Source: a virus (Duplodnaviria > Caudoviricetes). Taken from it: 64,000 nucleotides of DNA. Where the stretch lies: IMG/VR virus record IMGVR_UViG_3300037067_005519, positions 32,001-96,000 of that record; one strand, given 5' to 3'. Shown piece after piece: positions 1 through 64,000 of the stretch; the first letter of the stretch is position 1; the number at the start of each line of letters is the position of its first letter. The position numbers were made by a program, and so were the translations under genes. Under the pieces are notes generated by a model. The model saw only the letters and a program-made list of their open reading frames with translations. It was not told the origin of the DNA and ran no database searches.

Positions 1-94
1 GATGATTTTGATTTTTCCTACGACGGTCAATGAATCTCTTCCACCGATGATGTTCACCGTGATGGCATCCTGGGTCTCTTCGATTCGATGCACA

Positions 95-382
95 TCAAGT
101 TCCGGGTCCAGTTGTGATTGCAGCAGCGGTAGCAAGTCTTTCGCTTTCAATTATTCTTCTCCTATCTGCATTGAACATTGAGCAACAGCACCCGCCTCCG
201 AAGGCGGGCACCACGTCGGCGTCGGGTTGGCCAACGATCTGGTCGTACTTGTCGCAGAGCCACCGGCCCGGTCGAGTCTTGTCCGGCACCTGGAATCGGC
301 AGGCTCGATTCGTGGGGCTGGTGACTTCGCCATACGGGCAGGGGGCAATCCGACAGCAGAATCCACAGTTGACACAACTCAT
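95..382 (-). CDS. Cysteine-cluster protein (CxxCGxCC, YkgJ-like Fe-S/Zn binding)
   Basis: CVNCGFCC...C...C...C pattern; 4-nt overlap with upstream ORF. Confidence 0.6.
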   Translation of the reverse strand: MSCVNCGFCCRIAPCPYGEVTSPTNRACRFQVPDKTRPGRWLCDKYDQIVGQPDADVVPAFGGGCCCSMFNADRRRIIESERLATAAAITTGPGT

Positions 383-891
383 CGACGCCTCAAGTATACT
401 GGGTCAAACAATCGCTTCAAGAGGAGGCCGGCATAGATCGACGCATCCCGGTTTGGTGCATAGCACACCCAATGCGGCGTCTCTTTGGCCGGGCACCACA
501 GATAGCGCGGAGGATCAGGAGCCGTCCATGCCATTCCCAAGGCAGAGGCGGCAGTTTTCAAGTGACGAGTGGTAAAATCGACAATCTCTTGCTGATCGAC
601 AATTCCGACCCAACAGTGCATTTCGGGCAGGTTGCCCATCATCACGGACATGGCGCTCTCATACGCTCCTGGCGTCCACATATACGCGAAATGCGTATTC
701 GATACACCGTCGTCTTCTTCTGGCTTGATTCGGGGCCACTGCAACGAGCCGGCTTGGATCGTGGCGCGGTAGCCGTGCCGGTGGAGAATGGATAGGGCGT
801 GATGAGCGTAGTAGAGGCATAGACCCGGCCGGTCGTCCAGCTTGGAGACTTGTCGCTCGATCTCTCGGATGACTTTTGATCTATTGCCCAC
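379..891 (-). CDS. Hypothetical protein with transglutaminase/papain-like Cys-His-Asp pattern
   Basis: GLCLYYA...MHCWV...IVDFT. Confidence 0.6.
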   Translation of the reverse strand: MGNRSKVIREIERQVSKLDDRPGLCLYYAHHALSILHRHGYRATIQAGSLQWPRIKPEEDDGVSNTHFAYMWTPGAYESAMSVMMGNLPEMHCWVGIVDQQEIVDFTTRHLKTAASALGMAWTAPDPPRYLWCPAKETPHWVCYAPNRDASIYAGLLLKRLFDPVYLRRR

Positions 892-1822
892 CTTGGAATC
901 CTGTTGGAACGCGAACTACTGCCTCTCGGTGAATGACGCTGCCTTTTCTCATCACGATTCTTGGAATCATTCGGCCGTGCCCTGTGTGCATCAAGGCTGG
1001 ATGCGGCCGGCGCATGTGAGGAATGACTTCAATGTCCTTGCCGATGTTGAATCCGAACTTGTTCCGTTTCTTTGCCCTCTCAACATACTTCGGGTCTTTC
1101 GTGATCTCGTACTTGTCGCGGTCCTTGGCTAACACATCAGGCTCGATGATGTCGGGGTTGTTCTCCAAGAGGCAGAGCGTACAAGCGAGCCGAGCACAGG
1201 CTGTTCGTATCTCCTCGGGCATCTGCATTCCTCGGAAGGCACTCACATCATACGGCAAGGCGCTTAGGGATTGTTCCAGCGTCATACCGCGCTGTATCGG
1301 CAAGTTGATATAGGTGTGGACTGAATAGAATTCACCATTTGGCGCTTCTTCAACTTCGCCGGTGTCCACCCAGAGAACGAATCCGTTGAACATTTCGGTT
1401 CTGTTCTGGACGGTTGTGGGGCTGACTAGCATCGAGCGAATGTGCCAGTCTTCATCCTGCCACTTGAATTGGAGAGGCGGCCGTTCCTTGGAGAAGCGGA
1501 TGCAGAAGCAGGGCATCGGCAGATGGACAAGGCTGGTGTCCACGTCGAGATTCAGCTTCAAGAGCATCGGGGCGATCGTCGGGTAGACCTTGTAGTACGG
1601 CCGCCGGTTCTTCTCCCATAGATGCTCGCCGACCATCTGGATCGCGCAGGAAGTCGAGTGAAGGCCGGCGACGGCGAGTCCAAAGTTCCGCTTGTAGAAG
1701 CTCTCCGAGTCCTCCCCGCTCTTTCGCGGTCCTCGGTTCACCATGTCACGGGTTGTCGGGTACTCGTAGAAGTCCATGCCCCTAGTATAATTGGGGCAAT
1801 TGGGTATGTCAATGCTCCCCAA
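881..1822 (-). CDS. Phage hypothetical protein (C-terminal HxRRxH motif family)
   Basis: PHMRRPH near C-terminus; similar architecture to 12873..13832. Confidence 0.7.
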   Translation of the reverse strand: MGSIDIPNCPNYTRGMDFYEYPTTRDMVNRGPRKSGEDSESFYKRNFGLAVAGLHSTSCAIQMVGEHLWEKNRRPYYKVYPTIAPMLLKLNLDVDTSLVHLPMPCFCIRFSKERPPLQFKWQDEDWHIRSMLVSPTTVQNRTEMFNGFVLWVDTGEVEEAPNGEFYSVHTYINLPIQRGMTLEQSLSALPYDVSAFRGMQMPEEIRTACARLACTLCLLENNPDIIEPDVLAKDRDKYEITKDPKYVERAKKRNKFGFNIGKDIEVIPHMRRPHPALMHTGHGRMIPRIVMRKGSVIHREAVVRVPTGFQGGQ

Positions 1823-1886
1823 TACTCAAGAAAACGATACGGGCCAGGACCATTCCCTGGTCCTGGCCCGCCTGGCAACCGCTCCA

Positions 1887-2576
1887 TCACGCAGCGTATC
1901 GTAGGAAGTTCTGGCGGAACGAGTCCCGTTCGTCCTCCAGTCGCCGCAACAGGTCCAGCCTTGGGACGGTCGTGACCAGCAGACCTACCTCGTACCGTTG
2001 CACGTTTGGCATCTCGTCAACGTCCTGGGTGTGGGTCAGACACCACTTGAGGTAACGGCCATGACGACTTCGGTTCTTTCCGAACAACCCGGCCAATCGG
2101 CCCGGATGACCATCGGCTGTCATCAGCCAAGCGCGCTTCAACATGATCTCCCATTCGTTGCGGCTGAGCGCCCAACTTGGGGCCGGCTCCAACCGGGAAT
2201 GAGCGACTTGTTGTGGGTAGGCGACGACGGCCTGATCGGGCAGCAGCAATCCCATAGCGTGATGGAACGTGCGCTTGCCGCTGCACTGCGGACCAATCAA
2301 CAGCAAAGCCGGTTGCGGTTCGTGAGGCCGCGTGGCCAAGCCGTGGACCCATCTGTTCAGTTCCGGCGTCCGGTCTGCGGCTTGAAGTCCGACCGTTTGG
2401 CGGCCGATGTGGTTCAGGAGCCGATCCCAAGTAGGGTGAGGGGCAATCCTGACGACTTCGCTGTGGACCATTCGAGGAACGAACAGGCTGGCTGTGATAG
2501 CTGCCGCTGCTGCGCCAGCGCCTTTCAGCAGGGCGCGCCGGGAAACTTTGCGAGGACTCTTCTTTCTCTTTGACAT
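1887..2576 (-). CDS. Twin-arginine signal-like N-terminus fused to a degenerate P-loop domain paralogous to the phage primase-helicase
   Basis: SRRALLKGAGAAAAA; HPTWDRLLNHIG...LLLIGPQCSGKRTFH matches HPHWDSVLTHCG...LFLYGAQNSGKSILH of the 62037+ ORF. Confidence 0.65.
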   Translation of the reverse strand: MSKRKKSPRKVSRRALLKGAGAAAAAITASLFVPRMVHSEVVRIAPHPTWDRLLNHIGRQTVGLQAADRTPELNRWVHGLATRPHEPQPALLLIGPQCSGKRTFHHAMGLLLPDQAVVAYPQQVAHSRLEPAPSWALSRNEWEIMLKRAWLMTADGHPGRLAGLFGKNRSRHGRYLKWCLTHTQDVDEMPNVQRYEVGLLVTTVPRLDLLRRLEDERDSFRQNFLRYAA

Positions 2577-2660
2577 GATGGAGCCTTTCTGCTTTGGGTA
2601 AGGGTAAACCGGCGACACGGTAGACGGCCGTGGCGCTGGTGCCAGACGAAATACCGATAG

Positions 2661-2960
2661 TCAGTATTCGCTTCCGCCTGGCGGGCGGTGCGCGGTCAAG
2701 TCCTTGTGTTCCTCCTTCTCAGGCACAACATACGTTGGCAGGCGGAACGGTCCCTTGGCATCTGAGGGGCGTAGGATTGTTGGCGGGCGCTCGACTGGTT
2801 TGGCCTCCGGTGTCACTGGTGGAAGCCTGATGATTGCCGGGACGGTCTGGTCGCGGGCGTTGTGGCCAGTCGCTCCAGCAGTGCCATCGGACCTGATGAT
2901 GGTCATGGGTACTGCCACACACGCGACCAGGGCACAACAAAGCATTCCGATTCTTCGCAT
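2661..2960 (-). CDS. Hypothetical secreted proline-rich protein
   Basis: Signal-peptide-like N-terminus; GGAG RBS. Confidence 0.55.
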   Translation of the reverse strand: MRRIGMLCCALVACVAVPMTIIRSDGTAGATGHNARDQTVPAIIRLPPVTPEAKPVERPPTILRPSDAKGPFRLPTYVVPEKEEHKDLTAHRPPGGSEY

Positions 2961-3120
2961 GATCTTCTCCTGGGTTGCCTATGGTAAGTTGCGAGGGATG
3001 TTCCGGGGCGAGTGTCGGTCGCCTCTTTCGGTTGCCCAAGCTGGGTGAAATAGGTATCGACTGCCAATCGAGAAATCTGCGGAGGCTACAGAAAGTTTCC
3101 AGTTAGCGCGAACTTTCACA

Positions 3121-4170
3121 TCAGGACGCTAATTCCTCATTTGATGGGAAAAGGAGTGGCGCGATGCCAAGCCATTCCATCTTCTCTTCCAATTCCGTCC
3201 GCTCCCGGCTGCTCAGCGGCTTCATGCAGACTGTCCAGTTAGGGTGCAGGGCCTTCCTGATTTCGTGTTGTTCTGCATAACTCAGTGTTATGCTGTTCAG
3301 ACGGTAGTCCTCGAAGGCTTCCCACGTCACCGGGAATAGCGGCTTGATAAGTTCGGCAATGGCATTCGCGTAAGTACGGATTTCCAACTGCGCGTGTTTG
3401 TCCATTCGCAGTTCGAGGAAATGAAGGAGGTTATGCAAGTCGATCTTCCAATACGCCTCGGTGTAGGTCGAGAGCGGTAAGTCCTTGCGCGCCTGCTCGC
3501 GGGCGATGCCAAAGTTCAATCGCTCTTGGTAAGTCTTGCGGGCGTATGCCTGCACGTTTGCTTCGGCTGCCGAGAGATACTTCGTTGGCGTGAACTCTGG
3601 GTCGTAGGTAATCATCCGGGGCACGTCGTCACCATCGAGCACGACGTAGCCGCCTCGATCGTCATTGCGAGGCTCGACGCGATAGCCCCCCGGCCATTCC
3701 AATTCTCCGCTGCCCGATCCCTGCTTATTGTTGCTGCTCTGCAATCGCCAGGTCTCGGCGGTTTGCATCGAGTCGATCGCCTCCGAGTATCGAGTCGAGT
3801 ATTCGTTCACGCTGGCCGTGCGATGGCGAATCCATTGCCGCCAAGTATCCATGCCGACGCGAACATGCAGTTTCACTTCGCACATTTCCAGCGGTGTGGT
3901 ATGGCGATGGCGCACCAGGTAGCGGATCAGCGAACGATCATCGCTGGGCGTCTTGGTTCCCTTGCCGTAGCTCACGCGGGCAGCCTGGACGATTGCGGCG
4001 TCATTACCCATGACATCAACAAAACGAACAAATCCGTCAGGCGGGACTTCGATTAGCCGCCCCGCTTCTCGCTCATCGCGCATCATCAACAATCTGCCAT
4101 GCTCAGCGATTTGTTGTTCGTTGGCACCACGTACATTTTCAACTTCTGCTAGTCTTGACTGGAGACTCAT
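3121..4170 (-). CDS. thyX: FAD-dependent thymidylate synthase
   Basis: AARVSY, HTTPLE, RHRTASVNEYSTRY (RHRx7SxR), REQAR motifs. Confidence 0.97.
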   Translation of the reverse strand: MSLQSRLAEVENVRGANEQQIAEHGRLLMMRDEREAGRLIEVPPDGFVRFVDVMGNDAAIVQAARVSYGKGTKTPSDDRSLIRYLVRHRHTTPLEMCEVKLHVRVGMDTWRQWIRHRTASVNEYSTRYSEAIDSMQTAETWRLQSSNNKQGSGSGELEWPGGYRVEPRNDDRGGYVVLDGDDVPRMITYDPEFTPTKYLSAAEANVQAYARKTYQERLNFGIAREQARKDLPLSTYTEAYWKIDLHNLLHFLELRMDKHAQLEIRTYANAIAELIKPLFPVTWEAFEDYRLNSITLSYAEQHEIRKALHPNWTVCMKPLSSRERTELEEKMEWLGIAPLLFPSNEELAS

Positions 4171-4199
4171 GGTATTCCCGTTCGGTAATAAAGGTGGGG

Positions 4200-4430
4200 T
4201 TAGTTGGTGGGTTTGGTGATCCGTTTGACGTATTGAGCGATCTTTTGTTCCCGATCGGGATCACGCATGAATCGCAACACGAGCTTGTTCAGCAGGATGT
4301 CGCAGCGTTTGCAGATCGGGCGATATACGTTGTTGTCGGCGCAGACTTGCCATTGGTACTCAGATGGCCGACCGCAGCGGAAGCACGGTAGCCGGCGGAT
4401 GCCGGCCTGGCTGTAGGGTCTGGTTCTCAT
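4200..4430 (-). CDS. Small zinc-finger protein
   Basis: CFRCG...CKRC; coupled to upstream ORF. Confidence 0.55.
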   Translation of the reverse strand: MRTRPYSQAGIRRLPCFRCGRPSEYQWQVCADNNVYRPICKRCDILLNKLVLRFMRDPDREQKIAQYVKRITKPTN

Positions 4431-5383
4431 GCGGGCACGTATTCCCAGTTCAATCCTTGGTATGACCCCTTGCCCTTCAAGGACTGGTAGAGGCCCGAAC
4501 TGCCGAATCCCGCCTTCAAGGCGTCAATCACCTGGCCGAATTCATGCACAACTTCTCCCTCTGGCGTCACGGCACGGATCGGCCGCTTGTTGCCCGGACG
4601 CCGAGTATTGAGGAAAGCCGACAAGGCACTCTCTTTGGGTGTTTCCGGTACTGGCGTCTCAACTTTTGGTTCCCAGACGACGCCGGGACCAAGGGCCTCT
4701 TGACCGGACTGGTTGGCATACCAGGCGGCGACCGCTTCCTGTCGTGTTGGCCGGAAGATCGTTCTATTCTCAAGGCGTACACCCCAGAGGTTCTGATTTA
4801 CATCCAGGTAGACAGCCGCCGTCAGCCGTTTGATCTCGTCTCGTCGTTGGGCGGCGGTCAGCATCGAGTTGGCGATCTCCGGTACGTCGGCGATGGCGCT
4901 GTCCTCGTTGGGTTTCACCCAATAGCGCCAAAGCATCTTTCGGTGCTTCACTGCCCTGCCATCGAGCACCTTGCGCACGGCGTCCCTGTCGAATCCTGCT
5001 TTTCCTGCGGCCTCAATGCTGGGGAAGAACTCGATTCTTCCCGTGAGAGGGTCAATCGCCTCGATTGCGCGCAGGTCCGTCACGGGCTTCTTTGGAGCCG
5101 GCGGCACTGGCGGTGTTGGCGGCTCTGACACGGGTGGTGCAACTGTCGGAACTTCACTCTGGAATCGCCAGCGCACGCCGTATGCCATGTTGTCGCGGGT
5201 TCCCAGCACCTTGAGGACATTGGGATAGCCGGCCGCGAGGACGGCTCGTGGGTTCTCAAACGTGTGCAGAAGGCTTCCACTGTTGTTGCTGTAGGTCTCA
5301 ACTGGTTCATCAGGAAGATTCCTGAGCACTTTGTCAGTGGCTAATCTGCGAAAGAACATTCGGATTGGATGAAATGGGTTCAT
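4427..5383 (-). CDS. Protein with two NUMOD1/IENR1-like HTH DNA-binding modules
   Basis: FPSIEAAGKAGFDRDAVRKVL...HRKMLWRY and EFGQVIDALKAGFGSSGLYQSL...YQGLNWEY. Confidence 0.7.
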   Translation of the reverse strand: MNPFHPIRMFFRRLATDKVLRNLPDEPVETYSNNSGSLLHTFENPRAVLAAGYPNVLKVLGTRDNMAYGVRWRFQSEVPTVAPPVSEPPTPPVPPAPKKPVTDLRAIEAIDPLTGRIEFFPSIEAAGKAGFDRDAVRKVLDGRAVKHRKMLWRYWVKPNEDSAIADVPEIANSMLTAAQRRDEIKRLTAAVYLDVNQNLWGVRLENRTIFRPTRQEAVAAWYANQSGQEALGPGVVWEPKVETPVPETPKESALSAFLNTRRPGNKRPIRAVTPEGEVVHEFGQVIDALKAGFGSSGLYQSLKGKGSYQGLNWEYVPA

Positions 5384-5417
5384 TGGTATCCTCTTTTATT
5401 GAAAGATTGGTTGTAAC

Positions 5418-6200
5418 TTACACGGCAGTAGCGTAGGCCCACTTTAGATTCTTGTAGAGTTCTCCACGTCGTATTGACCGATAGATGCCCTCTTTGTTGA
5501 AGCCAGCACTAATCGCGTCGGCGAATCGAGGGAATTCGTGAATGACTTCGCCGTTGCTATTGGTAGCCTTAACTGGCCTGATGCGCGGTCGCGTGGTAAC
5601 GCCCAGCACTTTGCGTAACTTTGCGATTCCGTTTTCAGCACGTTTCTCTATGGTCGTCTGACTGACGTGGAGCAATTCGGCTGCTTCTGCCGCCGTCATA
5701 CCACGACAGTGGTAAAGTTCGATGGCATCCTTCTGATTTGGTGGCAGGCTCTCAAGAGCAACCTTCGCTTCCGTCTGGAGTCCAAGAGCACGAGCTTCAC
5801 ACTCTGTCAACACACTGTCCTTGTCTGGAAGGTTACTGGCTCCCGATTGTCGATGCAGCAGATTGTCATCTGTCATTCCTGAGTCTACGAGCGTGTCGAT
5901 GGTGCTTGCGCTGGACAGTACATCAGTTTCTTCGCTTCGCTTCCGGTCAAGACACAAGTTCTGAGTTATCCTGAATAAGAAGCTCTCGGCCGAACGGATT
6001 GGTTCTGCCGGTGCCTTGAGTTCGAGGAGCTTGGAGAAGGTGTCTTGTATAATGTCCTCAGCGTCCTCCGGCGATTTTAGGATGCGGAGACTAAGGCGAT
6101 AGAGTCGGGGCTGCATCCGTTCATACAGGATCGTGAACAGTTCGTGATCCTTCGTTTCCAGATACTTGGTCAACAGTTCTTCATCAGTCATGTTTGGCAT
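5418..6200 (-). CDS. ECF-type RNA polymerase sigma factor with C-terminal NUMOD1-like domain
   Basis: Region 2 AEDIIQDTF/FLFRITQNLCLD; region 4 LPPNQKDAIEL...GMTAAEAAELL; tail EFPRFADAISAGF...YKNLKWAY. Confidence 0.9.
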   Translation of the reverse strand: MPNMTDEELLTKYLETKDHELFTILYERMQPRLYRLSLRILKSPEDAEDIIQDTFSKLLELKAPAEPIRSAESFLFRITQNLCLDRKRSEETDVLSSASTIDTLVDSGMTDDNLLHRQSGASNLPDKDSVLTECEARALGLQTEAKVALESLPPNQKDAIELYHCRGMTAAEAAELLHVSQTTIEKRAENGIAKLRKVLGVTTRPRIRPVKATNSNGEVIHEFPRFADAISAGFNKEGIYRSIRRGELYKNLKWAYATAV

Positions 6201-6401
6201 AGGTTCCTCACGGCGAGATGTTAAGGTGTGACGATTAGGTAGGTATGGAAACGTAGATCGTTATTTCTGAGAAGCAAATCCAATTAGCGAAACTTTTCCG
6301 GCACCGAAGACCAGCGAGGTTGGGTCATAGTTGTTATGCCGCTTGTGCGGGCCTTGTGCTAGCTATTTGAGTCTGGTCGCCGGTTATTCGATCTAATAAG
6401 C

Positions 6402-6671
6402 ATGAACAGAAATCACTACATGGCCCTGGGAACGATTTTGCTGCTGATCGGGGCGACGATCTTCAAGATAGATGCCGTCACCCTCAACGAGGAATCCACC
6501 AAATTCCTTGCTCAGCAGTTGGAAACACCAGCCGGTGAAGGAGGCTTGCTTGCTTCAACGGCCACTGTGAAGAAGACCATTCCCATTCCTACCTGGCCTC
6601 GTTTCCTTTGCATCAGTCTTGGCGCAATCCTTATGCTTCACGCGATCGGAATGGCAAAGCCTGGTGGGTGA
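6402..6671 (+). CDS. Small two-TM membrane protein
   Basis: Two hydrophobic helices; resembles 9028..9273. Confidence 0.65.
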   Translation: MNRNHYMALGTILLLIGATIFKIDAVTLNEESTKFLAQQLETPAGEGGLLASTATVKKTIPIPTWPRFLCISLGAILMLHAIGMAKPGG

Positions 6672-6793
6672 CCGACTGTAGCGATTCTGCGGGCGCACGA
6701 ACAGTTTCCACAGTTTACCCAGGATACCAACCGATCCACTCGGTAGGCGCATCCGCAACATCGCGGAAGCCTACTACTTTAAGGAGAAGCCAG

Positions 6794-7471
6794 ATGAAGA
6801 GCTTCCTGATGATGGCCGCCACCCTGGCGGCCTTGGCGTATGCGTCGGTCACGATGGCCGAGAGCCTACCGCCAGTCCCGAAGACCGCCACCGGCACGGT
6901 GACGGCGATTGTTGTTCCGAAGACCGAAGCCAAGGTTGAGACCAAGACCGAGACCAAGACTGAGGTTGCTCCGGCTCCGTTGCCCTCAGCGTTGAAGGTG
7001 ACGGAGAAAACTGAGGCAACTTGCGAAGCGGCTCCCATGCCGCCGGTGCCTTGCAGCGGTAAGGTTGACGCCACTACGCACAAATGTAAGTGCAGGACGT
7101 GCTCGCGGAAGCCGATCGAGACCTCAGTGGTGTTCGTCACCAATGAGTTGCTCCGCAAGCCGATCTACGACGTGGAGAAGGCCCTGTGGGAGGCCGAGGG
7201 TCGCCGGCTGAATCGGGAGAATACTCGATTGAGCGAAGAGGCCGAGGAGCTTATGGCCAAGTCAGCGAAGCTGGCCGAGAAGATCAAGGCGACTGACAAG
7301 AGCGACCTCCATGCCAAGCTCGTGCTCATCAAGCAGGAGCGCGCCTACGCGACCCAGGTCAACAACTTGGCCGTGCGTCGCGCCGCCTTGGAGTTGAAGC
7401 AGGCTGAGCACGCCGAGCAAGGCAAGAAGCTCGACGCCAAGCACATGAAGTTGTTTCACAAAGCCGGTTAA
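6794..7471 (+). CDS. Secreted coiled-coil protein
   Basis: AAGGAG RBS, signal peptide MKSFLMMAATLAALAYA, strong codon bias, followed by terminator. Confidence 0.75.
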   Translation: MKSFLMMAATLAALAYASVTMAESLPPVPKTATGTVTAIVVPKTEAKVETKTETKTEVAPAPLPSALKVTEKTEATCEAAPMPPVPCSGKVDATTHKCKCRTCSRKPIETSVVFVTNELLRKPIYDVEKALWEAEGRRLNRENTRLSEEAEELMAKSAKLAEKIKATDKSDLHAKLVLIKQERAYATQVNNLAVRRAALELKQAEHAEQGKKLDAKHMKLFHKAG

Positions 7472-7494
7472 TCACCTTTCCGGCGCTAAGGGTT

Positions 7495-7536
7495 AAGGCC
7501 GCCAGTCGTTGCCGACACTGGCGGCCTTTCCTTTTC
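7495..7536 (+). terminator. Rho-independent terminator
   Basis: AAGGCCGCCAGT/ACTGGCGGCCTT stem followed by TCCTTTTC. Confidence 0.75.
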
Positions 7537-7884
7537 ATGGAGGATCGCATGAAGACGTATCGAGTCGAATACAATGCCAACGGCGAATGGATACCTGGCA
7601 GCCTGGTGCAGATGGCACCACGGCATCTCAAGTGGTATCTTGAATTCCTTGCCGGCGATCGTCCGCTGGTATCGTTCGTCAAGGCCGAAGGTCGGCTGGT
7701 GGCAAAGAAGATCGTTCACCGCGTAAAGAAGAAGTGCCTGCCGACACGAGTTCGTGCTATCGAGCCAGTCTGGATTGACGAGGACGGCTACTATCTATTC
7801 GATGGTACAAACCTGGAGTTCATCAGCCTATCTGAACTGGACGGCCAAAGGGTGCGTCTACCCAGGAACCGTCGTCGAGCTTAG
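7537..7884 (+). CDS. Hypothetical protein
   Basis: ORF with GGAGG before the second ATG. Confidence 0.55.
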   Translation: MEDRMKTYRVEYNANGEWIPGSLVQMAPRHLKWYLEFLAGDRPLVSFVKAEGRLVAKKIVHRVKKKCLPTRVRAIEPVWIDEDGYYLFDGTNLEFISLSELDGQRVRLPRNRRRA

Positions 7885-8040
7885 TCAGCAACTCGCACTG
7901 CTTGCATCCTAACAAGGCGAAGGGAGCCGGTACGCCTTCATCAAAGAGAACGGTCAGGCTGCGGCCGTTTCGGCTGGCAAGTTCGATGACGCCTTGTAGC
8001 CGCCGGCCGGCGATCGTTACGATGATGGGATCACCTTTTC

Positions 8041-8595
8041 TCATCGTGTGTACTCACCCCGCTCAAACCGTTCTATTGCGGACAGCAGCGGAAGATGCTT
8101 GGACTGGGCATTCGTCAGTATGCTGGCCAATTGGTTCTTGGTTCCTTCTTGCAAGGCTTGTTGGCCAAAGAGAATGTCCATCACGATAAGGGACTGAGTT
8201 TTGCCATCCTTGAATCCTAATCCTGCTGAATGACATCCGAATTTGGGAACACAAGGGTTATGAGCGTAGTACCAGGGATGGTCAGGGAAAAGGAGGCTGC
8301 CCACTGCCGCACACCAGGGCGCAATGATATTGCAATGGCCTGTGATACGATACCAATTTGGGCTGTCAGACTTAGGAGGCGATGCCTCTAGTAGATGCCA
8401 GTTGGGAGATTGCCGGCTGGAGAACCACCACGGTCCCAGATTACGGTCCCATGTTGTCTCTAATGTAGAGCATAGCACGTTCATTCCGGCATCTAGGGCA
8501 CGGAGAACGAGAGGATTGTTGGCGACAGCCAATACCCGACGCCATTGACGTTGGTCATCGAAGTCAAAGATTTGGATTTTCAAGGTTTTCTGCAT
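8041..8595 (-). CDS. Hypothetical protein (possible Cys-His-Asp fold)
   Basis: GHCNII...CHSAG...VMDIL; tight operon spacing. Confidence 0.55.
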   Translation of the reverse strand: MQKTLKIQIFDFDDQRQWRRVLAVANNPLVLRALDAGMNVLCSTLETTWDRNLGPWWFSSRQSPNWHLLEASPPKSDSPNWYRITGHCNIIAPWCAAVGSLLFPDHPWYYAHNPCVPKFGCHSAGLGFKDGKTQSLIVMDILFGQQALQEGTKNQLASILTNAQSKHLPLLSAIERFERGEYTR

Positions 8596-8596
8596 G

Positions 8597-8995
8597 TCAG
8601 TTCATTTCTGCCTCGGTGGCCACGATCCGCATCCACGGCTTCTGTAGTAGTATCTCAAGGGCCTGGTCGCCTGGCAGATTGAGATCGACTCGTTCCCACA
8701 TGGACCCGCCATGCCGCGCCGAGGTCATCTTGGCAATCTGGTCGAAGGGCAGGATCAACTTTGTTCTCGGCGTGTGGCCCCGTAGCGTGAACCCATGCCA
8801 GTTGGAGCGGATGACCCGCTCTCGCTTGTCAAAGTAGGCGAAGCGATGCCTGGCCTCGTACAGGCCGTCCGGCCGACGCCAGATAGCAGCGATCCAGTTC
8901 ATGTTGGCAACGCCGGTAGCCTTCTGGTATTCAGCCGAGGGCTGATCTGCAAACCAGTGGGCGATGAAGAAGTTGTCGGGCGCGTAGACGATCAT
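8597..8995 (-). CDS. Hypothetical protein
   Basis: Operon-like spacing. Confidence 0.6.
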   Translation of the reverse strand: MIVYAPDNFFIAHWFADQPSAEYQKATGVANMNWIAAIWRRPDGLYEARHRFAYFDKRERVIRSNWHGFTLRGHTPRTKLILPFDQIAKMTSARHGGSMWERVDLNLPGDQALEILLQKPWMRIVATEAEMN

Positions 8996-9027
8996 CCCGC
9001 TAGTCTAACTGGGGGACTGTCCTGTGT

Positions 9028-9273
9028 CTACTTCTTGCCGTTGAGCTTGGCAGGTAGCGTGCATGTCCATAAGCACAAAACCACCCCTGATCCAATGTAA
9101 GCCCACGGCTTCCAAGGCTCAGGCACGACGACCTTAGCGGTGGGCGTCACGATGCCAAACGTGCTGGTGTTCATGGACGCTTTTGGCCGGACAGTATAAC
9201 TGTCAACGGCATGGAGTGCCAATCCAAGAATGAGTAGGAAGGCCCCAATTCCGAGGGATACCGATTTAATCAT
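9028..9273 (-). CDS. Small two-TM membrane protein
   Basis: Two hydrophobic helices; resembles 6402..6671; coupled to csrA. Confidence 0.65.
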   Translation of the reverse strand: MIKSVSLGIGAFLLILGLALHAVDSYTVRPKASMNTSTFGIVTPTAKVVVPEPWKPWAYIGSGVVLCLWTCTLPAKLNGKK

Positions 9274-9442
9274 GGATTTTCTCCCGCTGTATCTGCTCGT
9301 AGACCTCTTGGCGGTGTACGGGCACTTCTTTCGGTGCCTCGACTCCGAGTCTGACTTTATCGCCGCGAACGTCAACGACGGTCACTACGATGTTGTCGTT
9401 GATTATAATGCTCTCATTCCGTAGTCTGGATAAGACTAGCAT
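9266..9442 (-). CDS. csrA: Carbon storage regulator CsrA/RsmA
   Basis: MLVLSR..ESIIINDNIVVTVVDVRGDKVRLGVEAPKEVPVHRQEVY; AAGGAG RBS. Confidence 0.97.
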   Translation of the reverse strand: MLVLSRLRNESIIINDNIVVTVVDVRGDKVRLGVEAPKEVPVHRQEVYEQIQREKIHD

Positions 9443-9631
9443 GGCAGGCTCCTTCCACAATTAGTATCGGCCCGGTGGCCTGGCGAAAATAAGTCGTCTA
9501 GGCAATTCCATCGGACGCCCGACACTTTCCTCAAGACAAGCATAGCACGCGGATTGGTGCCAGGCATCGGATTTCGGTCTTGATCCTTGGTGGCCGGCGT
9601 GATATTCTACGCGACCGGAAAGGAGGGTTCG

Positions 9632-9889
9632 ATGGACCGACTTCTCGTGACGATCATGGAGGATTACTATGCCGGCGATTTCGCCTCAATGGCCACCAGG
9701 CTGCCTGGGAGCCGTTCCCTGGCGTGGGTGGTTGAGCCGGTGATATTAACCCTCCTGGCGGCGGGGGCTGTAGGTGGGCTTCTGGCTGGCTTTGGTGAGG
9801 CATTCTGGGCCGCCTGGCATGGACTTGCTGCCCTTGGGTTTCTGGGTGTAAAATGGCGTCGGCCAGCGATGGCCGCTAGTGAAGCATAG
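9632..9889 (+). CDS. Small membrane protein
   Basis: AAGGAGG RBS; two hydrophobic segments. Confidence 0.55.
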   Translation: MDRLLVTIMEDYYAGDFASMATRLPGSRSLAWVVEPVILTLLAAGAVGGLLAGFGEAFWAAWHGLAALGFLGVKWRRPAMAASEA

Positions 9890-10431
9890 CGGGTCTTCCT
9901 GCCCCAAGACCTGCCTCGCGCGGGAAGGCCCTGGCCGTAAGGCTGGGGCCTTTCCATTTGGTTTGGGTGTGGTAGGATGATTCTGTTACGCGAGGCTGTA
10001 ATCAGCCTTCGGGAGGCCCTGGTTGGTAACGCACCAGGGCCTTCTTTCTGCGCAAAAGGAACCCCTAGTCGTGGCTTAAACGACTAGGGGTCAGATGCCG
10101 TAGACGCAGATTTATCAAGCCCGAATCGGGCAGGTCGTGACCATGCGTGACGGGCCGTCCCTGGCCCTGTTACGGGTCCAGGGCGGCACCCGTTCGCTGT
10201 GGCTCGACGACTCGGTGACAATGGTGGTCGTCCGGCATCGAGCATTGTTATCGGCTGGTTAGGGGCCTGCTCTTGACCGGCTGATTTGACTTGCTATTGT
10301 AAGCGGAATCAAGCGTGTTCGGTTAGAGGAAAACGCAACTCGTCGTTGCGTTGGAAACCCCGGCTCAAGCGGCCGGGGTTTCCTGTTGGGTTGTATTGCC
10401 ATGAGGCCAGCGGCGCGGTAGGATCACGGGC

Positions 10432-10502
10432 TGGCCGATGGTGTAGTGGCAACACAACGGACTTTGGTTCCGTTATCCCAGGTTCGAGTCCTGGTCGGCC
10501 AG
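10432..10502 (+). tRNA. tRNA-Gln(TTG), next to integrase (likely att core)
   Basis: TGGCCGA/TCGGCCA acceptor; ACGGA-CTTTGGT-TCCGT anticodon arm; CCAGG-TTCGAGT-CCTGG T arm. Confidence 0.95.
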
Positions 10503-10779
10503 CTTCGCTTTAGGAGACGACGGTTGTGAGCATGAAAACTCGACGGCTATCGACGGCAGAAACGGGGATTTTAGGAGCGCTTGGGAGCTTGGGTAAGATA
10601 GAGAATATCGCTCTAAGTCCTTGACAAGGCTCGTATTTACGAGGATAATGAGGTTATTCGAGGAAACCAAGAAAAGATTTTGGTTCCTTTTGATTAAAGT
10701 TCCAAACCCTTTGTTGCCGAAGACTTAGGACGACACATGGATTTTGCGACGGTCATTTCGACGGTGATTTTTGCCTGTG

Positions 10780-10865
10780 GTACTGTCGGCGTACTGTCGG
10801 CCGTCGAGTCGTTGTACTGTCGGATTTAGCCCGGCCTTGCTACTGCCGTCGCATCCGTACTGTCG
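10780..10865. repeat. GTACTGTCG direct repeats, probable integrase arm-type binding sites
   Basis: Copies at 10780, 10791, 10814 and 10857, degenerate copy at 10841; related CGACGG copies on the other strand in 10510-10770. Confidence 0.65.
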
Positions 10866-10888
10866 TCCACCACACCACGGGAGCTAAA

Positions 10889-12349
10889 ATGTCCACGTTG
10901 CAAGCATCGCCACAGCCACCAGAAAAGCCCACACCTGACTTTCCTCTATTCGCGCACGGGAACGGGCAATGGGCCAAGTGTATAGGCCCACGGGGTAAAC
11001 AGAAGACAATCTACTTCGGTCCTTGGGACGATCCGCAAGGAGCCTTAACCAAGTATCGGCAATACGTCGTCGATGAGGCCAACAAGCCCAAGCCCAGGTC
11101 GCAACAGAAGAAGCCCAAACCGCCCACCAAAGACTTCCCCCTCTATGCTCACCGCAACGGCCAGTGGGCCAAGACGGTCAAGAACAAGGACTACTATTTT
11201 GGACCTTGGGACGACCCGACCGGGGCCTTGAATCGGTGGCTCGATCAGAAGGATCACTTGCTCGCTGGCAAGCCACGAGTGCTACCGGCGGCGACCTACA
11301 CCTTGGGGGAGATTTGCCGGCGCTTCCTCAACTCGAAACGGTCAAAAATGGCCACCGGGGAATTGACATTTGGAACGGTCGATGGATACCAACGGGAATG
11401 CGATCGACTGCTCGCTCACTTTGGCGAAGACAAGATCGGTGATGAGTTGACGCCGTTCGACTTCGAGGGATACCGGCAGTCGCTATGCAGGAGCCGGGTA
11501 CAGGAAGGACGGAAGGGCAGAGCGTCGGTGGGCAAGCCTCTGGGTCCACACGCCATGACCAACGCGATCATGGCTATTCGGACCCTACTAAAGTATGCCT
11601 ACAAGCAGGACATGCTCTGCCGCCCGGCGAAGTTCGGCGACGGGTTTGACAAGCCCTCCTCAAGGGTGATGAGGGAAGCTCGGAACAATCGACCGAGAAA
11701 GCTGTTCACGCCGGCCGACATCAAGGAAATGCTCCGCGAGGCCAAGCAGCCTCTCAAGTCGATGATCCTCCTCGGGATCAATTGTGGCTTTGGAAATACC
11801 GACTGCGCCAAGATGGAGTTTCGACACCTTGATCTTCCCAAGCAGTGGGTTGACTACCCCCGTCCGAAGACTGGTGTGATTCGATGGTCGCCGTTGTGGC
11901 CCGAAACTTGTGCTGCGCTGCACGAGTGGATCAAGATGCGTCCTGAACCACGATATGCTGACTGCGAGAATCGAGTCTTCCTTACGCTGAAAAAGCATAC
12001 GCCCTGGGAGAACGCCAAGGGTTATTGTCCTGTTGGCAACGCGATGGCCAAGGTGATTCGCACCATCGGCATTGACCAGTTCGGCATTGGGTTCTATGCC
12101 CTGCGGCACACGTTCTTCACGATTGCTGAGGGATGCCGGGATCAGAAGGCCGTCGAATTCATCATGGGGCACGCGCCTGATTCACGCGATATGTCGCCCC
12201 ACTACCGAGAGGAGTTTACGCGGGAACGGCTAATGGCTGTGACGCAGTGCGTTCACGATTGGCTATACGCTCGGCCGGCGTCTCCACCCGTCGTCGTGGC
12301 CGCCCCAGTGGTGTTGGAACTGCTGCCCGATTCGACCGCCGTTGCATGA
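10889..12349 (+). CDS. int: Tyrosine recombinase/integrase with duplicated N-terminal domain
   Basis: YALRHTF (HxLRH-like box II), IMGH, distal Tyr (PHY), RPKTG; tandem DFPLxAHxNGQWAK...YFGPWDDPxGAL repeats. Confidence 0.93.
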   Translation: MSTLQASPQPPEKPTPDFPLFAHGNGQWAKCIGPRGKQKTIYFGPWDDPQGALTKYRQYVVDEANKPKPRSQQKKPKPPTKDFPLYAHRNGQWAKTVKNKDYYFGPWDDPTGALNRWLDQKDHLLAGKPRVLPAATYTLGEICRRFLNSKRSKMATGELTFGTVDGYQRECDRLLAHFGEDKIGDELTPFDFEGYRQSLCRSRVQEGRKGRASVGKPLGPHAMTNAIMAIRTLLKYAYKQDMLCRPAKFGDGFDKPSSRVMREARNNRPRKLFTPADIKEMLREAKQPLKSMILLGINCGFGNTDCAKMEFRHLDLPKQWVDYPRPKTGVIRWSPLWPETCAALHEWIKMRPEPRYADCENRVFLTLKKHTPWENAKGYCPVGNAMAKVIRTIGIDQFGIGFYALRHTFFTIAEGCRDQKAVEFIMGHAPDSRDMSPHYREEFTRERLMAVTQCVHDWLYARPASPPVVVAAPVVLELLPDSTAVA

Positions 12350-12518
12350 AGTCTTTGAGGTCTTCTGGCGTTACGCGGTAACTGGGCCGTGGACCATTGC
12401 TGGTGTCCACGGCCTTCAATTCGCCAGCGTAAATCCAGTCGAGCACGGTCATGCGCCGAACGTGCAGGTACTTGGCGACCTGCGGCGGCGTAAGCGTCGT
12501 ATCAAGTTCCGTTGCCAT
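12216..12518 (-). CDS. Excisionase / HTH_17 DNA-binding protein
   Basis: LTPPQVAKYLHVRRMTVLDWIYAGELKA; convergent with integrase. Confidence 0.88.
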   Translation of the reverse strand: MATELDTTLTPPQVAKYLHVRRMTVLDWIYAGELKAVDTSNGPRPSYRVTPEDLKDFMQRRSNRAAVPTPLGRPRRRVETPAERIANRERTASQPLAVPA

Positions 12519-12876
12519 CGCAGTTCTCCTTCAAGTAGTCGAGCATCAGTTTTAAGTGGCGTGGCCGCAAGTGAAGGTTGTGGTAAACGAGACAGCCGCG
12601 AACGGCAGCCATGCTGCTCTTGGACGCCCAAGTCCCATCTAGCATCAGTCGTTCCCAGGAGCCATTGTGGAATCGAAGAACTTTCTCGAAATGTGGCGCG
12701 AATTCCTTGCAGTCGAAAGCCGCCGGGTGTGCTTTGGCTTCGTCTAGTAGCCGATCAACGCAGGAATAGTGGCGGTGCATGTTCTCGATCGCATAGGGAC
12801 CGGAGTAGAAGGATGTTTTGCCGTCCTCTCTGACTTCCCAATTGCCTTCGATGTTTCTGATTTGGATCATGTTCAT
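12502..12876 (-). CDS. Hypothetical protein
   Basis: Operon coupling. Confidence 0.6.
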   Translation of the reverse strand: MNMIQIRNIEGNWEVREDGKTSFYSGPYAIENMHRHYSCVDRLLDEAKAHPAAFDCKEFAPHFEKVLRFHNGSWERLMLDGTWASKSSMAAVRGCLVYHNLHLRPRHLKLMLDYLKENCDGNGT

Positions 12877-13832
12877 CCTGTTGGAGCTAGTACGTTGTAG
12901 GTTGGAATTACTCTGCCGAGATCGGCCGTTCCCCGGACGTGGGCCGGCACCCAGAAGGTTCCGTAGATTCCTCGGCCAAAGAGACCTTTGCTTACGCCGT
13001 CGTTGACGCTGTGCATGAAGTGTCCACGGCAGATATGCAGCGCTTTACCGGATCGGTCGCCTTCCGTCTTGCGGTCGCTTGATTGTGTTTTATTGCCGAT
13101 GTTTGGGTCAATGAGCAACGTATGGTATTGTAGCTCAGGGACTCGTTGTCGCCGGCACCATTTGCGCGGCTGCCCCTCCTGCTTTGTCACATCGACCCGC
13201 TCGACATTCTTGCATTGCATGAACGCCAAAGTCGTTATGATTTGCGCCCAACAGCTTCCGAACTGACCTGTGGTGTACTTGTCACTAATGTACCCGTGAC
13301 TCGCCGCCGAGCCAGATATGAATCGGCCCTCTTCGTCAAGAAGAATGGTTAGCACGCAGACTGGCAGGCTTCTTCCGTCCAGATCGCAGATGTATAGGAT
13401 TCCTACGAGAAGCCATTTTGCCGTCGCGCTGATGGCTTTAAGTACAGGATCGTCCTTTGCCCATGTGTTCATTGATTCCTTACTTGTGGTGGCACAGAGC
13501 AGACAGCCGATTTGTTTGGTGCCTTGTTCCTCGATCGTGTCGCCATGTGGATAGAATATCTCTGGTTGGTTCCATTCGATGAAGCAACGACCAAAGGCAG
13601 GCGGGCAGGGTGGGTAGGTCGTTAGGTCAATGGTCGATTTGCCAGATATTCTAAATGACTCGTTCACGTAGTCCGAGACGTTATCTGCAATGATGATTGG
13701 CACTCCGTTAGCTATTTCTTCGGCGCACTCTTGATGCAATTTCGTTACAAGTGCAAATTGCCTCGGGTCATAGACCTCACGGTCCAGAGGCAAGAACCGT
13801 TGAATCAGTATGCGGTGAGCCAGGCGAAGCAT
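12873..13832 (-). CDS. Phage hypothetical protein (HICRGHF...FWVPAHVRG C-terminal motif)
   Basis: Conserved-looking C-terminal motif; GAGG RBS. Confidence 0.75.
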   Translation of the reverse strand: MLRLAHRILIQRFLPLDREVYDPRQFALVTKLHQECAEEIANGVPIIIADNVSDYVNESFRISGKSTIDLTTYPPCPPAFGRCFIEWNQPEIFYPHGDTIEEQGTKQIGCLLCATTSKESMNTWAKDDPVLKAISATAKWLLVGILYICDLDGRSLPVCVLTILLDEEGRFISGSAASHGYISDKYTTGQFGSCWAQIITTLAFMQCKNVERVDVTKQEGQPRKWCRRQRVPELQYHTLLIDPNIGNKTQSSDRKTEGDRSGKALHICRGHFMHSVNDGVSKGLFGRGIYGTFWVPAHVRGTADLGRVIPTYNVLAPTG

Positions 13833-13841
13833 GATTGTTCC

Positions 13842-14273
13842 TCAGTTTGGGTTGCAGCAATACGCCACGTAAGCATTCGCGCACGACTCGCTACAGCAAG
13901 TCTGGCCGTCATAACACGGATCGCCGCAGTTCGGGCACATGCCCGTGGGTTCAGGCGCACCTTCCTCCCACGGCACGTACTCGCCCTTGCCCTTCGACGG
14001 GAATTGGGCGGCCGTGGGGTCAATGATCTTGCCATCCAGGGTCAACCACCAATGGGCACGTTCGCCCCAAGCCCAATCGTAGTAGTGGCCGCGCACGCGG
14101 GCAAGCTCAGGGAAGTCCTCGGCCATCTGGCGCGTGACTTCCTTGCACGTTCCGTAGGCTTCTTCGACGTTCTCGGCTATCCAGTCAGCGTACTTGCGGT
14201 CAATACCGAGGGCCTCGGCGTTGGCCTCGGCTAGGATGTCATCGAGTGCTTGCATATCCCGTTCCCAACTCAT
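13842..14273 (-). CDS. Transglutaminase-like protein with C-terminal zinc finger
   Basis: YGTCKEV...AHWWL...IIDPTAAQF; CPNCG..C...CC..C. Confidence 0.65.
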   Translation of the reverse strand: MSWERDMQALDDILAEANAEALGIDRKYADWIAENVEEAYGTCKEVTRQMAEDFPELARVRGHYYDWAWGERAHWWLTLDGKIIDPTAAQFPSKGKGEYVPWEEGAPEPTGMCPNCGDPCYDGQTCCSESCANAYVAYCCNPN

Positions 14274-14361
14274 TTCATCCTCAACGTGCAGAGTTCCGAC
14301 CTAGCGAATTCCAGTTGGCGCAAGGCTTGTTCAGTTGTCTTCCACGCTCTGGAAGTGACTG

Positions 14362-14667
14362 CTACTGCTGGGAGAATCTCTGTGCCGACCAGTCACAACT
14401 CTTCTCGAATCTGACAGCCTCACGTTCACCGCCTGGGTAATAAACCCTAACATCGAAGTCGCCTCGGTGTTCGCGGCAGAAGACATCCTCCAAATCCGAT
14501 CTTGCCTCGGAGACTTTCTTGTGGGCATTGAAGAGCCGCCTTACTAGCTTGTGGCTCTTGCCGAGGAACTGTAAGTCAATGCCAAGATACATGGTCTGGT
14601 AGTAGAGCTTGTGTAACCGTTCCGCTAACGAGTGGTGCTGTTCGGTTGTTAGTGGAGTCTTCTTCAT
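14362..14667 (-). CDS. Hypothetical protein
   Basis: AGGAG RBS. Confidence 0.6.
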   Translation of the reverse strand: MKKTPLTTEQHHSLAERLHKLYYQTMYLGIDLQFLGKSHKLVRRLFNAHKKVSEARSDLEDVFCREHRGDFDVRVYYPGGEREAVRFEKSCDWSAQRFSQQ

Positions 14668-14686
14668 TGTTTGATCTCCTGTGTAA

Positions 14687-15265
14687 CTAGAAGGCTGGCT
14701 CGCCTACGGGTGTGTGATCGCAAAGGAACGGGGACTTAGCCAGGTCAGCGAAGAGTGTGCTGGCGAAGCTCATTTTGCCAACACATGCTTTCGCACTCTG
14801 AATCGTGAAGTTGCAGTCGAGCTTCGATTTTGGCGGCGGGTCTTTCCAATTCAAGATTGTTAGGCCGCCGATTCGCCCTTCCCAATGCTCGCGGTCGGGA
14901 TTATTGCGGCTGCACCACGACTGCTCGTAAAGTACCACCCCGACGCATTCGGTCCTGCATGGCGAGACGATCGACACGGCTTCCACAATCGCGTTGATTG
15001 TCGTGCCCGTATCTATGAAATCGTCCAGGATCACGTACTTGCCCGCTACACCACCTTCCATTCGCCGGCCGCTATGTGCCGTGTCACCAGGCTTGCGAAC
15101 AAGTGCCCACGGCTTCCTCAATTGGAGGGCTACAGTGGGACCAACCACTGCACCTGAAAAGCCTCTAAATACTAGAGTGTCGAACTCTATCTCTTTGAGA
15201 CAGTCAACGGCATAATCAACAACATGCTTGAATTCGCCTGGCGCATTGAAGGGACTGCCATACAT
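14687..15265 (-). CDS. Type I phosphoribosyltransferase (PyrE/Apt-like)
   Basis: VILDDFIDTGTT PRPP-binding motif; LVRK loop. Confidence 0.85.
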   Translation of the reverse strand: MYGSPFNAPGEFKHVVDYAVDCLKEIEFDTLVFRGFSGAVVGPTVALQLRKPWALVRKPGDTAHSGRRMEGGVAGKYVILDDFIDTGTTINAIVEAVSIVSPCRTECVGVVLYEQSWCSRNNPDREHWEGRIGGLTILNWKDPPPKSKLDCNFTIQSAKACVGKMSFASTLFADLAKSPFLCDHTPVGEPAF

Positions 15266-15340
15266 GATGTTTCCTTTTCGGCTGCTTACAGTGATGTCAT
15301 CGGAAAGCAGATTGGAGAAACTTTGACGGCCACAGAAAGT

Positions 15341-15385
15341 TTCCGGTTAAGGTAAGATTTCCGGTTGGGGCAGACTTTCCGGTTA
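15341..15385. promoter_or_regulatory. 18-bp-period TTCCGGTT repeats (putative operator), also at 24988/25006, 3097, 6278/6296 and 14309
   Basis: TTCCGGTT at 15341, 15359 and 15377, upstream of a minus-strand gene start. Confidence 0.55.
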
Positions 15386-15540
15386 TACGCTTCTGAGCCA
15401 TCGCCAAAGGCGATCCGGCCATGACCGTCTCAACTTGGGACACTCCTTCACCTGGTTCATGCAGCAGGAAATGAAGCTGCCGCACGATTGGCAACAGGGT
15501 TTCGTTGGTCCAAACCACTTGCAGATTAAGTCACGCATCA

Positions 15541-15945
15541 TCAAGCTCCTTGGGCGTAGTTGAATTGTCGAATCATCGAATCGACTTGGCGTTGCAGACC
15601 ACGATGGTTCCGCGCCGCGCCTCGTCGCCATTTGTCGTAATGTGCGAATTCGTGCGCGAGACTATCAAGAATCTCGTCACGAGCCTCTTGCCGGTTCTTG
15701 ACCTTGCCCTCTTCGCGCCAGTAGTACCACCAAGTTGCTACCCAAATGCACGGTTTTCCATTCCGTAAACCAAAGCAGGCTGCGGCCAATCCGGTACTCG
15801 TTTTAAGGGAGCCGGCGGCACGCAGCCTGATGGTGATTTGATGATCCACGCCGACGTTCTCCAAAAACCAATTGGAGAAGTCCACGGTCAAGTGCTTGAC
15901 CCATAACGCTACTTCTGGATCGTGGTATGTTCGGAAGGCTCTCAT
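15541..15945 (-). CDS. HEXXH zinc metallopeptidase-like protein (ImmA/IrrE-like)
   Basis: LAHEFAHY...NH. Confidence 0.65.
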   Translation of the reverse strand: MRAFRTYHDPEVALWVKHLTVDFSNWFLENVGVDHQITIRLRAAGSLKTSTGLAAACFGLRNGKPCIWVATWWYYWREEGKVKNRQEARDEILDSLAHEFAHYDKWRRGAARNHRGLQRQVDSMIRQFNYAQGA

Positions 15946-16255
15946 TTGCGTTCCAGAGCAAGAATGCGAGTTGTCATGGTTGACGGTACGCGGGAGATAA
16001 TTGGCGTTTCGGCCGCCAGCCACGGTCCCATAGGGTCCATGATGAGCGCTCGACGGCGAGCCTCGTCAGGAGATTCGGCGATTACAGCAGCACAACGGCC
16101 GCCGGCAATCAACTGAAAGACGTATTTGGTGTCTGGCATAATAGAGTGTGGCGGGCCGGGTTCCGGCAATGATCGGTGCCGAACCTAAGCTCCGGTGCAG
16201 TCAGTCACCGCCCGGCCCAGAGAGATTGTAAACCGATCAGGTCGCTGGCAGGCGA

Positions 16256-16615
16256 TTACCCCGATCGGCCGACTGTTCCTACCGCTGCCACGTTGCCACA
16301 CTCTTCAAGCGGCCACGGCTTACCCTTATGGGCAACCGAGGACCGAACCCACTGTTGATCTTCATCATTCAGACGCAGGTAGCCGAAGGCCGCAAATCCT
16401 TGCCATCCGTCCACATCGTATGAGCCGCCGGCTTGGTCATCCATCAGGGCAGCGATCGTGTCTCGGATCATTACCCGGCGGGTATTGCGGTCGAATTGTT
16501 CCCACGTCTGGTATAACCAATCCAAGCAAGCGCCAACGATGTAGCTTCGCCTTCCCAGGCAATACCGATGGGCAGCCGTAGCCATCAACTGATCGTTTAA
16601 GCCTTTAAGTTTCAT
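16256..16615 (-). CDS. Hypothetical protein
   Basis: AHRYCLGRRSYIV conserved-looking phage motif. Confidence 0.65.
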   Translation of the reverse strand: MKLKGLNDQLMATAAHRYCLGRRSYIVGACLDWLYQTWEQFDRNTRRVMIRDTIAALMDDQAGGSYDVDGWQGFAAFGYLRLNDEDQQWVRSSVAHKGKPWPLEECGNVAAVGTVGRSG

Positions 16616-16617
16616 AG

Positions 16618-16751
16618 AGACAGTCCCAGGGATCGAACCTGGCTAGAGGTCGCGTTGCCTCCTTTGGCTCCTACGGCAACGGATGCCTTGCAAGGGTTTC
16701 CGTCCCTCAGCGACATAGCGCTATTGGCTGAGGTTTGCCGGCCTGACTGCC
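16618..16751 (-). ncRNA. tRNA-like RNA: acceptor stem and canonical T arm enclosing three hairpins
   Basis: GGCAGTC/GACTGTC stem; CCAGG-TTCGATC-CCTGG; starts 9 nt after tRNA-Ser. Confidence 0.6.
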
Positions 16752-16760
16752 ATACTCAAG

Positions 16761-16849
16761 CGGAAGGGGAGGGAATCGAACTCTCACGCCCAGTGAAGAG
16801 CGCTCGCTTTAGCAAAGCGGCCCGGCCAACCAATATCCGGCTCCCTTCC
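16761..16849 (-). tRNA. tRNA-Ser(GCT)
   Basis: GGAAGGG/CCCTTCC acceptor, TT-GCT-AA loop, long variable arm, GAGAG-TTCGATT-CCCTC. Confidence 0.9.
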
Positions 16850-16853
16850 AAAT

Positions 16854-17279
16854 TCATTCTGCGAAGATGCCACACGCATACCAGACGCCGTTGTCGCTCA
16901 AGACCATTGCATAGCCGTAGTACCGGCATGAGCCATCTACTGCACTCCAGTGGCCCTTTGATTTCTTCCAGGACTTATACATCTCCTTCGCTGCCGCCAC
17001 CTGGTCCTGCTTCGGCCAACTTTCGTTGACGACTTCGGAGAAGGTGTGGCATTCAGGAATCTGGGGCCTCATCCGAGGATAGCGAATCTCGTCCCACCAG
17101 AAGTGCCCCTGACGGTGAATCTTGGCTTGGTAGGCGGCTTGAGCCTCAGCCTCGGCTTGTAAGACCGGATGTGGCTTCCCGGTCATTATGCTTCGGACGG
17201 TCAACGCACGGCCCACCGCTACAAGTTGTTCGTTCGGTGAGAGTGCCGCGAGTGTTAAAAGCAAGACAAGGATTTTCAT
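16854..17279 (-). CDS. Secreted CAP/SCP-domain protein
   Basis: Signal peptide; WKKSKGHW...YYGYAM...WYACGIF. Confidence 0.75.
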   Translation of the reverse strand: MKILVLLLTLAALSPNEQLVAVGRALTVRSIMTGKPHPVLQAEAEAQAAYQAKIHRQGHFWWDEIRYPRMRPQIPECHTFSEVVNESWPKQDQVAAAKEMYKSWKKSKGHWSAVDGSCRYYGYAMVLSDNGVWYACGIFAE

Positions 17280-17440
17280 AGTGTTCGTTCCAGGGATTTG
17301 GGACGGGATTGGCTACAGCACCATTATTGTGAATGTCAGCCCAACTCCACGGCTGAGTGCCTTCAACATGCAGGTGGAAGTTGATCTCACCTTCGGGCAA
17401 TTCAGGATGTGCCGTTGCTCGAAGGATTTGCTGGATTGCC

Positions 17441-17716
17441 TCAGCAATCTCGCGCTTCTGTCGGGTTGAGAACATTTGAGTTCCTCTTAAATGCAAAGAT
17501 CAGAGACTCAACATTGGTGGTGTGAATGAAGCAACTCCGGCCATCACAGGCGCAACCGAAGTTGGTTAGACCTCGTTTGACTGCGGCCTCGATCTTGTTC
17601 CTGGCCTCCAGTCGCAAGGCTCCGCATTGGGCGTCGGTTGGGCAGGGATGCCCAAATTCGGCAGCGAACTCTCGCAACTCGTCATCGCTGTACTCGTAGT
17701 TGAAGACGATTTTCAC
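17441..17716 (-). CDS. Hypothetical protein
   Basis: Coupled to Nudix gene. Confidence 0.5.
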   Translation of the reverse strand: MKIVFNYEYSDDELREFAAEFGHPCPTDAQCGALRLEARNKIEAAVKRGLTNFGCACDGRSCFIHTTNVESLIFAFKRNSNVLNPTEARDC

Positions 17717-18123
17717 AGTTCGACCGGGCTGAGTCCTCGCCTAACAAGCGCCTCTATCCCCGGCATTAACGGTGATGGGAGTTTATCCCAGGGGAACCAG
17801 TCCCACCGTTCGCACTTCTCTGGCTCCAGGTTTATGGCGTCCTGCCCGGTTGGATGGTCTGCCACCATGAAGATCGTCACGTAATGTTTGTTCTCAGTCC
17901 AGAACACCACATTCTCGACGGTCCAAAGTGTGGCGGACACCAGGCGGATACCAGTCTCCTCGGCTGTCTCGCGGATTACGCAATGCTCGAAGGACTCGCC
18001 GCCCTCCAGATGCCCACCTGGAAAGCCCCACATGCCTGGTGCATGACGGCCTTGGCGCAGGCCCAGGAGCACATGGTCATCGCAACGAATGGCAACACCG
18101 ATTCCAACCTTGGGTCGTTTCAT
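17713..18123 (-). CDS. Nudix hydrolase (NUDT15/MutT-like)
   Basis: PGGHLEGGESFEHCVIRETAEETG; EPEKCERWDWF. Confidence 0.93.
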   Translation of the reverse strand: MKRPKVGIGVAIRCDDHVLLGLRQGRHAPGMWGFPGGHLEGGESFEHCVIRETAEETGIRLVSATLWTVENVVFWTENKHYVTIFMVADHPTGQDAINLEPEKCERWDWFPWDKLPSPLMPGIEALVRRGLSPVEL

Positions 18124-18129
18124 GGATAA

Positions 18130-18675
18130 TCACGCAGATTGGGCGAATTGTTGGAGAAACTGTTCTTGAGTAATTGGCACACCGCCGGGAAAGCCAGGAC
18201 GCGAATGGGAACGATTCCTTCCCTTAACAAGCCTGCGCATCTGTCGTTCGCTAATTCCGAATCGTTCTGCTATTGCGGAGTTGGTCATACTACTCCGTAG
18301 TTCCTTCATTGCCACAATCTCTGACCAGGATGCCTTAAAACGTCGTTTCCCGTAGCGACCCTTTGCTACGCAATCCCGCATATTGTCTCCGGCGTCACCC
18401 AAGAACAAATGCTCTGGATTCACGCAAAGTGGATTGTCACATTTATGCAGCACGAAGTTTTTGCCAGGGTCTTCGCCGCGAAACAGAATCCAGGCTAGTC
18501 GATGTGCGAGCATCTCCCGTCCACCGAATCTCATGTGCCCATACCCTCTACTGTCAACTCGACTCGTCCAATTCCAACAGAGGGTCTCTGGGTCAATCTC
18601 GAATTTCGGCATGAATCGGTCGCGCAAGGGCCACGGCTCATTTATCGGTCTACTTTCCTCATCGGTGTGTCCCAT
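18130..18675 (-). CDS. HNH endonuclease with C-terminal HTH
   Basis: CWNW...GYG...AHRLAW...VLHKCDNPLCVNPEHLFLG...NMRD. Confidence 0.92.
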   Translation of the reverse strand: MGHTDEESRPINEPWPLRDRFMPKFEIDPETLCWNWTSRVDSRGYGHMRFGGREMLAHRLAWILFRGEDPGKNFVLHKCDNPLCVNPEHLFLGDAGDNMRDCVAKGRYGKRRFKASWSEIVAMKELRSSMTNSAIAERFGISERQMRRLVKGRNRSHSRPGFPGGVPITQEQFLQQFAQSA

Positions 18676-18780
18676 TGTGTTCCTCGTAGTATCGAGGTCT
18701 TCGTGGTCAAGTCATCAAACGCTTGGTCACGGGCCTTTGCAGTCACATACCATTGCCGAAGGCACCACTTCTTGTTCCAG

Positions 18781-19152
18781 TTAGACCATTGCTCGATGCC
18801 GTAACGCTTTCGTCTTGGCATTCGCTTGATGTACTTCGGTGCCTCGGGCAGGTCCGTCGAATTCACCCTGGTATTCTTGTTTGTAGTCATTTGGTTCTAG
18901 CTTTCGCTTGTCCAACGACGAACGATACATTGCCTCTGGCGGCCAAGGGATTACTTCTTCGGCTTTCTTGTAGGTCATACCATCGCGCGTGCGTGAGAGT
19001 TGAAGGTATCGCAAGTGATGTGGGCACAATAGCGCCCACTCGACTGCTTCACGCTTCACGGTAAACGCGGCGAGGAACTCAAGGTGCGCTGGATGACCTG
19101 GTGCCAAGTAGCGGATCAGGTAGATGTATTCAGACCTGGCCATTCTTAACAC
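18781..19152 (-). CDS. Hypothetical protein
   Basis: Operon context. Confidence 0.5.
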   Translation of the reverse strand: MLRMARSEYIYLIRYLAPGHPAHLEFLAAFTVKREAVEWALLCPHHLRYLQLSRTRDGMTYKKAEEVIPWPPEAMYRSSLDKRKLEPNDYKQEYQGEFDGPARGTEVHQANAKTKALRHRAMV

Positions 19153-19302
19153 CTACGGCCTTCAAGTACAACTCGACCGCTTGCTCGGCGATGCCGGAGG
19201 AACGCTCGCTCGAAATGATGCTGGCAATGTTGTTGGCGTGAAGCTCGTACAACTTGTCGTCACGCATGGTTGTGGGTGTGGTAAGTGTTCTCATGGTTTC
19301 CT

Positions 19303-19644
19303 CTAGTCAAAAAGGGACTCTGCCCAGTCGTGGACGGGACCGCCCTTGACGTGAACAGTTGATTTGCCGAATTGCACGTTGAAGCCGTCGTCTCGTTTCG
19401 TTACTGCAACTGTTGCGGTCAACGCTTTTGGCTGACGTTCGACTTCGATCTCGATGCCGTAGATGGTTCCGACAACCTCGTCCCGTGCGTTTGGGATGTG
19501 TGGACTCGTGGTGACGTGTATCTTGCCATCCTTGACGCCATGACGGCACCAATATGCACGAAGCTGTTGGGCATACTTGAAGATTTCGTCCGCCAAGTGC
19601 TCACGAGGATTTGTCAGCAGTTCGACTGGAAGTTCTTCTGCCAT
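19303..19644 (-). CDS. Hypothetical protein
   Basis: Operon context. Confidence 0.6.
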   Translation of the reverse strand: MAEELPVELLTNPREHLADEIFKYAQQLRAYWCRHGVKDGKIHVTTSPHIPNARDEVVGTIYGIEIEVERQPKALTATVAVTKRDDGFNVQFGKSTVHVKGGPVHDWAESLFD

Positions 19645-19830
19645 GTTTCAGCCTTTCGTCTTCGCAAGTAATGAAGCCTGGTTCATCGTGGTACTTGAAA
19701 AAGCGCTCAAGGCCACGTTGCGTATCTTCGGCGTCAGCCTTGGTCGCATACGGCCCGCACGGTTCGCAGTCTGGAATCTTCGTGACCCAGTAGCCGTCCG
19801 GTTTCTTGATGACCTTCATCTTGGTCTCAG

Positions 19831-20139
19831 TCACCAGTCGATCTCCCGAGCCGTGAACGTCGCGCCTTGTGCTTTCAGCCAAGGTTCCAGTTTGTTCTCA
19901 AAGCATTCAGGGCAGACGTGGTAGTCGCGGAATTCGATGTTTGTTGACTCGGGACAATTGAATCCACGGCCAATGAAGACGCCGGTTTTCGCCACGTTGT
20001 CGTGCAGGTGTTCCCAATTGATGCCGTCACTGTCCGTGTCAGCCATCGAGAAAACCTTGCCGCACAGATCGCAGGTTACGCTCTCGACGAACTCACGGGT
20101 GGTCGCTGGCACCGGAAGTATTTGTTTCTTCACACTCAT
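19831..20139 (-). CDS. Zinc-ribbon protein
   Basis: CDLCG...CPECF. Confidence 0.65.
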   Translation of the reverse strand: MSVKKQILPVPATTREFVESVTCDLCGKVFSMADTDSDGINWEHLHDNVAKTGVFIGRGFNCPESTNIEFRDYHVCPECFENKLEPWLKAQGATFTAREIDW

Positions 20140-20328
20140 GTTTCACGCTCACGTCTAGGGTCTTGTAAATGCCAAGCACGGCTTCGGCCGGATCATTGGC
20201 CTGCACAACCTGGCCGTCGTAGTACGCCCACCAGTATCCCAAGGCCGCCTTATTCGAGAGGCGAATTTGGAAGCCTTCCTTAGAGGCCGCCCGGAGCGCC
20301 TCCATCGCAATATGATCCCGCTCTGGAT

Positions 20329-20802
20329 TTACCATTTCAGCTTTGCCGCCTCATCAAGGACAATGAACAGCCGTGCCCAAGTTATCTTGTGCATCTGCAT
20401 CTTGTGGCGGTTTTCCTTGAACCAAGTCCAGTTGTTTGGATCAGGCCATGCTCCTACATAGACTTTGCCGGCGGCCAACCAATCAGCCACCATTTCCCGC
20501 ACGGCCGCTTCTGGCATAGGTAGCGGACCAGCTTCATTATTGCCCTTGCAGTGCGGCGTTCGCCCTACCCAATACTCTGGGTGATGATCGTTGGTATTCT
20601 GATGGTGGAGCCACGCACGAGCAAACCCCTCTGGGTCGCCGCGATCGCCGTGAAATTGGCGGGCATAGGGACCGAACTCGGCGGCCGACCATTTGCTCAC
20701 ATCATGTTTCAACAGCCGCCAGAGCGACACCTTGAGGCGTAACCCGGCCATCAGCACGTACCATTTATGGCGCAACGTCTGAATCAGGTGCTTCGTCCGC
20801 AT
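20329..20802 (-). CDS. HD-like phosphohydrolase (DUF5662-like)
   Basis: HKWYV..HDVSK..AWLHHQNTNDHHPEYW..EMVADW. Confidence 0.75.
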   Translation of the reverse strand: MRTKHLIQTLRHKWYVLMAGLRLKVSLWRLLKHDVSKWSAAEFGPYARQFHGDRGDPEGFARAWLHHQNTNDHHPEYWVGRTPHCKGNNEAGPLPMPEAAVREMVADWLAAGKVYVGAWPDPNNWTWFKENRHKMQMHKITWARLFIVLDEAAKLKW

Positions 20803-21023
20803 TGTGTCTCCTCATACGATGGAACGTCGATGGCCACGATCTCTGGTAATCGAACTGTATGCCCTTGTCGATTACGTCGTGTGATGACGCCCTTGCAGGC
20901 TTGCGGACCCTCCGGGCTGGTCCAAACCGATGCAACCGACTGATCGACCCAGGAGGTTCCGTAGTCGTTGCTTCGCCGATACCAGCGGCCCGTCTTTTGG
21001 TCTCGAAGCATAAAGAATGTCAT
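20784..21023 (-). CDS. Hypothetical protein
   Basis: Operon coupling. Confidence 0.5.
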   Translation of the reverse strand: MTFFMLRDQKTGRWYRRSNDYGTSWVDQSVASVWTSPEGPQACKGVITRRNRQGHTVRLPEIVAIDVPSYEETQCGRST

Positions 21024-21180
21024 AGCTTCACGTACTCTCCGATCTTCTTCTTTGTCTTGACGACTCGATATTGCAGTCCTTTTGCCCGAGCCGCATTGAG
21101 CATGTTCGACTTGTAGCCCTTCTTAACGATACGCCCTCGTCCATGCCATTCGATGACTACCAGAGCGAATTCGTTAGAAA

Positions 21181-21546
21181 CTAGCATTGATGCTGTTCGT
21201 GGGCAGTTGCCCAAAATTGTTTCAGTTTGGCTGCCAAGCGTTCCGCCGCACCTTCGATTGCAATCTCAGCCTCGACGTTCAGCCAGAATTCCTTCAAGCT
21301 GGCAAGCGCCGCCGAGATACCAGCGACTCTGGCTTCCGTCTCCTCACTCATCGGGCCTGGCTGAGGACGGTTCGCGTAGTGGACCTCATCCGATTCAGCC
21401 ACGACGACTGTGCCGTCTGGCTTGATGAGAGTACAGTGGCTTCCGGGAATGTCGAGCTTTGCCAACAGCGTCAGCAGGTTTCGACGACTCAATCGTACTT
21501 GCATCGTTCTGTTCCTTTGGATAGTCCCATTCCCACGCGCCGTCAC
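21181..21546 (-). CDS. Hypothetical protein
   Basis: LSRRNLLTLLAKLD motif; true start probably MQVRL. Confidence 0.55.
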   Translation of the reverse strand: MTARGNGTIQRNRTMQVRLSRRNLLTLLAKLDIPGSHCTLIKPDGTVVVAESDEVHYANRPQPGPMSEETEARVAGISAALASLKEFWLNVEAEIAIEGAAERLAAKLKQFWATAHEQHQC

Positions 21547-21708
21547 GCACGCGGAGTTGGGATGTGCAGTAGCGACAATGCAACGTGTCGCCTTCGTTTT
21601 CGGTCACAAGAGCTTCATCGAGCGTTGCGATGCAGCATCGCATTACTCCGCCGATTCGCAGAGGCAGTTGGCGTAGGTGTGGTTCGTTCATGCTGTTCTC
21701 AAAGTAAT

Positions 21709-21880
21709 TGCGGCGGGCCGGGCCTGATTCCGGCTCCCAGGCGCACCCATACGATGGGCTTTGTAGTCTGGTAGGTTACAAACGTGGCGCTTCACGTCCT
21801 ACCATTCCGGGTCTGGCACCCTGGCGTCAGCTTTGACAGCACCCACCAAGGCCCTGTGTGTCCATCCACACCGCCGCCGC
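21709..21880 (-). ncRNA. tRNA-like RNA with ~110 nt structured (pseudoknotted) insert in the anticodon position
   Basis: GCGGCGG/CCGCCGC acceptor, GTGT-GGATGGAC-ACAC D arm, GCCGG/CCGGC T-like arm; starts 4 nt after tRNA-Glu. Confidence 0.6.
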
Positions 21881-21884
21881 AAAG

Positions 21885-21958
21885 TAGCCCCGGACAGAAT
21901 CGAACTGTCATCTCCGGCCTGAAAAACCGGCGTCCTAAACCGTTAGACAGACGGGGCC
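21885..21958 (-). tRNA. tRNA-Glu(TTC)
   Basis: GGCCCCG/CGGGGCT acceptor; CCGGT-TTTTCAG-GCCGG; GACAG-TTCGATT-CTGTC. Confidence 0.9.
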
Positions 21959-22004
21959 AAGTCAACCGGCCTGCTACAAGCAGGCCGGAAGCAGAAAGGA
22001 GTCC

Positions 22005-23345
22005 CTACTTCGTAGGCTCGGTTGGAAGAACCCCGGTTGCACGGAGCAACATGAGGTTCATCAAATTCTCATTGAGGCCGCCGCCTTTGCCTTCCTTGTT
22101 GTCACCAACGATCACCACGGCAGGCGTCTTCACACCGGCCAGGGCTGCGGCGACCTTTGCGTCCCGATCGGCCTTAATCGTCGCCAGGATGCGGTCTTTG
22201 TCGGACAAGCCGCCAGCAATCTCGATTTCCTTGGCTTTTGCTTCGGCAGCCGAGATCACGGCTTTTTTATCCAGTTCAGCCCGTTCAGCCTTGATCTGGG
22301 CGATCGCCTTCAAGGTCTCGGCTTCCTGCTTGTCTTGCAGAGCGACTTCAACCTTCTGTTGGGCCTTCGTCACGGCCTCGGCCTTCTGAATCACGGCAAC
22401 TTCCTGTTGCTGTTGAGCAGCGACGGTCGCTTTCTTCTTTTCGAGATTGGCAGCGGCCTCGGTCTCGGCGACCTGTCGCAGACCACGCTCGATAATCATC
22501 AGTTTTTGTTGCTGCTCTTCCTGACGCTGAGCCTTGGCCTGCTCGGCAGCCAAGTAGGACTGCTTCTTCGCAGCAAATTGCTCCAGAGTCTTGGAGTCGT
22601 ATTCCGTTTCGGTCACGCTAAATTGAATGACCTCAATGCCATACCTCTTCAAGGGCGACTCTTGCACGACGATCGGCTGTCCCTTTTCATCGCGGACGAT
22701 CTTTGTGGCGGCAACCTTCGCCTTCTTCTCACGCATGATCGCTTTGCCATCCGCACCAATGCCGGCGGCTTCCATTTGGGCAACGTCATTCAGTTCAACT
22801 TCGGTTCTCTCCATCTCGAAGAGACCTTTGATGAGTTGCTCTTCGACGACCTGGTTAAATTCGGCCTTACGGCTCGCTTGGTTCTCGCTGGCCGACATCA
22901 TGGGGCCGGTGCTCTTTACGCAATTCGTCAGGTGAGCTTTGACTGCATCGACGATGCTATCCTGGTTGGAAGCATAGTCCTGATGAATCAAGAGTCGATG
23001 GGCTTCATCCGAGGGCAAACGAATCTTGACGAAGCTGCCGATTTGAGCCGTGCCGCCGTCGTTGAACGTAACACGGATTGAATCATCGCTCTTGCTGCCT
23101 TCCTTTACGCTGGCGCTGTAATAATGCTGCATCGAGCGCGGCATAGTCCAGACGGTGGCAAACCACTTACCGTAGTACCCAGACTTGTCGATCACGGATA
23201 CATTGCCGCTGACGGACTGGTAGACTTGATAGTCCTGCATATTGTTGTGGCCAACCAATCCACCCCACATGATCCCTACCAGGATCAGGGCGAGAAAGGT
23301 CACGATGCCGGCCGCAGCCAGCTTCACTTGGGTAGCAGCACTCAT
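22005..23345 (-). CDS. SPFH/band 7 membrane protein with long coiled coil
   Basis: N-terminal TM, IRVTFNDGG, A/E/K/Q-rich heptads; GGAGG RBS. Confidence 0.85.
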   Translation of the reverse strand: MSAATQVKLAAAGIVTFLALILVGIMWGGLVGHNNMQDYQVYQSVSGNVSVIDKSGYYGKWFATVWTMPRSMQHYYSASVKEGSKSDDSIRVTFNDGGTAQIGSFVKIRLPSDEAHRLLIHQDYASNQDSIVDAVKAHLTNCVKSTGPMMSASENQASRKAEFNQVVEEQLIKGLFEMERTEVELNDVAQMEAAGIGADGKAIMREKKAKVAATKIVRDEKGQPIVVQESPLKRYGIEVIQFSVTETEYDSKTLEQFAAKKQSYLAAEQAKAQRQEEQQQKLMIIERGLRQVAETEAAANLEKKKATVAAQQQQEVAVIQKAEAVTKAQQKVEVALQDKQEAETLKAIAQIKAERAELDKKAVISAAEAKAKEIEIAGGLSDKDRILATIKADRDAKVAAALAGVKTPAVVIVGDNKEGKGGGLNENLMNLMLLRATGVLPTEPTK

Positions 23346-23358
23346 GGGAACCTCCGGG

Positions 23359-23628
23359 TTAGAAAGGGGTGGGTTTGCGTCGAACTTGACGCTTGATCGT
23401 ACTTGCCGTCTCACGCTCCCTATGGGCAGCGTTTCGGGCTTCTTCTGCACGTTGTCGAGCATTCTGCTCAGCATGTTGCAGGTCTTTCAAGACTTCCTCG
23501 GCGGTCTCTGGCGACGGCTTTACGCCACCGATGAGTCCTGAAAACCACTTGGAGTGGATCAGCCATCGGTAGAGTAAAAAGGCCGCTGCCATCAACGCGA
23601 AGAAGGCCAGTGCTTCAATTGCGGGCAT
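23359..23628 (-). CDS. Single-TM protein
   Basis: N-terminal TM; AAGGA RBS. Confidence 0.6.
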   Translation of the reverse strand: MPAIEALAFFALMAAAFLLYRWLIHSKWFSGLIGGVKPSPETAEEVLKDLQHAEQNARQRAEEARNAAHRERETASTIKRQVRRKPTPF

Positions 23629-23680
23629 GTCAGTATCCTTGGCTCAAAGGGTTGAAGGTGTCGGGATAAGAGACGTTCAG

Positions 23681-23959
23681 TCAATCCCAATCGTCATCTT
23701 CGTCTTCCCAGTAGTCGTCTTCGTCCCAGTCATCGCCCCAGTCGTCGTCATCGAAGATCGAGTCGCCGCAATCGTGATCGTCCCAGTTGTTGTCCCAGGG
23801 ATCGTCCCAATCGTCGTCTTCCCAATCTTCATCCTCTTCCCAGTCGTCATCCTCGTCTGGGTCGTCCTCTTCATCCTCTTCCTCACAGGGATCGTCCCAC
23901 TCGTCGCGGTCGTCGAGAGGGTCTTCCTCCCAATTGAATCCGTCGCTTTCAGCGCACAT
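23681..23959 (-). CDS. Extremely acidic Asp/Glu/Trp-repeat protein
   Basis: DDDWEEDEDWEDDDWDD repeats; AAGGA RBS. Confidence 0.65.
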   Translation of the reverse strand: MCAESDGFNWEEDPLDDRDEWDDPCEEEDEEDDPDEDDDWEEDEDWEDDDWDDPWDNNWDDHDCGDSIFDDDDWGDDWDEDDYWEDEDDDWD

Positions 23960-23970
23960 GGCGAATGTCC

Positions 23971-24342
23971 TTATGTCAGTCGAGAGTTAAACCACAAGTC
24001 GAGTTCTCGTTTGGCAGCGGCCGTCGAGTCCGAGGCGTGAACCAGATTCCTTGGGTTGCAGACGAGATCAGCCATATTGATGCGGATTCTCTCTGCAACC
24101 TCTCGAACCTTGAACACGTTGCCCGTAATTGCTAACGCGCAAACCCGACCGCTGCACATGAACGCTTGCAAACCCGGATAGAAGCTCTTGCTGACGTGCT
24201 CAGTGTAATGCTTTGCACACAGCGCTTCATCCATCGTCGTCAGATACATGCCGGCGATTCCGAAAGACTCAAAATCGGAGATGAGTTCTCCCATGAGCTT
24301 TTGTTCGATCGCATCAGGCTTAATGAGGACCAGGCTGCTCAC
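23971..24342 (-). CDS. ndk: Nucleoside diphosphate kinase
   Basis: LVLIKPDA, HYTEHVSKSFY, NLVHASDS. Confidence 0.93.
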   Translation of the reverse strand: MSSLVLIKPDAIEQKLMGELISDFESFGIAGMYLTTMDEALCAKHYTEHVSKSFYPGLQAFMCSGRVCALAITGNVFKVREVAERIRINMADLVCNPRNLVHASDSTAAAKRELDLWFNSRLT

Positions 24343-24581
24343 GTCACGTTCTCCACTTCCGCTGGCGCATCGTCCAGCGATTCGCCGGCACAGATACAGA
24401 CATTTTTTTTCAGCAAGATGTCACATGGGCAAGGCTTTGTCCGGTTACAGACGCAATGTCCAATCTTCTTGGCTCGTGCCATAACTTGCTCGCGTTTGAT
24501 CTGAACCTGATCGACAGTAATTACCGTCGCCTGTTCTTCCGGCGTAAGGTCTCCCCAGGCCCGTTCGACTTCGGGTGACAT
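24339..24581 (-). CDS. Small Cys-rich protein resembling the ferredoxin-thioredoxin reductase catalytic domain
   Basis: CVC...CPC...CIC triple CxC pattern. Confidence 0.55.
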   Translation of the reverse strand: MSPEVERAWGDLTPEEQATVITVDQVQIKREQVMARAKKIGHCVCNRTKPCPCDILLKKNVCICAGESLDDAPAEVENVT

Positions 24582-24922
24582 CACTCTGGCACCATGACTT
24601 TCTCGATCTCGACCTTGGCGATCACGCCCAAGTCGTCGATCTCGCTCTTCTTGTCTCTGGCAGCCGACTCGTCGTCGAACAGTTGATTGATGGCCATGCC
24701 ACAGCATTCGCCGACGACACGGTACTTCTCAACCATTGGGCGCACGAGCACCTTAATCTCGGAGTAGTCGCCCTTCGTGATCCGCAGGACGTTACCCGCT
24801 TCGTCAGTGACCTTGACACCAACGATATTGTTGTTGGTGTAGTCAAGTTCCACTGTCATGCCATTCAGGGCAATGTCGGTAGGTGCCTTGACCTGCACCC
24901 ATTTGCTTGCGATCGTAGCCAT
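24581..24922 (-). CDS. Hypothetical protein
   Basis: GGAG RBS. Confidence 0.65.
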   Translation of the reverse strand: MATIASKWVQVKAPTDIALNGMTVELDYTNNNIVGVKVTDEAGNVLRITKGDYSEIKVLVRPMVEKYRVVGECCGMAINQLFDDESAARDKKSEIDDLGVIAKVEIEKVMVPE

Positions 24923-25023
24923 GATTTCTCCCTTGGTATAATGGGTATCGGTTGCGGCTTAGGTAAGCTCTACCGATCCCATAAGATTTCCGGTTGGCGC
25001 AAACATTCCGGTTGTGCCTACGC

Positions 25024-25215
25024 CTATTTGTGTGTGGGCCAAAGGCAGCGAATCAGGGCGAACAGCCCGATCGCTTGCCAGAAATTGATGGTGGGAAGGT
25101 GAAAGAGAACCGGCATCAGCCAGTTCCACAGCCACATAATGGGAAAACCCACCAGCAGGCCAATGACGACCAAGAACACCAGCACAACACACGATCCAAC
25201 AATCAGCTTGTCCAC
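25024..25215 (-). CDS. Small membrane protein
   Basis: MWLWNWLMP...LPTINFWQAIGL. Confidence 0.7.
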   Translation of the reverse strand: MDKLIVGSCVVLVFLVVIGLLVGFPIMWLWNWLMPVLFHLPTINFWQAIGLFALIRCLWPTHK

Positions 25216-25322
25216 GAAAGTCTCCTTGTGAAAGATTGCCGGCCGCCGATCAACAGGCCCCGGCAGTAGGCTGATACCAACCCGAGTTGTTCGAGTCTGG
25301 TTGTTTAACGGACTCTGACGGC

Positions 25323-26237
25323 CTATCCGTTTCTTAGGCGTTTGACGCCCTGGCGTACAAGCCAGACGACTGCCTTGGCGTCCTCAACGGCGGTGTGAGC
25401 CACCGTGTTGTCGTAGCCGGCTCGCTCATAACACGTCTTGCTGTCGGGCAGCCGTTCATCCTCCGCTGGATTCCAGAAGAGGATGGCCGGATCAATGACC
25501 CGATGGCGGAACTTGACGTGCAGATCGAAGTACGGTAGTCGATTCAGAAATTGCATGTCGAAGGACGCGAAGTTCTTGCCCGCCGCTTGAACGCTTTTGG
25601 GGTCAAGACCGTGGCCCGCGATCCAGGCAGAGAACAACTCCGCGAACTCAAAATCGCGGCAGAAGCACGATACTCCAGGCGGGGTGCCGCCAAACGTCAG
25701 CGCTTCTGCCAGGCCGTATTGCCGGCCCATCGTTAGGAGGAAATTCGGTATCTCGTACCAGTGCATGGGCATGTCGCCCAGCAACTTGAGCATGGCTGCC
25801 TGCGGGAAGCCTTTCGTTGGCACAGCACATTTATCCATCCAAGTGGCCAGGGCCTCCCTTGGCATGGATTGCTGCTCTTCTTGCGGCCGGTTGGCGATCG
25901 TCTTCAACAGATTGGCGTTGAGGGCCATAGCAAATGGTGACCCGGATACCTCATCGTAGGAGAACACACGACGGAAGACTGGCAACTGGTCGATCGGTGA
26001 CTTCCAGTCGTCCATGACCGCGCCAACCTCCAAAGTCTGACACGTCTCCGGGTTCAAGCCGGTTGTCTCGATGTCAATGCTGACATAGGGCAACTTGAGC
26101 GCAACGGCTGGCAGACCAGGCTCACGGTGAGCCTCGCCAAGGTGCCCGGACCAACCGCATCCATTGCAGTGTCCTAGCGATGGATTGAGGTCGTTGGTCT
26201 TCAACATCTCTTCGCACTCAGGGCAAAACTTCTTCAT
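25323..26237 (-). CDS. DEDDh 3'-5' exonuclease (DnaQ/oligoribonuclease-like) with N-terminal zinc ribbon and internal insertion
   Basis: SIDIETTGL, GKNFASFD, AHTAVEDA. Confidence 0.88.
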   Translation of the reverse strand: MKKFCPECEEMLKTNDLNPSLGHCNGCGWSGHLGEAHREPGLPAVALKLPYVSIDIETTGLNPETCQTLEVGAVMDDWKSPIDQLPVFRRVFSYDEVSGSPFAMALNANLLKTIANRPQEEQQSMPREALATWMDKCAVPTKGFPQAAMLKLLGDMPMHWYEIPNFLLTMGRQYGLAEALTFGGTPPGVSCFCRDFEFAELFSAWIAGHGLDPKSVQAAGKNFASFDMQFLNRLPYFDLHVKFRHRVIDPAILFWNPAEDERLPDSKTCYERAGYDNTVAHTAVEDAKAVVWLVRQGVKRLRNG

Positions 26238-26584
26238 GTGGTCCTCGCTGCAAGCTGTTCCTGCACTTTGGCTAATTCCGTGAACACGTCCTGAATCAAG
26301 CACGTCCCGTGCGACAGTTCCTCAGTCGAAACGGATACGATGACCTCCGGGTCCGCCAGTATCTTTCGCATAGCCTTGAGGCAGCCGACGATCCTGTCGA
26401 AATAGTCAATGCTGATCTGGTAGTCGATGGTGAGCTTGTCATCATCTGCGGTTGGTGGCATCTGATCGCCCATCAGCATCTTCGCTGACTGCTTATGTTT
26501 TCCTGCCTTGCCCTTGTCCAGAACCAGTCTGAACTTGAGCCTTTCAGTTCGCGTTGGCGATCCTTCGTAGATGGTCTGGCTCAT
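26234..26584 (-). CDS. Hypothetical protein
   Basis: AGGAG RBS, coupled genes. Confidence 0.55.
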   Translation of the reverse strand: MSQTIYEGSPTRTERLKFRLVLDKGKAGKHKQSAKMLMGDQMPPTADDDKLTIDYQISIDYFDRIVGCLKAMRKILADPEVIVSVSTEELSHGTCLIQDVFTELAKVQEQLAARTT

Positions 26585-26940
26585 TGGACTCCTAGCTCTT
26601 TGAGCGCGGTTTTCTCGGCTTGCGTGAGCTTGCTGAGGGCTTCTTTGCGGAGGCGGACGAGCTTTTGGTATTCCGCTTTCTCGACTTTGTAGGCGTCGAT
26701 TGCGAGCTTGTACGCTTTCTGGCACGCTTCCTTGGTGCTTCGGCCGGTTCCTCCGCAGGCGGTGCAGGTGGTTCTTGGTCCATAGGCGATATAGGCTTGT
26801 CCGTTTCGCTCAAGGAAGAACCCTCTTCCTTTGCAGGCGAGACATGGGTATCGTCGTCCGTTGGGTCCGTTGCCATCGCTCCCGTTGGCCCAGCAAAAGA
26901 GGCCGAAATTCTTGTAAGGGCGTCTTGGTCCAGGTCGCAT
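26581..26940 (-). CDS. DnaJ-type CxxCxGxG zinc-finger protein
   Basis: CLACKGRG, CTACGGTG. Confidence 0.65.
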   Translation of the reverse strand: MRPGPRRPYKNFGLFCWANGSDGNGPNGRRYPCLACKGRGFFLERNGQAYIAYGPRTTCTACGGTGRSTKEACQKAYKLAIDAYKVEKAEYQKLVRLRKEALSKLTQAEKTALKELGVQ

Positions 26941-27347
26941 ATCTCGATGTCCTTACGCTTCCGTGTCGTCGTGTCCATCAGCAAGCCGTACACGTTACGG
27001 TTCAACTTCGGCCTGACCCACAGTGGATAACCAGATGGAACCTTGCCAAACAGTTCCTCCAATTTGCGGATGCCTGTTCCCTCGGCCGCCTGTTGCCAAA
27101 GACGTTGATGTTTCTCGCACGCTTCTTGGGCGGCCTTGAAGGTCTTGAACAGCCGGCGGCTGCTCACGAAGTCCCACATCTCGCTGCCGTTCGGCAACAG
27201 GATGCGAACGGTCGCTTGGAAGGCGGCCGGCAGCGCAATCCCCCAGGCTTCACAGCGCCAGACGATGCGATATTTCTCCTCTGACATCCAGGTCTTGCGG
27301 ACCTTCTTGTTTTGGCCCTTAATCTTCTTGCGGGTGAATTCCATCAT
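26592..27347 (-). CDS. Hypothetical protein whose low-complexity C-terminus overlaps the next gene
   Basis: Start coupled to upstream stop. Confidence 0.6.
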   Translation of the reverse strand: MMEFTRKKIKGQNKKVRKTWMSEEKYRIVWRCEAWGIALPAAFQATVRILLPNGSEMWDFVSSRRLFKTFKAAQEACEKHQRLWQQAAEGTGIRKLEELFGKVPSGYPLWVRPKLNRNVYGLLMDTTTRKRKDIEICDLDQDALTRISASFAGPTGAMATDPTDDDTHVSPAKEEGSSLSETDKPISPMDQEPPAPPAEEPAEAPRKRARKRTSSQSTPTKSRKRNTKSSSASAKKPSASSRKPRKPRSKS

Positions 27348-27805
27348 GCGGCATTCATCAACTCGGCGTAGTCGAAGCCTCCGCTTCGTAGGGCGTCTCG
27401 AATGTCAATGCAGGCTTGTGCCGCTTCCAGGACTTTGTTGTTGAGCACGAGCATGTAGGCCGGCAAAGCAATCTCACCACGAACGAACTGGCGGCCCTTG
27501 TCGGTTACGCGCCAATAGCCGGAGGTCGGACGCTTGTCAGTAGGCGACATTGGTTCAATCAAGCCCCAGTATTCGAGCTTGCCGTAGTCGGCGTTGAATT
27601 CCCGATGGTCCTTCACGTCATGGTTGACATGGAACCACTTGTCGTCGTATTTCCTGGCCGCCCGTATCAGGAACAGCGCAAGTCCAGCATTCAACTTTCG
27701 GCGATAGACTTTGGTGTATCGGCCGCAACATGGACAATGGGTGCCCTTGTCAACCTGCTGGAGAAACAGTTCTTTGGCTTCGCTGAGGGGTCTGTCGGTA
27801 ATCAT
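27344..27805 (-). CDS. Zinc-ribbon/winged-helix protein
   Basis: CPCCGR..KVYRRKL; KLEYWGLIE..GYWRVTDKG. Confidence 0.7.
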   Translation of the reverse strand: MITDRPLSEAKELFLQQVDKGTHCPCCGRYTKVYRRKLNAGLALFLIRAARKYDDKWFHVNHDVKDHREFNADYGKLEYWGLIEPMSPTDKRPTSGYWRVTDKGRQFVRGEIALPAYMLVLNNKVLEAAQACIDIRDALRSGGFDYAELMNAA

Positions 27806-27808
27806 GGT

Positions 27809-28375
27809 CTATTCCATGTTGTGCGTGATGATCGTGCCGTGTTGCCCATTGCCAGAAATGTTCTTGATGACAATGGCCTCACTGAAATCAGTCAAGGCGG
27901 TCCAGTAGACGGACACTCCGTAGCGACGGAGCCGGCGTCTTGTCTCGTGTGTCAACTTATCCTGAACTTCATCAGTCAAATGTTGTAGCAGGTATTCGAG
28001 CGTGTGCGTGGTAATGACCTTCGTAATGGCCACCATCGAAATGTCATTTAGCGTATCGCTGACATCCCAATTCCTGGCGATCGTGGCCACAACATCGTTG
28101 ATCGCGTAGACCACGACTCCACTGACGACGATCTTCTTTCCGTCCGACGTAAGCAATGCTTGTGTAGGAAGATTGTGGGTCTGTCTAGCCGTAGGGATGA
28201 CTTCGACCTCTGTTACCAGAGGCCAGTAGACATGCAAACCTGGCTGCAAAGGTGAAACCTTTGATCCATACCTGAATCGCGCTCCAGCGTGGGTTGAACG
28301 AACTATGAGGATGCGGGGAATCCACCTTGCTAGCCACTCAAATAGCCAGCCGATCCATGCAAAAGCGCCTTCCAT
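27809..28375 (-). CDS. SPFH/band 7 (stomatin-like) protein
   Basis: LQPGLHVYWPL; LLTSDGKKIVVSGVVVY. Confidence 0.85.
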   Translation of the reverse strand: MEGAFAWIGWLFEWLARWIPRILIVRSTHAGARFRYGSKVSPLQPGLHVYWPLVTEVEVIPTARQTHNLPTQALLTSDGKKIVVSGVVVYAINDVVATIARNWDVSDTLNDISMVAITKVITTHTLEYLLQHLTDEVQDKLTHETRRRLRRYGVSVYWTALTDFSEAIVIKNISGNGQHGTIITHNME

Positions 28376-28376
28376 C

Positions 28377-28571
28377 TCAATATCCTCTCCCACGGTGTTT
28401 CCGTGGATGCAGTGGACTGTAGGTGTTGCGAGTGGCCGGCGCTTTGGTAATCGCTCGGCGGACTCGACGCACACCGCACTTGGCGCAGCGCGTGGGCTGC
28501 TTAGCATTCATTGGCTGAAAGGCTTCGCTGGTTTCGCCACACGCACCGCACACAAGGTCGTAAAGCGGCAT
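28377..28571 (-). CDS. FmdB-family zinc ribbon protein
   Basis: MPLYDLVCGACG...CAKCG. Confidence 0.85.
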   Translation of the reverse strand: MPLYDLVCGACGETSEAFQPMNAKQPTRCAKCGVRRVRRAITKAPATRNTYSPLHPRKHRGRGY

Positions 28572-28882
28572 TAGTCTTCCTCCTCATCAGGCTCACGCTC
28601 GCCGAGGGTCACTAACGCATCCTTGGTGCCCTCAGCGAGTTCCTCGGCGTTGTTGGACTGTTCCATGTCCTTCTCACGCCTTCTTGATCGGGTCATGCAA
28701 CCTTCGCCGTCAATTCGCGTGTAGTAGTCGCGGATACATTCAAGCTGAACTTCCGTTGCAATGGCCAAGGTTTTCCAGAGTTCCTTGGCCTGAGCCAGTT
28801 TCCGATTCTCGAAATACAGGTGCAGGAACCACCAGCAGGCGAAAGCGAAGGCAATCAATCGGACGATCAAGAGGGTAATCAT
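28571..28882 (-). CDS. Single-TM hypothetical protein
   Basis: GGAG RBS. Confidence 0.55.
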   Translation of the reverse strand: MITLLIVRLIAFAFACWWFLHLYFENRKLAQAKELWKTLAIATEVQLECIRDYYTRIDGEGCMTRSRRREKDMEQSNNAEELAEGTKDALVTLGEREPDEEED

Positions 28883-28893
28883 GGTGTTCTCCG

Positions 28894-29781
28894 TTACACG
28901 CCACAGCACTGAGCGTTGCAGCCGACGCGATGGCACCGATCCTCGGACTGCCGCTTGTCGGTAGTGCCAATCGGGCCAAAGAACAGATCGGTCTTGCCAA
29001 ACAGCAAGTCGAGGGCCGTCTTCTCCTTGGACTTCCGCTCCAACATGCGGGCCAGCAGATGGGCGACGGTCTCGGCGGCATCGCACATCGAGTCGTCGTA
29101 ACTCTCCGTGTCCATGTCCTCAAGCCGGTCGATGAACTCACGCACAAAGTCATCGTCCTCGTGGGAGTCGAGAATCGTGATGTGGGACTCGCCGTCGCTG
29201 AACGGCATACGATAGACCCTGGCACCGGCGGCGCAGCATTGCGTGTCCACCACGTAAAGCGAATCGCTGGATTGGTTGATGACGATGAACTCGCCGCTGC
29301 CATCGTCGTCGTACTCGATCGGGATTTCGATGAAGACCAAACGGCCGACGTAGTTGGGCCGGACGGAGAGGCCACCGTAGATTTCGGCGAAGACCGCATT
29401 CTGGGCGGCCGAATATGCGTCACGTCGGGGCGTTGGTTCGTCCAATTTCACCGGCTGATCGCCGTCAAGAGATTGGAGCCGATCGAGATTCTTACGGATG
29501 CCATTCTGGTCGGCGCTGCCCTCTCGGTAGAAATCGGCATCGAGGCGCGAGATACAACGCGACTTCACTTCGTCGATCATCCTGGTGCTGTTGCGCCAAT
29601 TGTGGACCGTGCCAATAAGGCCCGGCCCCTGCAATGCGATAGGCGGATAGGTGATATGCTCCTGGCCGACTTCGATAGGCACGACTTCCACGCAACCGGC
29701 GTAGTGCGCCGTGCAGATGAAATCCTTGGGCGCAAGGCCCTCGTAACGTGACAGGGTGATGATCTTCCCTCGGTAATCCAT
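28894..29781 (-). CDS. Hypothetical protein
   Basis: GAGG RBS, codon bias. Confidence 0.7.
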   Translation of the reverse strand: MDYRGKIITLSRYEGLAPKDFICTAHYAGCVEVVPIEVGQEHITYPPIALQGPGLIGTVHNWRNSTRMIDEVKSRCISRLDADFYREGSADQNGIRKNLDRLQSLDGDQPVKLDEPTPRRDAYSAAQNAVFAEIYGGLSVRPNYVGRLVFIEIPIEYDDDGSGEFIVINQSSDSLYVVDTQCCAAGARVYRMPFSDGESHITILDSHEDDDFVREFIDRLEDMDTESYDDSMCDAAETVAHLLARMLERKSKEKTALDLLFGKTDLFFGPIGTTDKRQSEDRCHRVGCNAQCCGV

Positions 29782-30029
29782 GCTTTCCTCGTGGGTTAGT
29801 ACCCGCGCCCTCGGTTGCGCCGGGGATGAAGCGGGCTGTAAGTATTACGAACGACTGGGGGTTTCTTGAAGGCGAGCATCTCGGCCATTCGATGACTGCA
29901 ACCGTTGCGGCGGCATTCCTCGTAATGGGCCTGGACTTTTTCGTCTTCGCTGACTTTCTCGTACTTGCTCATTGATTACTTGTCCGCCGGCCGGGGCCGT
30001 TCAGCCCCGGCCGGCAAAAGACGTTGAAC

Positions 30030-30272
30030 TCAGGTTGTGGTTTCGTACTGGACGCCCAAGGGCACGATCACGGCCACAGTGTCGAGATTGCGAACGCTGA
30101 CCCTTCGACCCTCCGGCGTAGTGCCAGAAAGATATGGGCGACCATTCGGCCCTCCTTCGACGATCTGTAGAACGGTCATGCGCTTCAACCACATACTCGA
30201 TCCACGGCGAACAGCATACAGAACGGTACAACCGACCTTGACCTCGCGGTCAACGCAGTCCACTACTCGCAT
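30030..30272 (-). CDS. Small SH3-like hypothetical protein
   Basis: Directly behind the putative phage promoter. Confidence 0.6.
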   Translation of the reverse strand: MRVVDCVDREVKVGCTVLYAVRRGSSMWLKRMTVLQIVEGGPNGRPYLSGTTPEGRRVSVRNLDTVAVIVPLGVQYETTT

Positions 30273-30283
30273 TCACACTCTCC

Positions 30284-30320
30284 CTCTACTAAGATGACGT
30301 AATTGGAACCGACATTTCCC
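30284..30320 (-). promoter_or_regulatory. Putative ECF-type phage promoter GGAAAT-N17-CRTCTTAG
   Basis: 33/37 identical to 53319..53355. Confidence 0.65.
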
Positions 30321-30590
30321 CTAGTTTGCCCCGTCCAAAAGACCGTTTCGCTTTCCCAGCGCGTTATAAAGCGCACGGGCGAGCAAATCCCACGCTAGGA
30401 GCCGCTTACGTGGGAAGTCTTTGACCGTTCCCGACTTCCAGGGACGGCCGACGGCATCTCGCAACTCGACTCGGTAATCACCCTGGGTGGGTGTACCTGC
30501 GCCAGTGTTGACGATCTTGCCGGTTGCAATGGTCTTGATCTCACCAGTGACGGCCGAGTGCAATTCGATCTTCACGATGAGCATGACCAA
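30321..30590 (-). CDS. Hypothetical protein
   Basis: AAGGAGG RBS. Confidence 0.65.
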   Translation of the reverse strand: MVMLIVKIELHSAVTGEIKTIATGKIVNTGAGTPTQGDYRVELRDAVGRPWKSGTVKDFPRKRLLAWDLLARALYNALGKRNGLLDGAN

Positions 30591-31321
30591 TCCTCCTTGT
30601 TGCGTTTGAGTCCGTTTTCCTCAGCGATCTTCTCGCAGTAGCCACGGTCGATCTCAAGCAGGGTGCAAGGATTGCCAAGGGCCTTGCAGACTCTCAAGGT
30701 TGTGCCGGTGCCACCGAACGGATCGAGGACCGGATCACCAGGCGGCGTGGTGAACTTGATGCAGCGTTCGACCAGGCCCTCATTCAACTGAGTTGGGTGC
30801 CAGGTTCGGCGCTGCTTGGAGTTGCCAGTAACACGGGTGAAGTCGAACACGTCGCCGGGTACGCGCCCGCGCGGGTCCGCCCGCTTGTCACCGTTCTCCT
30901 GCCGCCAACTGGGAACACGAATGGCATCAGGAAACAGGGGTGCATCGTACCATCGCAGCCGCAAAAGCGGTCGATGGTTGTTCCCCAGATCGTGATGATT
31001 GTGTTGACCGAAGGTGAAGGTCTGAATGCAGTGCTTCGCTTCAACTTCGGTGCAACGAATGCCGAGAATCTCCTTGACGATCACGCCAACATCGAACGTC
31101 CATTTCGAGTTGTAGCTGAACCATACGGTTCTGGCTCTCAGGATGAACGTGTTGAGCCATTTGCGGAGCAACTCCACGTACACCTGGTCAGGGTGTTTAT
31201 CCTTGTAGCTCGAATACCCAAGGCCAATGTTATCTGGGGGATCGGCGAAGATCGTTGTCCACTTGGGTATTCGATCTTTGAGGTAGTCAAGACAGTCCGT
31301 GTTAATCAGTTGATGCTTCAT
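30572..31321 (-). CDS. Beta-class N4C/N6A DNA methyltransferase with atypical DPPD motif IV
   Basis: TIFADPPDNIG...HPTQL...VLDPFGGTGTT. Confidence 0.85.
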   Translation of the reverse strand: MKHQLINTDCLDYLKDRIPKWTTIFADPPDNIGLGYSSYKDKHPDQVYVELLRKWLNTFILRARTVWFSYNSKWTFDVGVIVKEILGIRCTEVEAKHCIQTFTFGQHNHHDLGNNHRPLLRLRWYDAPLFPDAIRVPSWRQENGDKRADPRGRVPGDVFDFTRVTGNSKQRRTWHPTQLNEGLVERCIKFTTPPGDPVLDPFGGTGTTLRVCKALGNPCTLLEIDRGYCEKIAEENGLKRNKEDWSCSS

Positions 31322-31836
31322 AGATCGCGGACCTTGATGTAAAGACTGCCTGGCGATTCATGGATGTGTGCGGAATTTATCCTGCCTGACTGTTCGAGGA
31401 TGTCGGCCACATACTCTGAACAGAAGATGCCCCTGACCTCGCGGCCTTTCCACCAGCCACGTAGCATATATGGGCGTCCTAACTGCGATTCGGCATACCG
31501 CTTCATCGCTGATAGTTCGCGGCTACTGTATGGGATTCGTGGCTCAAGGATGAACCATGACATCTCATGCCGTTGGCTCTTCTTTTCCAGGAGCCGCAGG
31601 TACTCAGGAAGCGCCGTCCGACAAACGCGAGGCGGTGTGGCCTCGTAGACCCACGGCTCACCATTGTCGTAGAGGATGATTGCGGCGTGAGTCAGTGTGC
31701 TGTCGGTATGCCTTGAGATGAGATTCGTGAACGGACCTCCTTGGATGAAGATCACTGAACCGTCTCTTGGCGTAATGGCGTGAGTCTGGCTGCAACCCAC
31801 AAGACAGATGAAGGTTGCGAGAATCATTCTGCACAT
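31318..31836 (-). CDS. Permuted papain-like amidase (YiiX/YebB family), possible lipoprotein
   Basis: THAAII..VYEA..LGRPY..IFCSEYV. Confidence 0.85.
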   Translation of the reverse strand: MCRMILATFICLVGCSQTHAITPRDGSVIFIQGGPFTNLISRHTDSTLTHAAIILYDNGEPWVYEATPPRVCRTALPEYLRLLEKKSQRHEMSWFILEPRIPYSSRELSAMKRYAESQLGRPYMLRGWWKGREVRGIFCSEYVADILEQSGRINSAHIHESPGSLYIKVRDL

Positions 31837-32287
31837 GGATCGGGAACCTCCTTCAAGTCCCAGCCTTCGTATTCATAATCACGATGCAACTGCAAGATGG
31901 CTCGAACGCACTGAGCGTTCCCTGAGCGAGCCATTCTCAGGGTGAAGCTATGGGCCTCGTCCTCCATGTAGCATTGGTATTCATCAAGGATCGTGAACAG
32001 CCGCCACATGGCGGCATTGAGTTGTTCTGGCGAATCCGCCAGCCAATACTCGTCTCCTTGCTTGCCGTGGTAGACTAGGATTCGCATAGCATTCCCTTTC
32101 AATAAAAGCGGCTGGCCGGATTCCCCACTCGGCTCCTGGTTTACGTGCCGTCTGGCAGTCGAGCACGGCGCTCGGTTCACGTACCTTCACTTACCTGGAT
32201 GCTGCCACATCCCAGCCGCAGAGCCGACCTGTTGCCAGGCCAGCGATTACCCATCAAGAGATCGCTTTGCGTAGAGGCGTGATGGGT

Positions 32288-32701
32288 TTACTTGCCAGTG
32301 CTCGAAAAGCCGTTCTCGCCACGCAATGTGTCGGTCAGTTCTTCGGCCACAGCGATCGGAACTTGCTTGACCTCTTGGAGGACGAACTGCGCCACGCGGT
32401 CGCCGATATGAACCTCGTACACGTCGCTCGTCGAGTTGTAGAGCATAACGAACCACTGGCCTCGGTAGTCCTCGTCGATCACGCCACCAAAGACGGTGAG
32501 ACCCTTCTTGCCCATTCCACTACGATCCCACACCAGGGCGGCGTGGCCAGCAGGGAATGAGGTTGCGATCCCGATGGGAACCATTGTGACCGAGCCAGGC
32601 TTGCAGTCGATCTCTTCGCAAGCGTAGAGATCATAGCCGGCCGAGTGGTAGGAACGAGTTGGCAGCTTGGCCGCCGGATGAAGAAGTTTGACGCTAATCA
32701 T
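32288..32701 (-). CDS. dut: dUTP diphosphatase (trimeric)
   Basis: AGYDL, DRSG, GGVIDEDYRG, RVAQ, RGENGFSSTG. Confidence 0.96.
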   Translation of the reverse strand: MISVKLLHPAAKLPTRSYHSAGYDLYACEEIDCKPGSVTMVPIGIATSFPAGHAALVWDRSGMGKKGLTVFGGVIDEDYRGQWFVMLYNSTSDVYEVHIGDRVAQFVLQEVKQVPIAVAEELTDTLRGENGFSSTGK

Positions 32702-32823
32702 GGGTTTTCCTTTGGAATTGTTGTAATCATGTAAAGCATTCGCGTATTTCTCTACGAATGATCGACGAATCAGAGACTCAGTTGGGCAGGTAAGCCATAC
32801 TGGAACCTCATCGCCTGGAACGC

Positions 32824-33330
32824 TCATGGCTTCCATTGCTTTCCGTCAATTAGGCCAGTGCAGTTCCCAATCATTCCATCATGTTGGAGTGCTTCCACAC
32901 CGGATTCTTGGAACATGATGGTGGCGGCCTCGATCGTTTGTTTCCAACGATCTGGAGTCCTGTCAAGCATCTGCTTGTGACCGATCACACGAACGATTCC
33001 TACGTCGATGATTGCCTGGGCACAATCTGCACAGGCATACCACGGACAGTACATCGTTGCGCCATCTAGTTGCCCGTTTTTACGAGCAGCATCAAAGATG
33101 GCCTTGCGCTCGGCATGTATTAGATAGGAATACTTCGTTGGACGGTCAAACCGCTCAGGCGACCGCTTAACGCCTCGGGGCAAGCTCGTTGCTCCGACAC
33201 CGATGACTTCGCCGTATCGGTCAACGATGACCGCTCCGTTCTTTGTCATTGGATCATCGGAATATAATTCCGCGAGTCGATATGCGTGTCGCAATAGATC
33301 AGATGTGCTAAACTCCACAAACGCCTCCAT
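32824..33330 (-). CDS. dCMP deaminase
   Basis: IHAERKAI...ACADCAQAII. Confidence 0.9.
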   Translation of the reverse strand: MEAFVEFSTSDLLRHAYRLAELYSDDPMTKNGAVIVDRYGEVIGVGATSLPRGVKRSPERFDRPTKYSYLIHAERKAIFDAARKNGQLDGATMYCPWYACADCAQAIIDVGIVRVIGHKQMLDRTPDRWKQTIEAATIMFQESGVEALQHDGMIGNCTGLIDGKQWKP

Positions 33331-35011
33331 GACCTGTAAGGGTGCAAACGTCGTGCGTCTCAACGGCTTCCTCGAATTCCTTGCCAAGATTCTCGACAGC
33401 CTCCTTATAACTCACGGTCGTAAGTGGCTGGCCGCCGCGTGCGCCATCGGGGTAACAGGTGAAGCCGCGCAGGCGAGGCGCATACTTTGCGAGAGTCGTG
33501 GCAAAGTCCTTCACTGTGTCGGGACTATTGCGTCGGCTGCCCCATTTCGGAAGGTTGATCGTGCTGCTGATAGCCTGGTCAACGTACTCTTGGATGTCAG
33601 CCTGGACCTTCATGCGACGTTCGTAGTCCTCAGCCAAGTCCAGAGCGCTTTCAACCTTATCAGGGTCAAGCCCATAGAGTTTGATTAACTCTTGAGCAGC
33701 ACTGTCAACAACATACTGGTAATGCCACTTGGTTCCTTCACGAAGGTAGCGGCGCTTGTAGGCAACAGCGAAGATCGGTTCGATGCCGGTGCTTGTGCCC
33801 GCCAGGATGCCAATCGTGCCGGTCGGCGCAATCGCTCTCTTAGCGATCGGGCGCGAGATGCCTAATTTGTCTGCAAACTCATTGCCTACCTTGTTGGTAA
33901 TGCCACGATAGAACTGCAACCAGTTGTGCAATTCTGGCGTTACCTCGTACCGGCATCCGCGCTTCAACATCCATTCATGGATGCCCATCAGACCCACTCC
34001 GAGCCGGCGGTTCTTCTCGCGGACCTTCAAGATTTTGTCGTAAGGTACATCCGCTCGAAGCGTACCGCAGAGCAGGAACTTGGTCGCCAGTTCAAGGATC
34101 GTCTTGAACTCGTCGATGGTTGACACTCGGCCGAGATTGACGCTACCGAGGTTGCACACATCGGAGTCATCACTGCTCGTCACTTCGGTGCAAGCATTGC
34201 GAAGCGTGTCCTTCTCCTGGTCGAATAAGTTGAACGAGAAGCCAGGCTCGGCCGTGGATACGGCTTGCAGTACGTTTCGCTTGAACAATTCACCGGGATC
34301 GCCAGTTTGGCACAGTTGAAGAAACCAAGCCGTGTCGTAGTTAATCGAGACATTCGTCATGTCCAATGGCGCTGGCCAATTCTGATCTTGCAGCTTGACA
34401 TCAGCCAGCGTAACCTTTGTGCCCGGCACTGTGATGTCATGCCAATTCTTGATGTTCAAGAACTTCTCAACATCGCCATGCTTCCAATTGAGCGAGGCGT
34501 AGATCGCCGATCGGCGAGACCCGCCTTGCATGACGTTGCGGCCAATCTCGTTAATCATTAGCATCTTCGGAATCGGACCACTGGCAAAGCCGCCTGTGCC
34601 AGAGAGGATCGAATTGCTTTTGCGATAGATCGAATAGTCGATTCCAATTCCGCCGCCGGTCATCAGGCAGCTTTCTGCCTTCCAACTGAGGTTTGCCCAA
34701 TCCTCGCGCGAATCTTCCTCGGCGCGCAGCAGATAGCAATTATTCCAATACTTGCGCGTCCGCCCAGCATAGTAGAGGTATCGACCACCGGGGATAAACT
34801 TCAAGTCGCGGATAAAGCCTTTGAGCAACTGCATCTCCTCGTCGGTAAGCAATTGCTGTCGATGTGGTCCCTTAATTCTGGCGTCCGCTGTCTCCGGCAG
34901 CTTACCGCACACGTCATCCACCAGCACGTCTGCCAACTTGGCCCATGTTTCACAGCCCGTATGTTGGTACTTGGCAATGAAGATGTCCTCGCTGAACTTG
35001 CTGCGGAACAT
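33308..35011 (-). CDS. nrdJ: Class II (B12-dependent) ribonucleotide reductase
   Basis: NNCY, NACTE, CNLGS, APTGT, C-terminal Cx7C; no nrdB partner seen. Confidence 0.9.
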   Translation of the reverse strand: MFRSKFSEDIFIAKYQHTGCETWAKLADVLVDDVCGKLPETADARIKGPHRQQLLTDEEMQLLKGFIRDLKFIPGGRYLYYAGRTRKYWNNCYLLRAEEDSREDWANLSWKAESCLMTGGGIGIDYSIYRKSNSILSGTGGFASGPIPKMLMINEIGRNVMQGGSRRSAIYASLNWKHGDVEKFLNIKNWHDITVPGTKVTLADVKLQDQNWPAPLDMTNVSINYDTAWFLQLCQTGDPGELFKRNVLQAVSTAEPGFSFNLFDQEKDTLRNACTEVTSSDDSDVCNLGSVNLGRVSTIDEFKTILELATKFLLCGTLRADVPYDKILKVREKNRRLGVGLMGIHEWMLKRGCRYEVTPELHNWLQFYRGITNKVGNEFADKLGISRPIAKRAIAPTGTIGILAGTSTGIEPIFAVAYKRRYLREGTKWHYQYVVDSAAQELIKLYGLDPDKVESALDLAEDYERRMKVQADIQEYVDQAISSTINLPKWGSRRNSPDTVKDFATTLAKYAPRLRGFTCYPDGARGGQPLTTVSYKEAVENLGKEFEEAVETHDVCTLTGHGGVCGV

Positions 35012-35411
35012 GGGATTCACTTCGGATTGAAACGTCAAGATGCACTCCCTTCGACTTTGATGATGGTAATTCCGACCGGCAGACGGTCCTTCCTTCGTAG
35101 ACCAAGTTTGGCTTTGATGAGACTCCTGGCTTCGCTTCTTGTATCAGCATCAACGATGCCGCCAGTGGGATTCTCAGTGACGCTGTGAAGCTCACCGTCC
35201 TTCATATTGAAGGTCGCGCTGATCGTTCCGGGAGACAGTTGCCATGCCCATTTGTGTCTCGGTGGTCTTTGGGCTGGATCGTAGATCACGCCATCAGCAA
35301 TGGCCTTGCGTTTGATCTGCCGTTTGACAAATGCGAGCGCTTCATCGAAGCTGATCTTGCGAGGGCGAAATGTCAGACTGTCAAAGTATTCTCTTCGTGT
35401 ACGTCTCATGC

Positions 35412-35882
35412 CTACGCCTGTGGTATTGGTAATGTAAAGATCACGCCATCCTCGGCCTGACCGTAGAAAATGAAATAACCTTGAAGCAGCGGAGTTTGTG
35501 CGCGAAATCCGAGGCTGCACAACCAATGACTTATGTCACCTGTCTCTCCTGGTCGCAATTGGCCTTCGGGCACGAGCATCACGAGACGGAAGGCGTGAAC
35601 CTCCCGCGCATAGAGGATGCAGTTGTAGATCAGATGCCGAGCAATGCCCATGTTGCGATAGGCCGGCTTGACGGCGATCTTGAGAATCTCAATATCACCA
35701 TCAGGCGTCTTGCCGAAGATCGCCATTCCAATTGGCGTATCATTCCACGTCGCCACACAGGCCACGCAAGTCTTTGACACTGCCCGCCATGTTTCCGGTA
35801 GCCAGGCGTAGTCAAAGCACTTGAGGTCGATGTCGATCAGGTAGTGTGCGTCCCTGTCACTTGAAGCACGGAAGCCAATCAT
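35412..35882 (-). CDS. GNAT acetyltransferase (RimI-like)
   Basis: IAVKPAYRNMGIA. Confidence 0.85.
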   Translation of the reverse strand: MIGFRASSDRDAHYLIDIDLKCFDYAWLPETWRAVSKTCVACVATWNDTPIGMAIFGKTPDGDIEILKIAVKPAYRNMGIARHLIYNCILYAREVHAFRLVMLVPEGQLRPGETGDISHWLCSLGFRAQTPLLQGYFIFYGQAEDGVIFTLPIPQA

Positions 35883-36487
35883 TGCAGCGCCTCCTCTGGC
35901 AGAAAGTAATGCGGTTTGATTCGAGTGGCATTGAAGATCAATATCTCTGCGTGGAATTCGACGCCAGGGAACACATCAAGCGGGAGGGAAACAATCGACT
36001 TGAGCCTGGCCTTCGAGTCACGCAGCCACCGCCACCGTTTGCTCTTGCACCGTTGGTTCAGCCGGAACCCCATTGGCGTAAACATCACCGTAGGCGTTCT
36101 TGGTCCCCAAACCTCGAAGATACGACGCAGGAACACTTCTGGATAAAGTTGCTTGCCCTCGGCACCGTTGAAAGGTGGGTTACATAGAACAAGATCAGGT
36201 CGCGCAATCGAGCCGGGGATAACATTCTCGAATCGGCCTCGCAAGTAGTCGTGACACTGCAACGACCTTGGTTTCGGCTTAATGTCGCACCCACGGACGT
36301 AACAACCAGCCTCGAACCACGGATTAGTCAGTCGGCCGTTTCCGATCGCTGGATCGTATACGTTGGTGTACTCATCCCGATGCAGTATGTCGAATAAGAA
36401 TTGTGCCACGCCTATGGGCGTAAGCACTGTGCTCGCCTTGGGATTCGAGTGGTAATCGTTTCGTACAACTGTTAGCGGGCTTGCCAT
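35879..36487 (-). CDS. N6-adenine DNA methyltransferase (gamma class)
   Basis: VYDPAIGNG then LCNPPF. Confidence 0.88.
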   Translation of the reverse strand: MASPLTVVRNDYHSNPKASTVLTPIGVAQFLFDILHRDEYTNVYDPAIGNGRLTNPWFEAGCYVRGCDIKPKPRSLQCHDYLRGRFENVIPGSIARPDLVLCNPPFNGAEGKQLYPEVFLRRIFEVWGPRTPTVMFTPMGFRLNQRCKSKRWRWLRDSKARLKSIVSLPLDVFPGVEFHAEILIFNATRIKPHYFLPEEALQ

Positions 36488-36490
36488 GCG

Positions 36491-37483
36491 TTACCACCTT
36501 TGCGGACGGGCCATCTTTGCAAACATATCCTCTTCGAGAGAGCCGTCAGACTGTAGAGCGATGACCTTTTGTTCCATGTGACGGCACTTCTCATCGTTCT
36601 CTTCGCGGCTTAGATCACGGAAGACCCACCCGCTGCAAATTGCTTCCCAGCATTCGACAGCCCGGTTGAGCACCATCGTCTGATGGGTATTGCTTACACG
36701 AGCGCGCTGGTGGGCGACCCGCAGCAGGGGCTTGCCCTCGGGCATGAACTTGCTCACGATCTCGTCTATGCAGCAGACCACTTCCTCGTCGCCGACCTGC
36801 TCGCCGAGTAGCCAGCCATACATGCAAATCTGGTCGGCGTACTCCTCATTGGCTTCCTCCAAGTAGGTCTTATTGATCTCGAAGCCATGATGATAGTAGG
36901 GCACGTAATCCTTGTGCGCCGTATTGTGACTCTTGCTGGGCTTATACGGCGGCCCATAGGCGTCACGGCAGAGTCGGTAGTTCTTCGACGGGCTGGCTCC
37001 GTACTTCGAGCAGAATCCCTTGACCTTCCAGTCCAGGATCACATGGACGCCACACTCGTGAATGAAGCGGCAGTCAGGCTTGCCGAGGATCGGCACACCG
37101 TTGATCGTGCCTTCGACCTTGAACTCAAAGCGGGGCGACTCTTTTGACTTCTGCAAGAGGGTCAACAATTCCTCGAATGCGCCAGTCATCACGTAGCAGT
37201 CGTAGATGTACTTACCGGCGTCCAGAGCGAAGTCCCGATTCTGTGGCTCGACCTGGGCCTCGAAGATCGTCTGGAACTCAAACTGCGGATCGGCACCTTT
37301 GCCGAATAACCGCTCGTGCAACGCCGACTTGGCGTAGGCGTCGAAGCTCGCACCGACCGACATATAGTTCTCTTGCGGCACGCGCTGAGCACGAGTCTCA
37401 GCCAAGTGCTTGATGTAGAACTCTTCCTTGTCCTTGCCCCAGGTGGTTAGCGAGGAGTGACTAAGATACGTTGGCTTCCTCAT
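36491..37483 (-). CDS. PD-(D/E)xK exonuclease (recombination type)
   Basis: YLSHSSL; GKPD...ILDWK; Q..MY. Confidence 0.8.
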   Translation of the reverse strand: MRKPTYLSHSSLTTWGKDKEEFYIKHLAETRAQRVPQENYMSVGASFDAYAKSALHERLFGKGADPQFEFQTIFEAQVEPQNRDFALDAGKYIYDCYVMTGAFEELLTLLQKSKESPRFEFKVEGTINGVPILGKPDCRFIHECGVHVILDWKVKGFCSKYGASPSKNYRLCRDAYGPPYKPSKSHNTAHKDYVPYYHHGFEINKTYLEEANEEYADQICMYGWLLGEQVGDEEVVCCIDEIVSKFMPEGKPLLRVAHQRARVSNTHQTMVLNRAVECWEAICSGWVFRDLSREENDEKCRHMEQKVIALQSDGSLEEDMFAKMARPQRW

Positions 37484-37949
37484 GGTTCCTCTCGTCTGAA
37501 AGAATGTAGATGCCGTCCTTGTCACTGACGATATGCCAACCCACCAGTTCCGCGCGGCAGAACGAAATGATGAGGCGTAGATTCTCGATGAGCAGCGGAT
37601 GCCGCAGGGCTTCGCCCAATGGCATCCAGAACACGGTCTCGTCGGTCAAGGACTCAATCACATTGCGACCACGCAACGAGTCGTAATCGCAACGACAGAC
37701 GTAAACGATGAAGTCCGTACCCTCGATCGTGCCCATGATGCGGATTTGATCCTCTGGACACTCGATGCCAGTCTCCTCTTGAAGCTCGCGGCTTGCGGCT
37801 TTGTGGATCGTTTCTTCTGGCTCAATCTTGCCGCCAGGCAGGTTGTAGCGCCCAGCTTGCCAGGCAGGCTTCTTCTTCTCGATCAGAAGAACTTCCGGCC
37901 AATGGGCATGGGGTTGTGGGTGGGCAAAGCAAAGGACGTACTGGTTCAT
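37461..37949 (-). CDS. Nudix hydrolase
   Basis: PGGKIEPEETIHKAASRELQEETG. Confidence 0.92.
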   Translation of the reverse strand: MNQYVLCFAHPQPHAHWPEVLLIEKKKPAWQAGRYNLPGGKIEPEETIHKAASRELQEETGIECPEDQIRIMGTIEGTDFIVYVCRCDYDSLRGRNVIESLTDETVFWMPLGEALRHPLLIENLRLIISFCRAELVGWHIVSDKDGIYILSDERNHEEANVS

Positions 37950-38467
37950 GGCAGCATCTCCTCAATTGCAGAACGCAGATAATCGACGGCCATATCCTTT
38001 TCGTCACAGCCGACGTTCCAAGGGCGTGGGCAGATCAACGATGCACCACCGGCCTGACGGAACTCAAGCGCGTTGTTCGCGTTGTCGTCGATCAACAGGG
38101 TGCGGCTACAGGCGCACCACGACTTGTTCGGCGTGAGCACGAAACGACGGGCATAGCTGGGCATGTGCCTTGCGATCCAAAGCAACTTGCCTTCTGCTGA
38201 GCCAGGCCAGTTGGCGGGCTTCGAGCAGATGATGACGTTCTCCGGTCCTACGATCTCCTCACAGAGTCCCACAATAACTTCGCCATCTTCCATCCACGGA
38301 AGGTTGGCCCACCATTCGGCATCGGTGCCCGACCAGATGTCTTGATCGGACATGGGAAGCTCGCCCCGGTTGAACAGAGTCATGTCAGCCAGGTTGAGCT
38401 TCTTGGCGACGGTGTGATGTAGATCAACGATCACGCCATCCATGTCGAGAAAGATTTGTCGGTTCAC
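37946..38467 (-). CDS. HAD-family 5'(3')-nucleotidase
   Basis: FLDMDGVIVD; GKLLWI; LLIDD. Confidence 0.88.
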   Translation of the reverse strand: MNRQIFLDMDGVIVDLHHTVAKKLNLADMTLFNRGELPMSDQDIWSGTDAEWWANLPWMEDGEVIVGLCEEIVGPENVIICSKPANWPGSAEGKLLWIARHMPSYARRFVLTPNKSWCACSRTLLIDDNANNALEFRQAGGASLICPRPWNVGCDEKDMAVDYLRSAIEEMLP

Positions 38468-38636
38468 TGATTGAGTTCCTCCTGTAACTGATCGCGCTCG
38501 TTCTCCAAGTCCTTCACATCAGACTCAAGGTCAGCGACTTGATCCTGTGCTTCCTCCAATTCCTCCTGGAGATTGCACATTGGGCAATTGCATCCCTCAT
38601 AGACAACAACACAGTTCGCATGGTCTTCGCAGGTGG

Positions 38637-39722
38637 TCATTCGTTATCCTGTGCGCCCTTTCGATCGAGATAGTCGGCCGACACGCTTTTGAGAATCAGC
38701 CGGCCGCCGGTCGGAGCATAGAACTGCTCGGTCTGCGGAGTGACGACGCAACCTTCTCGACCCTTGAAGGCACACTTGATGCCTTCGGGTGCCATGACCG
38801 TCGTCGGGCCATAGGTGTGCTCTTGGATCAAGTCCTTGGTGAACGGACCTTCATAAAGGACCGGGACGAGATCAATGCCAAAGTCTTGGCACAGTTGCTT
38901 TACATCTGGCCAATCCAGGTACTTCCCGTTGACGCTGATGTCAAAAACGCGGTAGCCGTCCTTGGTGCCGTAGTCCATGTCTTGGACGCCGACGCCATAG
39001 ATTTCGCCGAAGATGATTGCCGCATTCCTCTCATCGCACAGGTGAGTGAGCAGACTGAGAATGCGTTCGTCCTCCAACGGCCGCCAGTAGATGGAAGTGT
39101 TCTCGCCTTCCGGCCTCTTCCGTCTTGTACGGTGACTGCCGGCCATGAACTCGAATTCGCCCATCTTGGGGATCAAGCCCACGCGGCTGTTTGTACCGTG
39201 AATCTTCTCGGTGATCCGAACCGGCGTCCCCTCAGCGATCGCATCGTTGAATCGCCAGTAGTGCTCGATCTCGGTGTACTTGTGGAACTGGTTGTCGTCA
39301 GGCGCAAGATCGCCATAGAAGTAGCGCACTGGCGGCTCATATTTCTGAGCGGCCCACATGCACGAGACATCGCTTCCAATCGCATGGTCATCCAGCAGGA
39401 CTGGAGCCGGGATGACAAAGCCGAAGCTAGGCTCGCCTCGCAGACGACAGGCTGCCACGCGGCACTGGCACTTGCCGGCCGGATGGTCCGCATCACCAGG
39501 GAACTCAGCGTGTTTGAGGTACTTCTGCACTCCAAGCAACTGGGCAACGTCAGGCGGCAGCAAGATGCCAGGCGGGAAGAAGACAACCCGCTGGCCCTTC
39601 TGGAATTCACCCTTGCCGGTGATGGTCGTGATGCCCTTGATGCCCGCGATCTCAAGTTTGGTCGCGTTCGGATGGGGTCTCACTTCGTCGATTGTAGTCA
39701 ACTCAACAAACACATTGGACAT
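38637..39722 (-). CDS. ATP-dependent RNA ligase, Rnl2-like DRB0094 family
   Basis: HPNATKLE N-domain; TEKIHGTN (motif I), FGEIYG, FDI, REGCVV, LKSVSADYL. Confidence 0.92.
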   Translation of the reverse strand: MSNVFVELTTIDEVRPHPNATKLEIAGIKGITTITGKGEFQKGQRVVFFPPGILLPPDVAQLLGVQKYLKHAEFPGDADHPAGKCQCRVAACRLRGEPSFGFVIPAPVLLDDHAIGSDVSCMWAAQKYEPPVRYFYGDLAPDDNQFHKYTEIEHYWRFNDAIAEGTPVRITEKIHGTNSRVGLIPKMGEFEFMAGSHRTRRKRPEGENTSIYWRPLEDERILSLLTHLCDERNAAIIFGEIYGVGVQDMDYGTKDGYRVFDISVNGKYLDWPDVKQLCQDFGIDLVPVLYEGPFTKDLIQEHTYGPTTVMAPEGIKCAFKGREGCVVTPQTEQFYAPTGGRLILKSVSADYLDRKGAQDNE

Positions 39723-39932
39723 GGGCGCATACCTTGAGCGCTAGAGGATTGATGGGTAAAAAGCTGGCGTGGCCCACGGGTTTCGCCAAGGCTCACCGGG
39801 CGTACCCGGAGTCTCGCCTACCGCTGGTTGCGTAAACCACTCAAGCGGCGTAGATGGGCATGTCTTCGGTTAAGTCCTTCTCGCGGAGCGTTCGGACCAC
39901 CTAACGTCCAGAGGCCACCGTGGGCCAGCCAG

Positions 39933-40352
39933 TTATTGCAGGTCTTTCAACACGGAACGGATGTAATAGCGAGCCGCCTTGAATCGCAGGATCAATGCAC
40001 TGCCAAGGCAGCCGCCGATCGCCATGCCGACGCCCGTAAGCGTGGATGACGCCAGATTGTGAAGTGTTTCGGAACTGTGCGTGATCGCATAGAGTGTCGC
40101 CGTGACGGCCGACACCGCCACAATTAGCAATGCGGCAGTGCCGGTCACGTAGGCAACGGCGCGTCTGGTAACGTGCGTTACCGCATGGCCAGCCTTCTTG
40201 ACCGGATGATCCGATGCCAGAATGTTCTTGGCAACGAACTCGTGGATGTGCTGGCCCGGCGAGTTGCTGAGCGACACCCTCTTTCCGCTGCAATCGTGCA
40301 GCCAGACGCCATCGCTGTCTTTTGTGATCTCTGCTACAATAGGTTCGTTCAT
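39933..40352 (-). CDS. Membrane protein
   Basis: Two TM segments. Confidence 0.55.
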   Translation of the reverse strand: MNEPIVAEITKDSDGVWLHDCSGKRVSLSNSPGQHIHEFVAKNILASDHPVKKAGHAVTHVTRRAVAYVTGTAALLIVAVSAVTATLYAITHSSETLHNLASSTLTGVGMAIGGCLGSALILRFKAARYYIRSVLKDLQ

Positions 40353-40357
40353 GGTTT

Positions 40358-41320
40358 TCATCCTGCCTGGCTGAGGTACTCGACTACGCCGTCCCATTTG
40401 TCAGACACCTGACTCAATTGCTTGCGACCTGTATCCTGACGTTCCAGCGCGGCCTCCCAGAACTCGTGGTCGATCTTCGATTCCACGGCATCACGAATCA
40501 GGTCAACGATTACGCGAGGCTCAAGTGCGTCCAACTCCCAACTCTCGTCGCCATAGAGGTCCGCGTAGGACCGATACCTAGCATCCGTTGTCTTGGCCGG
40601 ATTGGGCGGCGGGTTGTGTTCGTGAACCTGATCGAAGGTCAATGCGATGCGCTCAATTGTCGCAGACGAACCAAACATTTCGAGCCGATCCTGAATGTCC
40701 CGGCTCATGTCGATGCCAGAGGGGTCATGGTCGCCCAAGTGGACGATCGTGGTATCCTTGCCTTCGCCCTCCTGGTCGATGAGGCGCTGCGCGGCTCCCC
40801 ACATCTCGCTCTGGCTCGTATAGCCACGGCAAGCAAAGTAGGGCACATCCAACTCTTGGCAGATGCCTTCCAGGACACCAATCAAGGCGTCCTTCTCAAC
40901 CCATACCTCGACGTAATTGTCCTGATCGGCCCACATATCGACGGCATACTGGCTGGCACAGGCCCGCACGATCGAATTAGGACTTGACCAGTGGGCACCG
41001 CTTTGCAGGTTGCGGGTGCGGTCCTCGATTGCGTCCCAGTCAATCTTGCCAGCTAGACGACCATCATTGATGAGGTCGCCCAGGCGCTTGTAGTTTTTCA
41101 TCGTGTTCTTCGTGTCCGCCGGCAACCCCTGCTTGAGGTTGTATACAGGGTCAATCCACGAAGCGGGCAGAAGATCACGCGCGACGAATTGGTAGTACAA
41201 CTGCCGCAGGGTGAGCTTGAAGCCTTGACGCGAGTAGTCGCGGATGATCCTGTTCGCGTCTGCAATAATCATCAGGCTACTGGTATGAAACTTCTTCGGC
41301 ACATAGCAAATGCACGGCAT
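40358..41320 (-). CDS. Topoisomerase VI-A/Spo11-like Toprim protein
   Basis: TLRQLYY, WVEKDAL, GDHDPSG, WELDAL. Confidence 0.82.
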   Translation of the reverse strand: MPCICYVPKKFHTSSLMIIADANRIIRDYSRQGFKLTLRQLYYQFVARDLLPASWIDPVYNLKQGLPADTKNTMKNYKRLGDLINDGRLAGKIDWDAIEDRTRNLQSGAHWSSPNSIVRACASQYAVDMWADQDNYVEVWVEKDALIGVLEGICQELDVPYFACRGYTSQSEMWGAAQRLIDQEGEGKDTTIVHLGDHDPSGIDMSRDIQDRLEMFGSSATIERIALTFDQVHEHNPPPNPAKTTDARYRSYADLYGDESWELDALEPRVIVDLIRDAVESKIDHEFWEAALERQDTGRKQLSQVSDKWDGVVEYLSQAG

Positions 41321-41858
41321 CAGGCGTACCTCTTGTTCCGAGTCTTCATTTCGGCCAGGGTCCGAGCAAACTGGCCCACGTCGTTCAAGGCGCTCTCTTC
41401 GGCATATCGCCGGCCACCGTGGATGACACCCCACTGGACGAGCTTGTCCAGCAGTTGAGTACAGGAAATCCACTTGTCTTCCAGAATCAGGTTGCCATCA
41501 ATGTAGATGGCTTCCTTCTTGTCGGGCACACTCAGAATGACAACTTCGCTCATCGGCTCTCCTCAAGTGCTGTCGCACTTTCTTAGCACCAAGGCGTTTA
41601 CCTCGGCGGGCCATGCCGCGCCACGGATTGATGCAACGAGCATCGCTCTCTTGGGTGCGGGCAACGGCCATGATCTCGGCTCGTTTCATGTGAGCCATAT
41701 CCACGCCCACAGAAAGAAACTAAGAATGGAAACGACACTGAGTATCGCCCAGATGGTCAACATTGTGACGCAAAAGTTAAGAACGCCACATGCAACATCT
41801 TCCCATTCTTCTGTCGTCTCTGGTCGTTTGTTCAAGTAGATGATCTTTCGCATACCAC

Positions 41859-42944
41859 TCATTCCACGTCCCTCCGTCGCCAGTAACGGGCTTCCTTGGG
41901 AATCCCGTCATCGGTCAACTCGCGGTACTTGAAGGTCACGGTTTGTCCCTTCCTAAACTGTCTTCCTTCGGCCCACTCCGGCGCATCCTGTCCAGGATTT
42001 GCCCTGGCCCAATCCACAGCCTGTTGGGTCGTAAACTCGCGCTCGGCGTCAGTAAGACCGGCAAGCTCAAGTCGCTTGCCATCGTACTCCGTAATCAAGG
42101 CACCAATCCTGCCCAGCAATCGGCTTCCCTTGTCGGTTTCGCGGCCTGTCGTAAAGCCGGTGACGACTGACTCGGCATCGCTGAACGGCTTGAACTTGAG
42201 CAGACCTTTGTGCCGCTTTGGCATCCACGACGCCATCGGATTACGGATCACGCAACCCTCGCCACCTTGGCTCAGCACCTTCTCAAGGAACTCATCTACA
42301 ACGGCCCTGGCCTCCACTTCGTTCTCTGGGAGCCGGGTCTGCTTGTGGACAAACACGCGATCATTCTGAACCTCAAGGAACTCACGCAGGAACATCAACT
42401 CATCGTTGAACGTCGCAGGAGTCCCAACCCAGCCGTACTCGGGCATCAAGTGGGGCTTGATCCACTTCTCGATCGCCTCGAAGTCCAGGTTGCAGACCAT
42501 GTTCGTGTTCTTGATCTCCCCGCTGCCGAACACGTATGGAATCGCCGGAGCACTATAGACCGCATAGCTGATCTGGTGGAACCGGGAATCAGGTTCGTCT
42601 CCGGCACAGATGCTTCGGCAAAGCTGGAAGTTCCCACGGCCTGCCCAAAGCTCGCCATCCAACGGACACGCCGGCAGAGCGTTCAGGAAATCATCTGGGG
42701 CCATGATCGGATTACCGTAGCGAGACCACAGACCCGTGGCGAACGGCTTTAGCTTTGACTTTCGCTTGCCGGTTTTCGGGTCTGTGATACTCGCCCACGG
42801 CACTTGGTCTGTCTTCATGCCACGGCTCAGGCCGCCGTCCCAAAAGCATCGTGTGCCATCGAGCTTCTCGCTCACGAGGTAGCCGGCAATCTTGTGCTTC
42901 GCAGGGTTGTAGGTGTCGGCCAGTTGGAGAAACTCACGACGCAT
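41859..42944 (-). CDS. ATP-dependent DNA ligase
   Basis: SEKLDGTR, LDGELW, GGEGCVIR, LLKFK, OB-fold tail. Confidence 0.93.
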   Translation of the reverse strand: MRREFLQLADTYNPAKHKIAGYLVSEKLDGTRCFWDGGLSRGMKTDQVPWASITDPKTGKRKSKLKPFATGLWSRYGNPIMAPDDFLNALPACPLDGELWAGRGNFQLCRSICAGDEPDSRFHQISYAVYSAPAIPYVFGSGEIKNTNMVCNLDFEAIEKWIKPHLMPEYGWVGTPATFNDELMFLREFLEVQNDRVFVHKQTRLPENEVEARAVVDEFLEKVLSQGGEGCVIRNPMASWMPKRHKGLLKFKPFSDAESVVTGFTTGRETDKGSRLLGRIGALITEYDGKRLELAGLTDAEREFTTQQAVDWARANPGQDAPEWAEGRQFRKGQTVTFKYRELTDDGIPKEARYWRRRDVE

Positions 42945-43221
42945 GGTGTGATCCTTCAAGGAATTGAAAAACGGATTCGCTAAAGTCAGCCAGGAAACTG
43001 CCGGCGCAGCCACAGGCAAACACGGTGCAAGGATTGAAACTGACGATCAGCAGTCCGAGGACCACGCCACACCAGAATCCAGAACACTGATAGCAGTTGA
43101 ACAGGGCGTTGTGCAGACTCATGGGGAGCCAACCCTTTGCCCATTCTTCAACCGGCTCCATGATTTCGCTGTCCACTACGATGTGAGTCATGCCGATGAC
43201 AGCCAGGATGAACAACGTCAT
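42934..43221 (-). CDS. DUF1360-like membrane protein
   Basis: CYQCSGFW within hydrophobic helices. Confidence 0.7.
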   Translation of the reverse strand: MTLFILAVIGMTHIVVDSEIMEPVEEWAKGWLPMSLHNALFNCYQCSGFWCGVVLGLLIVSFNPCTVFACGCAGSFLADFSESVFQFLEGSHHAS

Positions 43222-44198
43222 ATCGGAAGCTCCGTATGGTTGGCGACAGGCTGGCCGTCAACCCAATCGAAGACACTGGTCCAGCCATTGGAGTTGATGA
43301 CCACAAAACTGTTGGTGCGCTCTGCCCACGTTCCGCAGTTGTAGAGCCACGAGCCAATATGGCCCGGACGATGAGTGTGGCCGCAAATCACCACGTCGGC
43401 GACTGGCGGTGCGTCTCGCAGCCGGCGATTGATGTCCGTGAAGCGATCCGGCTTCCCACGCAGCAAATTCCAAAAGCTGACGAACCGTTCCATTGGTCCA
43501 ATCACCTTCTGCTCGACCGTGCGGTACTCGTCGAGCATGGGACCGCCGTTACGGTCCTCAGCCATGCCGGAGTAGATCGCAGTAATCCGCCCCAGACCCG
43601 GCGTATCATCAGCACAGTACGGATCGGCCTCGTGGCCGTGCGTGAACTGGAACGACTTGCCCCCTCGGTTGAGATGGCAGCCAATGCACATCCGCTCGAA
43701 GAACGGATGCGTCAGCCAGCCGCGCTGTCCAAGGAAGTAGTACAAGTCGGCGTCGTGGTTTCCCAGGACGTAGACCGCTTCCATCTTGGCCAAGCGATCG
43801 AGCAACCAGACGCGCTTCGTGAGCACCTTGCTCACGTTGCTCTGCCATAACTCGAACAGGTCGCCGCAGATCACCAGGCGTCCGTTGTTGCGCTCCACAA
43901 AATCGAGAAACGACATCAATTGCTTCTCTCGGCCACCTAGCGCAAAATTATCCCTCGGGCCGGCGTCACCCATGTGCAGATCGCTGATCGCGTAGATCGT
44001 GGACCGTTCGTCCCGGTCTTGCCAGTGAATCGGCCTCGTCACATCGGAAGTCGGGGCAGTGACTCTCACATCAAGGTCTTTGGGATGATGATCGAGGTCC
44101 AGCCATTCACAGGCCGCTCGACGCAGTTCATCCTCCACAGTCACGAGGCTTGTGTCCTCGGCCATGTTTCTCATCAGGACTTCGGCTTTGATATTCAT
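43218..44198 (-). CDS. Calcineurin-like metallophosphoesterase (LpxH-like)
   Basis: SDLHMG, GDLFE, GNHD, THGH, GHTH. Confidence 0.9.
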   Translation of the reverse strand: MNIKAEVLMRNMAEDTSLVTVEDELRRAACEWLDLDHHPKDLDVRVTAPTSDVTRPIHWQDRDERSTIYAISDLHMGDAGPRDNFALGGREKQLMSFLDFVERNNGRLVICGDLFELWQSNVSKVLTKRVWLLDRLAKMEAVYVLGNHDADLYYFLGQRGWLTHPFFERMCIGCHLNRGGKSFQFTHGHEADPYCADDTPGLGRITAIYSGMAEDRNGGPMLDEYRTVEQKVIGPMERFVSFWNLLRGKPDRFTDINRRLRDAPPVADVVICGHTHRPGHIGSWLYNCGTWAERTNSFVVINSNGWTSVFDWVDGQPVANHTELPI

Positions 44199-44213
44199 AC
44201 TTGTTCTCCTAAA

Positions 44214-44286
44214 AGCCAGCGGTAGGACTCGAACCTACAACCCGCTGATTACAGGTCAGCGGCTCTGCCATTTGAGCTACGCTGGC
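44214..44286 (-). tRNA. tRNA-Thr(TGT), C at position 33
   Basis: GCCAGCG/CGCTGGC; GCTGA-CCTGTAA-TCAGC; GTAGG-TTCGAGT-CCTAC. Confidence 0.9.
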
Positions 44287-44294
44287 TTGATGGC

Positions 44295-44447
44295 TTAGGC
44301 CATCATGCCGGCGTTGGCCATCGGCATCGTGACGGTCTTCGCCGCGCGAGCCTTGGGCGCACTGGTCTTCTTGGTGGCCTTCTTGGTCTTCTTTGCAGCG
44401 GCCTTCTTCGTGGCGGTCTTACCCGCCGTCTTCGTAGCGCGTGCCAT
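44295..44447 (-). CDS. Histone H1-like K/A/T-rich small protein
   Basis: MARATKTAGKTATKKAAAKKTKKATKK; AGGAG RBS. Confidence 0.7.
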   Translation of the reverse strand: MARATKTAGKTATKKAAAKKTKKATKKTSAPKARAAKTVTMPMANAGMMA

Positions 44448-44466
44448 TCTGGGCACTCCTATGGGG

Positions 44467-44640
44467 TTAGAAATGTGCAGGTTTTCCAGAGCGATTCTGT
44501 ATCGCAAGGGCCTGCTTAATCGCCTTCTTCTTGGCGGCCTCTCGACTCGCCGCATTGCCAGGCGTGTACGTGTACTTGGCCCCAGAAGGACCGTACTGGT
44601 ACGCTGGCTTTCCGTTCTTCGTCGTTCGTTGAATGGGCAT
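44467..44640 (-). CDS. Small basic phage protein (57 aa, not in ORF track)
   Basis: MPIQRTTKNGKPAYQYGPSGAKYTYTPGNAASREAAKKKAIKQALAIQNRSGKPAHF, translated by hand. Confidence 0.7.
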   Translation of the reverse strand: MPIQRTTKNGKPAYQYGPSGAKYTYTPGNAASREAAKKKAIKQALAIQNRSGKPAHF

Positions 44641-44643
44641 TGG

Positions 44644-45204
44644 TTAGCACCAGGGTAGAACTTCTTCGAGATGGTCCATCGCGTCCTTGCCGTGCATCGA
44701 ATTCCACGGCCGTGGGATTAGCACGATCTCGCCGTCGTGCTCCCGAAAGGCTTTCACGTTCTTGTCGCTGTCGTCGATCAGCAGTGCATTCGGCCTTGCA
44801 CACAGATGTTTCGCTGGGCCAATCATGTATTGACGGTGCATCCATTTCGGAGTGCATCGCTGTATCCATTCGAGCTTGCCGGCCACACTATCGGCATCAA
44901 GCGTCGGACTGGTGAGAAAGAAGACATGCTCTCTCCCAACACGACCCTCGGCCCACTTGACCAAGTAGTCGAACTCTGCTGAGACGGGGGCGGTCGCCCA
45001 CATCTCTCGCGTGATTGACCGCCAGAAGGCGGCCGTCGTGAACCGATCGCAGCCGGCCAACTTGTTAGCAGCGGCAACCATGTCCCAGCCGCATTCCACT
45101 GGATAGGCCGCATCATCGGAATATGGTAATCCAAGATGATTGAAGACGTGGTAGTGGAACCTGTTGCATACTCCGTCAATGTCAAGAAGTATATTGTCGA
45201 TCAC
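44644..45204 (-). CDS. HAD-family 5'(3')-nucleotidase, second copy
   Basis: LLDIDGV; GKLEWI; LLIDD. Confidence 0.88.
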   Translation of the reverse strand: MIDNILLDIDGVCNRFHYHVFNHLGLPYSDDAAYPVECGWDMVAAANKLAGCDRFTTAAFWRSITREMWATAPVSAEFDYLVKWAEGRVGREHVFFLTSPTLDADSVAGKLEWIQRCTPKWMHRQYMIGPAKHLCARPNALLIDDSDKNVKAFREHDGEIVLIPRPWNSMHGKDAMDHLEEVLPWC

Positions 45205-45938
45205 TTGGCAGCCTTCCTTGCTGCCTTCTTAGCAGCGGCAGCGGCTTCCTTCGCAAGTCTTTTTGTCTTGGCGCGTTCAGTCTCCTTGTACTCTGGGCAA
45301 CGCTCGTTGAAGCGCTTGAAGATTCCTTCCCGCATACGGGAAACATGCCGCCGTTGAATCGCAAGCGCTTGGCCAATCTCCTCGTCTGTATATCCATCCA
45401 CACGCATAGACACGATGCGACGTTCAACGTCATCCTGACAACATGCCAATACTTCCTCTGTGAGTGCAAGAACTTCTTCACATTCAATCGTTGACAGATC
45501 GTTGTAATTAGTTAAAGCACTATCTGAGACAGTCCGTGGAAGGCACATTGGCGTACCTTCCTGTCTAGCAGCCGCCTGTGCCTGGAATGGAACTACGATC
45601 GCATTTGCCTCGTCTGCGGCATGGGACACATACCTGTCAATGGCAATGCTGATGTAACCCGTTGGCTTTCTGATTACCCCCTTCTTGCTCATGCCGTCCA
45701 CCGCATCACATAGACCTAACAGCCCAGATGCTATCATGTCATCACGGTAGTAGGACATCTGCGGAGCCATTCGTAGGTAGGCATCCACGCGATAGACGAC
45801 TAAAGCGACATTTCCCTCAATCATTTCATCACGCGCCGATTTATCCCCGGCCATCAAGCGCTGGTAGACAGCATCATTTTGTTCCGTAGTGAACGGTTCG
45901 GCACGACCAACGGCACTGCTGAGTTCCTTCAAGTTCAT
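45201..45938 (-). CDS. Sigma-70 family sigma factor (group 3-like)
   Basis: ARDEMIEGNVALV..DMIASGLLGLCDAV; GYTDEEIGQAL HTH. Confidence 0.85.
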   Translation of the reverse strand: MNLKELSSAVGRAEPFTTEQNDAVYQRLMAGDKSARDEMIEGNVALVVYRVDAYLRMAPQMSYYRDDMIASGLLGLCDAVDGMSKKGVIRKPTGYISIAIDRYVSHAADEANAIVVPFQAQAAARQEGTPMCLPRTVSDSALTNYNDLSTIECEEVLALTEEVLACCQDDVERRIVSMRVDGYTDEEIGQALAIQRRHVSRMREGIFKRFNERCPEYKETERAKTKRLAKEAAAAAKKAARKAAK

Positions 45939-46423
45939 GGTGTGATCCGATCTACCCGCCAGAGACGATAGGTATAGAGGTTGCGTTGCTCGCAGGTTTC
46001 ACGGGTGTAAGGAAACTCGTGGCCACGAGGATCAAGGATGCGGCCCTGGTCGTAGGCAACTACGTGATAGCCATAAGGCCCACTGCATTCAATAATGCCG
46101 CGCGAGTGTTGAAGTTGGCTGCTGAAATCATTCCAGTTGCCCTCGTCAGTACCGATGATGATTTCACGCGCCGGATTGTTTGCCGGCGTCGTCGCCGGCC
46201 GCAATGGTATCGGCGTCACAGCGTACCCCAGGTTCACTGCCACACGGATCATCTCATAGATGTTGTGGCCCTGTCGCCTTTCTGGCTCAGGGAGATCAGG
46301 GAAGGCTATCTCGCTGCCGTCGTGACCCACCAATCGAATCAGGTCTTCGACATGGACGTTCAGCACCATTGCGAACGCCGTAATCACGCATTGCCATCGT
46401 TCATTCTGAGTTTGCAGCTTCAC
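45935..46423 (-). CDS. Peptidase C39-like protein
   Basis: Q..WQCVITAFAM...YHVVAY...ILDP. Confidence 0.7.
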   Translation of the reverse strand: MKLQTQNERWQCVITAFAMVLNVHVEDLIRLVGHDGSEIAFPDLPEPERRQGHNIYEMIRVAVNLGYAVTPIPLRPATTPANNPAREIIIGTDEGNWNDFSSQLQHSRGIIECSGPYGYHVVAYDQGRILDPRGHEFPYTRETCEQRNLYTYRLWRVDRITP

Positions 46424-46820
46424 GTTCCGCCTCCAAACGGTTGACTTCATCAAGCAGTTCATCAATGTCTGGAACGTCACCCCAAGACTCTTTCCAGAAC
46501 TCACGCCAGTTAGGTGGCGCAAACAGCTTGTCGTATTCTTCTTGCGTGGCAGCGGTTAAAATCCAGATGCCACAGCCGAACTTTTCCCACACGGGCCATT
46601 TGATCTTCTGTTCGTGAGTGAAGCTGTACTTGCCAGGATTCTTCACGTCGATCCAGCGACCGCCCCATTTCGGATGGTGGCAGTAGAGATCGGGGATACC
46701 AAATTGATAGGCATTCCCGATCATTCTCTCAACAAGCCATTTCCTCGTTCTGAGATAGGCAATTAAGTCGCGCTGGATATACCACTCCGGCCCATGCTTG
46801 GGTCGCCGGATTCGCTTCAC
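46401..46820 (-). CDS. VRR-NUC / PD-(D/E)xK resolvase-like nuclease
   Basis: PEWYIQ...GIPDL...WIDVK...EQ. Confidence 0.8.
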   Translation of the reverse strand: MKRIRRPKHGPEWYIQRDLIAYLRTRKWLVERMIGNAYQFGIPDLYCHHPKWGGRWIDVKNPGKYSFTHEQKIKWPVWEKFGCGIWILTAATQEEYDKLFAPPNWREFWKESWGDVPDIDELLDEVNRLEAEREAANSE

Positions 46821-47007
46821 TGTTCGATGACCGTGAACTGCCTGGGGTGGGCTTTGATGGCATCCAGGTCGATCGTGAAGCTCGCGGTGTGATCCTTACC
46901 AAAGCCAATCAAGGCTTCGCCGAACGGTTCGTACCGCACGGTTCTTCGAGGAGCATCATGCAGGATCATGCCCGCCGGGATAACAATGTCCTTCTCAACA
47001 CGCACTT

Positions 47008-47424
47008 TCATTTCTTCTTCTCCGGTTTCTTCTCGGAAGCCTTCTCTGTCTTCTTGGCTTTCGTCTTCGACGGCGTGATGAACCACCGAAGGATGCGCCA
47101 ATACCAGGGGAGGATCGTGGGATCAAGGTACTTCCCGTTGTCCCACACCACTGTCTTAGTCTCGACACCGCTCACTTGAGTAACCCGCATGACGCGGGCC
47201 TTCTCTTTACGAAAGCGAATACGAGCGTTTAGTATCGCCATGCGGGCCGCCTTCAATTCGGCAGGACGCAAATTCTTGACCACACCAACCTCGATCCGTG
47301 GCCACGGGAAATACCACCGTCGCCACATCTTTGCCACCGACCACACATAGTCGGGCGTGAAGGTTTGGATGTTGTCATACATGGACACGGCATCAAGGAA
47401 CGTCTGTATCTTGAAGACGGTCAT
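47008..47424 (-). CDS. Hypothetical protein
   Basis: Operon coupling. Confidence 0.55.
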   Translation of the reverse strand: MTVFKIQTFLDAVSMYDNIQTFTPDYVWSVAKMWRRWYFPWPRIEVGVVKNLRPAELKAARMAILNARIRFRKEKARVMRVTQVSGVETKTVVWDNGKYLDPTILPWYWRILRWFITPSKTKAKKTEKASEKKPEKKK

Positions 47425-47698
47425 AATGGTCCTGTTGTCTGTTCAGCGGTTTGTCTTCCCATCCATGTGTTCAGAACCGTTACTGGCATCCCTCGCTTCT
47501 TGTCATAGACGACTCTCAAAGTCGTGCCCTTGTACTCCACATCCCAGACCGTCACGCGAACTGATTGCCGCTCGACAAACCTGCCCTGCTTTTGCTGAAT
47601 CAACCTGGCCAGGTCGTCCATGTTGACGCCCATTCCAAATCGCTCGGCTGCGCGTCGTGCTGTATGACGCTTCATGGCAACGGCTTTGCTGCAACGCA

Positions 47699-50275
47699 TC
47701 ACATCATCTCCGGGGCACGAATCTTTACTTTCTCGGCACCGTCTTTCTTCTCTGCCCAGTTGTCCATCGCCTCGAACCAACTCATGCCGATTAGTGGCAC
47801 CTTGCTGCGGTAGGACTCGACTACCGTGCGAACCTTCTCTGTGACTTGATGAATCACGGTCGGATGCGTGCTGCACATCAATTCGTCATGCACATTCATC
47901 GGGCCGACCAGAAGCTCGTGGATGCCCGCCGGCTGGATGTCCCAGATCGCCCGTTGCACATGCTTGGTGATCTGCCCGCCAGGAGATTGAATCTCATGGT
48001 TGGCGGCAGCCCGCATGTTCGCAGCTTGAATTTGGAAGGCTGCGCCATACAAGGCGCTGGCAACCGCCCCACCAGCCGTCTGAATACGTGCCCCGCTCCG
48101 ATTGACCTTCACATCCTGGTTGCGCCAACCCTTGGGTGGTTTGCGAGCAAGGTCAAACAATGCCCGGCAAATCTTATTCTCCAGGGTGAAGTAGCGACGA
48201 AAACCAAGGAAGCTCTCCACGAAGTCATCCGGCTCATCCCAAATTACTTGTGATCCGATTCCGGCCGGCTGCTTCATCGAGCAGAACCGTTTGATGGTTC
48301 TCTCTCGGGCCTTGCCTATGCCACGATACTTTTTGCCCCAATCCTCATGGGCCTTGAGAGCGATCGACTCAGGGATGCTCAAATTGCGGGCAAGGGTCTT
48401 CTCGTTGCCACCGTAAATCTCGGCGAACACGCCGCCCTTGCCCTTCTTATACTTTTCCTTGTCCGCCATGACCTCCTCATAGGTCATCTCGAAGAGGACC
48501 ATCGCAAACAGGGCGTGTAGTTTCTTAGTGCCAATTCCCGTTCCGTCGCATTCCTTGCACTCATGCGCTTCGGTGCCGTGACACTTTCTGCACTTCTTAT
48601 CCTGACACCGGCCCGTGCCTTTGCACTCATAGCACATGGTCTTCGTGACCAGCGTTCGCCGAAGTTCAGGATCGTTGTAAACCGCATCAGCGATCGTAAC
48701 CTCGAATGAATCAAAGTCACCGCCGCAGAGCGTGTAACCTGGCCAAGCCAGCGGGAACATGCAGCGGACTTCATCTGATCCCTTGATGCCTTGAGCATTG
48801 AGACCATCGCCGCCGCTCATGCGATTGGACAACGTGCCTACGATATTGAAACTGGCATGAAACTTCTTGGCGAAGATCAACTTCGTGTAGAGTTCCACTT
48901 CCTTCACGGCATGTTTGACATCAAGCAACTCCTTGGCACGAACCGAAGCAGGATGCTTCTGACCCGGCGTGAGGAATCCTCTGCCCTCGCACCGAAGGCA
49001 TGTGCCGCCGTCAATTTGGCCCGTACCGTTGCACTTGAGGCAGAATTCATGGACGGTAATGCCATCCCAGTGTTCGACGCCGGCAGTGCCGATGTCGTCT
49101 TCGTCCTCGTCGAGAATCTCCTTGGCTTTGACCTGATACTTCTCGACCTTCTCAAGGTTCTGTTTCTTCGTTGACTCCTGAATCTTGAGACTCTCGATGT
49201 CGTCCATAACCTCAAGCATGTAGGCTCGAACAGCGGCCGGCTTATTGATGTTGACGGGTGAAGCGGCAACAACCGCCTTTGCCTTGGCCAACAACTCCTT
49301 CATACCTTCTACGTTGATCGTGAAGCCGCGCCAGCGAATCACCGGCACCATGCAGGCAAGGATCGAGTCATCATCACCAGGCGTCGGATTGCCAAAATGC
49401 TTGTCGAGCGCCCGCGTGTATACAATGTCGTCAGAAGCGTAATCGCGGGCGTCCGGCCGAGTTGCCCAGTGCTCGATGAAGTGATGAATCACTGCTGGCC
49501 ACGCACGACCTGCTAGCTTTTGCTTCCCGTCTTTCTCAACCCACACTTCCCAATTCTTCTCGGGGCTGCTGACGGCCAGAGCGGTTGGGGCAAACCCAAC
49601 CTCGTAAGGTCGCCATGCAGGGTCCGGCTCCACGTCCTTGTAGTGATACTTGGGCTTAAAACCCATCGCATGTTCGGCGAGAAATTTCAAGCCGCCAGCC
49701 GGGTTGAATCTCAGACAAACATCCTTGAACGTATCGTCGATCGTCCCGTCTCGGTTACGTCGGTCGAACACCTGCCACTTTGGGGCGTCCTTGTCGGCAC
49801 TCTTGGCGAAGTAGATGTCATCAAGCTCAATCCGCCCCTCAAGTTCCTGTGCCAGGGCGTAGGCCAGGGCGGTGGGAACCTTGCGAATCCTGATGTCCTC
49901 GCGCGCCATCAAACTCTGGTAGGGGCCTTTGCGCGAGTGTAGCAACAGATCGAGGGCACTTGCCGGTTTCACACATGGCCCATCCTGGGCCTGCGGTTCC
50001 AGCAACGCTATCTCTTTGATGTGCTCACATGGAATCCAGTTTGGGTCTGCCAGCCGGAACGTCGTATAGCACTTGACCAGGTGAAACCAGTCAAACGCCA
50101 GGTTGAACCCGACGACCGTATGCTCGCATAGCCATTCAATGATGGCCAGCGTCTCGTGAATTGGACGACGCCAGACCTCGTGCAGCACGATCGGTCCATC
50201 CTCCTCCGCGTATTGGAGTAGGACCATCTGCGAATGCAGCCCGCACGTCTCGGTGTCGATGTAAACTTTACTCAT
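47699..50275 (-). CDS. Family A DNA polymerase with 3'-5' exonuclease and inserted CxxCxGxG zinc fingers
   Basis: DTET/GFNLAFD exo; RMSGG..NAQ; motif A DFDSFE; motif B K..K...FAEIYG; motif C VHDE. Confidence 0.93.
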   Translation of the reverse strand: MSKVYIDTETCGLHSQMVLLQYAEEDGPIVLHEVWRRPIHETLAIIEWLCEHTVVGFNLAFDWFHLVKCYTTFRLADPNWIPCEHIKEIALLEPQAQDGPCVKPASALDLLLHSRKGPYQSLMAREDIRIRKVPTALAYALAQELEGRIELDDIYFAKSADKDAPKWQVFDRRNRDGTIDDTFKDVCLRFNPAGGLKFLAEHAMGFKPKYHYKDVEPDPAWRPYEVGFAPTALAVSSPEKNWEVWVEKDGKQKLAGRAWPAVIHHFIEHWATRPDARDYASDDIVYTRALDKHFGNPTPGDDDSILACMVPVIRWRGFTINVEGMKELLAKAKAVVAASPVNINKPAAVRAYMLEVMDDIESLKIQESTKKQNLEKVEKYQVKAKEILDEDEDDIGTAGVEHWDGITVHEFCLKCNGTGQIDGGTCLRCEGRGFLTPGQKHPASVRAKELLDVKHAVKEVELYTKLIFAKKFHASFNIVGTLSNRMSGGDGLNAQGIKGSDEVRCMFPLAWPGYTLCGGDFDSFEVTIADAVYNDPELRRTLVTKTMCYECKGTGRCQDKKCRKCHGTEAHECKECDGTGIGTKKLHALFAMVLFEMTYEEVMADKEKYKKGKGGVFAEIYGGNEKTLARNLSIPESIALKAHEDWGKKYRGIGKARERTIKRFCSMKQPAGIGSQVIWDEPDDFVESFLGFRRYFTLENKICRALFDLARKPPKGWRNQDVKVNRSGARIQTAGGAVASALYGAAFQIQAANMRAAANHEIQSPGGQITKHVQRAIWDIQPAGIHELLVGPMNVHDELMCSTHPTVIHQVTEKVRTVVESYRSKVPLIGMSWFEAMDNWAEKKDGAEKVKIRAPEMM

Positions 50276-50667
50276 GGTGCTGGCCGTGGCTTGAATATCT
50301 TGTATCCGTGTTCGTCGAATGTAAGGTCAGAGTAGTACCGCTTATCAATGGCTTTCTGCTCGGCCTCCTGTTCAAGGGTGAACCGATCGTATCGCTCTGC
50401 TCCATCCCAAGCCTTGAGGGCCTTCTTGAGCGTTGGAAACACGCCAAGATTCGCACCCTTGTAGTAGGCAGTGATCCGGTCGCCGACAACTTCGACGCCC
50501 TCGCCGAATGGCATGAGGCGTCGGTACTTGGGCGGCGGGATTGGTTTCTTCTGTGCTATCGCTTCCTTGACGGCATCAGCCTCATCCTCTTCCAGCCTGT
50601 AGATGAATCTCCCGCTAGGGAGCTTGATACGGAATAGGAAGTCATTCTCGTACTGCTGAAACATCAA
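50272..50667 (-). CDS. Hypothetical protein
   Basis: Coupled to polymerase gene. Confidence 0.6.
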   Translation of the reverse strand: MMFQQYENDFLFRIKLPSGRFIYRLEEDEADAVKEAIAQKKPIPPPKYRRLMPFGEGVEVVGDRITAYYKGANLGVFPTLKKALKAWDGAERYDRFTLEQEAEQKAIDKRYYSDLTFDEHGYKIFKPRPAP

Positions 50668-50870
50668 CGGTGTAACTCGATTTCGATATAGGGACTCTGA
50701 TGACGGTCAAACTCACGCCGATGTACCTTATGCGTGATGGAAACGACCTTCAATCTGTACCCGCATTCGGCTGCAACGTAATCACCAACACGCGGGCACG
50801 TCACGAAGTCTTCCGGCCACGTCTTGCAGTGACCTTCGTCGAGATTCGTCCGACAGTGGTAGCTTTTCAC
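50664..50870 (-). CDS. Hypothetical protein
   Basis: AAGGAG RBS before GTG. Confidence 0.6.
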   Translation of the reverse strand: MKSYHCRTNLDEGHCKTWPEDFVTCPRVGDYVAAECGYRLKVVSITHKVHRREFDRHQSPYIEIELHR

Positions 50871-50888
50871 GTTGACTCCTTAGAAAAC

Positions 50889-51022
50889 GCGGGGCTTCGG
50901 TGCATTCCACACGGCGTTCGCATTGCCATTGCGAGTGTTACCGTTACAGCCTGGCTGAGGCAGTCCTAGTCGCCAGCCGTGCAGTTATAGGTTCAGCGCT
51001 TTCGCGCACACCGAAGCCCCGC
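50889..51022 (-). ncRNA. Structured element right after the rsr stop codon
   Basis: 14-bp perfect closing stem GCGGGGCTTCGGTG/CACCGAAGCCCCGC; GCGC-GAAA-GCGC tetraloop on minus strand. Confidence 0.5.
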
Positions 51023-51026
51023 TGAA

Positions 51027-52628
51027 TCATCGAACAAAATCCGCCATCACGGCCGGACAAGAGGCGTCAAACCCCACGACATCCAACATGCCGGCGTCGG
51101 AGGGATCAGCGATCGTGAAAGGTGTGGCCGTCATTCCTACGACGATCAATTTGGCGTCGATTCCCATGATCTGACGGTATTGTTTGAGGGCTTGAGTCGG
51201 GTGAATCTGCCCGGCCCACGTCTCGTTGTCGGTGTAGACCACGAAGGCATCCACTTCAAGACGCTGTTGTGTGGCATACATCATCGGGATGGCACAGTCA
51301 GTACCACCCATCGGTATGCGACTGATCTTCTGGACCAGTGCATCGAGCCGTTCCTTCTTCGAGATGTCAATCGGCACCAAATTGTGGGAGAATCCCATCA
51401 CATGAGTCTGCGGCTCAAGACGATGGGTGACCATCGCCATGCAGGCGGCGGCCTTGGCGGCGCTCAGGTGGGTGTTCGCCAGGAAGGACCATCCCATTGA
51501 GCCGGACACATCCAGGCTCAGCAGATGACGTTTCCCGGTCAACTCGATGGCATCGAAAGCCGAATAGAACGCTTCCTCAAGGGCATCTCTGATCTGGCCG
51601 ACAGGCTGCCAGGTAAGCGATCCCTTGATCCCGTGGCCCTGACTATAAGTTTCCGTCGCAATCAAAACGGAGAGCGGATGGACGCGAGCGCCACGCAGGC
51701 GATCGGGACTGGTCAGCACATTGCAGACCATGTTTGTGGACGCAGCCAACGGTTTCAGCAATCCGATGCTGGTCATCTTCCCCAGGTTGCGGATCAGCGC
51801 CGTGGGCGGCAAGTTGGGCAGGAGGGCTTCCCACACTCTGACGCTACCAAGCAGCGTGGTAGGGATGTGCTCCAAAGTCAGGCCATACTTCTGGATCAAG
51901 TGAGCGGCCCTTTTCTCGTCGCCAGACCCTAGAGAACTGATCTCCTCGAAGCCCTCCACGATCCACAACGGGTGTGTTGGCTCCAGGAAATCCTTGAGCA
52001 CATGCACCTTGCTGACAATCCAGCCATAAAGATCATTGCGATCGCCATCTTTCGTCTTGGGGTGACTCAGCCGCAAAACGTCACGATGGGTGTATCCAGC
52101 GCGATTGCGATACTTCGTCACCTGGTAAGCCAGCTTCTCCACCGGCTTATCGTTGTACCAGGCAGCGACGGCCTCACGCAGACCTCGGCCCCAGCCTCGC
52201 AGTTCCTTGCAGTTGGCAACGAATTGGAACAAGTGGGTCGCCGTGCGGCAGACACGAGGCAGTGCGCCCAAAGCCAGGCGGCGGCCATTGTCGTCACCTT
52301 GGCTTGCAACCAGGGCGAGGGCGAAGATCGCGGCGTCGTTCTTTGGCGCACGGCCAACTTCGCTGATACCAGCGATCGCTTCGACGGTCCTCTCGGCGTC
52401 GATCGTCGCGCAGGTCATCACGACGCCGGCATTGTTGGCCGTCAACTTCTGCTCGCCAACATAGTACGTCCCGCCATCGGAACCAAGGATCAAGAACCGC
52501 TGGAGTCTTCCCCAGGAGTCCAAGACGAAGGTGTATCCTCCGGCGTTGTTCTGCTCTTGCTTCTTGCCGGGAATCGGCCGGCTCTGCGGAGTGACTCGGG
52601 ACGAAACATGCTTAGCGAGGGTTTTCAT
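51027..52628 (-). CDS. rsr: Ro60/TROVE-domain RNA-binding protein (Rsr) with vWA domain
   Basis: NNAGGY..LQRFLILGSDGGTYY; RGWGRGLR; KYRNRAGYTHRDVLRLSHP; ALIRNLG; LDVSGSM; GGTDC; YTDNETW; LDVVGFD. Start reset to MKTLAK with GGAG RBS. Confidence 0.97.
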   Translation of the reverse strand: MKTLAKHVSSRVTPQSRPIPGKKQEQNNAGGYTFVLDSWGRLQRFLILGSDGGTYYVGEQKLTANNAGVVMTCATIDAERTVEAIAGISEVGRAPKNDAAIFALALVASQGDDNGRRLALGALPRVCRTATHLFQFVANCKELRGWGRGLREAVAAWYNDKPVEKLAYQVTKYRNRAGYTHRDVLRLSHPKTKDGDRNDLYGWIVSKVHVLKDFLEPTHPLWIVEGFEEISSLGSGDEKRAAHLIQKYGLTLEHIPTTLLGSVRVWEALLPNLPPTALIRNLGKMTSIGLLKPLAASTNMVCNVLTSPDRLRGARVHPLSVLIATETYSQGHGIKGSLTWQPVGQIRDALEEAFYSAFDAIELTGKRHLLSLDVSGSMGWSFLANTHLSAAKAAACMAMVTHRLEPQTHVMGFSHNLVPIDISKKERLDALVQKISRIPMGGTDCAIPMMYATQQRLEVDAFVVYTDNETWAGQIHPTQALKQYRQIMGIDAKLIVVGMTATPFTIADPSDAGMLDVVGFDASCPAVMADFVR

Positions 52629-52647
52629 GCTACGATCTCCAGAGAGG

Positions 52648-52705
52648 GTTAGGCTAGGAAGTGCCGTGGGTAAGTATCCGATAACCCACGAGCGTCGGCC
52701 CACAC
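52648..52705 (-). ncRNA. Y-RNA-type Ro-binding hairpin F, adjoining the rsr RBS
   Basis: GGGCCGA-CGCTCGTGG-GTTATC...ACCCACGGCACTTCCTAGCCT. Confidence 0.75.
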
Positions 52706-52716
52706 ATCACGCGAGT

Positions 52717-52780
52717 ACGTTGGGCAAGTTGTTGCCGTGGGTCTTCTATGCCTGATAACCCACGAGCTTCGGCCCAATGT
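52717..52780 (-). ncRNA. Minimal Y RNA E
   Basis: TTGGGCCGA-AGCTCGTGG-GTTATC...ACCCACGGCAACAACTTGCCCAA. Confidence 0.85.
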
Positions 52781-52923
52781 TCGGTCTGACTCGCAAACTC
52801 ACCGGCCCAACAGGACGTTCTTCAAGCGCGCCGCTACTTGCATTGCCAAGCGTCTGGCCACGTACTGCGCCTTGAGGGGCGGTTTACAGGTTCCCTTTCG
52901 GTGAGTCTTACGAATCGAATGTT
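52777..52923 (-). ncRNA. Rod-shaped RNA with central bubble (6S-like)
   Basis: GATTCGTAAGACTCACCG/CGGTGAGTTTGCGAGTC closing stem, internal bubble, long terminal stem. Confidence 0.5.
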
Positions 52924-52925
52924 TG

Positions 52926-52990
52926 CCGGGCAAGGTGTGCGATTGGTGTTGGTCAACTAATGGTGAGATAACCAATCAGCTTCGGCCCGG
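52926..52990 (-). ncRNA. Minimal Y RNA D
   Basis: CCGGGCCGA-AGCTGATTG-GTTATC...ACCAATCGCACACCTTGCCCGG. Confidence 0.85.
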
Positions 52991-52991
52991 A

Positions 52992-53123
52992 GGCACGTTG
53001 GCGGGAGTCGAACCCACGACCACAGGTTCCCTTGTTGATAACGCTTCCAGTTCGGCCCATTAGGCAAGAGACTTGAAAGCGGTTCTTTTGACCTGTGCTC
53101 TATCCATCTGAGCTACAACGTGC
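52992..53123 (-). ncRNA. tRNA-bodied Y RNA C (Ro-binding helix inserted in the anticodon loop)
   Basis: GCACGTTG/CAACGTGC acceptor, GCTC/GAGC D arm, CAGGT/ACCTG stem, GTGGG-TTCGACT-CCCGC T arm; insert CGCTTTCAAGTCTCTTGCC-TAAT-GGGCCGAACTGGAAGCGTTATC. Confidence 0.85.
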
Positions 53124-53130
53124 ATAACAG

Positions 53131-53254
53131 CGGACACCGGCAGGACTCGAACCTGCGCCTCTCACTTAACAGGTGATAACGCTGACCCTTCGGCCCTTAC
53201 AAGGCAACGGTGGGTAAGCGGTTTTAGCGCTCTGCCAACTGAGCTACGGCATCC
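53131..53254 (-). ncRNA. tRNA-Asn-bodied Y RNA B (Ro-binding helix inserted between D arm and anticodon arm)
   Basis: GGATGCCG/CGGTGTCC acceptor, D arm, insert, TCAC-CTGTTAA-GTGA anticodon arm, GCAGG-TTCGAGT-CCTGC T arm. Confidence 0.85.
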
Positions 53255-53261
53255 ATACAAG

Positions 53262-53321
53262 GAGGACAAGGTGCGCGGACGGGGTTCATCATTGCAGGAT
53301 AACCCGCCCACATCGGCCCTC
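53262..53321 (-). ncRNA. Minimal Y RNA A (first unit of the array)
   Basis: GAGGGCCGA-TGTGGGCGG-GTTATC...CCGTCCGCGCACCTTGTCCTC. Confidence 0.85.
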
Positions 53322-53355
53322 TACTAAGACGACGTAAATTAAACCGACATTTCCC
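53319..53355 (-). promoter_or_regulatory. Putative ECF-type promoter for the Y RNA array and rsr
   Basis: GGAAAT-N17-CGTCTTAG; near-identical copy at 30284; implied +1 falls at the 5' end of unit A. Confidence 0.65.
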
Positions 53356-54154
53356 CAACTTGACGCCGTTTTTCTCGCTCGATGTCTTGATCGAACTCGT
53401 CATCACTGATATATCCGGCAATCCAGGCACCAAAGCGGGTCGCCAGGCCGCTTAATCCTGCTTGCATCAACTGGCCGATGCGAGTATTGATCTCCTCCTT
53501 GCCCCGTCGATACCGAAACTTGCGGCGGAACCGAGGGTTGACATTGAGCTTCCTCTTGCGACTGCCTCGTGCGGCGATCAGTTCCTCGGCTGCCTGAATC
53601 TGTTCCTCTGGCGGAAGGTTCACGAGCACATCCACGTCAAGAAGAGTCAGCATCTTGGCCGCCACCTTATCGCGGAGTTCCTCGGGAAGCTCCATGATCC
53701 TTAGACGCGAATGGACCCACCGTGTATCACGGCTCATCTCCTTGGCGATCGTCCGCAGAGAACTGCCAGCAGGGAACCTCTTGGCGATCGCTTGAGCTTG
53801 CTCCAAGGGGTTTAGGTCTTCCCGCTCCAAATTCTCCGTTAAGTTAAGAATCTCGGCTGCTCGATCATTGAGGCCCTGACGGATGTTCGCCGGTATATGG
53901 GTCCAATTCAGAAACGTCTTCACGGCAGCCAGCCGACGAAAACCAGCGACCAAACGATACGACTCCTTGAACCCCACCTGGCTGTCTTCACGCTGCTGTA
54001 AGATCACTGGAATCTCAAGGCCAGTCTGAGCAATGTTGTCCGCCAAACCCTTGACCGACTGGAAGGTGAACGCATTCCGGCAGTTGAAATCAGGATCAAC
54101 CCAGATGTCATTCAGCGGAACATCAAACACATCATATCGAGCCAACCGTTCCAT
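53339..54154 (-). CDS. ParB/Srx-family protein
   Basis: LVAGFRRLAA, LTENLEREDLNPLEQA, HTH; start reset to MERLAR (longer ORF runs through tRNA-Asn). Confidence 0.9.
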   Translation of the reverse strand: MERLARYDVFDVPLNDIWVDPDFNCRNAFTFQSVKGLADNIAQTGLEIPVILQQREDSQVGFKESYRLVAGFRRLAAVKTFLNWTHIPANIRQGLNDRAAEILNLTENLEREDLNPLEQAQAIAKRFPAGSSLRTIAKEMSRDTRWVHSRLRIMELPEELRDKVAAKMLTLLDVDVLVNLPPEEQIQAAEELIAARGSRKRKLNVNPRFRRKFRYRRGKEEINTRIGQLMQAGLSGLATRFGAWIAGYISDDEFDQDIEREKRRQVGEMSV

Positions 54155-54240
54155 ACTGACCTCTGGCGACAAAAAAGCGTCAGAAGGGAGGGTGCCTCCA
54201 TCACGGCTACAGCCGCAGACTCCACCCGTTCCGACGCTAG

Positions 54241-54313
54241 CTGCATCGCCTGGACTCGAACCAGGGACATCCGCATTAACAGTGCGGCGCACTACCAACT
54301 GTGCTACGATGCA
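54241..54313 (-). tRNA. tRNA-Asn(GTT)
   Basis: TGCATCG/CGATGCA; CCGCA-CTGTTAA-TGCGG; CCTGG-TTCGAGT-CCAGG. Confidence 0.93.
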
Positions 54314-54324
54314 ATTGTCCATTG

Positions 54325-54546
54325 TCAAAATACTGGGAATACGTTGACGCCAGGCGTACCCATGATACGCTCGACGATAGGCATGAATGATATGTCTCTG
54401 CCAACGAAATCGAATTGAATCATCCCTGCCTCATCTGGATCAGGCATTGGAAAACCTTCAAGCATGGCAAGAAGATCATCGCGGTTCTGCTCCGCAATGT
54501 CTTTGCTCATCGAAAAGGTTAGACGTTTTGGCCCTGGAAGTTCCAT
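54325..54546 (-). CDS. Hypothetical protein
   Basis: GAGG RBS. Confidence 0.55.
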   Translation of the reverse strand: MELPGPKRLTFSMSKDIAEQNRDDLLAMLEGFPMPDPDEAGMIQFDFVGRDISFMPIVERIMGTPGVNVFPVF

Positions 54547-54743
54547 CTAGGCGTCCTCTTGGTTATACTCTGGCAGATCAGAATCTTTAACCAGAAGTTC
54601 GGCCTCATAGAGTGTGTCGCAGTCATGCCCCTCAAACAGTTCAATGATCGAGGCCGCAGCCTTCTTACGCTTCTTAGGTGAAATCAGAGGACGCACAACG
54701 CTCCACACGTCCTCAGCAAGTTGTGAACCGCTTGCCCATCCCA

Positions 54744-55028
54744 TTAGGCGAACTCCACTGAATTGAGGCCAGGAAACGGAATCGTGTGACATTCGAGAAC
54801 GTCATCATCAGGACCAGAGGCCGTCAAAGCAAAGACGCCATCCTTGTCAATCGGCTCATACTTCTGTCGAAAGACATCATCCTTGCACGGATAGAACTCG
54901 CCCTTGGTTCCCTTGATGAGCCAGTCGCCAGCATTGCCAAGCATTTCGCCTTCAAGCGTCTTGACAATAACGGGTTCCAGTAGGCGTTCAGCAGTAATCA
55001 CTACGGGTTTCGCACGAAACGAAGGCAT
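54744..55028 (-). CDS. PGDYG-like phage protein
   Basis: KTLEGEM..AGDWLIKGTKGEFYPCKDDVFRQKYE. Confidence 0.8.
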   Translation of the reverse strand: MPSFRAKPVVITAERLLEPVIVKTLEGEMLGNAGDWLIKGTKGEFYPCKDDVFRQKYEPIDKDGVFALTASGPDDDVLECHTIPFPGLNSVEFA

Positions 55029-55097
55029 TATTTACTCCAAAGTGAGGAAGGAAGAACCCGGCCGGGGCCACGTCTGGCAAGTCCGACCGGGAGCAAA

Positions 55098-56411
55098 TCA
55101 TCGCAATGGTCCAATGTCCCGGCCGCCGTCGATGATGTACCGCTGCGGACCAACCTTCTCGGACTCATGGCGCAGTTTGACGTTCATTCGCCAAGTCAGC
55201 CCATGCTTGGGGTTTACACCGTGGAACCATTGAGCCGGTTCTCGGTATCCAGACAACGAGTTGTAGGCAAAGGAATCAGTCCCAAGCCAACTCCCATTTA
55301 CCAGCAGTTCACCGTCCACGTCCGACAGCGTGCTTGCTGCATGGTGATGCCCACAGCAGAAGTAGCGGCATCGCTTGGCACCAGCCGCAGCGCCAAGGGC
55401 AATCAAGCCCTTCTGTCGTCGAACCATCCCGTACCACGGGATGCCGAGGTTGCTTCGCACGTCATCGCCATGCGAGACGTTGAAGCCAACGCCGTTGATG
55501 TTGATATTTGCCGACCACGCATCTGGGATCGTAAAGTAGACATTATCGAGGCCACGGCAATGCAATCTCGCCACTTCGCCGACCAAGTAGTCCCAGTTGT
55601 CGTGTGCGCCCAGGTAATCCTTCTTGGGCGTCCGCCGGCCGTGGTTGCCGGCCAGATACAAGACATTGACCTGCTCAAAGTGAGCCGCCAAGTCCCGGTA
55701 CATCAAGGCATGAAGTTGACCGATCGCCAAGCAGTTCTTAAATTGATTCCTGTAATAGCTGCGCTCGCAGGCTTTGTGGATTTCTCCACTGGTAAAGTCA
55801 CCGTAGGCGAGCACCCACAGGACCGGGAAGTAGAACTTCGGAGCCAGGGTGTTTTGAGTCCAATCGACCACGGTGTTGACGTACCGTTCGGCTCTGGCGC
55901 AGGAGATCGGGAAATTGTAGTCTTCCAGTCCGCCGACTTCCTCGGGCCGCACCACTTGATCGTGGTGCCCGTCGCTCATGTGCATGACGCAGTGCTCGAC
56001 GATCTTGGCCTTGGGCCGAAGGATGACTTGCGTCGGGAGGGCCTTGAGTGGCTTCACCCGCTGATCCATCTCCACGGTGATGGCCCGGAACAAGCCTTGC
56101 GTCTTTGCGCTGGCCTTGCTCTTCGCGCGCTCTCTGTTGCGTTCCTCAGTCAGGTGTATGATCTCGGCTTCAAGCTCCAAGATTCGCTTGTTCGTGGGAT
56201 CGTGCTCTTCGAGCTTCTTCCGTTGACCACCGGACCTCTTCGGTACTGGTTCGCCATTGGGCCAGGGGACTTCCTTGTGAATTCGGCCAGTAGCGATGTC
56301 ACTCACGGTCGAGCGGCTGACCTCGTGCTTCTTGGCGATTTCCGCCTGAGTCATCTTGCCGCCAATGTCAGCCTTTATGCGCGCGGCCTTGGCCGAAGTA
56401 ATCTTCTTCAT
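55098..56411 (-). CDS. HTH plus calcineurin-like metallophosphoesterase/nuclease
   Basis: TQAEIAKKHEVSRSTVS; SDGH, GDF, GNHGR, SHGD, GHHH. Confidence 0.85.
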   Translation of the reverse strand: MKKITSAKAARIKADIGGKMTQAEIAKKHEVSRSTVSDIATGRIHKEVPWPNGEPVPKRSGGQRKKLEEHDPTNKRILELEAEIIHLTEERNRERAKSKASAKTQGLFRAITVEMDQRVKPLKALPTQVILRPKAKIVEHCVMHMSDGHHDQVVRPEEVGGLEDYNFPISCARAERYVNTVVDWTQNTLAPKFYFPVLWVLAYGDFTSGEIHKACERSYYRNQFKNCLAIGQLHALMYRDLAAHFEQVNVLYLAGNHGRRTPKKDYLGAHDNWDYLVGEVARLHCRGLDNVYFTIPDAWSANININGVGFNVSHGDDVRSNLGIPWYGMVRRQKGLIALGAAAGAKRCRYFCCGHHHAASTLSDVDGELLVNGSWLGTDSFAYNSLSGYREPAQWFHGVNPKHGLTWRMNVKLRHESEKVGPQRYIIDGGRDIGPLR

Positions 56412-56427
56412 GTGAAACCTTTCAGAA

Positions 56428-58449
56428 TTAAGCCACTAACTCTTCGATGATCGCTCCATCTTCGCTGCCCTCTTCATCGAGAGCGTCACTGAATTCACCC
56501 ATTGTCATCAGTTCCAATTTGCGATTGGCCTGGATGACTTCCAACACTCGCTCGTCCGTGGGAAGGTGAATCAAGTCCACGATGTCGCAACCTAAGTTCT
56601 CGTCCATCCCCTTACGGTGAATGCGGTCCTCGGATTGAGCGCGATACTCTGGCTTGAAACTGTTGGACCAGTAAACAGCCATTCTCGCTTCAACCAGAGT
56701 GAGGCTCATGCCGCCAGACTCAGGATGTGATGAGAAGGCAACTCGTTGGTTGTCACGATCAGCCCAGAATGCCAGAGCCTCTTCGCCGTCATTCGTGATG
56801 ACATTGCCTTCACGATCGGTGACCTCGAAGCCACGGCCGTCAACACGTAGAACGGACCAGCCATCCTTATGACAGATGTTGGTCACGCGATCGACACTGC
56901 CCGTGAAGCCGGCAAACACCACGATCCGCCCGTTCTCCTCGCACTCGTCAAGGAGCATCTTCAACGCCTTCTCTTTTGGACAGGCAATCTCCTTCGTTAT
57001 GCGAATGATCTTCGGAACGGTCTTATCACCGCCGCAACGCGGACACGTAGCCATCCTTCGTTGGAGTTTTGCGGCGAACTCTGGGTCAAGGAAACTTATG
57101 TCGCTGTATGTCGCGCCGTCTTCACCGTCGTTAGCATCAAACCATTCTTCGATCTCGCCGCCGCTGTTCGGGCAGAAGGGACACGGTACTTCGCCGTCCT
57201 GCACGTCCCGGTACTGGAAGCCATCGCTCAACTCACGAAGCAAAGTCAAGCCGGTGATCGTATTTGGTGCAGTCTCCGCGATCGCCTGGGCCACCCGCAA
57301 TACACTTGGATTGGGTTTGCAGATAATCTTGCGGTATCGCTTGTCTGGAAGATTGAGGCAATCCTTCTTGTGCTTGATGACTACAAGGCCCTTGAGGCGC
57401 TCGTACATATAGGCCACTTCATTGACGCTGGGTTGGAACTTGTGATAGTCGTCTGGATCAATGATGCCGTCAAGTTCATGCGGGCCTTCTGCCTCCGTTG
57501 CTCCGCAATGCTTGCACTTCCGTTCGTCATCCTTCCAGCCGATCCGCTTGGGAAACATCCCAGCGTCAAACTGCTGCATGACAACGAAGCCACACCGCTG
57601 CTCAAGCGCCTTCTTACTGCCTTCACGGAGGAAGCCAGGCCAGGCAATCTCGCATTGACTCCACCAATCCAAAGGCGACTTCGGCGAAGGCGTGCCGGAC
57701 ATTTCGATCACGTAGCCCTCGAAGCCGTACTTCTCACGAATCCAGTCCGCCAGACGAAGGGCGGCCTGTGATCGCTGACTCGTGTCGCCCTTGAGCCGAC
57801 TGGATTCGTCGAAGATCACGCCTTGCGGCAGTTCGTTTCCTGGCTGCCATTCGTCGATTCGCCGAGTCAACTCCTCATAGGTGATGAACTCGATGCGAAC
57901 AGGACCGCTGAAATCAAAACCCCATTTGGCGAATTCACGCCTGATGTTGGGGAGTGAACTCTTGGGTCCAACCCACCACCAGTAAAGCACGCCGCTCTTC
58001 TCGATTACCTTCTGTGCAGAGAGGGTCTTGCCCGTGCCCATTTCCGCCGCCCACAATTGGTAGTGGTATGTCAGACCGCTGTCTGACATATCGCACTGGT
58101 GTGGCATCATCGAGGTCGGTTCGCCATTGAGGGTCGCCGAATACTCGTGTCGAATCAATTCCCGATCGAACCACTCATAGACGTTCTCGCCCATGAGGAA
58201 TCCAAGCTGGAAGCGATTGCGAGGACAGTCTTCGATTGACCATATCTTGCGGCCGTCATCGTCATCATCGCGGCCGTGCCAGCGTGAATTCTTCATCGCC
58301 TTAATCTCGTCTTTCAACGCGAATGGCGACTTGAGAAACCAAATGCGACCAGCCTTGTACTCCAAGGTGGCGGCTGAGCGGAGCAGCTTACCGCTCGACG
58401 TGCGAGATGTGAGTTTACATTCGACAATATCAGGCATGATGGTATTCAA
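56428..58449 (-). CDS. SNF2-like SF2 helicase with zinc-finger insertions
   Basis: EMGTGKT, DESS, SGTP, QSEDRIHRKG. Confidence 0.92.
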   Translation of the reverse strand: MNTIMPDIVECKLTSRTSSGKLLRSAATLEYKAGRIWFLKSPFALKDEIKAMKNSRWHGRDDDDDGRKIWSIEDCPRNRFQLGFLMGENVYEWFDRELIRHEYSATLNGEPTSMMPHQCDMSDSGLTYHYQLWAAEMGTGKTLSAQKVIEKSGVLYWWWVGPKSSLPNIRREFAKWGFDFSGPVRIEFITYEELTRRIDEWQPGNELPQGVIFDESSRLKGDTSQRSQAALRLADWIREKYGFEGYVIEMSGTPSPKSPLDWWSQCEIAWPGFLREGSKKALEQRCGFVVMQQFDAGMFPKRIGWKDDERKCKHCGATEAEGPHELDGIIDPDDYHKFQPSVNEVAYMYERLKGLVVIKHKKDCLNLPDKRYRKIICKPNPSVLRVAQAIAETAPNTITGLTLLRELSDGFQYRDVQDGEVPCPFCPNSGGEIEEWFDANDGEDGATYSDISFLDPEFAAKLQRRMATCPRCGGDKTVPKIIRITKEIACPKEKALKMLLDECEENGRIVVFAGFTGSVDRVTNICHKDGWSVLRVDGRGFEVTDREGNVITNDGEEALAFWADRDNQRVAFSSHPESGGMSLTLVEARMAVYWSNSFKPEYRAQSEDRIHRKGMDENLGCDIVDLIHLPTDERVLEVIQANRKLELMTMGEFSDALDEEGSEDGAIIEELVA

Positions 58450-58954
58450 GTAGGAAACCGCTGCGATCAGGTGCCATGTTCCGCTCGAAGTTGCTCCACA
58501 CGGAGGTCAAACCGGCACGATCAAACAGCAGAAGGATTTTGGAATAACAGGTACGGACTGTTGGCGGCGTGGCCTGGTCAGTGCCAGAAGCCACGGCATC
58601 TCGCCATTGTGACAGCGTTCCGGTCAGGACGGCCACGTTGACGTTCGGTATCTTCGTCTCGGCCCGGACGCAGGACATACCCGACGTTCGATTCACGATG
58701 TCGAAAAGGTCATGTTCGTCGGCAATTACCAGGATGCTGAACGAAACATGCGACAGAAGGTTAGGGGTAATCTCTCCGTCTTCCTCTATGAACCCTGCCA
58801 GGCAGGAAAGGAATTTCTCGGCGTCAACCATCTTGCGGTGGCTGGAATCGGCGGCGCTTGCAACACTGTAGCCCAACGCTTCGTGCGTAAGGCCCAGCAG
58901 CGTGTTGAAGTCGATCGCTGGTGTTGTAATCAGAACGGCTTCAACAGGCATCAT
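58430..58954 (-). CDS. Hypothetical protein (possibly ThyX-like fold remnant)
   Basis: LSHVSFS...TGTLSQWR; coupled to helicase. Confidence 0.55.
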   Translation of the reverse strand: MMPVEAVLITTPAIDFNTLLGLTHEALGYSVASAADSSHRKMVDAEKFLSCLAGFIEEDGEITPNLLSHVSFSILVIADEHDLFDIVNRTSGMSCVRAETKIPNVNVAVLTGTLSQWRDAVASGTDQATPPTVRTCYSKILLLFDRAGLTSVWSNFERNMAPDRSGFLLEYHHA

Positions 58955-59243
58955 TCAACCTCAACTTCAATCATGCTCTCGTATTCAGGCTCGAACCTGG
59001 TCAAGAGACGTTCAATGATCCGGTCACAGATATTCTCTTGATCGCCCCAATCCAAGTCGGCATGAAAGACGACCTCAACCTCGAAGGCGACATCATCGTC
59101 GGGTTGGACGAATCGCAAACTGGCGAGCGGGCGATGACGACACCCCATGTGTCGCAAGACCGACTCAATGGCCTTGTACGACAGCTTATGGCCCCATCGA
59201 CCTTCGTAAAGCAACACCCTACAAATCACTCGTTCCATTTCCA

Positions 59244-59477
59244 TCACGCGGCCTGAAAGTCGCGCATCAAGATGCCTTCGCTGGCAACCAATTCCTGACA
59301 GGACGAAAGTGCTGGATCGAGCCATGCTTCTGGTCCTTCGTCGCCACAATCCGATGCGGCAAGCTGGCGAGCAGCGTCTTCGTCACCAGCACCGATCACG
59401 AAGCCGAAGGCTCGATCGAACCAAGGCTCCCAGGGTGCAGACTCCTCATTAACAGGTCGTAGAATCCAAAGTCTCAT
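59244..59477 (-). CDS. Hypothetical protein
   Basis: GGAG RBS; MRLWILRP. Confidence 0.65.
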   Translation of the reverse strand: MRLWILRPVNEESAPWEPWFDRAFGFVIGAGDEDAARQLAASDCGDEGPEAWLDPALSSCQELVASEGILMRDFQAA

Positions 59478-59749
59478 GTGTTCTCCAAAAGGTAAAAGAT
59501 GAAAGCCGGTTACTGCGTGTTTCGCTGGCGTCGGTAGTATCTCCGCTAGTCCACACGCCCTTGTTGAAATTCCCACCCACGGCCGCCTCACACCGAAACA
59601 GAAACGGCCACCCTCACCGGCTTTCGTGAAACTCGCCCATAATGCGCGTCATCGCTGTATTTCAAGCGAGAGCGGCGCGGCGAGTGTGATACGGCTGGCA
59701 CCGCCTCAGTGAGACGGTGCCGGTACTCCTTCCACCAATGGTGGATGAG

Positions 59750-59902
59750 CTATCGAAGTTGCTGACCCGTATATGGATCGTAGCGAAACTGATACGGCGT
59801 CGGCGGTGCATACTGCTGCTGTTGCGGCTGTTGCAGCCGGGTATCAAACCCAGCCTGGCAACCTGCAAACAACAGAACGACCAAAAGCAGAAGGTATCGC
59901 AT
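59750..59902 (-). CDS. Small lipoprotein (50 aa, not in ORF track)
   Basis: MRYLLLLVVLLFAGC lipobox; GGAGAACAC RBS region identical to that of 59244..59477. Confidence 0.7.
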   Translation of the reverse strand: MRYLLLLVVLLFAGCQAGFDTRLQQPQQQQYAPPTPYQFRYDPYTGQQLR

Positions 59903-60143
59903 GTGTTCTCCAAAGAAAATGAATGACGCCTGCTGGAATCCCCTTCACCACACCAGGTTACAGCCTGGCTAAACCTAATTCGGTGGTTGAGGCCGTGGCA
60001 CACCTATACCAGCTTCCCACGGGCAGACCTTGCTCCTCGGGCCAAGCGTCACTAGAGCTTCGCAGAATCGCTGATTCGCCAGGCTGGCTCAGCGATAAGC
60101 CTTTGCAGGTCCGAATTGCCACTGGCAACGGACGAACTTCGGA

Positions 60144-60887
60144 CTAGCGGGCGCGAGCCTTCTTGCTCGGGTCTTCCTTCACAACCTCGGTGCCGCCGTT
60201 CTTCTCGGTGAGGAACTTGTTGATCTCGTCAACAATGACTTCCATCGCGGGAAGAGTGGTGAACGGGGACGTGCAGGGCTGAACGTCGGGAACGTGCCAC
60301 GAATGGCCGCGCTTGTTCTTCGCCACGCGCACTTTCAACGTGCAGGGCTGAACGGGATGCGGCTTCATCTGGCTCACATCCGCGCCGGCGGCCTTCTTGG
60401 CGTCGATCTGCGCCTGGCTCAAGGCCATGAAGACGGCGATGTCTCCGGCGATCGGCCGGGTGCTCTTCGTGCCGCAGAACAGTTCGAGGAACCGGCCGCT
60501 GCCCTTTTCCAGCACCAGGAAACTGGTGCCGTACATGCAGTTCGAGTCGGTCTCTTCCGAACGCGCGGCGATGTCCTTGAAGGCGTCACTCTTGGCGTCG
60601 TAGTTGGCGACGATCGCTTCCTTGTCGCTCAGGTCGAGCGCCTTGAGGCGGCGGGCCAACGGCAGGATGTCGATCGACTTGCCCAGGTTCACGATCTTCT
60701 TGTCCGACTCGGGAATTCCGTAGGTGCCCGGAGGGATCAACCCTTCGTTGATGGCGTTGCCCTTGGAGAACAGTTGGAGCCGACCGAGGAACGTGGTGTT
60801 CCGGGCCATCTGCTCGAATTGCTCGTCGGTGCCGAGTTGAGTGGAGGGAAGCTGGGTGAGATCGACGGTGGTCAAAGCGTTACTCAT
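60144..60887 (-). CDS. Putative single-stranded DNA-binding/replication protein
   Basis: Strong codon bias, replication-module position, SWHVP motif near C-terminus. Confidence 0.55.
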   Translation of the reverse strand: MSNALTTVDLTQLPSTQLGTDEQFEQMARNTTFLGRLQLFSKGNAINEGLIPPGTYGIPESDKKIVNLGKSIDILPLARRLKALDLSDKEAIVANYDAKSDAFKDIAARSEETDSNCMYGTSFLVLEKGSGRFLELFCGTKSTRPIAGDIAVFMALSQAQIDAKKAAGADVSQMKPHPVQPCTLKVRVAKNKRGHSWHVPDVQPCTSPFTTLPAMEVIVDEINKFLTEKNGGTEVVKEDPSKKARAR

Positions 60888-60942
60888 AGAACTCTCTTGA
60901 AACTGAAACTTGGGATTGGGATTGGGATTCACTATCTCTTGC

Positions 60943-61821
60943 TCAATCATCTACATGCACATCGAGCACCTTCCTTTCTCGTTGGATGCGTATGGCATCC
61001 TCTTGTTCCCTCACGCTCTGGCGATCGAGATGGCGGACCCAACGCAGGGCCGCATTGAAACCGTCGAGCACTGTCTTACATCCCTCGCCCGTACAGACGA
61101 GTGCTCCAACCTTTTCTGCTTCCTGCTCGATCTCCTTCAACGATCTCAGATGGGCCACTGCTTGGAACTTGTCCGAGTAGAAGGCATCCATCTTGCCCTG
61201 CTTGACCGCCTCCTTGAACCGCTTGATGCAGACCGCCGCTATCGGCTTGAACTGCTTGGGCGGCATGAGCTTGGCCTGATCCACGTAGTCCAATTGCATG
61301 GACTTGGGAATCTTGGCCAGCATGTAGGCGTTGTCCAGGCAAATCTCTCCTCGGTTGACCATCACCTGAACTGCTTTCAGGAGGTCCATTAAGCCAAGGC
61401 ATTTGCCTACCCAGGCGGGTGACTTGCGGATGAGGCACGCCACACCAGCTTGGGTCAAGTCGGGATCACGCTGCATCAGTCTCTTCAACTGATGGGCGTA
61501 CTCTGCCAACTTCGTCTCGGGCGAGATCGCGTTCGCCACGAGTTGCAGAACCAGCACTTCGTCGTCAGTGGCCTCCCTGATGAGGCAGGGAAGCGTCTGG
61601 AGGCCGATGTCTTTGGCCCCAGTGTATCTGTGTAAACCTTCAATGATCTCCCAGGCGTCGTCTGAGTTCGCCTGGGGCCTCACAAGCAGCGGTTGAAGGA
61701 TGCCATGCTCCCGGATGCTGTCTCGCATCTCCAGGTACTCAAGGCTCTCCCGGTTTACTTCCCGCAACTTGACCTTGGGTTCCCGCAGAGACGTGATCGG
61801 CAGATGCCTCAAGTCGTCCAT
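60943..61821 (-). CDS. ParB/Srx-family protein, second copy
   Basis: SIREHGILQPLLVR..IIEGLHRY; HTH. Confidence 0.9.
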   Translation of the reverse strand: MDDLRHLPITSLREPKVKLREVNRESLEYLEMRDSIREHGILQPLLVRPQANSDDAWEIIEGLHRYTGAKDIGLQTLPCLIREATDDEVLVLQLVANAISPETKLAEYAHQLKRLMQRDPDLTQAGVACLIRKSPAWVGKCLGLMDLLKAVQVMVNRGEICLDNAYMLAKIPKSMQLDYVDQAKLMPPKQFKPIAAVCIKRFKEAVKQGKMDAFYSDKFQAVAHLRSLKEIEQEAEKVGALVCTGEGCKTVLDGFNAALRWVRHLDRQSVREQEDAIRIQRERKVLDVHVDD

Positions 61822-61843
61822 GCGTTTGCCTCTCTTGTCCTGA

Positions 61844-62002
61844 CTCTAAGGGTGTCGGAAATTGCATGAAATGGTCATCGAATCAAAACTTCCGGCGAAA
61901 TTGTTGATTGACGCGGCACTACAATCGAAACCCCTATTCAGATACCGGCCTGATAATCTATCAAGCGATGACCATTTCGTGCGATTTCCGACACCCTTAG
62001 AG
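61844..62002. repeat. 37-bp inverted repeat bracketing the divergent intergenic region
   Basis: Arms 61844-61880 and 61966-62002, 35/37 complementary. Confidence 0.85.
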
Positions 62003-62036
62003 GCATAGGAAGAAAGAGACCTCCCAGGAGAGATTC

Positions 62037-64000
62037 ATGCCCAAGGTTACAGAGGCGATCCAGAACTTCATCACCGCCCGCCGGGCGGCCCACAACGCTC
62101 CAGAACTGCTGGACCGTTGGACTCCGTTCATGGAAACGCAAGTCAATGTGGCTGCCGACAACGGCGAGCCGGTAGATGGCAAACGCAGCACCTATAGCGA
62201 TGGGGAATACGAGTGGTTCAACATCCGCATCCCAAAACACGCTGCGACCGAGCCGGAGTTCCGCGATTACGAACTCCGCTGGCCCCTGGACCTGCATGTG
62301 GAGGCCATCGGGTGGACCGGCTGGGATTGGTCGGCCCGTAAGAGCCGGGCGCTCGGTTTCGACTTCGACGCCATCACAGGCCATGCCAAGGGCATTGGCG
62401 TGAGCGATGAGGAGTTGGAGCGGATTAAGCAGGCCGCCATGTCTCTGCCTTACGTCGAAGTGCGGCGCAGCACGGGCGGCGGCGGCATCCATCTATACGT
62501 GTACTTCGATGAAGCCGGCGTCCCCACGGCCAACCACACCGAACACGCTGCTCTCGGCCGTTGCGAGTTGGGAATGATGTCAAGCGAAACCGGCTTTGAT
62601 TTCGCCTCCCAGATCGACGCCTGCGGTGGGAATATGTGGATTTGGCATCGGAAGATGACAGTCCTGAACGAGGGCCTCAAGCTCATCAAGCCGGCCGAGA
62701 GGGTGCTGACCCTGGCCGATCTCCCATCGAACTGGCACGACCACATCGAGGTCGTCACCCGTCGCCGGACGAAGATTCGCGTGTCGGCCGAGCTAGCGGA
62801 CGATAACTTGGACCCATTCGAGGCCCTCACATCCGCCCGCAAAATCGTTCCACTCGATACAACCCATAAGAACCTCATGGACGACCTGATCCATTCGGGG
62901 TTCTCCACGATCTGGGTGCCCGATCACCACTTGCTCCAAACGCACACCTGCGCGCTGGCCAAGATGATCGAGGAGAAGAAGGTCAATTGCATCTTCAAGA
63001 CCACTTCCAAGGGCACGGACAGCACCAGCCCCAATTGCTTCATGTTCCCGTTGCCCAAAGGCGGCTGGAAGGTCTATCGCTTCTCGCCTGGCTGTGGTGA
63101 GGACGAAACCTGGACCCAGGACAAGGAAGGCTGGACCACCTGCTATTTCAACTGCCGGCCGAACTTGGCCACGGCCGCCAAGGCTATGGGCGGGCAGGAA
63201 GACCCGGATCACGGCGGGTTCATTTTCAGGAACTCTGCTGAGGCCGCAAAGGCAGCAGAGGCGCTAGGCCAACAGATCACGTTACCCAAGTCATTACTTG
63301 AAGACAAGTCCAAGCGCAAAGCGCGCCTAAAGGCTCACAAAGACGGACGCCTTGTGATGCACATCAGCAAGAACCCCGGAGAGAAGGACAAGACTCTCAA
63401 GGGCTGGATCAGTAAGCCCGACAAGTGGGTCAAGCTATTCGACGTTCTCACAGAAAACAAACAGGACGATGTGGAGGAAGCCGAAAACGACCATCTGATT
63501 CGCCAACTGGTCACACCAGCGCACGAAGATGCTGGGTGGTATCTGCGCGCCGAAGACAAGACCTGGCAACGCTTCTCCACGGAGAAGGTAAAGTTGCGAT
63601 TGATTGCACTAGGGCACCCAAAGCCACAAGTCGAGCAAATCCTTGGCAGCACGATCGGCAAGGCATGGAAGTTGGTAAATGTACCGTTCCAGCCGGAGTA
63701 CCCAGGAGACCGCAAATGGAACGTCGATGCGGCCCAATACAATTATCAACCGGCGAATTTGGAGTATGACCAGACGCCAATCCATCCGCACTGGGATAGC
63801 GTCCTGACCCATTGCGGCCAAGACTTGGATGGAGTCGTTCGAGACGATCCCTGGTGCAAGTTGCACAACATCAAGTCTGGTGCGGACTATCTCCTATATT
63901 GGATTGCATTTCTGTTACGCGATCCATTCCAACCTCTGCCCTACCTCTTCCTCTATGGCGCACAGAATAGTGGGAAGTCGATTCTTCATCAGGCATTTGG
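62037..64000 (+). CDS. Primase-polymerase (AEP) / SF3-like helicase, truncated by window end (not in ORF track)
   Basis: AGGAG RBS; GFDFD and RSTGGGGIHLY primase motifs; LFLYGAQNSGKS P-loop in the same frame at the window end. Confidence 0.88.
   Translation, partial: MPKVTEAIQNFITARRAAHNAPELLDRWTPFMETQVNVAADNGEPVDGKRSTYSDGEYEWFNIRIPKHAATEPEFRDYELRWPLDLHVEAIGWTGWDWSARKSRALGFDFDAITGHAKGIGVSDEELERIKQAAMSLPYVEVRRSTGGGGIHLYVYFDEAGVPTANHTEHAALGRCELGMMSSETGFDFASQIDACGGNMWIWHRKMTVLNEGLKLIKPAERVLTLADLPSNWHDHIEVVTRRRTKIRVSAELADDNLDPFEALTSARKIVPLDTTHKNLMDDLIHSGFSTIWVPDHHLLQTHTCALAKMIEEKKVNCIFKTTSKGTDSTSPNCFMFPLPKGGWKVYRFSPGCGEDETWTQDKEGWTTCYFNCRPNLATAAKAMGGQEDPDHGGFIFRNSAEAAKAAEALGQQITLPKSLLEDKSKRKARLKAHKDGRLVMHISKNPGEKDKTLKGWISKPDKWVKLFDVLTENKQDDVEEAENDHLIRQLVTPAHEDAGWYLRAEDKTWQRFSTEKVKLRLIALGHPKPQVEQILGSTIGKAWKLVNVPFQPEYPGDRKWNVDAAQYNYQPANLEYDQTPIHPHWDSVLTHCGQDLDGVVRDDPWCKLHNIKSGADYLLYWIAFLLRDPFQPLPYLFLYGAQNSGKSILHQAF

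What the first reader, a model, noticed from the sequence alone, without database searches (positions are those of the whole stretch)
51027..53355. Phage Ro60 gene led by a six-unit Y RNA array
Seen: GATAAC-N9-TCGGCCC occurs six times on the plus strand, at 52680, 52754, 52967, 53037, 53175 and 53298. On the coding strand this is GGGCCGA-N9-GUUAUC, always with exactly 9 nt. The N9 differs between units (E and F by only one base), and each unit has its own complementary strand ending in (C)UUGCC/CUUGUC/CUAGCC, so the helix co-varies while the bulged-C core is fixed. The array abuts a full-length TROVE-vWA gene. Known: Ro60/Rsr binds a bulged-C helix in Y RNAs. From memory, human Y1 starts GGCUGGUCCGA-AGGUAGUGA-GUUAUC and ends CACUUGAC, the same motif and N9 spacing. 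Described bacterial and phage rsr loci usually carry one or two Y RNAs. Inference: this is a polycistronic cassette of diversified Y RNAs of three architectures that could give one Ro60 several adaptors or decoys during infection. I do not know of a description of such an array.
Basis: partly seen in the sequence, partly recalled or inferred. Interest (0 to 1): 0.95.

Follow-up and report, generated by a model that had tools for sequence, protein, structure and literature searches.

The report
Phage Ro60 gene with six Y-RNAs
A 149-kb phage carries a canonical Ro60 (Rsr) gene preceded by six small-RNA modules with the Ro60-binding signature, two of them built into tRNA bodies. Such arrays turn out to be common beside Ro60 genes in phages and bacteria, yet I found no paper that describes them.

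Summary
GGGCCGA-N9-GUUAUC occurs six times on the minus strand at the stated places, with 0 expected by chance, and nowhere else in the complete 148.65-kb phage genome. All six lie between a parB-like gene and a full-length Ro60/Rsr gene (51027-52628).

Four units (F, C, B, A) are about 60-nt hairpins. Each has a bulged-C lower stem and a co-varying upper stem, like YrlB or nematode stem-bulge RNAs. Two units (E, D) are tRNA-shaped, with open acceptor stems and the Ro helix inside the anticodon arm. This is the reverse of YrlA topology. Unit E keeps a complete Asn (GUU) anticodon loop.

The array is not unique. Across 80 phage loci found through the TROVE gene, 110 motifs lie on the rsr strand and 0 on the other. 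Of 61 phage loci with full flanks, 17 have at least 3 units, and one locus has 7. Of 60 bacterial loci, 28 have at least 3 units, with a maximum of 8. About 35 tRNA chimeras recur, with strong covariation.

The published record I could read describes at most two Y-like RNAs per phage, and YrlA with a closed acceptor stem. This scan has noted related systems on other DNA. Binding, transcription and function remain untested.

Verdict: real; a new variant of a known kind.

The parts
51027..52628 (-). rsr: Ro60/Rsr orthologue, 533 aa (TROVE + vWA_Ro60, MIDAS DxSxS present)
   Evidence: Pfam. PDB 9nen, 1yvp and 2nvo at E about 1e-122. D373, S375 and S377 are invariant in a 25-protein alignment.
52637..52640 (-). 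GGAG ribosome-binding site, 8 nt before ATG 52628
   Evidence: Read directly from the sequence.
52649..52705 (-). Unit A: hairpin Y-like RNA, a near-duplicate of B with a weakened lower stem (CUAGCC). It ends about 8 nt before the RBS.
   Evidence: Model R1 gives 38.2 bits, E 1.5e-7 (training member). Fold. Conserved in L128.
52717..52781 (-). Unit B: hairpin Y-like RNA
   Evidence: Rfam sbRNA model RF01656 gives 37.0 bits (gathering score 38), E 3e-5. R1 gives 56.7 bits. Fold z-score -3.2.
52782..52925 (-). Gap RNA: structured 144-nt element with an 18-bp closing stem and no intact Ro motif. Function unknown.
   Evidence: Fold -52.8 kcal/mol, z-score -2.4. It shares AAGGGAACCUGU with the unit D junction. 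L128 has a different rod plus a degenerate B unit at this position.
52926..52990 (-). Unit C: hairpin Y-like RNA, starting 1 nt after the 3' end of D
   Evidence: R1 gives 54.9 bits. RF01656 gives 20.1 bits. Conserved in L128 and L051/L133.
52992..53123 (-). Unit D: type I tRNA-Y chimera. It has an open acceptor stem, D and T arms, and an intact 5-bp anticodon stem (CAGGU/ACCUG) that encloses the strand-swapped Ro helix. It has no anticodon loop.
   Evidence: Sequence parse. Eleven relatives have 8 different co-varying stems and a conserved GGGA junction. Its own partner pairs at -10.4 kcal/mol, against -3.0 to -7.7 for other units' partners.
53131..53254 (-). Unit E: type II tRNA-Y chimera. 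It is a tRNA-Asn(GUU)-like body whose anticodon stem is split between nt 28 and 29 by a 50-nt Ro-binding arm.
   Evidence: Parse. Covariation on A4 is 95.4% paired, against 68.6% in shuffles. ARAGORN calls a 72-nt tRNA-Asn after the uniform excision. The Rfam tRNA model gives a partial 26-bit hit.
53262..53321 (-). Unit F: hairpin Y-like RNA with a 7-nt apical loop (CUGCAAU). It starts 17 nt after the stop codon of the parB-like gene.
   Evidence: R1 gives 61.7 bits. RF01656 gives 22.4 bits. Fold z-score -2.3. Conserved in L128 with partly compensatory changes.
53339..54200 (-). Upstream parB-like gene on the same strand (context). No promoter or terminator pattern lies between it and the array.
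   Evidence: Pfam HTH_ParB and ParB_N. Promoter and terminator scan. The true start lies downstream of the tRNA-Asn that the ORF overlaps.

Best explanation
The 0.7-kb stretch between the parB-like gene and rsr encodes six RNA modules. Each carries the binding site for the phage's own Ro60/Rsr ring. That site is a lower helix GGGC(C)GA / UUGCCC with one bulged C, an unpaired stretch on the 3' strand, a co-varying upper helix, and the GGUUAUC element.

Four units (F, C, B, A) are free-standing hairpins of about 60 nt, the YrlB/Yrn2/sbRNA type. Two units (E, D) are full tRNA bodies with normal 5'/3' termini in the acceptor stem. In these the Ro helix, capped by a 4-6-nt loop, sits in the anticodon arm. 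E keeps an Asn anticodon loop and D has none.

Inferred mechanism:
- The array is co-transcribed with rsr.
- RNase P and RNase Z (or 3' trimming) cut at the two tRNA bodies. F ends 7 nt before E, E and D are 7 nt apart, and D ends 1 nt before C.
- Rsr binding protects the released RNAs.
- The variable parts (apical loops, tRNA bodies) act as adaptors or gates. They couple one Rsr ring to different partners, such as host PNPase or tRNA-recognising enzymes, during infection.

Shown here: the anatomy, the covariation, the strict co-orientation with rsr, and the recurrence in many genomes. Inferred: transcription, processing, binding and the biological role.
For: - Six exact motifs, 0 expected by chance, unique in the genome.
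- A canonical Ro60 lies next door.
- The nematode Y-homologue model RF01656 hits B, F and C. It exceeds its gathering score on related bacterial units.
- Own partner against other partners: -13.1 vs -7.3 kcal/mol in the window, and -12.3 vs -5.5 in 43 units whose N9 differ at 5.3 of 9 positions.
- Motif within +-2 kb of rsr: 136 on the rsr strand and 0 opposite; 110 and 0 in loci found through the TROVE gene; 206 and 11 in bacteria.
- Model R1: 113 of 113 hits at E <= 0.001 lie on the rsr strand in 83 phage loci. 82.7% of cells are paired, against 64.8% shuffled and about 40% slid, and 18 of 23 pairs change on both sides.
- Chimeras: 95.4% paired against 68.6% shuffled. The 27-28/42-43 helix, which was not used for selection, is 97% paired across the insert. 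U33 is invariant.
- 17 of 18 chimeras become 71-75-nt tRNAs after one uniform excision.
- The Rfam tRNA model reads relatives end to end with their inserts.
- Array order is conserved in L128, whose Rsr is 80% identical.
- No promoter or terminator pattern inside the block.
- Precedents: phiLo phiRo60 binds two upstream Y-like RNAs and host PNPase (PMC12135203). D. radiodurans makes a Yrn2-tRNAAsp-Yrn1 polycistronic precursor (PMC4201824).
Against:
- Rfam's vertebrate Y_RNA model gives no hit at E <= 1, and no window unit reaches any Rfam gathering score.
- The four hairpins were in R1's training set, so their scores are by construction.
- The acceptor, D and T stems of the chimeras were pre-selected for pairing by my parser.
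- C, B and A have no obvious processing signal and could stay in the rsr leader.
- The host is unknown, so the promoter scan (sigma-70 consensus) may simply not apply.
Confidence: 0.75

Rival explanations
1. The units, or at least the proximal C, B and A, are not separate small RNAs. They are Rsr-binding sites in the 5' leader of the rsr mRNA, through which excess Rsr represses or stabilises its own message (autoregulation).
For: - No promoter or terminator pattern separates the array from rsr.
- Unit A ends about 8 nt before the GGAG RBS.
- In many loci the nearest unit starts 70-170 nt before the start codon.
- No tRNA-type processing signal flanks B and A.
Against: - In several phage and bacterial loci the arrays lie downstream of rsr.
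- Six diversified units are more than an operator would need.
- The published phage and bacterial Y RNAs that sit upstream of rsr accumulate as free RNAs or bind as free RNAs (PMC4201824, PMC12135203).
- This reading is compatible with the main explanation for unit A only.
Confidence: 0.12
2. Units E and its relatives are working tRNAs (E would be tRNA-Asn). The Ro arm is either tolerated on the ribosome or removed like an intron, so the array is partly a tRNA operon under Rsr control.
For: - E has a complete cloverleaf with U33 and A37 and canonical lengths once the arm is removed.
- Anticodons among relatives span many amino acids.
- Rsr genes often sit in tRNA clusters.
Against: - No splicing system for a 28/29 insert is known in bacteria.
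- A 50-nt helix projecting from the anticodon stem should clash with the ribosome (established structural knowledge; not tested here).
- E's discriminator is C, whereas the phage's own tRNA-Asn 1 kb away has G73.
- Type I units such as D have no anticodon loop at all.
- The insert carries the conserved Ro-binding signature rather than intron features.
Confidence: 0.08
3. The six motifs are copies of a selfish or structural DNA repeat (REP- or MITE-like, or a protein-binding DNA site for the neighbouring ParB-like protein) and have no RNA function.
For: The motif is a short, repeated, conserved element in an intergenic region next to a parB-like gene.
Against: - The strand bias relative to rsr is absolute: 110 to 0, 136 to 0 and 113 to 0.
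- Compensatory changes preserve RNA helices, including G-U pairs.
- The repeat occurs nowhere else in the genome.
- The association is with rsr and not with parB across unrelated genomes.
Confidence: 0.02

Closest known systems
Bacterial and phage hairpin Y RNAs: S. Typhimurium and M. smegmatis YrlB, D. radiodurans Yrn2, Thermus phage phiLo Yrl1/Yrl2 (PMC4201824, PMC12135203)
   Same: - Encoded next to rsr on the same strand.
- A long hairpin whose lower stem carries the GNCGAA motif.
- A small, often pyrimidine-rich apical loop.
- phiLo Yrl1 and Yrl2 lie upstream of the gene and bind phiRo60 and host PNPase in vitro.
   Different: - There are four such hairpins in one array here (six Ro modules in all), against one or two described.
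- The sequence signature here (GGGCCGA-N9-GGUUAUC ... CUUGCCC) is much closer to metazoan Y/sbRNAs.
- The protein here is canonical Ro60 (E about 1e-122 to Xenopus Ro60), whereas phiRo60 is distant (E 4e-10).
YrlA (Rfam RF02553; Chen et al. 2014, PMC4201824; Wang et al. 2018, bioRxiv 10.1101/312249)
   Same: - A Ro-binding helix joined to a tRNA-like module with canonical D and T arms.
- Encoded beside rsr.
- Unit D, like YrlA, has the anticodon stem running into the Ro helix and no anticodon loop.
   Different: - YrlA has its termini in the Ro stem, the order T arm - closed acceptor hairpin - D arm, and no anticodon loop.
- E and D have open acceptor stems (native tRNA order D ... T) and a Ro helix capped by a loop with its strands swapped. 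E also keeps a full anticodon loop.
- The RF02553 hit in the window (28 bits; gathering score 69) joins the T arm of E to the D arm of D. Chen et al. warn of exactly this tandem-tRNA artefact.
Metazoan Y RNAs and nematode stem-bulge RNAs (Rfam RF01656; Kowalski and Krude 2015, PMC4726728)
   Same: - A lower stem with a single bulged C and an unpaired stretch on the opposite strand.
- The conserved UUAUC motif above the upper stem.
- C. elegans has about 18 sbRNA genes, so multi-copy families exist.
- RF01656 scores 37.0 on unit B and 39-41 bits on related bacterial units (gathering score 38).
   Different: - These are prokaryotic-virus genes in one operon-like array with the protein gene.
- No Pol III context and no 3' oligo-U.
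- Homology as opposed to convergence is not established.
- Vertebrate Y_RNA (RF00019) gives no hit.
D. radiodurans Yrn2-tRNAAsp-Yrn1 polycistronic precursor (PMC4201824)
   Same: Y RNAs and a tRNA are transcribed as one precursor upstream of rsr, so tRNA processing can define Y RNA ends.
   Different: There the tRNA is an ordinary separate tRNA. Here the tRNA bodies themselves carry the Ro-binding helix.
Coliphage Bas63 gp130 (Ro60-like) next to a tRNA run (PhageMaP, PMC11482910)
   Same: A phage Ro60-like gene lies beside tRNA-like genes. The authors speculate that some annotated tRNAs are Y RNAs. Deleting gp130 sensitises the phage to the Ppl defence system.
   Different: No RNA partners were defined there. 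That protein is similar only in structure. No defence link has been tested for the present phage.

Membership tests
Ro60-binding Y RNA (functional class) | Helix with a conserved single bulged C and the GNCGAA motif on the 5' strand, pairing with a CUUG(N)CC 3' strand | tested here: met
   All six units carry it. The lower stem is 95.6% paired in 34 and in 104 sequences, with G-C to A-U and C-G to U-A exchanges in distant members.
Ro60-binding Y RNA (functional class) | Unpaired nucleotides on the strand opposite the bulged C, between the lower and upper stems | tested here: met
   The R1 consensus has 5 unpaired 3'-strand positions before CUUGCCC. Examples are CAC, CAACAA and CACAC in units F, B and C.
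Ro60-binding Y RNA (functional class) | Encoded beside, and co-oriented with, a Ro60/Rsr gene | tested here: met
   Strand counts are 110 to 0, 136 to 0 and 113 to 0 in relatives.
Ro60-binding Y RNA (functional class) | Physical binding to Ro60 and Ro60-dependent accumulation | not testable with these tools
   This needs EMSA, RIP and Northern blots.
Vertebrate Y_RNA (Rfam RF00019) / nematode sbRNA (RF01656) | Score at or above the family's gathering threshold | tested here: not met
   RF00019 gives no hit at E <= 1. RF01656 gives 37.0, 22.4 and 20.1 bits against a gathering score of 38, with nothing at the gathering score in the window. Related bacterial units do exceed it, at 39.4-41.5 bits.
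YrlA (Rfam RF02553) | Termini in the Ro stem; order T arm - closed acceptor hairpin - D arm | tested here: not met
   E and D have the order D arm ... Ro helix ... T arm, with paired 5'/3' acceptor strands. The E 5' strand against the D 3' strand gives -4.4 kcal/mol, against -12.5 for its own partner.
YrlA (Rfam RF02553) | Score at or above the gathering threshold (69 bits) | tested here: not met
   The hit is 28.3 bits and partial (model positions 30-81), and it spans two units. A genuine YrlA-topology RNA in Gordonia phage Cashline also scores only 42 bits, so this threshold is strict.
YrlA (Rfam RF02553) | tRNA-like D and T arms attached to a Ro-binding helix | tested here: met
   GUAGCUCAGNUGG...AGAGC and GGUUCGAnUCC are present in E and D.
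tRNA (RF00005) | Cloverleaf: 7-bp acceptor stem, 4-bp D stem, 5-bp anticodon stem, 5-bp T stem, with covariation | tested here: met
   A4 has 21 pairs and 95.4% paired, and 19 pairs change on both sides. The acceptor, D and T stems were pre-selected for pairing; the anticodon stem was not. For type I stems.
tRNA (RF00005) | Full-length model match at the gathering score | tested here: inconclusive
   Window E gets only 26 bits and a partial match, and D gets nothing. Relatives are read over model positions 1-71 across 98-156 nt at 30-49 bits.
tRNA (RF00005) | 7-nt anticodon loop with U33 and purine 37 | tested here: met
   E has CUGUUAA. U33 is invariant and A37 is at least 90% across 18 type II chimeras. 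Unit D (type I) has no such loop.
tRNA (RF00005) | Aminoacylation, CCA end, use in translation | not testable with these tools
   No CCA is encoded. E's discriminator is C, against G in the phage's tRNA-Asn.
Ro60/Rsr protein | TROVE HEAT-repeat ring plus a vWA domain with the MIDAS motif | tested here: met
   PF05731 and PF25045. Full-length matches to 9nen, 1yvp and 2nvo. The DxSxS residues D373, S375 and S377 are invariant.

The most novel reading that the evidence does not exclude
Phage and bacterial rsr loci encode a widespread, undescribed class of 'handled tRNAs'. These are complete tRNA bodies in native topology that carry a Ro60-binding arm inserted at position 28/29, with canonical anticodon loops of many specificities. 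They sit beside hairpin Y RNAs in arrays punctuated by tRNA processing. In this reading Rsr is loaded with anticodon-displaying tRNA look-alikes. They would act either as decoys or traps for anticodon-targeting host nucleases and other tRNA-directed defences, or as guides that bring tRNA-handling enzymes to the Rsr/PNPase machine. The tandem E-D arrangement would also be the long-postulated dimeric-tRNA ancestor state of circularly permuted YrlA.
Probability: 0.25. Interest if true: 0.85.

Novelty: new variant of a known kind. Interest (0 to 1): 0.62.

Why it matters
Ro60 and its Y RNAs are conserved from bacteria to humans, where Ro60 is a lupus and Sjogren autoantigen. What the variable modules of Y RNAs recruit, and why bacterial Y RNAs mimic tRNA, are still open questions.

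This locus and its many relatives show three things:
- One Rsr gene is commonly served by a whole array of diversified Ro-binding RNAs, up to 7-8.
- Besides permuted YrlA there is an unpermuted form. It is a real tRNA body, often with an intact anticodon loop of defined specificity, carrying a Ro-binding arm.
- Prokaryotic and phage units keep the GGGCCGA...UUAUC...CUUGCCC signature of metazoan Y and stem-bulge RNAs.

This yields concrete, testable reagents: defined RNAs with defined anticodons next to a canonical Ro60. They can be used to ask which tRNA-binding factors Rsr is tethered to, whether phages use this against tRNA-directed defence, and how YrlA arose from tandem tRNAs.

It also has a practical side. 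These genes are unannotated in phage and bacterial records, or would be mis-called, and current Rfam thresholds miss them.

Tried and rejected
- The YrlA reading of E-D (5' strand of E pairing with the 3' strand before D). Rejected: the pairing is -4.4 against -12.5 kcal/mol, the acceptor strands pair in native order, and single chimeras flanked by hairpins exist in other phages.
- Brute-force excision of inserts followed by ARAGORN. It allows too many forking paths. I replaced it with one uniform column rule. Even there the shifted controls still gave 11-17 calls out of 18, so ARAGORN is lenient and I rely mainly on covariation.
- MAFFT plus RNAalifold on the hairpins recovered only the lower stem, because bulges shift the register. 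I used own-versus-other duplex energies and a covariance model instead.
- Rfam at gathering thresholds found no YrlA in 40 loci. A true YrlA-topology RNA scores only 42 bits, so this is not evidence of absence.
- My heuristic 'Y' class is unreliable, because tandem chimeras are mis-called. I did not use it.
- The sigma-70 promoter and terminator scan found nothing in the block. This is weak evidence, since the host is unknown.
- RtcB is absent from the genome.
- The 2020 Annual Review (PMC10870794), the 2019 review (PMC6542706) and the Chen 2014 supplementary tables are not held. I therefore could not check the largest copy number they report per locus.
- The idea that all hairpin apices are bare anticodon arms holds for only about one fifth of them.
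Full report
**Observation.** The pattern GATAAC-N9-TCGGCCC occurs six times on the + strand at exactly the reported positions. None appeared in 100 dinucleotide-preserving shuffles. The window is bases 32001-96000 of a complete 148,650-bp IMG/VR phage genome with direct terminal repeats, and the motif occurs nowhere else in it.

Everything relevant is on the minus strand. The order is:
- tRNA-Asn (54313-54241)
- a parB-like gene, with its stop at 53339
- the array (53321-52649)
- GGAG (52640-52637) and ATG 52628
- a 533-aa TROVE + vWA_Ro60 protein ending at 51027

The protein is a canonical Ro60. It matches human and Xenopus Ro60 and D. radiodurans Rsr over its full length at E about 1e-122. 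The only structurally studied phage Ro60 (phiLo) is a distant relative, at E 4e-10. The MIDAS residues are invariant in a 25-protein alignment.

**Anatomy.** I name the units 5' to 3' on the RNA strand.
- F (53321-53262), C (52990-52926), B (52781-52717) and A (52705-52649) are hairpins of about 60 nt. Each has a lower stem GGGC(C)GA/UUGCCC with one bulged C, 3-6 unpaired nucleotides on the 3' strand, an upper stem made by N9 and its complement, and an apical stem whose 5' strand is UUAUC.
- E (53254-53131) and D (53123-52992) are different. Each begins with an acceptor strand and a canonical D arm (GUAGCUCAG.UGG..AGAGC). Each ends with a canonical T arm (GGUUCGAnUCC) and the complementary acceptor strand. 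The Ro helix lies inside with its strands swapped: the ...UUGCC strand, then a 4-6-nt loop, then GGGCCGA-N9-GUUAUC.
- Spacing is tight. F ends 7 nt before E, 7 nt separate E from D, and 1 nt separates D from C.
- A 144-nt structured element with no intact Ro motif lies between C and B.

**Is it more than a repeat?** Each 5' strand pairs best with its own partner. The mean is -13.1 kcal/mol, against -7.3 for the partners of other units. A and B are near-duplicates and share a partner sequence.

Rfam's model of nematode stem-bulge RNAs (RF01656) hits B at 37.0 bits (gathering score 38) and F and C more weakly. CeN72 is an sbRNA, and sbRNAs are Y-RNA homologues that share the bulged-C helix and the UUAUC motif (PMC4726728). 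The vertebrate Y_RNA model gives no hit. The YrlA model gives only a 28-bit partial hit that joins the T arm of E to the D arm of D. Chen et al. 2014 warn of exactly this tandem-tRNA artefact.

**Relatives.**
- *Motif scan.* A scan of IMG/VR with GGGCCGAA-N8-GTTATC returned at least 119 contigs. Thirty-nine of the fetched loci carry a TROVE gene, and 29 of those carry 2-6 strict motifs. Allowing one mismatch, 136 motifs lie on the rsr strand within 2 kb of the gene and none on the other strand.
- *Phage census.* To remove ascertainment bias I fetched 80 phage loci through the protein alone, out of at least 575 in the collection. There, 110 motifs lie on the rsr strand and 0 on the opposite strand. 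Among 61 loci with full flanks, the counts of units per locus are: 26 loci with 0, 13 with 1, 5 with 2, 7 with 3, 8 with 4 and 2 with 5. One locus with a partial flank has 7.
- *Bacterial census.* The same census on 80 bacterial and archaeal loci gave 206 motifs on the rsr strand and 11 opposite. Twenty-eight of 60 full-flank loci hold at least 3 units, and the maximum is 8.
- *Covariance model.* A model built from 34 hairpins (R1) finds only the four hairpins in the 64-kb window. In 83 phage loci it finds 113 hits at E <= 0.001, all on the rsr strand. On that alignment 82.7% of cells pair, against 64.8% in shuffles and about 40% when partners are slid. Changes on both sides occur in 18 of 23 pairs, including lower-stem pairs that never vary inside the window. 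This alignment is fitted to the model, which favours the structure. The independent own-versus-other test on 43 units points the same way: -12.3 against -5.5 kcal/mol, with N9 differing at 5.3 of 9 positions.
- *Closest relative.* L128 (Rsr 80% identical) keeps the order F, E, D, an extra tRNA-like unit, C, a rod, B, A. Three of its units carry point variants of the motif.

The six-unit array is therefore real and under selection. It is at the high end of a common pattern and is not a singular oddity.

**The tRNA chimeras.** A parser that asks only for a T arm, a pairing acceptor stem and a D arm found about 35 distinct chimeras in phage and bacterial rsr loci. All have native tRNA order. They fall into two types.
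- *Type II (window unit E, 18 aligned).* The 5-bp anticodon stem is split between nt 28 and 29 by a 48-55-nt Ro arm. The final C of GUUAUC is nt 29, and a 7-nt loop follows. On alignment A4 the cloverleaf is 95.4% paired, against 68.6% shuffled and about 40% slid, and 19 of 21 pairs change on both sides. The acceptor, D and T stems were pre-selected for pairing. The anticodon stem was not, and its 27-28/42-43 pairs, which bridge the insert, are 97% paired (CG, UA, GC, AU). U33 is invariant and A37 nearly so. Deleting the same alignment columns from every sequence turns 17 of 18 into full-span 71-75-nt tRNAs for ARAGORN. Their anticodons are Asn, Ile, Arg, Cys, Ser, Tyr, Leu, Met, Lys and others, and E becomes tRNA-Asn(GUU). 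Shifted deletions also gave many calls, so this test is lenient.
- *Type I (window unit D, 11 members).* These keep an intact 27-31/39-43 stem that encloses the whole Ro helix. They show eight different co-varying stem sequences, a conserved GGGA before nt 39, and no anticodon loop.

Rfam's tRNA model, at its curated threshold, reads many relatives from model position 1 to 71 across 98-156 nt. One example is in the complete Desulfonema magnum genome.

**Comparison with the literature.**
- Chen et al. 2014 (PMC4201824) reported 355 YrlA candidates in 254 bacteria and 22 phages, at least two Y RNAs in each characterised species, and a Yrn2-tRNAAsp-Yrn1 precursor in D. radiodurans.
- Wang et al. 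2018 (bioRxiv 10.1101/312249) state that the YrlA acceptor stem is a closed loop and that YrlA lacks the anticodon loop. They speculate that YrlA arose from a dimeric pre-tRNA. Units E and D differ on the first point and E on both. The E-D tandem has the layout of that postulated ancestor, but here the strands pair within units, not between them.
- The 2025 study of Thermus phage phiLo identified two Y-like hairpins upstream of the gene. It showed binding to phiRo60 and ternary complexes with host PNPase (PMC12135203).
- PhageMaP found that the Ro60-like gp130 of coliphage Bas63 counters the Ppl defence system. Its authors guessed that neighbouring annotated tRNAs might be Y RNAs (PMC11482910).
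- I found no paper describing multi-unit arrays or unpermuted tRNA-Y chimeras. However, two reviews and the Chen supplementary tables are not held, so this negative is limited.
- Earlier AI notes of this scan report related Ro60 and tRNA-shaped RNA systems on other DNA. I treated them as leads only.

**Mechanism.**
- *Shown:* six modules with the Ro-binding signature, co-oriented with and adjacent to a canonical rsr; helices maintained by compensatory change; tRNA bodies with native termini; a conserved array layout.
- *Inferred:* co-transcription with rsr, since no promoter or terminator patterns were found, although the host is unknown; release of the units by RNase P and RNase Z at E and D, which would also define the 3' end of F and the 5' end of C; protection by Rsr; and use of the variable modules as adaptors or gates.
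- *Context:* the phage has an Rnl2-type RNA ligase, a NUDIX hydrolase and a nucleotidase about 12 kb away and no RtcB. This is compatible with an RNA-repair or RNA-decay role but proves nothing.

Whether the anticodon-bearing chimeras are decoys, docking adaptors or working tRNAs cannot be settled in silico.

**Verdict.** This is a new variant of a known kind (Rsr with Y RNAs). Its interest lies less in the number six than in the widespread, apparently undescribed array organisation and the native-topology tRNA-Y chimeras.

Noticed in passing
window 52782-52925 (-): A 144-nt structured RNA lies between units C and B. It has an 18-bp closing stem, the type I junction 12-mer AAGGGAACCUGU and a degenerate GGGCCGG-N9 motif, but no UUGCC partner. 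The closest relative has an unrelated ~95-nt rod plus a degenerate B unit at the same place.
   Followed up: partly
The terminator scan found no intrinsic terminator there. I did not analyse it further.
   Followed up: no
window 37461-39722 (-): A cluster of an Rnl2-family RNA ligase (PF09414, with an OB-fold N-terminal domain), an NT5C-type nucleotidase and a NUDIX hydrolase. The genome has no RtcB. These could be RNA-repair partners of the Rsr system.
   Followed up: partly
L217, L278, L213 (bacterial MAG contigs): In these contigs rsr is embedded in very large tRNA arrays, with about 25, about 20 and 8 tRNA-model hits within 6.6 kb. They may be prophage or phage contigs binned into MAGs, or genuine chromosomal tRNA-array islands.
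   Followed up: no
L236:2359-2430, L222:1914-1982, L278:2360-2429: Bacterial hairpin units beside rsr (Verrucomicrobiota and Limnoglobus roseus) exceed the gathering score of Rfam's nematode sbRNA family RF01656, at 39-41.5 bits against 38. An automatic Rfam annotation would label them as nematode sRNAs.
   Followed up: partly
L129:2322-2449 (Gordonia phage Cashline, MW534378.1), and the unannotated gaps upstream of Ro-like genes in L130-L132: Cultured actinophages have 350-650-nt unannotated gaps before their Ro-like genes. Cashline holds a YrlA-topology RNA (42 bits, below the gathering score of 69) with GGGCCGG...GGUUACC, plus a further tRNA/Y-like unit upstream. None of these is annotated in GenBank.
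   Followed up: partly
hairpin units in A1 and A5 (e.g. window F 53262-53321; L034:8915-8975; L111:9893-9954): In 23 of 111 hairpin units the apex is a 5-bp stem plus a 7-nt loop with an anticodon-loop pattern (Y32 in 22/23, U33 in 19/23, A37 in 16/23). Two of them have CUGUUAA, identical to the Asn loop of unit E.
   Followed up: yes
window 53339-54328 (-) and 54241-54313 (-): The mechanical ORF of the parB-like gene overlaps tRNA-Asn(GUU) at its 5' end, so the real start must lie downstream of about 54240. This tRNA-Asn shares its D-loop, anticodon-loop and T-loop sequences with chimera E.
   Followed up: partly
It carries none of the six Ro motifs, and I did not examine it.
   Followed up: no

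What the first reader, a model, noticed from the sequence alone, without database searches (positions are those of the whole stretch)
52992..53254. Two tRNA-Y RNA chimeras with native tRNA topology (permuted relative to YrlA)
Seen: units B and C have their 5' and 3' ends in an 8-bp acceptor stem and have canonical D and T arms. The Ro helix is internal with its strand order swapped: the UUGCC strand comes first, then a 4-6 nt loop, then the GGGCCGA strand. Known: YrlA has its termini in the Ro-binding stem and a usually closed acceptor stem. Inference: these are the circular permutation. RNase P and 3' tRNA processing could cut them out, punctuating the array and releasing the flanking minimal Y RNAs, and they might receive CCA.
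Basis: partly seen in the sequence, partly recalled or inferred. Interest (0 to 1): 0.88.

Follow-up and report, generated by a model that had tools for sequence, protein, structure and literature searches.

The report
tRNA-shaped Y RNAs beside phage Ro60
Upstream of a phage's Ro60 gene lie two RNAs built as whole tRNAs whose anticodon end carries the Ro60-docking helix. This is the back-to-front version of the known bacterial YrlA RNA, and the same design turns out to be common beside Ro60 genes in many bacteria.

Summary
Each also has an internal Ro-binding helix closed by a 6-nt or 4-nt loop. They sit in a Y RNA array directly upstream of a Ro60 gene in a 148.6-kb phage.

Covariation supports every helix: 14 units from related phages, then 148 distinct units from bacteria and viral contigs. 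Pairing across adjacent units, the ordinary YrlA reading, is about 24 kcal/mol worse here and cannot exist in relatives with a single unit. Cut and rejoined, U1 aligns with a canonical actinophage YrlA at 91 of 113 positions.

The design is widespread:
- It occurs beside Ro60 in Cyanobacteriota, Myxococcota, Chloroflexota, Gemmatimonadota and Armatimonadota.
- 41% of units encode a 3' CCA.
- Many cap the Ro helix with a GNRA tetraloop.

Processing by RNase P and 3' enzymes, CCA addition and Ro60 binding are inferred, not shown. I found no description in the papers I could search, and two reviews were not held. The scan noted the same design earlier on other DNA.

The parts
53132..53254 (-). 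A 123-nt tRNA-shaped Y RNA: 8-bp acceptor, D arm, closed Ro-binding helix with loop UUGUAA, anticodon-like hairpin (loop CUGUUAA), 5-nt variable loop, T arm.
   Evidence: (112.8 bits with model R1)
52993..53123 (-). A 131-nt tRNA-shaped Y RNA: 8-bp acceptor, D arm, 5-bp anticodon stem CAGGU/ACCUG that carries the closed Ro-binding helix (loop UAAU) in place of an anticodon loop, variable loop UGGUC, T arm.
   Evidence: (104.2 bits)
53175..53220 (-). Ro-binding hairpin of U1: 3' strand CGCUUACCCACCGUUGCC, loop UUGUAA, 5' strand GGGCCGAAGGGUCAGCGUUAUC.
   Evidence: the inner helix pairs 8 of 9 within the unit and 5 of 9 with U2's strand (read from the sequence); covariation
53037..53081 (-). Ro-binding hairpin of U2: 3' strand CGCUUUCAAGUCUCUUGCC, loop UAAU, 5' strand GGGCCGAACUGGAAGCGUUAUC.
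53162..53176 (-). Anticodon-like hairpin of U1: 4-bp stem and 7-nt loop CUGUUAA with U at position 33 and A at 37.
   Evidence: The Rfam tRNA model aligns it as an anticodon arm. The stem covaries with L007 (UCCG...CGGG).
53259..53325 (-). Minimal Y RNA A, 4 nt upstream of U1.
   Evidence: RF01656 stem-bulge/Y RNA model, 22.4 bits
52923..52990 (-). Minimal Y RNA D. Its stem starts 2 nt after U2's last acceptor pair.
   Evidence: RF01656, 20.1 bits
52717..52781 (-). Minimal Y RNA E.
   Evidence: RF01656, 37 bits against a gathering score of 38
52646..52706 (-). Minimal Y RNA F, just before the Ro60 start codon.
   Evidence: RF01656, 15 bits
51027..52628 (-). Ro60 (Rsr) gene, 533 aa, with TROVE and Ro60 vWA domains.
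   Evidence: PF25045 9.6e-69; PF05731 1.1e-43

Best explanation
U1 and U2 are partner RNAs of the phage Ro60 protein, built as complete tRNAs. The 5' and 3' ends pair in the acceptor stem, and the D and T arms form the tRNA elbow. The Ro60-docking helix (GGGCCGA.../...CUUGCC), which in other Y RNAs is formed by the two ends of the RNA, is here an internal hairpin at the anticodon end, closed by a small loop. They are the circular permutation of YrlA and belong to a large family found beside Ro60 genes in phages and in several bacterial phyla.

Most likely course; the structure is shown, the steps are inferred:
1. The array and the Ro60 gene are transcribed together.
2. Host RNase P and tRNA 3' enzymes cut out U1 and U2. 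This also trims the neighbouring minimal Y RNAs A and D.
3. The host CCA enzyme may extend the 3' ends.
4. Ro60 binds the capped helix, while the tRNA-like body recruits or blocks a tRNA-binding factor, as proposed for YrlA.
For: Structure:
- The minimum-energy fold of the pair has both native acceptors and both closed Ro hairpins.
- On a MAFFT alignment of 14 units from 7 phage loci, acceptor pairs 2-8 are paired in 97 of 98 cells, with 2 to 8 double changes at six of the seven pairs (the seventh, 8:143, is invariant G-C). The D stem is 98% paired, the T stem 100% and the terminal Ro helix 84.5%. No shuffle of 500 reaches these values, and slid controls give 38-49% against 85%.
- On 148 distinct units from bacteria and viral contigs the acceptor is 97.6% paired and the terminal Ro helix 92.6%.

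Kinship with YrlA:
- Permuted U1 aligns with the FuzzBuster YrlA at 91 of 113 positions.

Link to Ro60:
- U1 and U2 lie on the same strand, 365-626 nt upstream of the Ro60 start codon.
- In even samples of genomes, long matches to my model occur in 14 of 30 cyanobacteria with a TROVE gene and 0 of 121 without (Fisher 7e-12), and in 6 of 8 Myxococcota with one and 0 of 113 without.

tRNA-like ends:
- A CCA is encoded 0-1 nt after the stem in 61 of 150 relatives, where about 5 are expected.
- M. smegmatis YrlA is cut by RNase P and receives CCA in vivo (PMC4201824, section 8).
- The Rfam tRNA model matches 11 relatives end to end over its gathering score.

Closed Ro helix:
- It is capped by GAAA or GCAA in 50 of 150 units.

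Co-transcription:
- No promoter-like or terminator-like site lies between the upstream gene and Ro60.
Against: - There are no transcript, end-mapping or binding data for any member.
- Fold z-scores are modest: -3.2 for U1, -1.5 for U2 and -1.8 for the pair.
- U1 and U2 themselves do not reach the Rfam tRNA gathering score and encode no CCA. This is uninformative, because none of the window's five true tRNA genes encodes CCA either.
- The phage has no CCA enzyme of its own.
- The eighth acceptor pair could shift or hinder RNase P cutting.
- U2's Ro motif reads GCCGAACUG, an imperfect fit to the published GNCGAAN0-1G.
- In relative L007 the acceptor strands of the two units are so alike that pairing across units costs nothing, -96.3 against -96.2 kcal/mol.
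- Finding no promoter with a sigma-70 scan is weak evidence.
Confidence: 0.72

Rival explanations
1. Ordinary YrlA formed across adjacent units. U1's Ro 5' strand, hairpin and T arm would join U2's D arm and Ro 3' strand. U1's acceptor 3' strand would pair with U2's acceptor 5' strand as a closed acceptor stem.
For: The Rfam YrlA model gives a partial match (28.3 bits, model positions 30-81) over U1's T arm and U2's D arm. The two strands can form 6 of 7 pairs, three of them G-U. In L007 the alternative is iso-energetic.
Against: - Forcing the cross-unit stem costs about 24 kcal/mol in the window, -71.9 against -95.8.
- The module order is (D, Ro 3', Ro 5', T) repeated, so carving a YrlA from the middle still leaves an outer RNA of native topology.
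- Relatives with a single unit (L003, L016) have no neighbour to pair with.
- The flanking units A and D are self-contained hairpins.
- Each unit's own strands covary.
Confidence: 0.03
2. They are working tRNAs. U1 would be a tRNA-Asn(GUU) that tolerates, or loses by splicing, an extra Ro-binding arm, and would take part in translation.
For: U1 has every tRNA part, including a 7-nt loop CUGUUAA. Across the family that loop keeps U33 in 77 of 78 units and a purine at 37 in 78 of 78. CCA is often encoded. The Rfam tRNA model matches some relatives full length.
Against: - The hairpin stem is only 3-4 bp.
- A 45-nt helix sits between the D stem and that hairpin.
- U2 and about 8% of the family have no anticodon loop at all.
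- The 'anticodons' are 30 different triplets with no pattern.
- The insert is no group I intron, and bacteria have no known enzyme to remove it (established knowledge).
- The phage already has a normal tRNA-Asn(GUU) at 54313-54241.
- The strict link to Ro60 genes points to a Ro partner.
Confidence: 0.06
3. The units are not cut out. They act in cis as structured parts of the long 5' leader of the Ro60 mRNA, for example as Ro60 binding sites for feedback control or as stabilisers.
For: There is no promoter-like or terminator-like site between the array and the gene. The last hairpin abuts the ribosome-binding site.
Against: In Myxococcota some units lie downstream of Ro60 or on another contig. 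Encoded CCA ends, 8-bp acceptor stems and conserved elbow nucleotides have no use in a leader. M. smegmatis YrlA and YrlB are processed from one precursor with rsr (PMC4201824).
Confidence: 0.08
4. The main job is decoy rather than tether. The tRNA body, with its anticodon-like loop, would soak up or block host tRNA-cutting defence nucleases, with Ro60 as a helper.
For: A similar idea, YrlA as a competitive inhibitor of an anticodon nuclease, was raised in PMC7790460 (section 17). The anticodon-loop signature is conserved. The setting is a phage with its own tRNAs and an RNA ligase noted elsewhere in the window (not checked by me).
Against: The family is common in bacterial chromosomes, not only in phages. 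U2-type units lack the loop. There is no direct evidence.
Confidence: 0.1

Closest known systems
YrlA (Rfam RF02553; Chen et al. 2014, PMC4201824; structure in Wang et al. 2018, 10.1101/312249)
   Same: Both lie beside Ro60. They share the Ro-binding 5' strand ending GUUAUC, the conserved T arm and D arm, the UA linker and an acceptor-like stem. The actinophage form also has the same small hairpin with loop CUGUUAA.
   Different: In YrlA the RNA ends lie in the Ro helix and the acceptor is closed by a loop. Here the ends lie in an 8-bp acceptor stem and the Ro helix is closed by a loop. The Rfam model scores 28 bits against a gathering score of 69.
M. smegmatis YrlA after processing (PMC4201824, section 8)
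   Same: It has an open acceptor stem made by RNase P and a CCA tail added in vivo, and it is bound by Rsr.
   Different: Cutting splits that RNA into two pieces of 82 and 65 nt, held together by base pairs. The present design would give the same open acceptor as a single chain.
Circularly permuted tRNA genes of red algae, and two-piece tmRNA genes (Soma et al. 2007 as cited in 10.1101/312249; two-piece tmRNA from my own knowledge)
   Same: These are natural circular permutations of a tRNA-shaped RNA gene.
   Different: There the permuted gene is processed back to a normal product. Here the two topologies appear to be alternative mature designs of a Ro60 partner RNA.
Engineered 'tRNA scaffold' for expressing structured RNAs (Ponchon and Dardel 2007; from my own knowledge, not checked here)
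   Same: A structured RNA replaces the anticodon loop of a tRNA, so that tRNA enzymes give it defined, stable ends. U2 has exactly this layout.
   Different: That one is man-made. Here the layout is natural, and the insert is a protein-docking helix.
Minimal Y RNAs and stem-bulge RNAs (Rfam RF01656, RF00019)
   Same: The same bulged helix motif, GG(G/U)CCGA ... CUUG(C/A)CC.
   Different: Those have no tRNA body, and their ends lie in the helix. Units A, D, E and F of this array are of that kind.

Membership tests
YrlA (RF02553) | Encoded next to a Ro60/Rsr gene | tested here: met
   Same strand, 365-626 nt upstream of the Ro60 start.
YrlA (RF02553) | Ro-binding helix with the conserved 5' strand motif GNCGAAN0-1G | tested here: met
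   U1 reads GCCGAAG, an exact fit. U2 reads GCCGAACUG, one extra base. 54 of 150 relatives fit exactly and 106 of 150 have GNCGA.
YrlA (RF02553) | tRNA-like domain with T arm, D arm and acceptor-like stem, keeping the elbow nucleotides | tested here: met
   U8-A9, A14, G15 with C48, GG in the D loop and UUCGA in the T loop are read from the sequence.
YrlA (RF02553) | RNA termini in the Ro helix and acceptor stem closed by a loop (module order Ro 5', T, acceptor hairpin, D, Ro 3') | tested here: not met
   The order is acceptor 5', D, Ro 3', loop, Ro 5', T, acceptor 3'.
YrlA (RF02553) | Score at or above the Rfam gathering score of 69 bits | tested here: not met
   28.3 bits, partial, across the junction of the two units.
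tRNA (RF00005) | Cloverleaf with the ends in the acceptor stem, plus D arm, variable loop and T arm | tested here: met
   Eleven relatives match RF00005 end to end at 36-50 bits.
tRNA (RF00005) | Score at or above the gathering score of 29 bits for the unit itself | tested here: not met
   No match at gathering. Only a 26-bit partial match in U1.
tRNA (RF00005) | 5-bp anticodon stem with a 7-nt anticodon loop, used in decoding | tested here: inconclusive
   U2 has the stem but a 56-nt Ro arm instead of the loop. U1 has a 7-nt loop on a 4-bp stem, displaced by the Ro arm. Decoding cannot be tested with these tools.
Y RNA (functional class) | Bound by Ro60 through the bulged helix | not testable with these tools
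   Only the motif and the gene linkage are shown.

The most novel reading that the evidence does not exclude
The tRNA-topology form is the main, and perhaps the original, tRNA-like Y RNA. It would be a true tRNA derivative with a real CCA end and an anticodon-like loop, handled by the cell as a tRNA and possibly charged or recognised by tRNA enzymes. Canonical YrlA would then have arisen from tandem arrays of such units by circular permutation: the T arm of one unit, the spacer and the D arm of the next. This would explain why few YrlA RNAs were found in cyanobacteria and delta-proteobacteria.
Probability: 0.3. Interest if true: 0.9.

Novelty: new variant of a known kind. Interest (0 to 1): 0.8.

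Why it matters
Bacterial Y RNAs that mimic tRNA have been described only as 'inside-out' tRNAs without free tRNA ends, and what their tRNA-like part binds is still unknown. A widespread right-way-round form changes which partners are plausible: it has a free acceptor end, often an encoded CCA, an anticodon-like loop, and the Ro60 handle at the anticodon tip. Plausible partners now include RNase P, the CCA enzyme, synthetases, elongation factors and anticodon nucleases.

- It supplies candidate Y RNAs for phyla where few were found.
- It gives a concrete route, tandem units, between the two topologies, which bears on the published dimeric-tRNA origin idea.
- It is also a natural counterpart of the engineered tRNA scaffold.
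- Genome annotation may be calling some of these genes odd tRNAs or pseudo-tRNAs.

Tried and rejected
- Default ARAGORN and Rfam at gathering thresholds see neither unit.
- Pairing across units was tested and rejected.
- My first motif classifier over-called 'native' at 6 of 7 pairs with weak D arms (L008, L026, L039, L045 and others). I kept only 7 of 7 pairs with a 4-bp D stem, or matches to the covariance model.
- ARAGORN 'intron tRNA' calls in L052, L065 and L067, and model R1 matches of 45-56 bits in L048, L028, L039, L038 and L069, are false natives. They span the D arm of one closed YrlA and the T arm of the next.
- R1 also matches ordinary tRNAs at 30-59 bits, so only matches of 60 bits or more and over 100 nt were counted.
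- blastn of the array and of two other units against 50,697 GenBank phages found no cultured phage with a native unit. The FuzzBuster match is a closed YrlA, the Vibrio phage D507 match is an ordinary tRNA, and the Gordonia matches were not resolved.
- The promoter and terminator scan found nothing.
- The phage has no CCA-enzyme gene.
- The Ro60 tree cannot say whether native units arose once or several times, because its backbone is unresolved.
- The reviews PMC6047535 and PMC10870794 and Burroughs and Aravind 2016 are not held, so prior description there cannot be excluded. The supplements of Chen 2014 are not held either.
- L021:1676-1855 (180 nt) remains unclassified.

Full report
**Naming.** The array is read 5' to 3' on the minus strand. 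In my alignment A2 the labels are the other way round: WIN_C is U1 and WIN_B is U2.

**Setting.** The window is part of a 148,650-bp IMG/VR virus record with direct terminal repeats. On the minus strand, 52628-51027 encodes a 533-aa Ro60 protein with TROVE and Ro60 vWA domains. Between a ParB-like ORF that ends at 53339 (my reading of its translation, not scanned against a domain library) and the Ro60 start lies an array of small RNAs:
- minimal Y RNA A, 53325-53259
- U1 and U2
- minimal Y RNA D, 52990-52923
- a 140-nt spacer element
- minimal Y RNAs E and F

The minimal units match the Rfam stem-bulge (Y RNA) model, with E at 37 bits against a gathering score of 38. A consensus scan finds no promoter-like or terminator-like site in 50800-54400.

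**The observation.**
- U1 has an 8-bp acceptor stem (GGAUGCCG/CGGUGUCC), the UA linker and a D arm.
- Next comes the Ro helix with its strands in swapped order: the strand ending UUGCC, a 6-nt loop, then GGGCCGA...GUUAUC.
- After that come a small hairpin, a 5-nt variable loop, a T arm with loop UUCGAGU, and the acceptor 3' strand directly after the T stem.
- U2 has the acceptor GCACGUUG/CAACGUGC, a D arm and a 5-bp anticodon stem CAGGU/ACCUG.
- From that stem the Ro arm emerges, with loop UAAU. Then follow variable loop UGGUC and the T arm.
- The nucleotides that hold a tRNA elbow together are all present: U8, A14, G15 with C48, GG in the D loop and UUC..A in the T loop.

It makes no call in 300 shuffles. 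RNAfold of the 263-nt pair returns both native acceptors, both T arms and both closed Ro hairpins. The z-scores are modest, as is usual for tRNAs.

The Rfam YrlA model does find U1's T arm plus U2's D arm, but only at 28.3 bits and only for model positions 30-81. U1's acceptor 3' strand can form 6 of 7 pairs with U2's 5' strand, three of them G-U.
- Forcing that stem raises the energy from -95.8 to -71.9 kcal/mol.
- The module order is (D, Ro 3', Ro 5', T) twice. Even if a YrlA were carved from the middle, the outer halves would still form an RNA of native topology.
- Related phages carry single units with no neighbour to pair with: L003:1988-2125 and L016:2769-2891.
- In L007 the two acceptors are nearly identical, and the cross-unit form is iso-energetic. 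Even there the Ro helices stay local hairpins.

**Relatives and covariation.** The Ro60 protein retrieved 65 IMG/VR loci. The closest phages keep the same array: L005 at 80% Ro60 identity, L007 at 74%, L064 at 70% and L003/L004 at 63%.

Compensatory changes between the window and these phages are plain:

| Stem | Window | Relative |
|---|---|---|
| U1 D stem | GCUC/GAGC | GUUC/GAAC |
| U1 T stem | GCAGG/CCUGC | GCGGG/CCCGC |
| U2 anticodon stem | CAGGU/ACCUG | CAAGU/ACUUG and CGAGU/ACUUG |
| U1 small hairpin | UCAC/GUGA | UCCG/CGGG |

More distant loci also hold native units: L016, L022 with three units, L024 with three, and L062. About 30 loci hold canonical closed YrlA.

On a MAFFT alignment of 14 units that was not fitted to any structure:
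- acceptor pairs 2-8 are paired in 97 of 98 cells, with 2-8 double changes at six of the seven pairs
- the D stem is 98% paired and the T stem 100%
- the terminal Ro helix is 84.5% paired
- no shuffle of 500 reaches the observed values
- sliding the partners drops pairing from 85% to 38-49%

**Relation to YrlA.** A blastn match led to Microbacterium phage FuzzBuster. Just upstream of its Ro-like gene is a canonical YrlA with this order: Ro 5' strand ending GUUAUC, a hairpin with loop CUGUUAA, the T arm, an acceptor closed by GCAA, the D arm and the Ro 3' strand. When U1 is opened at its Ro loop and joined at its acceptor ends in a script, it aligns with that RNA at 91 of 113 positions. Unpermuted, only one half aligns. 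The whole phage genome holds no canonical YrlA.

**Widening.** I scanned for the pattern GTAGCTCA, 45-75 nt, GTTATC, 0-30 nt, GGTTCGA.
- IMG/VR gave 52 stretches. About 40 units had perfect 7-of-7 native acceptors, of many different sequences.
They came from Cyanobacteriota, Myxococcota, Chloroflexota, Gemmatimonadota, Armatimonadota and others.
- Wherever a Ro60 gene lay in the fetched 8 kb, the unit was on its strand, usually 75-800 nt away.

My covariance model R1 found 164 full-length units in 100 of these loci. Counts on the 148 distinct units among the 150 aligned:

| Helix | Cells paired |
|---|---|
| Acceptor | 97.6%, with 6 to 93 double changes per pair |
| D stem | 99.3% |
| T stem | 99.9% |
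| Terminal Ro helix | 92.6% |

This alignment is fitted to the model, so it leans towards the structure. One search is the unbiased check.

The Rfam tRNA model matches 11 of the units end to end above its gathering score. No YrlA match appears in those 18 loci.

Even samples of genomes give an unbiased link to Ro60. Long R1 matches occur in 14 of 30 cyanobacterial genomes with a TROVE gene and in 0 of 121 without (Fisher 7e-12). In Myxococcota the figures are 6 of 8 with and 0 of 113 without. Chen et al. reported 'relatively few' YrlA RNAs in just these groups (PMC4201824, section 18). They also discarded matches that overlapped tandem tRNA genes.

**Family features that bear on mechanism.**
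- *The 3' end.* A CCA is encoded directly after the eighth pair, or one base after it, in 61 of 150 units. About 5 are expected by chance, and the cases are spread over six phyla and the viral contigs.
- *The eighth pair.* It forms in 124 of 148 units. Part of this may be the common U(-1)/A73 combination.
- *The Ro helix cap.* It is a 4-nt loop in 63 of 150 units, mostly GAAA or GCAA.
- *The small hairpin after GUUAUC.* Its 7-nt loop has U at position 33 in 77 of 78 units and a purine at 37 in 78 of 78. The three middle bases are 30 different triplets. That is the signature of an anticodon loop.
- *The U2 layout.* A Ro arm on a true 5-bp anticodon stem occurs in 12 of 150 units, with covarying stems.

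**How it most likely works.** Shown here: the fold, the kinship with YrlA, the link to Ro60 and the tRNA-like ends in relatives.

The rest is inferred:
1. The array is co-transcribed with Ro60, as M. smegmatis YrlA, YrlB and rsr are.
2. RNase P and the 3' tRNA enzymes release U1 and U2.
3. Because the spacers are only 4, 8 and 2 nt, the same cuts trim Y RNAs A and D.
4. The host CCA enzyme may add CCA. None of the phage's five true tRNA genes encodes CCA either.
5. Ro60 docks on the capped helix, and the tRNA body engages a tRNA-binding factor.

Compared with M. smegmatis YrlA, which RNase P splits in two, this layout would yield the same open acceptor as one chain.

**Novelty.** Full-text searches found no description of Y RNAs with native tRNA topology. 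[quoted passage not shown] Two reviews and one comparative paper could not be read. The scan noted the same design earlier on other DNA, in e1-5529253 and e1-5486589. Those are AI notes, not independent evidence. I file this as a new variant of a known kind.

Noticed in passing
window 53162-53176 (-); family-wide in alignment A4: The small hairpin after GUUAUC carries an anticodon-loop signature: U33 in 77 of 78 units, a purine at 37 in 78 of 78, and 30 different middle triplets. In U1 the loop is CUGUUAA (GUU, Asn-like). In L007 it is CUGAUAA.
   Followed up: partly
A4 units, e.g. L236:7498-7623, L175:6838-6963: A 3' CCA is encoded 0 or 1 nt after the eighth acceptor pair in 61 of 150 units. 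Nostoc units read 8 bp, then A, then CCA.
   Followed up: partly
L064:2750-2837: In a related phage (Ro60 70% identical) the counterpart of U2 has lost the Ro helix by deletion. It keeps the tRNA body with a loop of about 20 nt that still contains GCGUUAUC.
   Followed up: no
L003:2328-2447: A 120-nt tRNA-like RNA sits in the array of a related phage. It has acceptor GUGUGGG/CCCACAC and a T arm but no recognisable Ro motif.
   Followed up: no
L024:480-586: A native-topology unit in which a GACCC-GCAA-GGGUC hairpin stands where the D arm should be.
   Followed up: no
window 52782-52922 (-): A 140-nt spacer between Y RNAs D and E has no Ro motif.
   Followed up: no
window 10432-10503, 16760-16849, 21884-21958, 44213-44287, 54240-54313: None of the five tRNA genes in the window encodes a 3' CCA, and the phage genome has no PF01743 CCA-enzyme gene. 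The phage's tRNAs depend on the host enzyme.
   Followed up: yes
L048, L052, L065, L067, L038, L039 (upstream of Ro60): Tandem arrays of canonical closed YrlA occur in GC-rich viral contigs. ARAGORN with introns and model R1 misread the stretch from the D arm of one to the T arm of the next as an intron-bearing tRNA.
   Followed up: partly
L154:4603-4871: Two tandem cyanobacterial units share an identical acceptor, GUGACAG/CUGUCAC. Such arrays can be read in either topology and may be what was earlier called YrlA with a long acceptor stem.
   Followed up: no
L247:2483-2556 (Vibrio phage D507): An ordinary phage tRNA is 86% identical over about 50 nt to the hairpin, variable-loop and T-arm part of a native unit (L089). 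This fits descent of that half from a tRNA.
   Followed up: no

What the first reader, a model, noticed from the sequence alone, without database searches (positions are those of the whole stretch)
53131..53254. Unit B is a complete tRNA-Asn(GTT) body carrying a ~50 nt Ro-binding insert
Seen: removing the insert after GAGC-G-C restores a 5-bp anticodon stem CTCAC/GTGAG around CT-GTT-AA, a 4-nt variable region and a perfect T arm. The loop is identical to that of the intact tRNA-Asn about 1 kb away (54241-54313). Inference: it could be a Ro60-tethered anticodon decoy for anticodon nucleases, a tRNA maturable by excision and ligation, or an evolutionary intermediate from tRNA to Y RNA.
Basis: partly seen in the sequence, partly recalled or inferred. 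Interest (0 to 1): 0.8.

Follow-up and report, generated by a model that had tools for sequence, protein, structure and literature searches.

The report
tRNA-shaped Y RNA keeping its anticodon arm
Just upstream of its own Ro60 (Rsr) gene, this phage encodes a small RNA built like a complete tRNA, anticodon arm included, with a Ro60-docking hairpin branching off the anticodon stem. It is most likely a non-decoding partner RNA of the known YrlA kind in normal tRNA strand order, not a tRNA awaiting splicing.

Summary
On the minus strand, 53254-53132 is a full tRNA body with a 50-nt hairpin carrying the Y-RNA motifs GGGCCGAAG and GUUAUC. With that hairpin set aside, a 5-bp anticodon stem, the loop CUGUUAA, a 4-nt variable loop and a perfect T arm remain.

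Thirteen homologs beside phage rsr genes place the hairpin between nt 28 and 29 of the anticodon stem. Every helix covaries, including both parts of the split stem (96% paired against 73% in shuffles, 0/500).

Permuted YrlA RNAs of cultured actinophages carry the same split arm. Microbacterium phage FuzzBuster has an identical Asn-like arm. Chen et al. 2014 called this hairpin the "V" arm.

The arms follow tRNA loop rules, but decoding is unlikely:
- position 73 pairs with -1;
- Ser, Tyr and Leu anticodons sit on bodies with short variable loops;
- nothing resembles a known intron.

My reading is a YrlA-type, Rsr-bound tRNA mimic in unpermuted order. The decoy idea remains open and untested, and excision is disfavoured.

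I found no paper describing this layout. Earlier notes of this scan describe the same class on other DNA, so I rate it a new variant of a known kind.

The parts
53132..53254 (-). Unit B: a whole tRNA-order Y RNA, from G-1 to C73 (123 nt)
   Evidence: Sequence. Model R1 scores it 121 bits. Covariation.
53247..53254 (-). Acceptor 5' strand, G-1 plus GAUGCCG. It pairs with 53132-53139 to give an 8-bp helix.
   Evidence: Helix 1 is 99% paired and all 8 pairs show changes on both sides. The -1:73 pair is GC in 10 sequences, AU in 1, CG in 1.
53229..53244 (-). D arm GCUC-AGUUGGCA-GAGC, with A14, G15, G18, G19 and A21
   Evidence: Helix 2 is 100% paired. L005 has a compensatory GUUC/GAAC version.
53226..53227 (-). 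C27 U28, the proximal half of the split anticodon stem. Pairs with A42 G43 at 53161-53162.
   Evidence: Helix 3 is 100% paired. Pair 28:42 is UA in 6 sequences, GC in 4, CG in 1.
53176..53225 (-). 50-nt Ro60/Rsr-docking hairpin: AAAAC, stem CGCUUACCC/GGGUCAGCG, internal loop with CGAA, distal stem GCCU/GGGC capped by UGUAA, then UUAU
   Evidence: The motifs GGGCCGAAG (53196-53188) and GUUAUC match Y RNA and YrlA. Helices 4 and 5 covary.
53163..53175 (-). Distal anticodon hairpin CAC-CUGUUAA-GUG, anticodon GUU at 53170-53168
   Evidence: Helix 6 is 97% paired. RNAalifold predicts it independently. The arm is identical in L005 and in Microbacterium phage FuzzBuster.
53140..53160 (-). Variable loop AGGC and T arm GCAGG-UUCGAGU-CCUGC
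   Evidence: Helix 7 is 100% paired. The Rfam tRNA model aligns the anticodon and T arms at 26 bits.
52993..53123 (-). Unit A: the neighbouring tRNA-order Y RNA. Its Ro hairpin replaces the anticodon loop, and the 5-bp stem CAGGU/ACCUG is kept.
   Evidence: 71 bits. L005 has a compensatory CAAGU/ACUUG version.
52646..53325 (-). Array of Y-RNA modules packed 3-8 nt apart. Four are minimal Y RNAs: 53325-53259, 52990-52923, 52781-52717 and 52706-52646.
   Evidence: Matches to Rfam ceN72-3 (a nematode sRNA family; I recall these sbRNAs as Y RNA homologs) and folds. No promoter-like or terminator-like site lies inside the array.
51027..52637 (-). rsr, the phage Ro60 ortholog
   Evidence: Pfam TROVE at 1e-43 and vWA_Ro60 at 1e-68.
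54241..54313 (-). Genuine tRNA-Asn(GTT), used for comparison
   Evidence: ARAGORN and Rfam at 70 bits.

Best explanation
Unit B is a Y RNA of the YrlA kind, a tRNA-mimicking partner RNA of Ro60/Rsr, wired in ordinary tRNA strand order.

The Rsr-docking helix is a loop-capped hairpin that branches from the 5' strand of the anticodon stem between nt 28 and 29. The RNA therefore keeps open acceptor ends, D and T arms, and a full 5-bp, 7-nt-loop anticodon arm.

How I think it works:
- It is co-transcribed with five other Y-type units and rsr.
- tRNA-processing enzymes cut it out. RNase P makes the 5' end, the 3' end is trimmed, and CCA may be added.
- It binds phage Rsr through the hairpin.
- It then displays a whole tRNA shape as the effector or bait module for a tRNA-binding partner.
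- It does not decode and is not spliced.

Shown here: the fold, its conservation and covariation, its linkage to rsr, and its identity with the 'V'-hairpin module of permuted YrlAs.

Inferred: Rsr binding, the processing steps and the partner.
For: - rsr lies about 500 nt downstream, and the Y-RNA motifs sit inside the insert.
- Thirteen homologs next to phage rsr genes fold the same way. 96.2% of cells pair against 73.4% in shuffles, 29 of 35 pairs change on both sides, and 0 of 500 shuffles reach this.
- RNAalifold finds the same helices without being given my structure.
- The acceptor ends pair within each unit and covary. In L012 the unit lies directly between Y-type sequence on both sides, with no neighbouring T or D arm, so there the order must be native.
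- Permuted YrlAs of phages FuzzBuster and Catera have the same 2+3 split arm. FuzzBuster's is identical to unit B's.
- M. smegmatis YrlA binds Rsr, is cut by RNase P and receives CCA (PMC4201824).
- Evidence against decoding: C73 pairs with G-1, and class-II anticodons sit on bodies with 4-5-nt variable loops.
Against: - There is no expression, end-mapping or binding data for this RNA.
- The single-sequence MFE of unit B prefers a different D/anticodon pairing (-48.8 kcal/mol against -30.5 for the consensus fold), although that alternative is not conserved.
- The L005 ortholog has CCAAA in place of CCGAA in the docking motif.
- Rfam YrlA scores only 28 bits here, and that hit spans the B-A junction.
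- An 8-bp acceptor helix is not the usual RNase P substrate.
Confidence: 0.75

Rival explanations
1. Anticodon bait or decoy. The Rsr-tethered anticodon arm is the working part. It would intercept or report host enzymes that read anticodon loops, such as anticodon nucleases or modification enzymes. The phage RNA ligase might reseal it. This refines the main reading rather than excluding it.
For: - The loops obey tRNA rules: U33 in most units, a purine at 37, and G37 almost only after G36.
- The arm is frozen in some lineages. L007 and L020 differ at 67 alignment columns, none of them in the arm.
- The arm is swapped in others. Five of 14 differences between L008 and L069 fall in the 7-nt loop.
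- The arm is 100% identical between the window and L005, while other helices changed.
- An RNA ligase gene lies at 38637-39722.
Against: - About 27 different anticodons occur, with no clear focus on known nuclease targets.
- Sister units A and C lack the loop yet are conserved.
- The orthologous unit in L025 has GAU in place of GUU.
- No cleavage data exist.
Confidence: 0.2
2. Maturable tRNA-Asn. The 50-nt hairpin is removed and the halves are ligated to give a working tRNA.
For: After in-silico removal ARAGORN calls tRNA-Asn(GTT). The tertiary-contact nucleotides (U8, A14, G15:C48, G18 G19, G26, the T loop) are intact. The phage encodes an RNA ligase.
Against: - The insert carries conserved, covarying Y-RNA motifs and sits next to rsr.
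- Rfam gives no intron match.
- The site, 28/29 in the stem, is not a known bacterial intron site, and no bulge-helix-bulge is visible.
- C73 is paired, whereas Asn identity needs G73. The acceptor stem has G1-C72, whereas the phage's own tRNA-Asn has U1-A72.
- Sister units pair Ser, Tyr and Leu anticodons with short variable loops.
- A normal tRNA-Asn already lies 1 kb away.
Confidence: 0.05
3. Permuted reading. The real RNA is a classical YrlA that runs from the 3' half of B's hairpin, through B's anticodon and T arms and an acceptor-like hairpin made from the B-A spacer, to A's D arm and the 5' half of A's hairpin.
For: Rfam YrlA aligns T(B)-spacer-D(A) at 28 bits. B's 3' acceptor strand can form about 6 pairs, 3 of them G-U, with A's 5' acceptor strand (read). 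Many related phages do use the permuted order.
Against: - Each hairpin's two halves match their own partner better than the neighbour's (GGGUCAGCG/CGCUUACCC in B, GGAAGCG/CGCUUUC in A).
- The hairpins are closed by short loops.
- The acceptor helices within each unit are 8 bp and covary.
- The G70-to-A change in L005 keeps the native pair but breaks the junction pair.
- Native units exist without a tRNA-like neighbour.
Confidence: 0.07
4. Relic. The anticodon arm is a leftover of the tRNA from which the unit arose and has no role of its own.
For: Units without the arm are conserved as well. Anticodon identity drifts between orthologs, GUU in the window and GAU in L025.
Against: The arm is kept with compensatory changes across Rsr proteins only 45-50% identical. 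It obeys the U33, R37 and G36-G37 rules. In close pairs it is the most conserved segment.
Confidence: 0.12

Closest known systems
YrlA (Y RNA-like A; Rfam RF02553; S. Typhimurium, M. smegmatis, mycobacteriophages; Chen et al. 2014 PMC4201824; Wang et al. 2018 bioRxiv 10.1101/312249)
   Same: It is encoded next to rsr and has the Ro60-binding motif GNCGAAN0-1G and the YUAY/GUUAUC motif. Its D and T arms carry the tRNA tertiary-contact nucleotides. There is a hairpin just 5' of the T arm, called 'V' by Chen et al. Phage YrlAs (FuzzBuster, Catera) have the same split arm.
   Different: The strand order is that of a tRNA: the acceptor ends are open and the Ro helix is capped by a loop. YrlA has the reverse arrangement. 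The published description says YrlA lacks an anticodon loop and a free CCA end. Here the 'V' hairpin plus two further pairs forms a 5-bp anticodon stem with a 7-nt loop. The Rfam model does not reach its threshold (28 bits against 69).
Canonical tRNA-Asn(GUU), for example the phage's own at 54313-54241
   Same: The 7-nt loop CUGUUAA is identical. The cloverleaf elements and tertiary-contact nucleotides are present.
   Different: A 50-nt branch interrupts the anticodon stem. C73 pairs with G-1, where tRNA-Asn has G73. The pair at 1:72 is G1-C72, where the phage tRNA-Asn has U1-A72. The stems are unrelated. Neither ARAGORN nor Rfam detects it as it stands.
D. radiodurans Yrn1 (Chen et al. 2014)
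   Same: It is a Y RNA drawn with a T arm and a possible 'anticodon arm'.
   Different: Yrn1's Ro stem takes the place of the acceptor stem. Its loop has 6 nt, and its D arm is not evident.
Permuted and intron-bearing tRNA genes of algae and archaea (discussed in Wang et al. 2018)
   Same: A tRNA body is interrupted or rearranged around the anticodon arm.
   Different: Those are processed by splicing endonucleases at bulge-helix-bulge sites into decoding tRNAs. [quoted passage not shown] No such site is visible here.

Membership tests
YrlA-type Y RNA | Ro60/Rsr-binding motif GNCGAAN0-1G on the 5' strand of a bulged helix | tested here: met
   GCCGAAG lies within GGGCCGAAG at 53196-53188, in a covarying helix. 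The motif definition is from PMC4201824.
YrlA-type Y RNA | tRNA-like D and T arms with conserved tertiary-contact nucleotides | tested here: met
   U8, A14, G15:C48, G18 G19, A21, G53 and UUCGA are present. Helices 2 and 7 are 100% paired.
YrlA-type Y RNA | Encoded within about 4 kb of an rsr gene | tested here: met
   rsr lies at 51027-52637, about 500 nt downstream on the same strand. Most homologous units are also beside rsr.
YrlA-type Y RNA | Permuted order: Ro stem formed by the 5' and 3' ends, T arm before D arm, acceptor stem closed by a loop | tested here: not met
   The order is acceptor, D, anticodon arm with Ro hairpin, T, acceptor. The ends are open and the Ro helix is capped by UGUAA.
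YrlA-type Y RNA | Reaches the Rfam RF02553 gathering score | tested here: not met
   28.3 bits against a threshold of 69, and the hit spans T(B)-spacer-D(A). Accepted phage-type YrlAs also fail, at 33-37 bits.
YrlA-type Y RNA | Bound by Rsr in cells | not testable with these tools
   This needs Rsr immunoprecipitation or a gel-shift assay.
Decoding tRNA-Asn | Detected as a tRNA: continuous cloverleaf, Rfam tRNA at 29 bits or more | tested here: not met
   ARAGORN makes no call, and the Rfam match is a partial one at 26 bits. It is called only after the insert is removed by hand.
Decoding tRNA-Asn | Asn identity set: anticodon GUU plus discriminator G73 (established identity rules) | tested here: not met
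   The GUU anticodon is present, but position 73 is C and pairs with G-1. The -1:73 pair covaries.
Intron-containing tRNA | A recognised intron type: group I in the anticodon loop, or bulge-helix-bulge | tested here: not met
   No Rfam intron family matches. The insert is 50 nt, sits at 28/29 within the stem, and carries Y-RNA motifs.

The most novel reading that the evidence does not exclude
In phage Ro60 particles the anticodon arm is a specificity module. Rsr-tethered, tRNA-order (or permuted) Y RNAs would present a chosen anticodon loop to enzymes that read anticodons, for example host anticodon nucleases or anticodon-loop modification enzymes. The loop would be swapped on a constant scaffold as targets change.

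The tandem tRNA-order units would also be the living form of the 'dimeric tRNA' state from which permuted YrlA was proposed to arise.
Probability: 0.2. Interest if true: 0.85.

Novelty: new variant of a known kind. Interest (0 to 1): 0.6.

Why it matters
The partner of the tRNA-like domain of bacterial Y RNAs is still unknown. Published work describes that domain as lacking an anticodon loop and free ends.

This RNA and its relatives show that phage Ro60 systems often display an entire tRNA, including a rule-abiding anticodon arm, and in either strand order. Three consequences follow:
- The published "V arm" is better read as an anticodon arm.
- Candidate partners widen from the elbow-binding proteins expected so far to enzymes that also read anticodon loops.
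- The proposed dimeric-tRNA origin of YrlA becomes testable on concrete sequences.

It also explains a class of unannotated intergenic RNAs in cultured actinophages. Some gene finders might mistake them for intron-bearing tRNAs.

Tried and rejected
- blastn of the array against cultured phages found only one 39-nt match, to FuzzBuster. It later proved to be the shared anticodon and T-arm module.
- Single-sequence folding of unit B gave an alternative pairing of the D region with the anticodon hairpin. I rejected it because it is not conserved, and RNAalifold recovers the cloverleaf-type helices.
- The ARAGORN call after insert removal is weak evidence, because type-A units with arbitrary loops were also called.
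- L035:1673-1812 first looked like a native unit. Its acceptor pairs poorly, and the T-hairpin-D order fits a permuted chain, so I dropped it.
- The Rsr tree, meant to count switches of strand order, was only a quick tree with an unresolved backbone. It allows anywhere from 1 to 5 switches.
- The reviews PMC10870794 and PMC6047535, and Burroughs & Aravind 2016, are not held.
- Two genome scans for M. smegmatis YrlA using primer sequences from Chen et al. found nothing. The match of the 21-nt primer CACTTCTAATGGAATGGTCGC to the arm pattern is therefore only suggestive.
- I saw no enrichment of particular anticodons that I could defend statistically.

Full report
**Context.** The window is part of a 148,650-bp IMG/VR phage record with direct terminal repeats. 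Everything relevant lies on the minus strand.
- ORF 51027-52637 is a Ro60/Rsr ortholog (Pfam TROVE 1e-43, vWA_Ro60 1e-68).
- The 700 nt upstream hold no convincing ORF. They hold six RNA modules that share GGGCCGA-N9-GUUAUC.
- Four are minimal Y RNAs. Rfam aligns them to the nematode family ceN72-3/ceN74-2, which I recall as stem-bulge RNAs, the nematode Y RNA homologs. The best match is 37 bits.
- Two, units B and A, are tRNA-shaped.
- The units lie 3-8 nt apart, with no sigma-70-like promoter or terminator between them. This looks like one transcript that continues into rsr.

**The observation.** Unit B (53254-53132) reads as follows:
- G-1
- acceptor GAUGCCG
- U8 A9
- D arm GCUC/AGUUGGCA/GAGC
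- G26
- C27 U28
- a 50-nt hairpin
- C29 A30 C31
- loop CUGUUAA
- GUG, then A42 G43
- variable loop AGGC
- T arm GCAGG/UUCGAGU/CCUGC
- acceptor CGGUGUC
- C73

The hairpin is AAAAC, stem CGCUUACCC/GGGUCAGCG, an internal loop with CGAA, distal stem GCCU/GGGC capped by UGUAA, then UUAU. It carries the Rsr-binding motif GNCGAAN0-1G and the conserved YUAY of Chen et al. 2014.

The loop equals that of the true tRNA-Asn at 54313-54241. The stems and acceptor of the two RNAs are unrelated, so unit B is not a recent copy of that gene. CUGUUAA is, from my knowledge of bacterial tRNAs, the usual loop of a bacterial tRNA-Asn.

**Homologs.**
- The Rsr protein retrieved three related IMG/VR loci.
- A pattern scan for the T loop, GUUAUC and GGGYCRA retrieved 68 more. 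Rsr is encoded in 46 of the loci held.
- L005 (Rsr 80% identical) has orthologs of B and A, plus a third tRNA-shaped unit with no anticodon arm.
- In the L005 copy of B, the D stem (GCUC/GAGC to GUUC/GAAC) and the T stem (GCAGG/CCUGC to GCGGG/CCCGC) changed on both sides and stay paired. In the acceptor, a one-sided change turns U3-G70 into U3-A70. The 23 nt around the anticodon hairpin are identical.

I parsed all hits for an acceptor helix made within one unit. This found tRNA-order units in many loci, of three types:
- Type A: the Ro hairpin replaces the anticodon loop. Examples are window unit A, L003, L005, L025, L065 and a third copy in this same phage outside the window.
- Type B: the Ro hairpin branches from the stem and the anticodon hairpin is kept.
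- Type C: the whole arm is replaced (L005, L065).

**The split stem.** In every type-B unit, the two nucleotides after position 26 pair with the two nucleotides that follow the hairpin. The combinations seen are CU/AG, CG/CG, CC/GG and UU/AA. The Ro arm therefore sits between nt 28 and 29 of a 5-bp anticodon stem.

I built a covariance model from ten units. It found more units, and I aligned the 13 best-scoring type-B units. On that alignment:
- 96.2% of cells pair, against 73.4% in shuffles.
- 29 of 35 pairs have changes on both sides.
- 0 of 500 shuffles reach any of the five measures.
- Structures slid by 1-3 columns drop to 38-45% paired.
- The proximal stem (27:43, 28:42) is 100% paired. 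Pair 28:42 is UA in 6 sequences, GC in 4 and CG in 1.
- The distal stem is 97% paired.
- The acceptor is an 8-bp helix, because -1 pairs with 73 (GC 10, AU 1, CG 1).

This alignment was fitted to my structure, which can inflate pairing. However, RNAalifold, which was not given the structure, predicts the acceptor, D arm, both Ro stems, the anticodon hairpin and the T arm.

One caveat: the nearest-neighbour energy of the consensus fold of unit B (-30.5 kcal/mol) is well above its single-sequence MFE (-48.8). The MFE pairs the D region with the anticodon hairpin. That alternative is not shared by the homologs.

**Relation to known YrlA.** Published YrlA has the T arm before the D arm, a loop-closed acceptor stem and a Ro stem formed by the RNA ends. 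Wang et al. state that it lacks an anticodon loop and a free CCA end. Chen et al. noted a less conserved hairpin 5' of the T arm and called it V, for variable arm.

In the permuted phage units of my set, that hairpin shows the same design. It has a 3-bp distal stem and a 7-nt loop, followed by two nucleotides that pair with the two nucleotides after the downstream D arm.
- Microbacterium phage FuzzBuster carries a permuted YrlA whose arm, UAU-CAC-CUGUUAA-GUG-AG, is identical to unit B's.
- Mycobacterium phage Catera has CUC-AUUGCAA-GAG-AG with CU after the D arm.
- Neither is annotated in GenBank.
- The Rfam YrlA model hits them only locally (33-37 bits against a threshold of 69), and its consensus has no such hairpin.

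Unit B is thus the tRNA-order version of a module already present in YrlA-type RNAs of cultured actinophages. M. smegmatis YrlA is Rsr-bound, cut by RNase P and extended with CCA. This gives experimental precedent for the processing I infer. A primer in that paper fits the arm pattern, but I could not retrieve the gene itself.

**Is the loop a real anticodon loop?** I found 45 units with a 3-bp distal stem, giving 44 distinct arms with about 27 different anticodons.
- U33 is present in most, and position 37 is always a purine.
- G37 occurs in 6 of 7 arms with G36 and in at most 2 of the remaining 37 arm readings, one of them an alternative frame. From my own knowledge, this is the G36-G37 coupling typical of tRNAs that are m1G37 substrates.
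- The arm can be frozen. L007 and L020 differ at 67 columns overall, none of them in the arm.
- The arm can also be replaced on a constant scaffold. L008 and L069 differ at 14 columns of the RNA body, and 5 of those fall in the 7-nt loop.

These patterns argue for selection on the loop. The sequences are related, so the counts are not independent events.

**Not a decoder.**
- Position 73 is paired, and it is C in 10 of the 13. As I recall the established identity rules, that fits none of the cognate sets for Asn, Cys, Ser, Ile, Lys, Tyr or Met.
- Ser (GCU, UGA), Tyr (GUA) and Leu (CAG, UAG) anticodons sit on bodies with 4-5-nt variable loops. The phage's own tRNA-Ser is 90 nt long.
- One unit has an 8-nt loop and one has A33.
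- Rfam finds no intron family.
- In my judgement, a 50-nt helix bound to a 60-kDa ring would not fit the ribosomal decoding sites.

**Strand order in this phage.**
- Rfam YrlA aligns T(B)-spacer-D(A) at 28 bits, so a permuted read-through is conceivable.
- However, each hairpin's halves fit their own partner better than the neighbour's.
- The loops are short caps.
- The within-unit acceptor helices covary.
- L005's G70-to-A change preserves the native pair only.
- The Rsr tree puts the window in a well-supported clade of six phages that all have tRNA-order units. Elsewhere the two orders are mixed, but the backbone is unresolved, allowing 1-5 switches.

The tandem B-A layout is what the 'dimeric tRNA' model for the origin of YrlA requires. 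It adds one point: the Ro helix can pre-exist as a hairpin within each tRNA. The direction of change remains open.

**Function.** What the particle does is unknown for all YrlA-type RNAs. I commit to a tRNA-mimic effector module on an Rsr particle, released by tRNA-processing enzymes. I treat the anticodon-bait idea as an open refinement with about 0.2 probability. The phage encodes an RNA ligase (PF09414) next to NT5C-type and NUDIX proteins about 13 kb away. This fits an RNA-repair setting but proves nothing.

**Novelty.** In the papers I could search, I found no description of tRNA-order Y RNAs or of the V hairpin as a split anticodon arm. Earlier notes of this scan report the same class on other DNA: phages, cyanobacteria and giant viruses, including 'V arm behaves as an anticodon arm'. 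My results agree with those notes and were obtained independently here. I rate the finding a new variant of a known kind.

Noticed in passing
Own genome G000:C1:128852-128975 (+), locus L076; outside the window: A third tRNA-order Y RNA lies in the same phage, about 43 kb from rsr. It is type A, with anticodon stem CAGGU/ACCUG and a U-1:A73 pair, and scores 59 bits with model R1.
   Followed up: partly
window 53254 with 53132, and column 1 with column 146 of alignment A3: Position -1 pairs with position 73 and the pair covaries (GC 10, AU 1, CG 1). The acceptor helix is therefore 8 bp, as in bacterial tRNA-His. How this affects RNase P cleavage or charging is unexplained.
   Followed up: partly
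L005:2573-2670 and L065:4541-4639: These are type-C units: tRNA-order RNAs in which the Ro hairpin replaces the whole anticodon arm and variable loop. GUUAUC runs straight into the T stem, and position 8 is A.
   Followed up: no
L081 (Microbacterium phage FuzzBuster, MN062720.1) 2205-2335; L084 (Mycobacterium phage Catera) 2198-2350; L080 (Gordonia phage Cashline) 2248-2392: Cultured actinophages carry YrlA-type RNAs with anticodon-like arms (GUU, UGC, UUG) upstream of the 'Ro-like RNA binding protein' gene. None is annotated in the GenBank records.
   Followed up: partly
L062:6955-7084 (-): This tRNA-order unit appears to have an 8-nt anticodon-type loop (CAUACCAA) between CAC and GUG.
   Followed up: no
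L005:2371-2392: The ortholog of unit B has GGGCCAAAU where the window has GGGCCGAAG. The presumed Rsr-contact motif is altered while the rest of the RNA is kept.
   Followed up: no
window 52781-52923 (-): About 140 nt between two minimal Y RNAs carry no Ro motif and match no Rfam family. This may be another structured RNA in the array.
   Followed up: no
L003:2327-2446: An RNA with an acceptor stem and T arm (GUGUGGG...CCCACAC, T loop UUCAAGU) but no Ro motif sits inside another phage's Y RNA array.
   Followed up: no
window 37461-39722 (-): Three adjacent genes encode an RNA ligase (PF09414, with an OB-fold N-terminal domain), an NT5C-type nucleotidase and a NUDIX protein. No rtcB or rtcA was seen among the ORFs I scanned.
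   Followed up: partly
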